From positions 1 through 31,382 of the forward strand of contig CAZGJX010000045.1 in the NCBI GenBank assembly GCA_964525635.1: a DNA stretch of 31,382 nucleotides, given 5' to 3'. Shown here piece by piece: positions 1-31,382 of the stretch. Position 1 is the stretch's first letter. Each line of letters begins with the position of its first letter. Under the pieces are notes generated by a model, which saw nothing but the letters and a program-made list of their open reading frames with translations, did not search any database and had not been told where the DNA came from. Origin of the DNA: an uncultured archaeon. GTDB taxonomy: Archaea > Asgardarchaeota > Lokiarchaeia > Sigyniarchaeales > SOKP01. Made by a program: the position numbers and the translations under genes.

Positions 1-520
1 CTAATGATGTATCTTTTATTATTTTAGAAAGAAAATAACTAATAAACGAAATTATGATACTGATTACAAAAAAAATCAGAAAAGGAACTAGAAAATTATG
101 TAAATCAATATTAATGTTAGTTACATTTGAAAAAGCTATTAGTATTGGTGCTAATGTAAGAAGAACTGTTGAAAATATTTCTATTTTTGATACTGATTCA
201 TTTAGAAGTTTAACAGATGATATAAGAAATATAATTAAACCTAAACTTGTTATAGGTTGAACGATGATTATTCCAACGAAAGAAACAGCTATAATAAAAG
301 GAATCCATCCAATAATTCCCAATAAAAATCCTGTAATCCAAATTTTATTTTTAAAAAACTCATAAAATGATTTTATAATATTTACTAAACCATTTTCAAA
401 ATCTATTTTTGGTAAGCCTTGTAATAATCCTTTCTTCTGAAAAACAAATCCAAGAGAAAAACAGAATGTTGCTATTATAGCTAATAAAATACCAACAGAA
501 ATAGTAAAATAATCTGCCAT
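1..520 (-). CDS. DMT-superfamily (EamA/NIPA-like) membrane transporter, 3' end runs off the window edge
   Basis: Not in the ORF track. Manual translation from ATG at 520 is open to the edge: MADYFTISVGILLAIIATFCFSLGFVFQKKG...KNKIWITGFLLGIIGWIPFIIAVSFVGIIIVQPITSLGLI... Multiple TM helices plus the QKKG, W..G and IVQP motifs of NIPA/DMT proteins. Confidence 0.75.
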   Translation of the reverse strand, partial: MADYFTISVGILLAIIATFCFSLGFVFQKKGLLQGLPKIDFENGLVNIIKSFYEFFKNKIWITGFLLGIIGWIPFIIAVSFVGIIIVQPITSLGLIIFLISSVKLLNESVSKIEIFSTVLLTLAPILIAFSNVTNINIDLHNFLVPFLIFFVISIIISFISYFLSKIIKDTSL

Positions 521-588
521 AAAAAATAACTATTGACTATATATTGAATATAAGTAATATTTTATAATATTTTATCTGTAATAATATT

Positions 589-1383
589 ATGGATGCTGAA
601 AATATAAATAAAAACTCAGATGAGAAAAAGAATCAAATAGAAAAAAGAGTTGAACTTCCTATGCATGAATTTTTCATTATTAATTTTTTCACATATTTGA
701 TTCCTCTCTATGTTTGTCTTGGAATTATATTAATTTTCGAATATTTTCTCATTTCAATTGTTACTATCGACTTAATATGGCATATAACACTTTTACCAGT
801 ATTCCTTTTATTTATTTATTATATCTATATCATAATTTTTATTGAATTTGCAGCTTTTTGGATTAGAAGATGGAATAAAAAAAGTCTTCCACAACAAGGA
901 ATATTTAAACGTATCCTATATGATAAAAAATCAGAAGAAGGAGTACTTATAAGATATTATCATAGACGAGGTTTTATATTAAGACTATGTATATGGATTA
1001 GTTCAAAATCACCTTTTCCATGGCTTCTTAATCGAGCTTTAAGAAGAGTAGGTCATAATAAAATTGGAAAAAATGTAATTTATTGTAATAGTTATGTTGG
1101 TTTAGAATTTACAGAAATAGAGGATAATGTTTTTATATATCCCACATCATTCATTTCTAGTCATAGTGTTACATCTATTTTTGGAAAATTAAATTTGATC
1201 GAAATCAAAATTGGGAAAAATACAATAGTTTATCCAGGAGTTAATATAGGTCCAGGAACTCAAATAGAAAAAAATTGTGTAATTTATCCCAATGCATTAT
1301 TACATAAAAACTGGAGAGGAAAAAAAGATAAATGTTATTATAAAGGAAGTCCTGCAGTTCCTTTTGATATCGAAGGAATGTAG
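589..1383 (+). CDS. Membrane-anchored left-handed beta-helix (hexapeptide repeat) acyltransferase-like protein
   Basis: Two N-terminal hydrophobic segments, then hexapeptide repeats (KIGKNVIY, EIEDNVFI, KIGKNTIVYPGVNIGPGTQIEKNCVIYPNALL) and C-terminal Y.GSPA. Confidence 0.7.
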   Translation: MDAENINKNSDEKKNQIEKRVELPMHEFFIINFFTYLIPLYVCLGIILIFEYFLISIVTIDLIWHITLLPVFLLFIYYIYIIIFIEFAAFWIRRWNKKSLPQQGIFKRILYDKKSEEGVLIRYYHRRGFILRLCIWISSKSPFPWLLNRALRRVGHNKIGKNVIYCNSYVGLEFTEIEDNVFIYPTSFISSHSVTSIFGKLNLIEIKIGKNTIVYPGVNIGPGTQIEKNCVIYPNALLHKNWRGKKDKCYYKGSPAVPFDIEGM

Positions 1384-1395
1384 AAAGTATGAATA

Positions 1396-2919
1396 TTATA
1401 AATGATTATTCTTGTCATTATTTTCTGATATTTTTCCATGTGCTTCTAAAAATTCTCTATATCGATTTATTTGATCTAATGCTTTTCCCATTAAATCAAA
1501 ATCTTCATAAACAGGTATACTCTGACTTATTAATTCCTTTTTAAATTTATATCTATTTTTATATGCTTCAATACTGTCTGAAATTTTTAACATCAGACAG
1601 TAAATTGGTTTTTTACATGATTTTCTTGCCTTAGTTATATATTTAATAAAAGTTTCATTTAAATCAACATCTCCTTCAAATCCAATATTTGAGATAACAG
1701 ACTCTTCTATTTGACTAAATCTTTCAGGAACTTTAATAAATACAATGGCAGAGATATTTGGATCTCTGTCGATAGTATTTAATGTACGGTAATAAATGTT
1801 TGGATAAGTTCCTCTTGCTCCTAAATCTAGTGGATTTTTAAGATTTGTGTTAACTTCGGGTAAAAAACGTTTTAATTTTTCTATTGTTTTTTCAGAAAAT
1901 TTGGGGATATTAATATTATATTTCTCCAAAATATCTGCTACTTCTATTGTAGAGCCTCCTCCAATTCCTACTACTCCAATATTTCTGGAATTTGGTATGT
2001 CAGTTAGTTTAAAGGTTGCAGCTAAAGAAGATAATTCTGTAGAATTTTTTACTAAACAACATCCTGTTTGTTTAGCTACTGCTTCCCAAATTTTATTGTT
2101 ACCTGCCAATCTTCCTGTGTGTGAGATTACTGCTGATTTAGTAGCATCACCGTATCCTGCTCTCCATAAAATCACAGGTTTTCTGTTTAGATTACATTTT
2201 TTAACGATTTCTATAAAACGATGACCATCTATTTGATTTTTAAGACTCTCAAGATATAATCCAATAATATCTGTACTATTATCAAATAAAAAATACTCTA
2301 AAAAATCAGGAAACGATAAATCAATTGCATTTCCAACTGAAACCATTTTTGAAATAAAACAACCATTAGAAACCGCTAATTGAGATATATTTACGGCTAA
2401 TCCTCCTGATTGAAATATACCTCCAAAACTCCCTTCTATTTCAGATTGTTCTCTACCAAAATATAATCCTGATTCTGGACAGTATACTCCAAAACAATTT
2501 GGACCAATAATTCTTATATTATACTCTTCAGCTATTGATAACAACTCTTCTTCTAAGTCATTTCTTCCAACTTCACTAAAACCAGAACTATAAATGGTAA
2601 CGAAGGGTATATTTCTTTTTCCTACTTCTTTTAATGCATTTGGAACATTATTAGCTGAAATTGCAATTATGACATAATCAATTGGCTCATCTTCTGGAAT
2701 GTCTAATAAAGATCCATACACATCTAAATTAAAAATTTTTTTCCCTTTTAATCGAGGATTAAATAGATATATAGGTTTTTTAAATCTTTCCTTCATAACT
2801 TGAATAAAATAACCCCCAGAAGTAGGATTATATGAAGCTCCAATTATCCCAATGGATCTTGGATAAAATAATTTAGTAAAATCTATTCGTTCAGAACGAA
2901 TTCCAAGAGATTTAGACAT
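1396..2919 (-). CDS. ADP-forming acetate/acyl-CoA ligase alpha subunit (CoA-binding plus ligase domains, no ATP-grasp domain)
   Basis: LFYPRSIGIIGAS, IIGPNCFG, FQSGG, SVGNAIDL, SHTG (phospho-His) and NPLDL motifs. Confidence 0.88.
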   Translation of the reverse strand: MSKSLGIRSERIDFTKLFYPRSIGIIGASYNPTSGGYFIQVMKERFKKPIYLFNPRLKGKKIFNLDVYGSLLDIPEDEPIDYVIIAISANNVPNALKEVGKRNIPFVTIYSSGFSEVGRNDLEEELLSIAEEYNIRIIGPNCFGVYCPESGLYFGREQSEIEGSFGGIFQSGGLAVNISQLAVSNGCFISKMVSVGNAIDLSFPDFLEYFLFDNSTDIIGLYLESLKNQIDGHRFIEIVKKCNLNRKPVILWRAGYGDATKSAVISHTGRLAGNNKIWEAVAKQTGCCLVKNSTELSSLAATFKLTDIPNSRNIGVVGIGGGSTIEVADILEKYNINIPKFSEKTIEKLKRFLPEVNTNLKNPLDLGARGTYPNIYYRTLNTIDRDPNISAIVFIKVPERFSQIEESVISNIGFEGDVDLNETFIKYITKARKSCKKPIYCLMLKISDSIEAYKNRYKFKKELISQSIPVYEDFDLMGKALDQINRYREFLEAHGKISENNDKNNHL

Positions 2920-3306
2920 ATAATTAATAAAATTTATAACATTTTTGATTTTAATAAATAAATAAAATATATATAATCTATATAATTATATAATCGATTA
3001 AATTCTTTATTATTTTAAGATCTTGAAACAATTTATCCATTTGAGGAACAAATATTAAATTCTAACAAAAACTTATTTATATTCTCTTTCTTAGAGACTG
3101 TATAAAAAAAAAGCATTTTTTATTATCTCATATTAACAATTTGATAAAATTGTTGTTATAAAATTAAAAATGACAAAGTTTTTATTCTGTAATGGGACAA
3201 CAAACCCATTTTAGATAACTTTATATTTGCGAATTTACTTTAACAGTAAGATTATATAAAAAATCAAAAAAAAACAAATTAAAAAAAACAAAAAATTATA
3301 TATGTT

Positions 3307-3558
3307 ATGAGGTTCTGTCCAAATTGCGATAACATTCTGATCCCTAAAGAAAAAAAGCTCTATTGTAAAGCATGTGATGAATTCTTTGATCTTGGTAAAG
3401 GACAAAATGATTATAAAATAATAAAAGTCATAAAACATGATGATAAAGAAACGGCTCCTATCATCATTAAAGAAAATCCACGTAAGGATAGAATTTCTAT
3501 CGAAGATAGAAAGGCTTATGAAGAATTTTTTACAGGGAGTGAAGAATCAGGGTATTGA
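3307..3558 (+). CDS. RpoM/TFS/Rpb9-like protein with N-terminal zinc ribbon only
   Basis: MRFCPNCDNILIP...LYCKAC matches the RNA polymerase subunit M N-ribbon; no second CxxC ribbon; acidic tail. Confidence 0.7.
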   Translation: MRFCPNCDNILIPKEKKLYCKACDEFFDLGKGQNDYKIIKVIKHDDKETAPIIIKENPRKDRISIEDRKAYEEFFTGSEESGY

Positions 3559-3587
3559 GTTGTTTTGGGGGTTAGGGGGGTATAATA

Positions 3588-3605
3588 GATTGTACCAATC
3601 TTTTT
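3588..3605 (+). terminator. Putative hairpin plus T-run terminator
   Basis: AGATTG-TAC-CAATCT inverted repeat running into a T tract, about 30 nt after the stop. Confidence 0.4.
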
Positions 3606-3756
3606 CTTAGTTCAATTTAGAATTTTAAAAATAAAAATTATCATTTTTGAATTCTTTATTTTAAATAACTTAAAATAAATTATATCTATTTAAAATCTTT
3701 AGTATTTAATAAATAAAAAAGATTTAATTTAATAATATAGGAATAAAGGTAATAAG

Positions 3757-4197
3757 GTGTTATTTATACCGAATATATATATTAGATATGATATTCTAAA
3801 TCCTAAATACAATTATAGTCTTGGAGATGAATTATTAGGTATATTTTGGATTGAAAATAGAGATGATTATGATAAAAAATTAAAAAGAGTTTCAGTAAAG
3901 ATTGTTGAATTTTATTATAAACATGAAAGGGTAGCAATTAAGTATGCCTGGAATCCAATAATGAATACTCTTAGAAAAAAAATTATAGATAAAAAAAAAA
4001 TAATTAAAGCTGGTGAGACAAAGGAATATGAATTTAATATTAGAATACCAAAAACATTAGAAATTCCAAAAGCAAGAACCATTAGAGATTGGAAATTAAC
4101 TTTATGTTTTTTTGAAAGGACGGAATTTCTTTCTACTACGGGTGTTGATGGAGAAGGTGTATATTTAATTCCTATGGACTATCATCATTTAAGATAA
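3757..4197 (+). CDS. Arrestin-N/Spo0M-like beta-sandwich protein
   Basis: Y..GD.L.G...I...K.KRVSVKI and I.AGETKEYEFNIRIP patterns are typical of arrestin-N/Spo0M folds; GTG start after AAGG. Confidence 0.5.
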   Translation: MLFIPNIYIRYDILNPKYNYSLGDELLGIFWIENRDDYDKKLKRVSVKIVEFYYKHERVAIKYAWNPIMNTLRKKIIDKKKIIKAGETKEYEFNIRIPKTLEIPKARTIRDWKLTLCFFERTEFLSTTGVDGEGVYLIPMDYHHLR

Positions 4198-4277
4198 ATG
4201 TGTTTGGCGATTCTCCCTAAAAAATCCTGTATCAATTTAAAATAATACTAAATAAATATACAAAATTTATGAGTTAA

Positions 4278-4682
4278 ATGTCTGAATATAAAGAAAAAAG
4301 AAGAAAATTAATAGGATTTGCTGGTGTTATAGATAAATTTTTTAATCCCCTCAATAATATAGAAGAATTTAGAGAAAGGTTTAAAGATACAAACCTAAAA
4401 ATATTATTAAACGCAATTGATGGAAGATATGCTGCCTTAGTTAAAATAAGCAATGGAAATATAGAAGTAGAAGGATATAAAAATAAAGAAAGAGAAAATT
4501 TAAAGAGAGATATATTAAATTGGGAGGGTAAGTTAGAAACAACCTTACATTTATTTCTAAAAATAGCTAATGGTGAGTTATCTACATTATCAATAATAAT
4601 AAAACTAATTATGAGAAAAATAAAAATTAAGGGAGTTAAGAAGGTGCTTATTTTAAAGGATTTATTTTCTTTTATTAAATAA
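4278..4682 (+). CDS. SCP2 sterol/lipid-binding domain protein
   Basis: VKISNGNIEV...LETTLHLFLKIANGELS...MRKIKIKG..K...L matches the SCP2 pattern. Confidence 0.7.
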   Translation: MSEYKEKRRKLIGFAGVIDKFFNPLNNIEEFRERFKDTNLKILLNAIDGRYAALVKISNGNIEVEGYKNKERENLKRDILNWEGKLETTLHLFLKIANGELSTLSIIIKLIMRKIKIKGVKKVLILKDLFSFIK

Positions 4683-5114
4683 TTATTTTAAACTTTCAAT
4701 TTTGAAAATTTTAATAAGAGAACTTAATTTGTTTTCGAGATTCTCAATTTCTATGTCCTTTAAGGATTGTAACACAATATCCTTATCTGAATCAGATATA
4801 TTTGAGAATTTATCAAGAAATTTTCTTAAATAAAAAACATTCTTCGCAGGATTTTTTTTAATATTCAATATTGTATTCCCAATGTATTGTTTAATTAATA
4901 AAGGTTTTTCATGAATAGAATCAATATTAAGCTGTTTTTCTGTGAATCCCATTTTTTTAGAAATAGGATGGTTCATTAAAATATCTTTATAGATATTTTC
5001 TAAGATTGCTTCTCTAGAAAGAAAAGATAATTTAGAGAGATAACTTTCTAATTGAGTGTTCTTACCCTCAATATCTTTAATAATTGAAATTATTCTATTC
5101 CATTTTTCTTCCAT
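4683..5114 (-). CDS. Hypothetical helical protein
   Basis: 143-aa ORF with ATG start, convergent with and abutting the SCP2 gene; no recognisable motif. Confidence 0.6.
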   Translation of the reverse strand: MEEKWNRIISIIKDIEGKNTQLESYLSKLSFLSREAILENIYKDILMNHPISKKMGFTEKQLNIDSIHEKPLLIKQYIGNTILNIKKNPAKNVFYLRKFLDKFSNISDSDKDIVLQSLKDIEIENLENKLSSLIKIFKIESLK

Positions 5115-5398
5115 ATAATTTTAAGTCTCTTCTATAACTATTTTTCTCTAGCTTTTTATTAAAAATAATTTTATTGATATAAATACTTTTTTTCTCAGGA
5201 AATAAATTCAGTTATTATGAAAACTTTATTTATTTATTTATTTAGTATTAGAATTTTTTTTTTGAATAAGTACTAAAAATCCATACATATAAAATTACTT
5301 CATTAGATTTTAATTATTACTGAAATTAATCCTTTAATAATGCCTTCTATATTAAAGAATATTTAAATCAATCTGATTTATTAATAAATAGATAGAAA

Positions 5399-6139
5399 AT
5401 GGTAGAGATGAAAAAATTAGAGGAATTTCAAGAGTATATAAGTTATAAATTCAATGATGAACAGATTTTATTTCAAGCATTAACAACCCCTCAGTTCGCT
5501 AATGAAAGTGGTTTAGAAGATTATGAAGTTTTAGAGACTCTAGGTGATGCTATTATTAAATTAATATTTATTCTTAAGAAGTATAATGAGGGTATAAAAT
5601 CACCGGGAGCAATAACAAAATTAAAACAACAATTAGAAAATGATAATACCCTAAATAAAATAGCAATCCAATATTTCAAACTAGATAAATTTATCTTTAA
5701 ATCAGAGAAACAAGAAGTAGAGGGAACAAAAATATTAGCTGATATTTTTGAAGCGATATGTGGAGCTATGTTTCTTGATGCGAATATGGATATAAAAATA
5801 GTTGAAAAAAAGATTATCGATAAATTCTATGATGATTGGGATAGAATTGTTGAAAAATCTTCTATTTTATATAAGAATATGTTATTAGAGTTTTTGCAAT
5901 CACGATTACGATTCACTCCGATAATTGAGACTGAATTCGAATCTATTGGACCTGATAATAAACCAATATGGATTGCTAAAAATCCTAAATTGTATGATCC
6001 TAATAAGAAAAAGTTAAGAAATTTGAATAAATACATTAAATACTTAAAATCAGAAAAATTTAAGACCAAAAAACAAGCTGAGCAGTATCTCTTTTTTAAA
6101 ATGTTAGAAATTTTAAAAAGAAATTTAAAAAATATTTAA
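5399..6139 (+). CDS. rnc: Ribonuclease III family protein with C-terminal dsRBD-like region
   Basis: F.D..IL.QALT, signature YEVLETLGDA, LADIFEAICGAMFLD; C-terminal YKNMLLEFLQ...GPDNKP.W...KTKKQAEQ resembles a dsRBD. Confidence 0.88.
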   Translation: MVEMKKLEEFQEYISYKFNDEQILFQALTTPQFANESGLEDYEVLETLGDAIIKLIFILKKYNEGIKSPGAITKLKQQLENDNTLNKIAIQYFKLDKFIFKSEKQEVEGTKILADIFEAICGAMFLDANMDIKIVEKKIIDKFYDDWDRIVEKSSILYKNMLLEFLQSRLRFTPIIETEFESIGPDNKPIWIAKNPKLYDPNKKKLRNLNKYIKYLKSEKFKTKKQAEQYLFFKMLEILKRNLKNI

Positions 6140-6151
6140 TTTGATTTAATA

Positions 6152-6517
6152 ATGACAAAAAAGATAGAACAGAAAGATTTCATATTAAAACATTACAGAT
6201 GTAAATTTTGTAATGCAACTCATGAAGTAAAAATAAATAAAAACATGCTTGAAGGTCAAAGTAAATATCCATTTCCTTATGTTTTTTTACATGATTCTCT
6301 ATTAGATGGTGAAGTAATTGAATTATTAACTATTTTATATATAGATAGTGATGGTAAAATAAGAGGTACAGAAATTCAAAAGCTAGGAGATAATAATCTT
6401 TTTTCTAAAGAACAAGTTTTTAATATTGTCAAACCCCTTGTAGAGGAAATAGAAAGATTACAAGAAGATCGTTCAGACTTAATGCAGCAGATCGAGAAAT
6501 TAAAAAATCAATCTTGA
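6152..6517 (+). CDS. Hypothetical CxxC protein with C-terminal coiled coil
   Basis: CKFC...H, YPFPYVFLH, LYIDSDGKIRGTE and heptad-like tail; starts 12 nt after rnc. Confidence 0.65.
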   Translation: MTKKIEQKDFILKHYRCKFCNATHEVKINKNMLEGQSKYPFPYVFLHDSLLDGEVIELLTILYIDSDGKIRGTEIQKLGDNNLFSKEQVFNIVKPLVEEIERLQEDRSDLMQQIEKLKNQS

Positions 6518-7098
6518 TTAATTTTTAAAAATTGAATTAATTTTGTTATAGCTTTGCTTCTATGAGAAATATTATTCTTTTCTTCAATTCTCATTTCTCC
6601 AAATGTCTTTTGAGGATTGTTTTTAGGAATAAAGATTGGATCATAACCAAATCCTTGAGAGCCTCTAATCATTTTAGATATAATCCCTTCAACTTTTCCT
6701 TCAAATATATAATTTTTTTCTAAAGGTTCAAAGTATAAAGCGATAATAGATTTGAAATGGGCTTTTGAATTATCAATATTAGTTAATAATTTCAAAATAC
6801 CATTATTTCCAATAGTCTTAAAAATATAAGAAGAATATACTCCAGGAAATCCATTTAATGGATAATTTATAAAAAGTCCTGCATCTTCAACAAAAAATGA
6901 GCCTTTAACTTTGGTTTTAATAGAATTTAATTTATATAATGCAACTTCTTTTAGATCATTAGCTTGAATTTCGATTGGATTAAGATCAAGTTGTGTTAAA
7001 TCATAATTTATATTTTCCCGTTTAAATATTTTTGAAATTTCATTATATTTATGTGAATTTCCTGTAATGAAAAATAACTGTTGGTTTTTATTATTCAT
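6508..7098 (-). CDS. rdgB: Non-canonical purine NTP pyrophosphatase (RdgB/HAM1)
   Basis: ITGNSHK, EIQ, FVEDAGL, LNGFPGVYS, GFGYDPIF and KNNISHR motifs. Confidence 0.95.
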   Translation of the reverse strand: MNNKNQQLFFITGNSHKYNEISKIFKRENINYDLTQLDLNPIEIQANDLKEVALYKLNSIKTKVKGSFFVEDAGLFINYPLNGFPGVYSSYIFKTIGNNGILKLLTNIDNSKAHFKSIIALYFEPLEKNYIFEGKVEGIISKMIRGSQGFGYDPIFIPKNNPQKTFGEMRIEEKNNISHRSKAITKLIQFLKINQD

Positions 7099-7440
7099 AT
7101 TGATAAATTTTAATCTCCGATCTTTTAAGTAAATAAAAATGAAGGATTTTAAATAACTTTATCAGTTTACATTAAATCTCTAAGATTTGATTAATAAAAT
7201 CTGTAAAATTCTTCTATTATAATTTTCATTAATCTTTTTTTAATTGGATTGTTTTTAATTAGCATTTTTTTTTAAAAAGGTGATAAGTTCTGTACTTTCT
7301 AAATAACATCCTTTCACTTATTTTCCACCTAAAAAATCCAAAAATTTTATTTGTTTTCATTTACTATAAGTCTAAAATGGAATAAGATTGTAAGATTATA
7401 TATTAATTTCTTATAATTTTTAACTTACAAGGGAATAAGT

Positions 7441-7899
7441 ATGGCACGATTACATAGTCGTAAAAAAGGTAAATCGGGAAGTACTCGACCAGCAAGATTA
7501 GAACGACCTACATGGATAGAACGTTCAGCAGAAGAAGTTGAATCTGAAGTAGTAAAACATGCTAAAAAAGGATTGACTAAATCTATGATTGGTCTCAAAT
7601 TAAGAGATAGTTTTGGAGTTCCTTTGACTAAAATTATTACTGGTAAGAAAATAAGCCAAATTTTAGAAGAAAATGGAATAGAAGAAACATTACCAGAAGA
7701 TCTTAAGAATCTCATAAAAAAAGCACTTAAGATTCGAAATCATTTAGAAAATAATAAAAAAGATTTGGATAGTAAAAAAGGACTTCAACGAACGGAATCT
7801 AAAATTTATAGAACAATTAAATACTACAAAAAGAAAAAAGTTTTACCTCAAGATTTCAAATATGATTCTGATAAAATAAGAACCTTGGTAGCAAAATAA
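7441..7899 (+). CDS. rps15: 30S ribosomal protein uS15 (S15/S13e)
   Basis: MARLHSRKKGKSGS, IGLKLRDSFGVP, LPEDL, HLENNKKD...ESKIYR. Confidence 0.97.
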   Translation: MARLHSRKKGKSGSTRPARLERPTWIERSAEEVESEVVKHAKKGLTKSMIGLKLRDSFGVPLTKIITGKKISQILEENGIEETLPEDLKNLIKKALKIRNHLENNKKDLDSKKGLQRTESKIYRTIKYYKKKKVLPQDFKYDSDKIRTLVAK

Positions 7900-7925
7900 A
7901 AAAATGATATTAAAAGGAAAATACA

Positions 7926-8669
7926 ATGGCTAAAAAAAGAAAAGTTCAAAAAAAAACAAGTTTCAAAGAAAAGAATTGGTTTTCAGTAGAAACTCCCAAA
8001 AGTTTCAATAATAAAATGATTGGAAATATTATTGGATTGGAACAAAATCTTATGGGAAGAAAAGTAGAAACGCTTTTATTTGATTTTACAGATAATTATG
8101 ATGATATAACTTGTAAATTAAAATTTAAAATAATTGATGTAGATCAAGAAGCAAAAAAATGTAAAACAATTCTAATAGGTCACGGATATACAAATGATTA
8201 TGTTAGGAGTTTAGTTGAAAAACCAGCAAGTAAAATCACAACTATAGAGAATTACACTACAAAAGATAAATTTAAATATAGAGTAACAACAGTTTGTGTG
8301 ACAATTAAAAGAGCACGAAGTTCTCAGCAAGTAATCATTCGGAAAATAATGAGGGAAATGCTTAATAAATTTGCAAAGTCTTTAAATCATGAAAAATTCG
8401 TGCGAGGTTTAGTTTATGGTGAATTTCAAATTCAAATTGCTAGATTTGCAAAAACAATATATCCTCTTTCCAGTTGTACTATAATTAAAAGTAAATTAAT
8501 TTCTAAACCTGAGGGAGGAGAAGATAAAATGGTTCCTGATGATGATTTTAATATTGTAGAAATTGATATTGAACGATCAAGAAAATCAGAGATAAAAAGA
8601 TCTGAAAGGATAAACGTTAAAAAATATGCTCAGGAAAAAAGAAAAAATGAAAGTAAAAAAAAGGAATAA
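7926..8669 (+). CDS. rps3ae: 30S ribosomal protein eS1 (S3Ae)
   Basis: K.W.SVETP..F, GR.VET.L.D, H....DYVRSLV, TKD..KYRV, K.IYPL.....KSKL; adjacent to rps15. Confidence 0.93.
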   Translation: MAKKRKVQKKTSFKEKNWFSVETPKSFNNKMIGNIIGLEQNLMGRKVETLLFDFTDNYDDITCKLKFKIIDVDQEAKKCKTILIGHGYTNDYVRSLVEKPASKITTIENYTTKDKFKYRVTTVCVTIKRARSSQQVIIRKIMREMLNKFAKSLNHEKFVRGLVYGEFQIQIARFAKTIYPLSSCTIIKSKLISKPEGGEDKMVPDDDFNIVEIDIERSRKSEIKRSERINVKKYAQEKRKNESKKKE

Positions 8670-8830
8670 GAATTACATAAATCTATATTTTATTATAATT
8701 TAATTTTCTATTTGCTTAGTTATGAATTCTTTTTAAAATGAGCAAAATATTCATTTTATATCAAATATTTATTTTTTTAAGAAACAAGGCAATTAATAAT
8801 GTTTAAAATAACTTTTAAATAAATTGGAGG

Positions 8831-10120
8831 TTATTTCAATGGTTTTTTTTTTATTCCTTTATCTGGATCGTGATAATATAATGTAAATGGAGGTATATCT
8901 TCATTAACTAATGTATGTGCACCAATTTGAGAAGATTCACCTATTTTTTTTCCACACATTATACTCACATTTATTCCCGTTTTAACTTTAGATCCTATTA
9001 TTGCCCCTAATTTTCTTCTATTAGAATCTATATTAGTATTCTTTATTCTAACTTTGATTTTTTTATTATCCAACCTTAAGTTGGCTATTTTTGTTCCTGC
9101 TCCAAGATTAACATCATTACAGATAATTGAATCGCCCACATAATTAAAATGAGGTATGTTTGTATTTGAAAATATAATTGAATTTTTAATTTCACTAATA
9201 CCAATATGACAATCATTTTGTATGGATGTGTAAGGACGTATAAATGCATTAGGTCCAATTATACAGTTTTTTCCTATGAAACAAGGCCCTTCTATGTAAG
9301 ATCCTGATTTAACAATTGTATTTTCGCCAATAAAAACTTGTCCATTAATAATTACATTCTCATCAATTTCTCCATTAATATTACTCTTTAATTCATCCAA
9401 TAGATATTGGTTTGCATCTAACAATTGCCATGGTAATCCTATATCATTCCAATATAGATTTTCTATTAAATATCCCTTAATTCTTCCTTTTAATTGATTT
9501 ATTAAAATGTTTATTGAATCTGTAAATTCATATTCATTTCTAACTGAAATTTGTGTTTTATCTATAGCCTCAAATATCAATGAATTAAAAATATAAATCC
9601 CTGCATTAGCAAGGTTCCCTAAATTTAAATTAGGTGATGGTTTTTCTGTAATTTTCTCTATAAAACCATCGCTATCTAAAGATATAATCCCATAATTGTT
9701 TAGTTTCTCCACTTTGAATAAAGAAATTAATCCATCTGCTTTAATTACTTTAAATGTATTAATGATATTTTCGTAAAGAAGTGGATCAACTAAGATATCT
9801 CCGTACATCATTAAAAAGGTTTCATTTTTAACAAAATCCCTTCCATAAGCAGTTGCATTTGCTGTACCTAGATATTCCTTCTGAGTTATGTATTTTATAT
9901 TTATCCCAAACCTCTTTTTTCCATCTTTAAAATAATCTTTGATTATATCCTCTTTATAACCAACGATCATTAATATTTCCTTTACTCCAGCTCTTTTTAA
10001 TCCAAAAATATTATGTTCTAATAATGGTTTATCACCAATAGGAATCATTGGTTTAGGAATAGAGGAAGTTATAGGTTTTAATCTTATACCCTCTCCAGCA
10101 GCTAATATAACGGCTTTCAT
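8831..10120 (-). CDS. glmU: Archaeal bifunctional sugar-1-phosphate nucleotidylyltransferase/acetyltransferase (GlmU-like)
   Basis: MKAVILAAGEG.RL.P.T...PKPM, EKP, W.DIG.PW.LL, hexapeptide repeats, HFNYVGDSII, GAGTKIANLR. Confidence 0.9.
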   Translation of the reverse strand: MKAVILAAGEGIRLKPITSSIPKPMIPIGDKPLLEHNIFGLKRAGVKEILMIVGYKEDIIKDYFKDGKKRFGINIKYITQKEYLGTANATAYGRDFVKNETFLMMYGDILVDPLLYENIINTFKVIKADGLISLFKVEKLNNYGIISLDSDGFIEKITEKPSPNLNLGNLANAGIYIFNSLIFEAIDKTQISVRNEYEFTDSINILINQLKGRIKGYLIENLYWNDIGLPWQLLDANQYLLDELKSNINGEIDENVIINGQVFIGENTIVKSGSYIEGPCFIGKNCIIGPNAFIRPYTSIQNDCHIGISEIKNSIIFSNTNIPHFNYVGDSIICNDVNLGAGTKIANLRLDNKKIKVRIKNTNIDSNRRKLGAIIGSKVKTGINVSIMCGKKIGESSQIGAHTLVNEDIPPFTLYYHDPDKGIKKKPLK

Positions 10121-10196
10121 GACTTATTTAATTTAATTTGATGATAATAATAAATAATCCAAATAATAATAAAAAATTCATTTTAGAGTATAAAGA

Positions 10197-11102
10197 TCAT
10201 GAGATAGCGTCTCCAATTAAATTATCCAAATATTTCTTTAAATGCTTATATGGTTTTAAATCTCCACCAAAATCTTCTGAAAGAACTGTTTCTTTAGAGA
10301 TTTTATCTTTTAATTTGATAAAAACATTATTAATTTGATTTAAGTTACCAGTTGCGACAAAATCTAAAGAATATCCATGAATATAACCATAAAGAATTAC
10401 TATATTTTCAAGTTCTTCTCTTAAATCTTTGATATGAATTTCCTTTATGTTAGTTTGTGCTCTAATTAATGTGTTCATTGCAATTGTTGCTAATTTAGCA
10501 GATAGCTTTGAACTAAAAACTTCAATTCGTTCTTCATTGGATTCTTCTTTTAATGTATCAATAAAACCAATATTATATAATTTAGAAATAATAGGTAAAC
10601 CTTGATTAGAAATCCCACAGTATAATATTTTATTTCCATTTTCAAGATTTAAATCTTGATCCTCTAAAGATTCATTAGAATTTTCTATTTTTATATCATC
10701 ATTATATTTTAATCTTATATATTCAATTGTCAATGATATCATATCATGTAACATTGAATTTTCAGAAGCTTTTTCTAATAATTTGATTGAAGAATATGAA
10801 GCTTCTATTCTCTCATGATATTCTGTAATCATATTTTGAGTTTCTTCTGATTCTATATCAAAATCTCCAGATATACAATAAAATATATTTCTATTTTCAT
10901 CAGTTATAACATGTTCAATAATGATTCCTTCATTTGTTCCATTATCTTCAAAAAAAATACTATTAAGGCGCCAAATATGATTTGGATTTATACTATGAAT
11001 TAGTTTTTCAATAAATAAAATAGTCTCAAATAATGAATATTTATCTTCATTTGAACAGTAAATAACCTCTTCATCTAATATTATTGAGAATCCTGTTATC
11101 AT
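10197..11102 (-). CDS. Hypothetical protein with probable longin/roadblock-like domains
   Basis: Two beta-beta-alpha-beta-beta-beta-alpha-like segments; the C-terminal one starts ILYCGISNQGLPIISK...LSAKLATI...IKEIHI. Confidence 0.45.
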   Translation of the reverse strand: MITGFSIILDEEVIYCSNEDKYSLFETILFIEKLIHSINPNHIWRLNSIFFEDNGTNEGIIIEHVITDENRNIFYCISGDFDIESEETQNMITEYHERIEASYSSIKLLEKASENSMLHDMISLTIEYIRLKYNDDIKIENSNESLEDQDLNLENGNKILYCGISNQGLPIISKLYNIGFIDTLKEESNEERIEVFSSKLSAKLATIAMNTLIRAQTNIKEIHIKDLREELENIVILYGYIHGYSLDFVATGNLNQINNVFIKLKDKISKETVLSEDFGGDLKPYKHLKKYLDNLIGDAIS

Positions 11103-11466
11103 TTTTGAAAAACTACTAATTCAGAATATAATGTCTAGACTATTAAATCTTAAAAATTAATGAGAATATTAATTCTTTTTTGTTTTGGCATATGTTATAT
11201 TTATTAGGATAAAAAAATGGAATTTGGTGAGAGATTAAATTAAACTACTAAAATGAGAATTAGAGTTAAATTAAATGCAGAAAATTAGTAAATATTCGTT
11301 TTAGTGGCTTTTATTCAAAATAAATAAAGAATAAAAATTATAAGGTTCATATTTAAAATGATCAATAGTAAGTTATTTTATAACATTAAAATTATGATGC
11401 TAGGTAATCACACTGAAAATCAGCACCGATATATAACTTTAAGTTTAATAATAATTAAAAATAATA

Positions 11467-12279
11467 ATGTTTTCTGAGAGAAATATGGAATTTATAAACC
11501 CTAAAGAAGAACAACAAATAAAAAAAGTATGTAATATATTATTAAATTCTTCAGATGCTGTAGCATTAACGGGTGCGGGTATATCTACTAATTCAGGTAT
11601 ACCTGATTTTAGAGGAGAAGGAGGTATATGGGAAAAATACAAACCAGAAATATATGGAAGTATAAAAGCATTTCAAAAAGATCCAATGAAATTTTGGAAA
11701 ATGGCAAAAAAAATTGCTCCAAAATTATTTTCAGCAGAACCTAATCCAGGCCATTATGCATTAGCAGAGTTAGAAAAAGTAAATATTATAAAAGCAATAA
11801 TAACACAAAATATAGACCAATTACATCAAAAAGCAGGCTCTATCGTAGTCTATGAAATTCATGGTAATATTAATAGTTGTATTTGTCTTAATTGTAAAAT
11901 TAGTTATCCAAAAAAAAAATGTATTCAAATAAAGAAGAAAGAAAATTCTTTTCCACCTAGATGTGAAATTTGTTCTGCTCCTTTAAAACCTTCAATAGTT
12001 TTATTTGGCGAAAATATATCTACTTTTGAATTCTTCAAATCCCAATCATTAGCAAAAACTGCAGATGTAATACTTATAGCAGGATCATCTCTTTTAGTCA
12101 ATCCTGTTGCAAAATTACCATTGTATACTTTAAATAATGGAGGTAAAATAATAATTATTAATGATCAAAAGACATATTTAGATGAGAAAGCTGAAGTTAT
12201 TATCCATAATAAAACCGAAATTATATTGCCATTGATCGTAGAAGAAATAAAAAGAAAAAAAAATCTTGTCAGAAAATAA
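11467..12279 (+). CDS. cobB: NAD-dependent protein deacylase (sirtuin)
   Basis: LTGAGISTNSGIPDFRG, PNPGH, ITQNIDQLH, EIHG, CLNC/CEIC zinc site, LKPSIVLFGE, GSSL.V.P. Confidence 0.95.
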   Translation: MFSERNMEFINPKEEQQIKKVCNILLNSSDAVALTGAGISTNSGIPDFRGEGGIWEKYKPEIYGSIKAFQKDPMKFWKMAKKIAPKLFSAEPNPGHYALAELEKVNIIKAIITQNIDQLHQKAGSIVVYEIHGNINSCICLNCKISYPKKKCIQIKKKENSFPPRCEICSAPLKPSIVLFGENISTFEFFKSQSLAKTADVILIAGSSLLVNPVAKLPLYTLNNGGKIIIINDQKTYLDEKAEVIIHNKTEIILPLIVEEIKRKKNLVRK

Positions 12280-12330
12280 AATTATTCCTATAAATGATTT
12301 AATATTATATTTATTCTTTTAATAGTAGTA

Positions 12331-13920
12331 ATGAATTATGAATATAATACGATCATAAAAGATTGGCGGAATATAGATCTTTCTTTTGGATTGGTTTATC
12401 CAAATGTCTATAAAATAGGGATGTCATCATATACAATTCGATTTCTTTATTCTTTTATTAATTCTTTTAATAATATAGTTTGTGAACGATTTTTTCTTCC
12501 TGAAAAGAAGAGATTTCCAGCGTCGAAGGATTATCAATCTGAAGATTATATAAGAAGTGTTGAAAATAAAATTCCTCCAAAAAGATTTGATATATTAGGT
12601 CTCTCAATTCAATTTGAAAATGATTATAAGAATATTTTATGGTTTTTAGAAAAAGCAGGAATACCTATTTCTAATAAGATACGAATGAAAGAAATAATTA
12701 AAAATAAATCATATTATCCATTGATAATTGGCGGAGGACCAGTAATTAAATCAAATCCAATACCATTAAGTGAAATATTTGATGTTTGTTTTATTGGAGA
12801 TGCTGAACCAAATTTACCATCTTTCCTTAAATCATTTATCGATTACAAATTCAATAATCATAATTTAGAAGTATATCTAAAGAATCTTTTAAATATAAAA
12901 GGTCTATATATCCCAATATTAAATAATAAAGTAGAGAGAATATTTATAGAAGATCTTAATAATTCTCCAATTCCTATTGATCAAATAAGAGCAGAAATGA
13001 CATCAAATAAGAAAGTATTTGAAGAAAGTTTTTTTATTGAAGTAAATAGAGGTTGTCCATATCAATGCAAATTTTGTATATCATCCCATCATAATTCACC
13101 ATTTAGAAATAGAAGTCTTAATGAAATAAAAGAAGTTATAGAAAAAGCAGTTAATAATTCAGAATTTACTACAATAAGTTTAATAGGTTCTTGCATATCT
13201 GCTCATCCTAATTTCTATGAAATATGTGAATTTATTATTAACAAGGAGAAAAGGATAACTATTCCATCTATCAGAATAGATCACTTATCTCCAAAAATAA
13301 TAGATATTCTCGAAAAAGGAAATATAAAGACAATCACAATAGCTCCCGAAACGGGTTCAGAAAATCTACGATATCAACTTGGTAAAAAGATCTCAAATGA
13401 AAAAATTCACAATATATTCAATCTTATAAAAAATTCTAAAATTAAAAATGTTAAAATGTACTTTCTAATTGGAATTCCTAATGAAAAAAAGAGTGATATA
13501 GAGAGTATAATTAATATGATAGAAGATATTGATAAATTAAGGTTTGGTAAAAACGCTATTAGAGTTAGTATCAATCCTCTTATCCCAAAATTAAATACCC
13601 CATATGAAAAAGAAGTAGATATTTTTCTCGAAGAATATAAATTCAATTTAAAAATGAAATTTGATTTAATTCAAAGAAAATTAAAAAAATTAGCATCAGT
13701 CAATTTAAAGCTTCAAAATATTAATAGTCTAATAAAAAATGCAAAATTACAAACCTTAATTTCATTGGGAAATCAAAAAGTATCAAAACTTCTAATTAAT
13801 TACTACCAAAATGGTGCAAATTTTGGTGCTTTAAGGAAATCAGAAAAAATTATCAATTTCTCTATAAACGATTATTTCCTTAAAGTAAAAAATTGTTATA
13901 GTCCTTGGTTACTAAATTAG
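12331..13920 (+). CDS. Radical SAM protein with N-terminal B12-binding-like domain (TIGR03960-like)
   Basis: YPN.Y.IGMS, CER.F.P, IIGGGP, IGDAE, EVNRGCPYQCKFC (CX3CX2C), TIAPETGSE.LR, KMYFLIGIP.E, PK.NTP. Confidence 0.88.
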   Translation: MNYEYNTIIKDWRNIDLSFGLVYPNVYKIGMSSYTIRFLYSFINSFNNIVCERFFLPEKKRFPASKDYQSEDYIRSVENKIPPKRFDILGLSIQFENDYKNILWFLEKAGIPISNKIRMKEIIKNKSYYPLIIGGGPVIKSNPIPLSEIFDVCFIGDAEPNLPSFLKSFIDYKFNNHNLEVYLKNLLNIKGLYIPILNNKVERIFIEDLNNSPIPIDQIRAEMTSNKKVFEESFFIEVNRGCPYQCKFCISSHHNSPFRNRSLNEIKEVIEKAVNNSEFTTISLIGSCISAHPNFYEICEFIINKEKRITIPSIRIDHLSPKIIDILEKGNIKTITIAPETGSENLRYQLGKKISNEKIHNIFNLIKNSKIKNVKMYFLIGIPNEKKSDIESIINMIEDIDKLRFGKNAIRVSINPLIPKLNTPYEKEVDIFLEEYKFNLKMKFDLIQRKLKKLASVNLKLQNINSLIKNAKLQTLISLGNQKVSKLLINYYQNGANFGALRKSEKIINFSINDYFLKVKNCYSPWLLN

Positions 13921-14045
13921 ACATTTTTTTTTTCCTTGAAGATGATACATTTTTAAATCAATATAGACTAAATAATCCTTAAATAAAGAATAATTATCAA
14001 ATTTTCTTTTATTACTTTACTAATAGAAAAAAAAAGGATTCTAAA

Positions 14046-14358
14046 ATGAATAATTAAAAAATTGATATAAAATGTGATGATATTGACATCTTAATTGATG
14101 AATTTATTGAATCATTTGATCCTGCTTATTATTATCATACAAATCCTGATACTAAAAAAGTTAGATTATTTATATTTGAAAATTTTTCTTTTTTTTTTGC
14201 TGGAAAGTATTCAGCAATTATTATTATAGAATATGAGGAAAATAACATTTATTATATTGAAATTATAACCTGTGGAGGAATGAGTAGTGGGGGTTGAAAT
14301 GAAAGTTGTAAATAAAGTACCTAGTTTCTTTTTGGATAGATCAGAGGGAGTAAAATAA
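14046..14358 (+). pseudogene. Decayed small gene, DUF6054-like
   Basis: AAGGA then ATG AAT AAT TAA (stop at codon 4), followed by an open frame KIDIKCDDIDILIDEFIESFDPAYYY...RLFIFENFSFFFAGKYSAIIIIEY...IEIITCGGMSSG. A +1 shift at G5 (14289-14293) continues VEMKVVNKVPSFFLDRSEGVK*. Confidence 0.55.
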
Positions 14359-14464
14359 AAATTATATTTACATACTTTTTTTTTAGAAAAAACAAAATTA
14401 TCTTAATCGTAATGAGATATTCTCGAAATTTCCTAATAAAAAAAAATACAAAATATAAAATAGA

Positions 14465-14968
14465 CTATTCAATTTTGTTAAATGCTTTTTTTGCAGCTCC
14501 ACATACGGGACATTTATCTGGTGCTTCTCCTTCTACTGTATAACCACAAATAGGACAAACATATATATCTTGTTTTTGTAAATCTTCTCCCTTTTCAGCA
14601 GCCTCTAATGCCTTAGAATATAATTCATGATGTACTTTTTCAACTTGATTAGCAAAATTAAATGTTTTTTTCGCATCTAAGTTGTTTTCTTCTTCTGCAT
14701 CTTTCAAGAATTCAGGATACATTTTAGTAAATTCATAATGTTCACCTTCTATCGCAGCCTTTAAGTTTTCGATTGTAGTTTTAATTCCTCCCATAGTTTT
14801 TAGATGATTAAGGGCATGAACAGTCTCAGCTTCTGCTGCTGCCCTGAATATTCTTGCTATTTGTGGAAGTCCATCTTGATCTGCTTTTTTAGCAAAAGCT
14901 AAATACTTTCGATTTGCTTGGCTTTCCCCAGAAAAAGCGTCTTTTAAATTTTCTTTAGTTTTATCCAT
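14465..14968 (-). CDS. rbr: Rubrerythrin
   Basis: T.ENLKDAFSGESQANRKY, AETVHA, GEHYE...MYP, EKVH, CPICGY...CPVCG; start placed at ATG 14968. Confidence 0.95.
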   Translation of the reverse strand: MDKTKENLKDAFSGESQANRKYLAFAKKADQDGLPQIARIFRAAAEAETVHALNHLKTMGGIKTTIENLKAAIEGEHYEFTKMYPEFLKDAEEENNLDAKKTFNFANQVEKVHHELYSKALEAAEKGEDLQKQDIYVCPICGYTVEGEAPDKCPVCGAAKKAFNKIE

Positions 14969-15100
14969 ATTCAATCACATTTTTATATTTAAATAAATTT
15001 GGTTTGTATTGTATTTTAAATTAGGTATTATGAAAAAAAAATAATTAAGTTTAAAATTATATGAATTTGTTATTATGTAATCATATTTTCTATATAATAA

Positions 15101-15895
15101 TTATTTTTCATAGATACTCTTGAGAGATTTAATTATTTTTCTCGATAAATGTTCAGCAATGCCAAAATTAGTTTTAATATCAAAAATAAGTATTAAAAAA
15201 TGAGTTTTATTAATATATTCAGTATAAACTAACTCTTTATTTGAAGTAAAAAATAATCTTAAAATTGAATTATTATATATTTTTATTCTAAAATCTAATT
15301 GACATAATAATCTTTTTAGCTTTATTTGATTCAAAGAACTAAATACAATTTTATCTTTATTATTTAATAAAACCATCCCCTCTATCTCATTTTCTAAATG
15401 AAAATTCTTTAGGAATTTAATTATTTCTTTTTCCTTGGTTTTATCATAGCTATCGAATTTTTCCCCAATTAAATCATCTATAAACTTATTTATATTATCA
15501 TCATTAATGCATTCAACATTAATATTGATCTTATTTTCTACTACATAATCTCTAAGACGTTCATCTATTTTATTGATATATTCATTTAATAAAATTAGAT
15601 TTTGTTTTGAATGGCAGAGAAAACCATAGAAAAAAAAATCACGTTGTATTATAACTATTTTTACATTATTTATATTTATTGTTTTAAGCTTTTTTCCGAC
15701 CATCTCTAATGAAAAAGAAATTAATGCAGAACAAAACGCAGAAAGTAAATTATCATTCATTCTGTACATGCCTGTGAAGTTTCTACTATATAAACAAATA
15801 CCTGCTTTATTAAAAACAAAGAAATAATGTATATTAAGTAATTCAATTGATTTCTTGATGTTATTTGTTATAACAGAGTTATCATTTAAAGTCAC
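15101..15895 (-). CDS. Longin plus roadblock domain fusion protein
   Basis: N-terminal YFFVFNKAGICLYSRNF...NLLSAFCSALISFSLE...LKTI (longin); C-terminal IEGMVLLNNKDKIVFSSL...FLILIFD..TNFG (roadblock). Confidence 0.65.
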   Translation of the reverse strand: MTLNDNSVITNNIKKSIELLNIHYFFVFNKAGICLYSRNFTGMYRMNDNLLSAFCSALISFSLEMVGKKLKTININNVKIVIIQRDFFFYGFLCHSKQNLILLNEYINKIDERLRDYVVENKININVECINDDNINKFIDDLIGEKFDSYDKTKEKEIIKFLKNFHLENEIEGMVLLNNKDKIVFSSLNQIKLKRLLCQLDFRIKIYNNSILRLFFTSNKELVYTEYINKTHFLILIFDIKTNFGIAEHLSRKIIKSLKSIYEK

Positions 15896-16351
15896 ATTTA
15901 TTTTTTCATATTAAACTATAAAAAAACCTCTTTTCTTTATGAGATTTTTAAAAATTTCTAAAATGAAAAGAATAGTAGTTTTGTTCAATTTTATGTTTTT
16001 TTAAACTCTAAAATTAAAATGAATAAAATTAACCTTATTTATTATATCCTTTATTTTTTTTTTCTTTAGAACAATCGAGATTAAATTGTTGAGTATATGA
16101 TGAATATATTTTTGTAATGTAATTGAGAATTTATAAATAATCATTTAAAAGGCATTTAAAACCATTTTAATATCTTCAATTATAAGAATCTTGTCATTTG
16201 AGCCCTATTTCCCATTATTTCAACCTTTTATAGAATGCGTTATTGAATCTTTTATTAACATTCTATGATAACTTAACCTCTAAATTTAAATATAAGCATG
16301 ATAAATTAATAATTAAATACTTAAAAAAAAACATATTAAAAATTAATATTT

Positions 16352-16356
16352 GGAGG
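16352..16356 (+). promoter_or_regulatory. Shine-Dalgarno site of the histone gene
   Basis: GGAGG ends 9 nt before ATG 16366. Confidence 0.7.
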
Positions 16357-16365
16357 AATATAAAA

Positions 16366-16584
16366 ATGGCTAAAAAACCAGCAGCAGCAAAACCATCAGC
16401 TAGTAGCGATGTTTTATTCGTTAAAAGTAAAATCAGAGATTATATCAAATCAAAAGGATGCAATACCAGTGGAGATGTAATTGATGGTAAAGTTCTAAAT
16501 GGTAGAGTAATTGAACTTCTTGATAAAGCAGTCGCTAGAGCTAAAGCAAATGGTAGAAAGACTGTACAAGAAAAAGATCTTTAA
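16366..16584 (+). CDS. Short-alpha3 histone-fold protein (Bd0055/face-to-face-like) with N-terminal tail, 72 aa
   Basis: True start is ATG 16366, after GGAGG. VLFVKSKIRDYIKSKGCNTS.D.....LLDKAVARAKANGRKTVQEKDL carries the histone RKTV..D L2 motif and ends right after it. Confidence 0.85.
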   Translation: MAKKPAAAKPSASSDVLFVKSKIRDYIKSKGCNTSGDVIDGKVLNGRVIELLDKAVARAKANGRKTVQEKDL

Positions 16585-16620
16585 GGATATAATTATAAGA
16601 TCTTTATATAATAATAATTG

Positions 16621-16636
16621 TTTTTTTTTTTTTTTT
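16621..16636 (+). terminator. Oligo-T archaeal terminator
   Basis: T16 run 36 nt after the histone stop. Confidence 0.6.
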
Positions 16637-16892
16637 GTAATTGATATATTCAATTTAATTATTTATTGTCAGTAATTAACAAGGACTAGCATTTGAGGAT
16701 AATTAAACAGATCTAATTAAAAATTACTAAATCTTTTAGGTGTTTAAATTAATATTAATAAAAGCATTATTAAGTAAATACACATAATCTTTTAGGATAG
16801 AGAATAAATAAAAAATCATAAAAAAAATCGCCTTTTAATGGTCTCTTTATATTTTTATGCCTAGATTTTTTATTTAAAATTCTCTTATTCTT

Positions 16893-17426
16893 TTACTCTT
16901 TTGATAAATGTTCCACTTTATCAATAATAAAAAAACCTATTGATAAAACACTTGTCAAACGTTCAAGATTCTCTTTTAGTTTCTTTACTCTTTCATATGA
17001 ACCAGAAACTGCTATAATTTCCATACATTTTTCAAATTCTAAATGTATATGCATATTCGAGATGATAACATCAGAAAAATGATGTTGTATATCATTATTT
17101 AAAATAAAATCTGTTTGATGCACATTTGCATAGATAGGTTGAGAACTATAATTATGTTCATGATCAATTGATTCTTTTTCATGATGATCTTCTTCATCAG
17201 AATGTACATGATCTTCTGTGAAATGTTTATAGGTCATTATTAATGAAATGCAACCTATAACATTATCAGATATCTTTGATAGATTTTCCTGATTAGACAT
17301 ATAAGTATACATAGCTTTTCTTACGGCATTTGATCTAGAAATATCTAATTTCTCTCTGTATTTTTCAAATTCCTCATATAAATCTGGAGGTAATGAAACA
17401 GTAAATCGTTTATATTCTTCACTCAT
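16893..17426 (-). CDS. nikR: NikR-like nickel-responsive regulator with His/acidic insertion
   Basis: RFTVSLP..L...F......SRS.AVR (ribbon-helix-helix); QH, HIH and C.E Ni ligands (IQHHF...MHIHLEFEKCMEIIAV.G); HFTEDHVHSDEEDHHEKESIDHEH insertion. Confidence 0.8.
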   Translation of the reverse strand: MSEEYKRFTVSLPPDLYEEFEKYREKLDISRSNAVRKAMYTYMSNQENLSKISDNVIGCISLIMTYKHFTEDHVHSDEEDHHEKESIDHEHNYSSQPIYANVHQTDFILNNDIQHHFSDVIISNMHIHLEFEKCMEIIAVSGSYERVKKLKENLERLTSVLSIGFFIIDKVEHLSKE

Positions 17427-17475
17427 TATTTATACAATTTAATTAATAAAAATGTATATTCTTTTTAACTATATC

Positions 17476-18210
17476 TTATTTTCTTATAAATATAGCAATA
17501 GGAACACTTGCTTCTCTCCATTGAGCTATTTTTCCAGAGTATTCAAAGTTCATCCTGCTCCTTCCATGATCGCCTAGAATAATCATTAAGGAATTCTTTC
17601 TAAGTTGTTTATAATTGCTTATAAGCCATTTATCTGTTCTATTAATTAATTTTTCAATTAGATCTTCAGGAGTTTGTCGTCTTAATCTTTGTTGTTGTTT
17701 ATGAAGATTTTCAAAATCTAAATAATGCATCCAAGAGAGATCATACTTATTAATTGCTTTAGCAGATTCAATCCATGTTGCCATATCTGTATCTTTTGGT
17801 ATTGAGGTAGTACCTCCATCATACCTTTCAAGATCCTTTTTACGAGCAATAAAACATGTCTTTTTTCCACTATCATTCATATATTTTAGAAAGTGGAATC
17901 CATTTGGAGTAACTTCAAATCCACCATACATTATTTGATGGAGTACACCCAAAGTATAAGGATTTTTTGTACTTAATAATAACATTACCTCTGAATTCGT
18001 TATCATGAAGGATGGTTTGAAATAGGTAATCTCGAATAAACCAAAATTATCCAATAGATTTATGCTTACCCTTTCTATCCCTTTATACATCTCTACAATA
18101 GCCTCTATTGGTTTGGGAATTTTATCAGAGGGAAATTTAACATTAAATAAATCCAGAATTGTGGCTGGTACCTGTGAAAGATAACCTTTTATTGTTTTGA
18201 GTTCACTCAT
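17476..18210 (-). CDS. Compact alkaline-phosphatase-superfamily (PglZ/nucleotide pyrophosphatase-like) protein
   Basis: LSQVPATILDL, INLLDNFG, WMHYLDFE.LH, IILGDHG and VPIAI motifs. Confidence 0.6.
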   Translation of the reverse strand: MSELKTIKGYLSQVPATILDLFNVKFPSDKIPKPIEAIVEMYKGIERVSINLLDNFGLFEITYFKPSFMITNSEVMLLLSTKNPYTLGVLHQIMYGGFEVTPNGFHFLKYMNDSGKKTCFIARKKDLERYDGGTTSIPKDTDMATWIESAKAINKYDLSWMHYLDFENLHKQQQRLRRQTPEDLIEKLINRTDKWLISNYKQLRKNSLMIILGDHGRSRMNFEYSGKIAQWREASVPIAIFIRK

Positions 18211-18470
18211 TAGAAGTCATGCCAAAATAATTAATGTGTTTTATTAATCTAGTTATTTTTATTATTATTATAATAAAAACAATTTAATTATTTTTATTTA
18301 TACATATTTCTTTATTAAAAATATAAATTTACACTCTTATTTCATTATCTATATAATATTTGAATAAATACGAAATAAAAGAATAAATGAATCTTATGAT
18401 ATTTAATATTATTAAAAATGAAATTTTATAATGTAAATATGTTTAAAAATAAATAAATTAAAGATATATT

Positions 18471-18710
18471 ATGAATGCGAAAAAAAAAATAAATCTTATT
18501 GATCAGATATTAGAAAGATGGGAAGAAGGAACATGTTTTTATTGTGGTGGTATATTAAATGGTAATATGATAGATGAAGATTATGATGATATGAATTCAG
18601 ATACATACTGTCAATATTGTGGAAAAGATGTTGATCCTTACGATGAATGGGATAATAATTGCTTGAATGCAATTGAAAAAGTTATGAAAAACGAGAGATT
18701 TACCCCCTAG
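18471..18710 (+). CDS. Small acidic zinc-ribbon protein
   Basis: CFYC...CQYC pairs, 79 aa. Confidence 0.65.
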   Translation: MNAKKKINLIDQILERWEEGTCFYCGGILNGNMIDEDYDDMNSDTYCQYCGKDVDPYDEWDNNCLNAIEKVMKNERFTP

Positions 18711-18832
18711 CAATCATTTGATTATAAAAATCTATTTTTTTATTCAATAAACTTATGAAAACTAATGGGAAAATAATAGGAAAATAATAGATAGTAAGAA
18801 ATAATCTTATTTACAATAACAAGAGGGATTAA

Positions 18833-20116
18833 ATTATTAATTTAATATATATTGATACCACTAATTCAGGTATTTCAGGGGATATGTTTCTAGCAGCTTT
18901 ATTAGAACTAGTTCCTAATTCTGAGGAAATAATAAATGAATTATCTAATTTAAAGAATTTTTTGTCTGGTATTTCTAAATTAGAAATCAAATTATTCAAA
19001 ATAAAAAGGAATGATATTGCTGTAAATCAGTTAAACATTGACCTAAAAGAAAAAAAACAACATAGGACAGTCAATGAACTTAGAGTGAGCTTAAATACAT
19101 TTTTAGATACATATATCTTTTCTAAACCAGCTAAAGTATATGCAAATGAAGTTTTAGATCTATTAATAAAAGCAGAATCAGAAGTACATAATAAAATAGA
19201 AGAAAAAATACATTTACATGAATTAAGTTCAGTAGATACACTCATTGATATTCTAGGAGTTACTAAATGCTTAGATCAAGTAGGGGTATTTGAGGAAAAT
19301 TACCAAATTTACTCTAGCACATTACCAGTAGGAGGAGGTAATATAACCAGTGCTCATGGTTTGATTCCTATACCTTCTCCAGCGTCAGTTAAAATTTTAG
19401 AAAAATTTAAAATGAAAGTGAGACCTGGCCCAATTGAAGAAGAATTGAGTACACCCACAGGAATTGCATTATTAGTAAATTTAAAGCCAATAGTTGAAAG
19501 TCCTAATTTTATCTTAGAAAAAGTGGTAAGTAGTTCAGGTCAAAAGAAATTTAAAAGATTTATTAATGTATTTAGAATTCTAAAAGGAAATAAAAAGGAA
19601 GATACTATTTTGAACGAAATTCAATCCCTATCCAAGTATAGTGAAAAAGTATCAGCCATAGAAACAAATGTGGATGATGTTTCTGGTGAAATAATTGGAG
19701 ATTTTATTGAACTAATGGAAAATGATAAAATATTAGATATACAAATTATCCAGTCGATTACAAAAAAGAATCGCCCAAGTTATATTATTAGAATACTTTG
19801 TAAACCAGTATATAAATTTGGAATCATAGAAAAACTAATCACGAATTTAGGTACATTAGGAGTGAGATATTATACTATTAATAGAATTTGTGTAGAAAGA
19901 GAAATCCAAAAAATGAATATTGAAATCGATCAAAATAATTATTCCATAAATTATAAAATCTCATATTATCTTGATGGAAATGAAAAAAAAATAGTTAATA
20001 TTAAACCAGAATATGATAATTTAAAAGAATTAAGTCGAAAAACAGGACATTCAATTAGGAATCTACTTTTTCTAATCCAAACAAAATTACAGGATAAATT
20101 AAATGAGACTTTATGA
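18833..20116 (+). CDS. larC: Nickel pincer cofactor biosynthesis protein LarC (start probably ATT at 18833 or 18836)
   Basis: YID...SGISGDM (upstream of the called ATG), AESEVH...HLHELSSVDTLIDI, AHGLIPIPSPA, EL.TPTG, ETNVDDVSGE, KKNRP, GTLGVR, KPEYD. Confidence 0.92.
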   Translation: MINLIYIDTTNSGISGDMFLAALLELVPNSEEIINELSNLKNFLSGISKLEIKLFKIKRNDIAVNQLNIDLKEKKQHRTVNELRVSLNTFLDTYIFSKPAKVYANEVLDLLIKAESEVHNKIEEKIHLHELSSVDTLIDILGVTKCLDQVGVFEENYQIYSSTLPVGGGNITSAHGLIPIPSPASVKILEKFKMKVRPGPIEEELSTPTGIALLVNLKPIVESPNFILEKVVSSSGQKKFKRFINVFRILKGNKKEDTILNEIQSLSKYSEKVSAIETNVDDVSGEIIGDFIELMENDKILDIQIIQSITKKNRPSYIIRILCKPVYKFGIIEKLITNLGTLGVRYYTINRICVEREIQKMNIEIDQNNYSINYKISYYLDGNEKKIVNIKPEYDNLKELSRKTGHSIRNLLFLIQTKLQDKLNETL

Positions 20117-20305
20117 CTGAAAGATCTTTATTAAACAATTCTTTTATTTAGATTTATTTTTTTTACAATTATTATATAAAAAAGAAATAAAAAAAATATT
20201 TTAAATAGGTCCCACAGAAAACTTCCAATTTCTTATTTACTTATATCGATTCATTTTTAATTATATTCAATCCATATTAGGTTTAATAAATTAAAAATGA
20301 TTTCT

Positions 20306-20833
20306 TTAAAATTCATCTACATGGAACTTATTCATTATATAATCCTCTTCAATAGCCTCTTTTGAATATTCTTTTAATGATTTAAGTTTCAATTTTATCT
20401 CTTTAACATTCTTTATTTTTCCAAGGCCTTGAAAAATTTCCATTGCTTCTTTGTAAGTATTAAAGGATTCCTCAAAATCACCGCTTACTTCGAGGTCTTC
20501 AGCGATAAATATAAGACCTTCACCAACTTCCTTTTTTTTTCCTAATTTTCTTTGGATTTTCAAGGATAGCCAATGATGCTTCAAACTTTCAGCATATTTC
20601 TTAAAAATAGAGTAGGTTCTACCCATATCTCTCAGAACCAGAGCCTCTTCATCCTTTAGATCGTTATTCTTACAGTATTTCAAGAGATTTCTTAGGAAGT
20701 CAATATATTCCTTGTAATCTTTTGATTTATCTATGTTCAGAAGAAATTTCTCATATATATCAAGAGTATTTCTGACGCTGACGTCACCGCTTTTAAACAA
20801 TTCTTTTGATCTTTTAAAAAGATCATCGCCCAT
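20306..20833 (-). CDS. Tetratricopeptide repeat protein
   Basis: EALVLRDMGRTY...AESLKHHWLSLKIQRKLG and GEGLIFIAED....GDFEESFNTYKEAMEIF; ATG 20833 preferred over TTG 20854. Confidence 0.75.
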   Translation of the reverse strand: MGDDLFKRSKELFKSGDVSVRNTLDIYEKFLLNIDKSKDYKEYIDFLRNLLKYCKNNDLKDEEALVLRDMGRTYSIFKKYAESLKHHWLSLKIQRKLGKKKEVGEGLIFIAEDLEVSGDFEESFNTYKEAMEIFQGLGKIKNVKEIKLKLKSLKEYSKEAIEEDYIMNKFHVDEF

Positions 20834-21390
20834 AATTGCGACCATTAGTCTCAACTACGTTATTTTTTCAGTTTGTTTATTTTTTTTTGAATTTTTATTA
20901 AAAATAGTACAATATACATTATAATCAATGATATATTTATAGTTATTCCTCTTAAAAAATAAACTAATATTATTATAAACGGATAAAAAAATAAATCTAA
21001 TTAACCTTATCTTTTAGCTAAATTTCAATCAAATAATTATTTTATTAATTTATTATCTATTTAAATAAAGATTTCTCAATTTCAAGCTCCATTCCAAATA
21101 GATTTTAATTTTAACCTATAATTATATATATAGAAATTTATAGATTTTTAGAAAATTTACTATTTTTATTATAAATATAGTTTTATCATAGACAAAAAGG
21201 ATCTAATCAAGGTCATTAGGTTATACTATTGTCATTTGAGTTCAAAATATACATTATAAATAAGATCAAGATTAATAACTTCAAATTCTCAAAGCTATTG
21301 CATAATATTTAAAGATATTTCGCATTATGTTTTTGTTTTAAATAAATAAGATTTGGTAAAAACTAAATAAAAACATATCTACACTTAGGA

Positions 21391-22176
21391 TTAATTTATT
21401 TTTTTAACTCTATTAGCGATTAATGATGCAGAAGCTCCAGCACCAAAACCATTATCTATATTAACTACTAATAATCCTGGTGAACATGATTGTAACATGG
21501 TAATTAAAGCTCCTTTTCCTTTTTCTCCAAACCCATATCCAGAGGAAACTGGAACACCAATGACAGGAACATCTACTAAGGCAGCAATTACTCCTGGCAA
21601 AGTTCCCTCCATACCTGCGCATACTATAATTACATCTACTTTCTTTTTAATCATATTAGTCAATGGTTCGAAAATCCTATGTAAGCCCGCAATTCCAATA
21701 TCATAACTAGATATAGTTACACATCCCATTGCATTAGCTATAATTTTTGCTTCTTCTGCAACAGGAATATCAGAAGTACCTGCTGTAATGATACCAACTA
21801 TACCTTTCTTTTTAACAAAGTTGAAATTCTTTTTCTTTATTATGATTATTCTACCAGGTTCATTAATTTCAATATCATATTTTTCACTTTCATTATAATT
21901 TTTAATGATAAAATCTCTATGTGCCCTCTTATATCTTGATATTATAACAAAATGGTTTTCCTCTAAATATGATTTAATTATTTCTAATAATAATTTTGGA
22001 TCTTTCTTTTCAGCAAAAATAACCTCTGGTATACCAGTCCTCACTTCACGTAAAATATCTAATTTGGCTAAATCTTCTACAGATTTTACTATGTTTACTT
22101 TAAGTAAATTCTCTGCTTCTTCGATTGAGATTTCCTGTTTAGTAAGCTTTTCCAGAATATCTTTTATATTACTCAT
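21391..22176 (-). CDS. larB: Nickel pincer cofactor biosynthesis protein LarB
   Basis: D..R..RTGIPEVIFAE.K, TAGTSDIPVAEEA, DIGIAGLHR, AGMEGTLPGV, VIGVPVSSGYG, MLQSCSPG..VVNIDNGFGA. Confidence 0.95.
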   Translation of the reverse strand: MSNIKDILEKLTKQEISIEEAENLLKVNIVKSVEDLAKLDILREVRTGIPEVIFAEKKDPKLLLEIIKSYLEENHFVIISRYKRAHRDFIIKNYNESEKYDIEINEPGRIIIIKKKNFNFVKKKGIVGIITAGTSDIPVAEEAKIIANAMGCVTISSYDIGIAGLHRIFEPLTNMIKKKVDVIIVCAGMEGTLPGVIAALVDVPVIGVPVSSGYGFGEKGKGALITMLQSCSPGLLVVNIDNGFGAGASASLIANRVKKIN

Positions 22177-22367
22177 TTCAACTATTGATTTTATTATATT
22201 GCTATATTTAAGAATTATTTCAGAATAAATCTATTTTCTTCTATATTTAATGAGTATTTGTTAATTTAATAATTAAATTGTAAAATTAAGATAATAATTA
22301 ACAAAATTTTATTCATATTGCTATATTAATTAAAAATATAAAAATTATTCTGATGTGATAATTAAAA

Positions 22368-23585
22368 ATGTTCGATTATGTATCTTATAAAGATGTAGAT
22401 TTAAAAGGTAAAAAAGTTCTAATTAGACCGGACATCAATTCAAATATAGATGTTCAAAATAAAAGTATTCGTGAATCACCAAGAATACAGGCATTAGGAA
22501 AAGCATTAGAAGAATTTAAAGAATCTGCCGTTGTAATAATGGCGCATCAATCTCGACCAGGTAGTAAAGATTTCACTTCCTTAAAATTACATGCAGAGGA
22601 ATTAAAAAAATATACAGATATGCCTGTGAATTTTGTTGACGATATTTTCGGAGAAAAAGCAATTCAAAGAATTAAAGATTTAAAAATTGGGGAAGTACTA
22701 GTACTTGAGAACGTTAGAATGTGGGATACTGAAAATAAGACATTTGAAGACTTTTCTGAAGCGGAAAAATTAGAGATGATCCAAGCACTAGCACCATTAT
22801 TTGATTATTTTATTGCCGATGCTTTTGGAGCCGCTCATAGAGCTCAACCATCAATAATTGGATGGCCAAAATTAATAGCAGGTCCAACTGTTGTTAAAGA
22901 ATTTGAATATATGGCAAAACTTTTAGATAATCCAGAAAAACCTATTGCCATGTTAATTGGTGGAGCAAAAGCAATTGATAAATATAAAGCGATGAAATTT
23001 AATTTTGAAAATGATAGACTTGATTATGCTTTATGTGCGGGTTTAACTGCTATTTTAATAATGGAAGCACTTGGAATTCATACAGGAGAACCAAATAAAA
23101 AGGCAATTGAGAAAGATCTATCAAAAGCTAAGGATGATATTATTGCAACATATGAAAAATATAAACAAAATATCATTTTACCAAAAGATCTAATAATAAA
23201 TGATAATGGAAATAGAAAAAATATCGAAATTAATGATTTAGAGGAGTATAATGCCGTTACTGGTGATATTGGAGAAGAAACAACTAAAGAATTCACTAAT
23301 ATTATGAAAAAATGTAAGACTATTGTAGCAAATGGTCCACCAGGTATTTTTGAAGAAGAAATATTTCGAAAAGGAACTAAGGATATGATTGCTGCTATGG
23401 CAAATTCTACGATTGAAAATAATTCATTAACTGTAATTGGGGGTGGCGAAATGGGTACGGCAGCAGAAATGTTTGGCTATGCAGATAAAGTATCCTTTAT
23501 ATCTACAGGTGGAGGGGCAATGCTTGAAATTTTATCAGGGATTGAGGTTCCTCTTGTAAAAGCTCTACGAGAGAAAAAACCATAA
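22368..23585 (+). CDS. pgk: Phosphoglycerate kinase (archaeal type)
   Basis: RPDINS, AHQSRPG, LENVR, DAFGAAHRAQPS, GGAK, NGPPGIFE, GGG, ISTGGGA. Confidence 0.96.
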   Translation: MFDYVSYKDVDLKGKKVLIRPDINSNIDVQNKSIRESPRIQALGKALEEFKESAVVIMAHQSRPGSKDFTSLKLHAEELKKYTDMPVNFVDDIFGEKAIQRIKDLKIGEVLVLENVRMWDTENKTFEDFSEAEKLEMIQALAPLFDYFIADAFGAAHRAQPSIIGWPKLIAGPTVVKEFEYMAKLLDNPEKPIAMLIGGAKAIDKYKAMKFNFENDRLDYALCAGLTAILIMEALGIHTGEPNKKAIEKDLSKAKDDIIATYEKYKQNIILPKDLIINDNGNRKNIEINDLEEYNAVTGDIGEETTKEFTNIMKKCKTIVANGPPGIFEEEIFRKGTKDMIAAMANSTIENNSLTVIGGGEMGTAAEMFGYADKVSFISTGGGAMLEILSGIEVPLVKALREKKP

Positions 23586-23597
23586 TTTTTTTTTTTT
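23586..23597 (+). terminator. Oligo-T terminator after pgk
   Basis: T12 run immediately after the stop codon. Confidence 0.55.
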
Positions 23598-23719
23598 CTT
23601 ACTCTTTATTTATATCTTAATTTAGAAATTAACACTTAAAAGTAAATATATAAACATTGTAGCATTTTGATAAAATATTTATTATTTACTGCTCTATTTA
23701 AAATAATATTATTTAAGCA

Positions 23720-23728
23720 TTATAAATA
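23720..23728 (+). promoter_or_regulatory. Possible TATA box for the tRNA
   Basis: TTATAAATA about 17-25 nt upstream of the mature 5' end; the AT-rich background lowers specificity. Confidence 0.3.
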
Positions 23729-23744
23729 AATAAAACCTAACATT

Positions 23745-23876
23745 GGGCCAATGGTCTAGTGGTATGAAAATTTGAAATTAATCCAAATTTGACCAAACGT
23801 TCGCTTGACGTGCGAAAGGTCGGGAGTTCAATAGAATCTTTCGATTAGAAATATTCTGAAATCCTCCCTTGGCCCA
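23745..23876 (+). tRNA. tRNA-Val(GAC) with two 30-nt introns (positions 23/24 and 59/60); CCA not encoded
   Basis: Exons 23745-23766, 23797-23832 and 23863-23876 join to a 72-nt cloverleaf: acceptor GGGCCAA/TTGGCCC+A, anticodon stem TTCGC/GCGAA, GAC at 23807-23809, T stem GGGAG/CTCCC with loop TTCAATC. Confidence 0.93.
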
Positions 23877-23907
23877 TTAATTAAAAACAAAATAAAAGAT
23901 CATTAAA

Positions 23908-24387
23908 ATGCCGGTTAGAATTCGCTGGAAATCAAAAAACTATTACGGAATTGCATTAATGTTTTTAGGAGCTTGTGGATTATTCCAAAGCCTTTTTATA
24001 ATAATCGCTCAATTCATTTTAAGAGTTGGTAATTATTTTGCTCTTATAATTATTCCTTTAGCAGTTTCTCTAGGTTTAACCTATGGAGCAATGATTATAT
24101 TTGAAAGTATAGCTCAAGTCCAAAAACGAACACAATTAAAAACTCAATTCAAAAAAAAAAAATCAGATATTACTCTTACTAAAAAAATATTAATTTTTCC
24201 CATAACAATACCATTAATTATAACCTTAGCAGTCTTTTCGATATTTTTCATAATTTCATATTCAATTTCGATCACATTTTTAGACAGACGTTTATCTTTT
24301 ACAATTTCTGAACCAACTGGAGTCCTAATTTTATTACTAATAGCAAATGGAATTGAAAAATATTATGGAAAAGTTATTAGATATTAA
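23908..24387 (+). CDS. Hypothetical membrane protein (4 predicted TM helices)
   Basis: Four hydrophobic segments with a basic central loop. Confidence 0.7.
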   Translation: MPVRIRWKSKNYYGIALMFLGACGLFQSLFIIIAQFILRVGNYFALIIIPLAVSLGLTYGAMIIFESIAQVQKRTQLKTQFKKKKSDITLTKKILIFPITIPLIITLAVFSIFFIISYSISITFLDRRLSFTISEPTGVLILLLIANGIEKYYGKVIRY

Positions 24388-24609
24388 GCTAAGATAACTT
24401 ATTCCAATAAATCTTATAATTTATATTCTTATTTCAACTATCATTGAAATTATCATACTAAAAATAGAAAATGCTTTTTTTTGAGCAGAAGTTTTTTTTT
24501 TAATTATCACTAAAAATATATTCGATTATTTATATTATAATGATGGAATAAAAATATAGTATAATTAAGTGTTTTAAAAATAATTTTATCTATAAATTAA
24601 ATCATTTTA

Positions 24610-26781
24610 TTGCTTATGGGGCTTAATAGGAAATCAAAAATAGCAAATAATTTAACTAAGGAAGAAAGTATATCAAATAATGAAATACTTCTAAGTAAAG
24701 AATTCTATAAATTAATTAAATACTTGGATAAAGGAGAATTTCAAGAAGGTAGCGAATTTGCCAATAAAGTAATAGTAAAATGTCAGGAGAGAGAAGATAG
24801 ATTAGGAGAAATAGATGCAATCCTTGGAAAGGTAGAGAATATTATATGTTTAAGTTTATTTAAAGAATCAATTGAATTAATAGAAGAGGGAAATTCACTT
24901 TTAAAAGAAATCCAACATTTTGACCCTAACGAATTAAAGCTAAGAAAAGCCTATCTTAAATTCCTTAAAGGTAGAATATATGCTGAAAGATTTGAAATGT
25001 ACCCTGCAATTAAATTATTTGAAGAAAGTTATCAGTTAAGAAAAGAAATAAATGATAAAGTTGGAATGATGTGGTCATTATTAAATTGGGGTACATCAAC
25101 AATATCTATTGGGAATTTTAAAAATGGTGAAATATATCTAAATAAAAGTTTAAGTTTAGCAGAAGAAATCGATGTTGAACTTGGTATTATTTGGAGTTTA
25201 ATTAATTTAAGTGGAGTCCAATATCACTTAAGAGATTTAGATAAAGCTATTTTTTATGCTGAAAAATGTCTTGAAATTGGAGAACCAAAAGTATATAGAC
25301 ATTCAAATTCAATGTGTTATTACTTAATTGGAAGTTGTTTATATGAGAAAGGAGACTTAGATAAAGCAGTATTATATTTTGAAAAAAATTTGGATAATAG
25401 ATTGGAAACAGGATATAAAAACTTAATTGCACAATCATATTATAGTATTGGAAATGTCTATAGTCAAAAAGGTGAGCTTAAAAGAAGTTTAGAATACTAT
25501 AAAAAAATAATAATGATGCCTGAGGTAAGGAATGATCAAATATTAAAACCCGCATATTATACGACTATTGGTAAAATATATGGAGAGCTTGGAGACTTTT
25601 CTAAAGCAAATGATTATTTGCTTAAAGCTTTAAAATTATTTGAAAAACGTAAAATATATATTTTTCACTATCTCAATTGTAATTTATCAATAACAAGAAC
25701 TTTGCATTATTTAATTGTTCTTTTAGTAAATAGTGAAAAACTTGAAAAAGCTAACGAATATTTGAAAAAATTAAATGAAATATATAAAGAAAATCCTGAT
25801 TTTTCTCAATATGAACAATTATATTATTTAGATAAAGCAATTATTTTAAAATCGAGCAATCGCTTAATGGATAAAATGGAAGCGGGATTAATTCTTAAAA
25901 AATTAGTTAAAGAGAAGATAATCGATCATGAAATAACAATTGAAGCTATGACAAATTTATGTGAACTTTTAATATATGAATTAGAACTATCAGCAAATAA
26001 GAAGATTCTCCAAGAAATAAAAGAACTTTCTGATAAATTACTTGTAATTTCAAAATCTAAATTCTTATATAACTTATTAGCAGAGACTTACTTTTTTAAA
26101 GCAAAAATAGCATTAATTAATTTAGAAATAAATAAAGCACGTTTATTATTAATAAAAGCTCAAAATACAGCTAAGATATATGGGTTAAGGCGCTTAGCAA
26201 ATAAGATTTCAAACGAACATGATCATTTATTATCTCATCTAGATAAATGGAAAGAAATTGCTGAAGATAATATTCCTTTAGAGAAAAGAGTGAAACATGC
26301 TAGACATGAATTTTTATTTTCAAAAATGTTGAGAACGAAAATTGAAGAGTTTCCAACTATAGAAGATAATCCTGTATATCTAGTGATAATGTATCCTCAT
26401 AATGGTAGATGTTTATATAGTAGAACTTTTCAAGATATAGGGATTAATGATGATGATCTCATTACAAGTTTTATCTCTGCTATAAATATTTTTGGTAAAG
26501 AGGCTTTTTCCAATTCAGGTTCTATCGATAGAATTAAACATGGGGAATACCTAATAATTATTAAATCCCATGATATTTTTTCATTCGGATATGTATTTAA
26601 AGGGCATTCCTATCTCGCTATAAATAAATTAGATAATTTCATAGAGACCATATCTCTTTTAACAAATATAGCTGAAAGTTTAATTATGTCCGTGAAGACT
26701 TTTTTAGACATTTCTGAAGAAAGTCGTCTAACTATTGACCAAATAGTTGATAATATTTTTTTATCTGGGAATAATAGCTAA
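24610..26781 (+). CDS. TPR-repeat protein with C-terminal longin-like domain
   Basis: Multiple TPRs (e.g. IAQSYYSIGNVYSQKGELKRSLEYY); C-terminal YLVIM...GRCLYSRTF...DDLITSFISAINIFGKEAF...IDRIKHGEY. Confidence 0.8.
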   Translation: MLMGLNRKSKIANNLTKEESISNNEILLSKEFYKLIKYLDKGEFQEGSEFANKVIVKCQEREDRLGEIDAILGKVENIICLSLFKESIELIEEGNSLLKEIQHFDPNELKLRKAYLKFLKGRIYAERFEMYPAIKLFEESYQLRKEINDKVGMMWSLLNWGTSTISIGNFKNGEIYLNKSLSLAEEIDVELGIIWSLINLSGVQYHLRDLDKAIFYAEKCLEIGEPKVYRHSNSMCYYLIGSCLYEKGDLDKAVLYFEKNLDNRLETGYKNLIAQSYYSIGNVYSQKGELKRSLEYYKKIIMMPEVRNDQILKPAYYTTIGKIYGELGDFSKANDYLLKALKLFEKRKIYIFHYLNCNLSITRTLHYLIVLLVNSEKLEKANEYLKKLNEIYKENPDFSQYEQLYYLDKAIILKSSNRLMDKMEAGLILKKLVKEKIIDHEITIEAMTNLCELLIYELELSANKKILQEIKELSDKLLVISKSKFLYNLLAETYFFKAKIALINLEINKARLLLIKAQNTAKIYGLRRLANKISNEHDHLLSHLDKWKEIAEDNIPLEKRVKHARHEFLFSKMLRTKIEEFPTIEDNPVYLVIMYPHNGRCLYSRTFQDIGINDDDLITSFISAINIFGKEAFSNSGSIDRIKHGEYLIIIKSHDIFSFGYVFKGHSYLAINKLDNFIETISLLTNIAESLIMSVKTFLDISEESRLTIDQIVDNIFLSGNNS

Positions 26782-27028
26782 ATAAACACTCATTTCAGAA
26801 TTCTCAGTTCTTTTTTTATTCTTCCTCAATGAAAAATTACTAAACATATCTGAATAATTTTGAAATAAATATAATTATGAATACTTTTATGAGATACATA
26901 TCAAATATATAAAAAATATAGATCTCTAATTTGAAGGCAATTAATAGGTTTTTAAATAATAAATAAATTAAAAACATAAGTAAACACCCATTAATTATTT
27001 ATATTAATTATAAATAAAAGGAATAACA

Positions 27029-27871
27029 ATGAAAGTTGAAGTACGTTGTCCATCTTGCTTAAAAATAGGATTCATTGAAATCTCAGATGATGAATTTAAG
27101 AAGACAAACAGAGGATTATTATCAGTAAATATTGCTGAAAGAATTATATGTCATCATTCATTCATAGCTTATATCGATAAAAACCTTCATGTAAGAGATT
27201 GTTTTATAGCAGATTTTCATATTAAGATTCCTGAACTACTCCCACAACAAACTGATGATGATAAATTAACAAAATCTGATGATATTGATGTAGTTTTAAT
27301 AAAATTAAATTTACCAGCATCATTAATAGCTTATTTACTTAGAGGTATTTTTCTCAGAAGATATTTAGTTTTATTAAATAACCAAGATTTTTTATATAAA
27401 CATATTAAGAATCTAATTGATTATGTTTTGGATTATTCTTTTGAAAATAAAGTCGAAATCATCACCAGTGATGCTTTTTTTAAAAATATGGATAAATACA
27501 AGGAATATATCATTTTAGAAGGGAATAAAATAATTCAAGATAAGAAGCACATTATTAATTCAAAAGATCTTAAAGTTGAAAGAACGATTGTTGAAGATTT
27601 TTTTTCACAGGATGACATTAACTCTAGTTTATTAATCCTTAAAAATGAAATCAGAAAATCTTACAATTTAGCGGAATCAATTGCTGAATTTGTTAAAAAA
27701 ATTAATGGAAAGGAGGTTCAATCAAAGGAAATCTTAGATCATATTGCCAAAAAGTACAATGTTGAGATTAATATACCATATCTAGATTTTTTGATTGAAA
27801 TCGTTGAGAATTACTTTAATGTGAAGGTCCCTCGTTCTTCTAATATATCCAATTTTCTTGGATTATTATAA
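27029..27871 (+). CDS. Hypothetical protein with N-terminal Zn-binding domain (CxxC...CxH)
   Basis: VRCPSC...ICHHSFIAYIDKNLHVRD, then an alpha/beta core and a helical C-terminus; AAGGA precedes the ATG. Confidence 0.7.
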   Translation: MKVEVRCPSCLKIGFIEISDDEFKKTNRGLLSVNIAERIICHHSFIAYIDKNLHVRDCFIADFHIKIPELLPQQTDDDKLTKSDDIDVVLIKLNLPASLIAYLLRGIFLRRYLVLLNNQDFLYKHIKNLIDYVLDYSFENKVEIITSDAFFKNMDKYKEYIILEGNKIIQDKKHIINSKDLKVERTIVEDFFSQDDINSSLLILKNEIRKSYNLAESIAEFVKKINGKEVQSKEILDHIAKKYNVEINIPYLDFLIEIVENYFNVKVPRSSNISNFLGLL

Positions 27872-27983
27872 AACCTATTTTGAAAAAGTAAGATATTTTA
27901 TATTGGTTGTAAATTATAAAATAATTAATTAAACTCAATTAAATAATATATTCAATAAATTTAATAAGGAGAAAGGAATCTAA

Positions 27984-28412
27984 ATGCCAAAAAAAATGCC
28001 TGAAATAAAAGATGATTGGGTAATAGGTACAAGTGAACATCAAGGAAAACCAATGATTATAAGACGTAATTTTGGTGTTAAAAAAATTAAGGGAAAAGGA
28101 TATTTCAATTTATGTTCTGGTATTTCCTTTAAATTATTGATACAAACTCAAAATGGTTTACAATCTAAAGAAGAGAATGAATATCTTAATACTCTTGAGA
28201 ATAAAATTTTTGAGTATTTTGATAATAATAAAAATTTTGTTGTAACAGTTATACTATCCACAAGTGGCTTTAAAGAATATATAATTTATCATAACGAAGA
28301 ATGTAATTTTATACAGCATTTCAATAATTTATAGTCTTTATTCAAGAAATATATTTTAACTACATATACCAGAAATGATAAAAAATGGGATGGTTATTCT
28401 AAATTTAAATAA
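27984..28412 (+). pseudogene. DUF695-like gene interrupted by in-frame TAG at 28332-28334
   Basis: W......G.PMIIRRN, NGL.SKEE..L..LE, G.KEYIIY. The frame continues past the TAG as SLFKKYILTTYTRNDKKWDGYSKFK*, giving the family-typical C-terminal D..W..Y..F. Confidence 0.7.
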
Positions 28413-28531
28413 CAAATTCTAATTCATATCTAAAAAGTATTAGATCTTTTTTATTTCAATCTAATTATTAACATTTTTTATTTAAAAAATATTATAGAGA
28501 TATCACATACATATAATTTTCTGTTCACGAA

Positions 28532-28578
28532 AGTGGACTTTTAAATCCATTTTCCATTAAAAAATCATCATTTTCCAT
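28532..28578 (+). repeat. 47-bp intergenic element, copy 1
   Basis: AGTGGACTTTTAAATCCATTTTCCAT-N13-TTTTCCAT; 24 of the first 26 nt and the last 8 nt are identical to copy 2. Confidence 0.8.
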
Positions 28579-28660
28579 GGAAAGATTATTAGATTAATAA
28601 CACTTAAGAAAATTATTCATTTTTCTGAAAAAGAATAAATAATCAGAAATATATATTATT

Positions 28661-28767
28661 ATGTCAATTCAAGATAAATCAATTGTAGGAAAAAAAGGGG
28701 ACATATAATCTAAAAAATTTTTAAAGACTTTGCAAGGATATGTCCTAGTGATGAAGTAATTTTTTAA
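28661..28767 (+). pseudogene. Remnant of an AbrB/MazE-type DNA-binding gene
   Basis: MSIQDKSIVGKKGDI*SKKFL then, after a frameshift, KDFARICPSDEVIF*; this resembles the AbrB pattern V..KG.I..PK..R...GI.PGD.V.F. Confidence 0.45.
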
Positions 28768-28905
28768 GTATCTAAAATTTACTCCTTTTTTTTTACTTTA
28801 AAGTTATATAATGATTTAATAAATAATGATTCTCTTAATATCTTTCAAGATTAATTGATTTAAACTAATAGATTTATTTTTATTCTAATAAAAATTATAT
28901 TATTC

Positions 28906-30183
28906 ATGAATTCTGATGAAGAATCTGATTCAATAATTCAAAAGATTAAGTTAGGTCGTAAATTCCGTCAAAATGGAGATAAAAAACGTGCTAAAGAATG
29001 TTATCAATGGGTAATGGATTATGAACCAAAAAATACAGACTTGTGGGAAAAAAAAGCAGCATTATTCCTTGAAAATAAGGAATATAAATTTGTTTTGAAA
29101 TGTTGTGAAAAAATGGAAGATCCCGCCTCATATCAATTAAGCGCGCTTTATATATTAGGTTCTTTGCATAGGAAACGTGGTAAAAAATTAAAAGCTCTTG
29201 AATGTTATAATAAAGCTTTAGAAATATATCCTGATTCACGCGTTGCAAGAAATGTTTTAGGCGAGATGTTTTTTGACGCAGCACGAGAGTTCAAAGAAAA
29301 AGCAGAGTCTTCCATCCATCAGGGTCCGCGCCTTCCCCTGTATATAAAGGCACTCAAATTCTTCCGAGAATATCATCACTTACATCCTAAACCTTCTGAT
29401 ATGTATGAACAGAGATCAATAATACAATTTTTAGAAGAATTGGGAGATATTTTTTTATCTCTAAGTCAGTATAATGAAGCATTAGAAATATATGAAATAA
29501 TAGTTCAATACAAGCCAAAGAAGAATACTATTTGGAATAAAATGGCTTCAATCCATTTCCTTCTTAATGATTATCAAAAATCCCTTGAATGTTATAATAC
29601 AATAATCGAATCAGATCCTAATAATGGTGAAATTTTAAATTCGATAGGAGATATTTACAAGTTAATAGGGGATAAAAAGAAAGCGGAAAGTTATTATCAA
29701 AAAGCAAATCAAAAAATTAATCCTAAAATTCAAAAATTACTCATTACAAGCAAAGATTATTTTGAAAAAGGAGAAAATGATAAATTAATGGAAAATCTCG
29801 GGAAGATCCTTGAATTGGATGAATATAACAAGGAAGCAACAGAATTAATGGCAAAACACTATTTCCCCCATGATATAGATAAAGCTATTGAATGGTATGA
29901 GAGATTAGTTTTTCTTGATGGAAGTAATTCTAAAGCATGGTGTTCATTGGGGATGGTGTATGAATTTAAGGAATTATATGAGAAAGCCGTGGAATGTTAT
30001 GAAGAAGCACTTTCTTATAACAAGAATGAAAAAGAAGCTTTAAAACAACTTGGTAGCCTTTTCAATGAACTCATGGACTATAAATTATCGGTACATTATT
30101 TTGAAAGGTATTTTAGACTTTTGCCTAATGATCAAGATGATGCATTAAAAGAACTATACGAAAACTCTCGTGCAAATCTGTAA
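28906..30183 (+). CDS. Tetratricopeptide repeat protein
   Basis: Repeated A.ECY..AL...P motifs, e.g. AWCSLGMVYEFKELYEKAVECYEEAL. Confidence 0.88.
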   Translation: MNSDEESDSIIQKIKLGRKFRQNGDKKRAKECYQWVMDYEPKNTDLWEKKAALFLENKEYKFVLKCCEKMEDPASYQLSALYILGSLHRKRGKKLKALECYNKALEIYPDSRVARNVLGEMFFDAAREFKEKAESSIHQGPRLPLYIKALKFFREYHHLHPKPSDMYEQRSIIQFLEELGDIFLSLSQYNEALEIYEIIVQYKPKKNTIWNKMASIHFLLNDYQKSLECYNTIIESDPNNGEILNSIGDIYKLIGDKKKAESYYQKANQKINPKIQKLLITSKDYFEKGENDKLMENLGKILELDEYNKEATELMAKHYFPHDIDKAIEWYERLVFLDGSNSKAWCSLGMVYEFKELYEKAVECYEEALSYNKNEKEALKQLGSLFNELMDYKLSVHYFERYFRLLPNDQDDALKELYENSRANL

Positions 30184-30416
30184 ATTCTATAATAAATATG
30201 ACTTATTACTCAAAATAAAAATCTTTAGAAATATTCAAATAAAAATAAATCAATAGAACCTCCTATTCTACTTAAATTAGGTAAATATCTTACTGAGATT
30301 TCCTATTATCTGTTTAAATCTTCTATTTCTTTAATTAAAAACAGAGATCATTTATAAAAGTGAATCTAGTCAAATAGTTATTTTACGATTAAAATTGATA
30401 ATAACAATAAGATAAT

Positions 30417-30463
30417 AGTGGACTTTCAATTCCATTTTCCATGTAAAACCTGATCTTTTCCAT
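30417..30463 (+). repeat. 47-bp intergenic element, copy 2
   Basis: AGTGGACTTTCAATTCCATTTTCCAT-N13-TTTTCCAT, same orientation and spacing as copy 1. Confidence 0.8.
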
Positions 30464-30672
30464 TAAAAAAAAGATTTTTAAGAAAAATATAAATATATCA
30501 ATTTTATATTAAAAAATACTTGGATTATGGATATATTCGAAAGTTTCCTTTGAGTAATGATAAAGAAGAATAAACATTGATTACCTTCTATTATTAGTAT
30601 TTTAATAGAATATAATATATCGACCTAAACATAAAATTTATATCTTTACTTAAATTATTCTTTTAGATTTAT

Positions 30673-31349
30673 ATGGAACAAATTCCTATTTTTATAAGTA
30701 TATCAACTCCTCCTTATAATAAGAAAATTGAAGAATCTGTAAACTTAATTTATAATATAATTGATAATTATCATATTGATAATTATAGATTTATAAGGAA
30801 TACATTGGGAATTACTTCTCATTCACATTTAAAAGGATTTATACATATTAAGAATGCAATAAAGAAATCATTTGGAGCTTTAGTTATAGGTTTTCCTAGA
30901 GATATAGTTACTGATAACAAGAAAGAAAGAAACCTACTTTATGGAACCATATTGAAGGATCAATGATTTATTTGTCTGAGAAGCCTATGTTGATTATTCG
31001 TGATATTAATATTGAAGATAATAACGGAATTTTTGACATTGCAAATATTGATCAAAATAATATTGATTCTGGATTAATTCAATATATTTCTGTAAATTTA
31101 GATAAAAATAATGAATTCCTCAATCCAAATAATAATTTAAATAAAATAATAAAAAATTTTCTCAGTAGAGTTTATTCTACTTATATTTCTAAAATAAAAA
31201 AGATTCCTATATATATTAGTGTTCCTTCCAAAAAGAACAGAAATCCTCACCAAGAACTTTTTTTTCAGAAAATAAATAGTATATTATCTAAAGAAAATGT
31301 ATATTTTACAAATAGTGATAATTATGGTTTTAAAAGTCTGTTTAGATAA
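30673..31349 (+). pseudogene. Frameshifted TIR-like/nucleoside deoxyribosyltransferase-like gene with the start of a second repeat domain
   Basis: ORF1 has IPIFISI...IKNAIKKSFGALVIGFPR. The ORF2 frame extends upstream of its ATG as KPTLWNHIEGSMIYLSEKPMLIIRD (W..IE motif). The break lies in a (GAAA)3 run at 30921-30932. A second IPIYISVP...Q..F domain start occurs near the end. Confidence 0.65.
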
Positions 31350-31382
31350 TAATTGAACCACCTTTTATTTATTTTTTGTAAA

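Follow-up and report, generated by a model that had tools for sequence, protein, structure and literature searches.

A predicted architectural histone of the face-to-face class in an uncultured Lokiarchaeial lineage and its variable N-terminal extension

A short gene in a 31,382-nucleotide stretch of DNA from an uncultured Lokiarchaeial lineage (the window hereafter) very probably encodes a face-to-face (FtF) histone with a truncated third helix (alpha3), an architectural chromatin protein of that lineage. As judged from sequence and fold, the protein is a member of the FtF class, a class that is itself defined by a closed tetramer. Its N-terminal tail is real, translated and predicted to be disordered, and it is not a conserved sequence module. 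The histone family itself is already in the literature, and the classification sharpens one case from an uncultured lineage to the FtF type.

The window has a GC content of 25% and belongs to contig C45 of a 4.45 Mb genome assembled in 245 contigs. Where the sources of the relatives of its genes are named, all are Promethearchaeota/Lokiarchaeota MAGs. The histone gene and the signals around it are as follows:

16285..16292, + strand: putative archaeal TATA box TTTAAATA, 81 nt before the histone ATG
16352..16356, + strand: Shine-Dalgarno sequence GGAGG, with a 9-nt spacer before the histone ATG
16366..16584, + strand: coding sequence of the FtF histone, ATG at 16366, TAA at 16582-16584 (stop included), 72 aa by translation
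16621..16636, + strand: oligo-T terminator T16, from reading of the sequence

The protein begins with MAKKPAAAKPSASSD (three Lys, three Ser) and ends with RKTVQEKDL. A mechanical list of ORFs opens the same frame at a TTG at 16243, which yields 113 aa. The earlier note held that start to be wrong, and the ATG at 16366 is indeed backed by the GGAGG, by the MAKK starts of the orthologues and by the TATA-like box TTTAAATA, which falls within the longer ORF. The protein has a single Met, and no ATG, GTG or TTG occurs in frame downstream; therefore the N-terminal tail cannot be skipped, and the start beyond the tail that the earlier note had named as an objection to its own reading does not exist.

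The Shine-Dalgarno sequence and the gene's own terminator, both read previously from the window, are present and are conserved in the orthologous loci. GGAGG precedes the histone gene in 72 of 74 such loci, at a spacing of 8-9 nt in 62, and a run of at least six T (6-16, median 9) lies within 120 nt past the stop in 76 of 76. Among the 28 complete window ORFs of at least 90 aa a perfect GGAGG is found upstream of the histone only, and from most window genes a Shine-Dalgarno-like sequence is missing altogether. The nucleosomal histone genes of the genome have GGAGG too, according to their upstream in-frame translations (SGG, WRN). Because the genome has 25% GC a lone TATA-like match is weak; the evidence for the box is its conserved position, the starts of TTTAAAWA peaking 80-85 nt before the histone ATG in 74 orthologous loci. 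The box would imply a leader of roughly 50 nt, the transcription start being placed from the sequence. The leader region (16293-16351) holds repeated TTTAAA/TTTTTAAA-like boxes that are recognisable also in distant orthologous loci (L009-L088) and that may serve as additional promoter elements or form a regulatory leader. A search of Rfam with positions 15800-17000, at E-values up to 0.1, gave no match for the conserved leader or its flanks. With its TATA-like box, perfect ribosome-binding site and oligo-T terminator, the histone gene is monocistronic and probably highly expressed; its expression signals are strong, in agreement with the earlier note.

A histone fold had been read from the sequence, and structure prediction bears this out. 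AlphaFold2, run with an alignment of 82 sequences (A1, composed of orthologues and 50%-identity representatives), gave a monomer with a mean pLDDT of 86 and the helix order alpha1-L1-alpha2-L2-alpha3. In the model alpha1 spans residues 20-29, a helix at 36-40 is followed by a break at D41-G42, alpha2 continues at 43-61, and a one-turn alpha3 occupies 69-71. With the chain ending at residue 72, alpha3 is truncated as had been proposed. Foldseek placed HLp at the top (TM 0.92, rmsd 1.3 A), with HBb next and HTkC after it (TM 0.83); the top matches are all histones, and nucleosomal ones, among them HMfA and the Asgard histone HHoB, rank below. A sequence search of the PDB likewise gave HLp of Leptospira perolatii (9QT0) as the best match (E 5.4e-11), with HBb (Bd0055) of Bdellovibrio (8CMP, 8FVX) at about 6e-7 and HTkC of Thermococcus kodakarensis (9F2C) at 3e-4. 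Matches to curated families were all below threshold: 14.7 bits against a cut-off of 21.4 for Pfam CBFD_NFYB_HMF (PF00808), 15 bits against 21.8 for Pfam DUF1931 (PF09123), with 30 residues covered, and 16.9 bits against 50 for the NCBIfam archaeal histone NF043032. The class is therefore assigned from the solved relatives in the PDB, from the fold and from the FtF signature. Three stretches of the coding sequence are referred to below:

16366..16407, + strand: codons of the N-terminal extension MAKKPAAAKPSASS, 14 aa with Lys at positions 3, 4 and 9, predicted to be disordered (AlphaFold2)
16486..16497, + strand: codons of D41-G42-K43-V44, at a gap in the HMMER alignment with HLp and HBb
16537..16581, + strand: codons of R58-L72, the tetramer and L2 signature R-x3-N-x-R-K-T-x4-D-L-COOH

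The FtF histones were defined by a closed, ring-shaped tetramer (Schwab et al. 2024). In the same work the alpha3-truncated superfamily is described as having alpha3 cut to 3-4 residues and alpha2 shorter by 4-5 residues than in nucleosomal histones. The FtF signature in the Haloferax protein D4GZE0 is R41, N45, R47, T49 and D54 in a chain that ends at residue 55, and the bacterial dimer histones are described as being without the tetramer Arg and Asn (PMC11390915). In HTkC, R45 forms a salt bridge with the C-terminal carboxylate of the opposite dimer, and the R45A substitution turns the tetramer into a DNA-bending dimer (10.64898/2025.12.06.692711). The window histone has the whole signature at identical spacing: R58, N62, R64, T66, D71 and the C-terminus at L72. 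R58 (HMM position 48) lies 14 residues before the C-terminus and aligns with the corresponding Arg of HLp and HTkC; N62 takes the place of the conserved Asn (HMM position 52) of the interface between dimers. In alignment A1 R58, R64 and T66 are more than 90% conserved and D71 is invariant; N62 is retained in the Asgard orthologues listed. The RxTxxxxD motif is read at R64, T66 and D71. A full alpha3 of about 10 residues, as in nucleosomal histones, is absent, and both curated cut-offs are missed. Fold and signature thus agree with the proposal of a non-nucleosomal, short-alpha3 protein of the Bd0055/FtF kind rather than an HMf-type one, and narrow it to FtF.

HLp (PDB 9QT0-9QT2; 10.1101/2025.05.08.652872) shares with the window histone the one-turn alpha3, the RD clamp and the tetramer Arg and Asn. 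Its DNA contacts in two co-crystal forms (A13, S14, K15, K17, K21, T27, G29, T56 and T57) map by alignment onto K20, S21, K22, R24, K28, T34, G36, K65 and T66; these positions are conserved or conservatively replaced. Both proteins have a short disordered N-terminal extension, although the two sequences differ. HLp is bacterial, lacks the DG insertion in alpha2 and has RTT in loop 2, where the window histone has RKT as nucleosomal histones do. HTkC (PDB 9F2C; PMC11390915; 10.64898/2025.12.06.692711) is an archaeal FtF histone with its Arg (R45, equivalent to R58) likewise 14 residues from the C-terminus, and it too coexists with nucleosomal histones in one genome; it is however only 34% identical, has neither the N-terminal extension nor the DG insertion, and comes from a hyperthermophile. 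The small DGKV insertion noted earlier at the start of alpha2 is confirmed as two residues relative to HLp and HBb, and it interrupts the alpha2 region (36-61) at D41-G42. It occurs as DGxxLN in every Asgard orthologue, so it is common to the whole Asgard clade and is not special to the window histone, and it is found in no solved FtF histone.

The N-terminal extension was measured in 78 genome orthologues as the residues ahead of the conserved [D/E]-x-LFVKSK. Lengths of 2 to 18 aa were seen (median 7), 50 of the 78 orthologues have exactly 7 aa, and MAKKAAV is the typical form. Seventy-six orthologues start with MAKK and the remaining two lack an extension. The residues that follow MAKK are mainly Ala, Val, Gly, Ser, Lys and Pro, and in 61 of 78 the MAKK pair is the only Lys of the extension. 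Besides the window histone with its 14 aa, extensions at least 14 aa long were found in its two congeners (15 and 18 aa) and in a single further lineage (15 aa). Members of the genus differ from one another at 3-4 of the 58 core positions; their tails have MAKKP in common, after which substitutions and indels set them apart. The tail codons contain a (GCA)3 run, which is compatible with slippage-type, indel-driven change in length. AlphaFold2 assigns low pLDDT to residues 1-14, with values below 50 at 6-12, and secondary structure begins only at residue 20.

The earlier note called this a eukaryote-like tail. It is a short MAKK opening that has been lengthened in this genus and a few more lineages. 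That it is disordered in the prediction and bears three Lys in 14 aa stands; conservation among orthologues, which the note had proposed as a check, is limited to MAKK, with a modal length of 7 aa and two tailless orthologues. MAKK also opens three of the five nucleosomal histones of the same genome, among whose six stand-alone histone genes the window FtF protein has the longest N-terminal extension. In a search of representative sequences Lys/Ala-rich tails were frequent on single-domain alpha3 histones; they are reported to be common on bacterial FtF histones, while archaeal ones 'generally lack tails' (PMC11390915). The free variation in length among close relatives, and the presence of MAKK and low complexity on unrelated histone classes of the same genomes, argue against a conserved regulatory platform. 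These findings agree with the published argument that histone tails of this kind come and go readily ('easy come, easy go'; Hocher and Warnecke, PMC10919886).

The histone gene lies in a block of about 14 kb (10197-22176 in the window; loci L009-L088) in which order and orientation are kept across most of the family. The genes of the block are given in order:

Unknown gene, 301 aa: kept in 47 of 51 eligible loci
11467..12279, + strand: SIR2-family gene, 270 aa, full-length Pfam SIR2 match of 162 bits; homologue found upstream of the histone, in the same orientation, in 49 of the 53 loci whose flank is long enough
Radical SAM gene: kept in 53 of 56 eligible loci
Rubrerythrin gene: kept in 52 of 67 eligible loci
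15101-15895, - strand: unknown gene, 264 aa, the divergent upstream neighbour of the histone gene; kept in 59 of 71 eligible loci
16366..16584, + strand: FtF histone gene
NikR-like gene: kept in 71 of 76 eligible loci
17476-18210, - strand: unknown gene, 244 aa; kept in 67 of 70 eligible loci
LarC gene: kept in 53 of 57 eligible loci
TPR gene: kept in 49 of 54 eligible loci; further genes follow

Individual genes of the block are kept in 58-96% of eligible loci, or in 78-96% if the outermost gene is excluded. Both the 264-aa and the 244-aa neighbours are well conserved and gave no match in Pfam; homologues of the 244-aa protein in the family and the sister family share 51-88% identity with it. 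The SIR2 protein looks intact, with QNID and EIHG motifs and two CxxC pairs readable. Since its neighbours in the block are retained at about the same rate, the synteny of SIR2 does not stand out. Between SIR2 and the histone gene, which has a promoter-like box and a terminator of its own, lie a radical SAM gene and two genes on the minus strand. Genus g2, which has no FtF histone, retains the window-type SIR2 at 58-59% identity; in one of its genomes (G149) the SIR2 gene is 28 kb away from the conserved downstream neighbour. The SIR2 family is represented in the window's own genome by five matches (contigs C11, C45, C108, C47 and C171), with at least four intact genes and one degraded copy. 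The match on C171 has one TGA and four TAA, and with these internal stops it is probably a decayed copy. Over the 75-aa core segments given in the table of a 2026 preprint (10.64898/2026.07.02.735847), the window SIR2 is 51% identical to both LoSIR2a (74.7 bits) and LoSIR2c (55.8 bits), and its best full-length matches in two single-contig genomes of the sister family reach only 38-41% identity. Among LoSIR2a-c, as compared through the core segments and the sister-family genomes, no clear one-to-one orthologue of the 11467 protein was found.

Other readings of the histone and its surroundings have been weighed against these data. A protein that works as a dimeric DNA bender like Bdellovibrio HBb (Bd0055), with no closed wrapping tetramer, is unlikely in our judgement. 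HBb belongs to the same alpha3-truncated superfamily at about 47% identity, is the second-best match by both sequence and fold, and has the RKT loop and a chain ending one residue past the conserved Asp as the window histone does; the DG insertion in alpha2 could upset higher-order assembly, and R45A of HTkC illustrates that one residue can turn FtF wrapping into bending. But HBb, a dimeric bender known from bacteria only, has Ser and Asp in the columns of R58 and N62, whereas the window histone has the tetramer residues and for this reason is read as FtF-type; its named sources are all Asgard, its chain ends one residue past D71 as the carboxylate salt bridge requires, and its top match is the tetrameric HLp. 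It is more improbable still, to a degree that leaves it little weight, that this is a DUF1931-like histone-fold protein with some other role, for example as a dedicated regulator of the nickel genes (NikR/LarC) next to it. Several orthologues are titled 'DUF1931 domain-containing protein' in NCBI records, Pfam gives a weak DUF1931 match, and the NikR-like gene adjoins the histone in most loci. That match, however, is below the cut-off and covers 30 residues only, and in true DUF1931 proteins two histone folds are fused into a pseudodimer of about 138 positions that lacks DNA-binding residues; the window protein has one fold only, 58 residues long, in which the Lys, Arg and Thr contact positions are conserved. 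The NikR-like gene is convergent with the histone gene and not co-transcribed with it, and the neighbourhood is a generally conserved block.

A third reading concerns the tail of the FtF histone itself, which the earlier note saw as a regulated, eukaryote-like platform acetylated at Lys 3, 4 and 9, with the SIR2 protein encoded 4 kb upstream as its eraser. The predicted disorder, the three Lys, the intact full-length SIR2 and its recurrent upstream position on the same strand are what speak for it. In addition, SIR2 enzymes of cultured Lokiarchaea are reported to deacetylate Loki nucleosomal tail peptides in vitro and to rescue yeast sir2 silencing (10.64898/2026.07.02.735847), which makes deacetylation of the window tail chemically plausible. 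Yet Lys 9 lies in a segment that is missing from most orthologues, two of which have no tail at all. The block is kept as a whole, with no special place for SIR2, three genes intervene, g2 keeps its SIR2 without any FtF histone, and several other SIR2 genes are present in the genome. The same preprint found acetylation of Loki tails hardly detectable in vivo, and its work on modification omitted non-nucleosomal histones (10.64898/2026.07.02.735847). We regard the platform as improbable. No finding ties the 11467 sirtuin specifically to the FtF histone; that link is unsupported, and a role as a specific eraser is improbable, given the block-wide synteny, the SIR2 of histone-less g2 and the number of SIR2 genes.

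The preferred reading, an FtF histone that acts as an architectural chromatin protein, suggests a mechanism by homology to HLp and HTkC. Antiparallel alpha2 helices would pair two chains into a histone-fold dimer, and two dimers would close into a ring-shaped tetramer. R58 would form a salt bridge with the free carboxylate of L72 in the opposite dimer, and N62 would pair with R64. The ring is expected to bend or wrap about 50-60 bp of DNA, with contacts predicted at the start of alpha1 (K20, S21, K22, R24 and K28), loop 1 (T34 and G36) and loop 2 (K65 and T66). Each ring would expose four disordered N-terminal extensions with three Lys apiece. These should emerge beside the alpha1 contact site and would most likely add non-specific electrostatic contacts, their length drifting freely among lineages with MAKK alone fixed. 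Tetramer formation, DNA wrapping, abundance and tail function are in this case inferred. High abundance of FtF histones is described for Haloferax, Thermococcus and Leptospira (PMC11390915), and in a Heimdallarchaeon they constitute 3.4% of the proteome (10.64898/2026.07.02.735847, Table S1). Given five nucleosomal-type genes in the same genome, the window histone may instead be only a minor part of the chromatin, the role once ascribed to HTkC.

FtF histones have already been reported in Asgard archaea (10.64898/2025.12.06.692711), and public records call the present proteins 'DUF1931' or 'histone H3/H4'. A database clustered at 90% contains 314 homologues of 64-74 aa, whose named sources are all Loki-, Hermod-, Hod- and Prometh-archaeal MAGs. 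In a scan of 400 genomes of the phylum, strong orthologue matches were found in 125 of the 134 genomes of the window's GTDB family (Lokiarchaeia); several other families gave FtF matches that were weaker (1e-9 to 1e-13). No FtF histone was detected in the five genomes of genus g2 of the window's family, nor any FtF orthologue in the sister family (14 genomes), to which the cultured Loki strains seem to belong. The alpha3 histone is reported to be absent from strains B35, B36, MK-D1 and MK-D2, and the cultured strains have one or two HLoC-family genes and tailed nucleosomal HLoB histones (10.64898/2026.07.02.735847).

In several archaea and bacteria FtF histones now count among the main organisers of chromatin, and Asgard chromatin is studied as the nearest prokaryotic model for the origin of the eukaryotic nucleosome. 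Here an FtF histone with strong expression signals and high conservation is maintained in a large, uncultured family of Lokiarchaeia. As the cultured Loki strains are reported to lack it, work on them alone misses a component of Asgard chromatin. It is conceivable, though we would give it small odds, that the FtF histone is a major one in the family and that its tail is acetylated and deacetylated by the HAT/SIR2 machinery that acts on the tailed nucleosomal Loki histones. If the tail were so modified, tail-based chromatin regulation would reach a non-nucleosomal, ring-forming histone.

The HLoB and HLoC histones (10.64898/2026.07.02.735847) are of the same archaeal class and, like the window histone, have N-termini with MAKK followed by Lys/Ala/Pro-rich low complexity. 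HLoB differs in its full alpha3 and in tails of about 25 aa with at least nine Lys, against three in 14 in the window. HLoC has been labelled a 'face-to-face histone' (10.64898/2026.07.02.735847). It is however a distinct family of 76 aa, and a search of the genome with HLoC.1 was empty; identity of the window histone with HLoC was rejected.

The five nucleosomal-type histone genes of the genome score 37-42 bits and have no more than seven residues before the core. One on contig C5 (L005, 1486-1707, - strand) is of the HLoB type, with a core that reads YIAKAPIRRLMK...KRKRITAADI, and in the window's genus MAKKAEG precedes this core. The HLoB-type tails of related genomes (L110, L111, L114 and L117-L135) range from 3 to 55 aa and are of low complexity like the FtF tail; lengths of 12-24 aa are seen in related genomes and 55 aa in one, and in cultured Loki strains the tail has about 25 aa. 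An inverse relation between FtF and HLoB tail lengths was considered, with FtF tails of 14-18 aa and HLoB-type tails of 7 aa in the window's genus, and HLoB-type tails of 14 aa in genera g11 and g12. It was rejected because, among ten more genomes compared, those with FtF tails of 12 and 15 aa have HLoB tails of 24 aa.

A second FtF-like fold is found at residues ~165-225 of a protein on contig C163 (L008, 1054-3198, + strand, open at the 3' end), followed by many TPR repeats. It is 47% identical to residues 7-72 of the window histone. Its tetramer Arg is replaced (Q-A-K-R-N-N-R-D), so that it probably forms no ring. The second match seen in many genomes of the family may be this histone-TPR fusion, and a related representative of 888 aa (P0179) has a TIR domain at its end as well. 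Many other representative relatives, P0121, P0123, P0124 and P0127-P0131 among them, are either natural tandem doublets of about 118-128 aa, in which two stretches match, or proteins of 245-288 aa that contain two histone-fold stretches; a Pfam scan of two of these relatives gave no confident domain.
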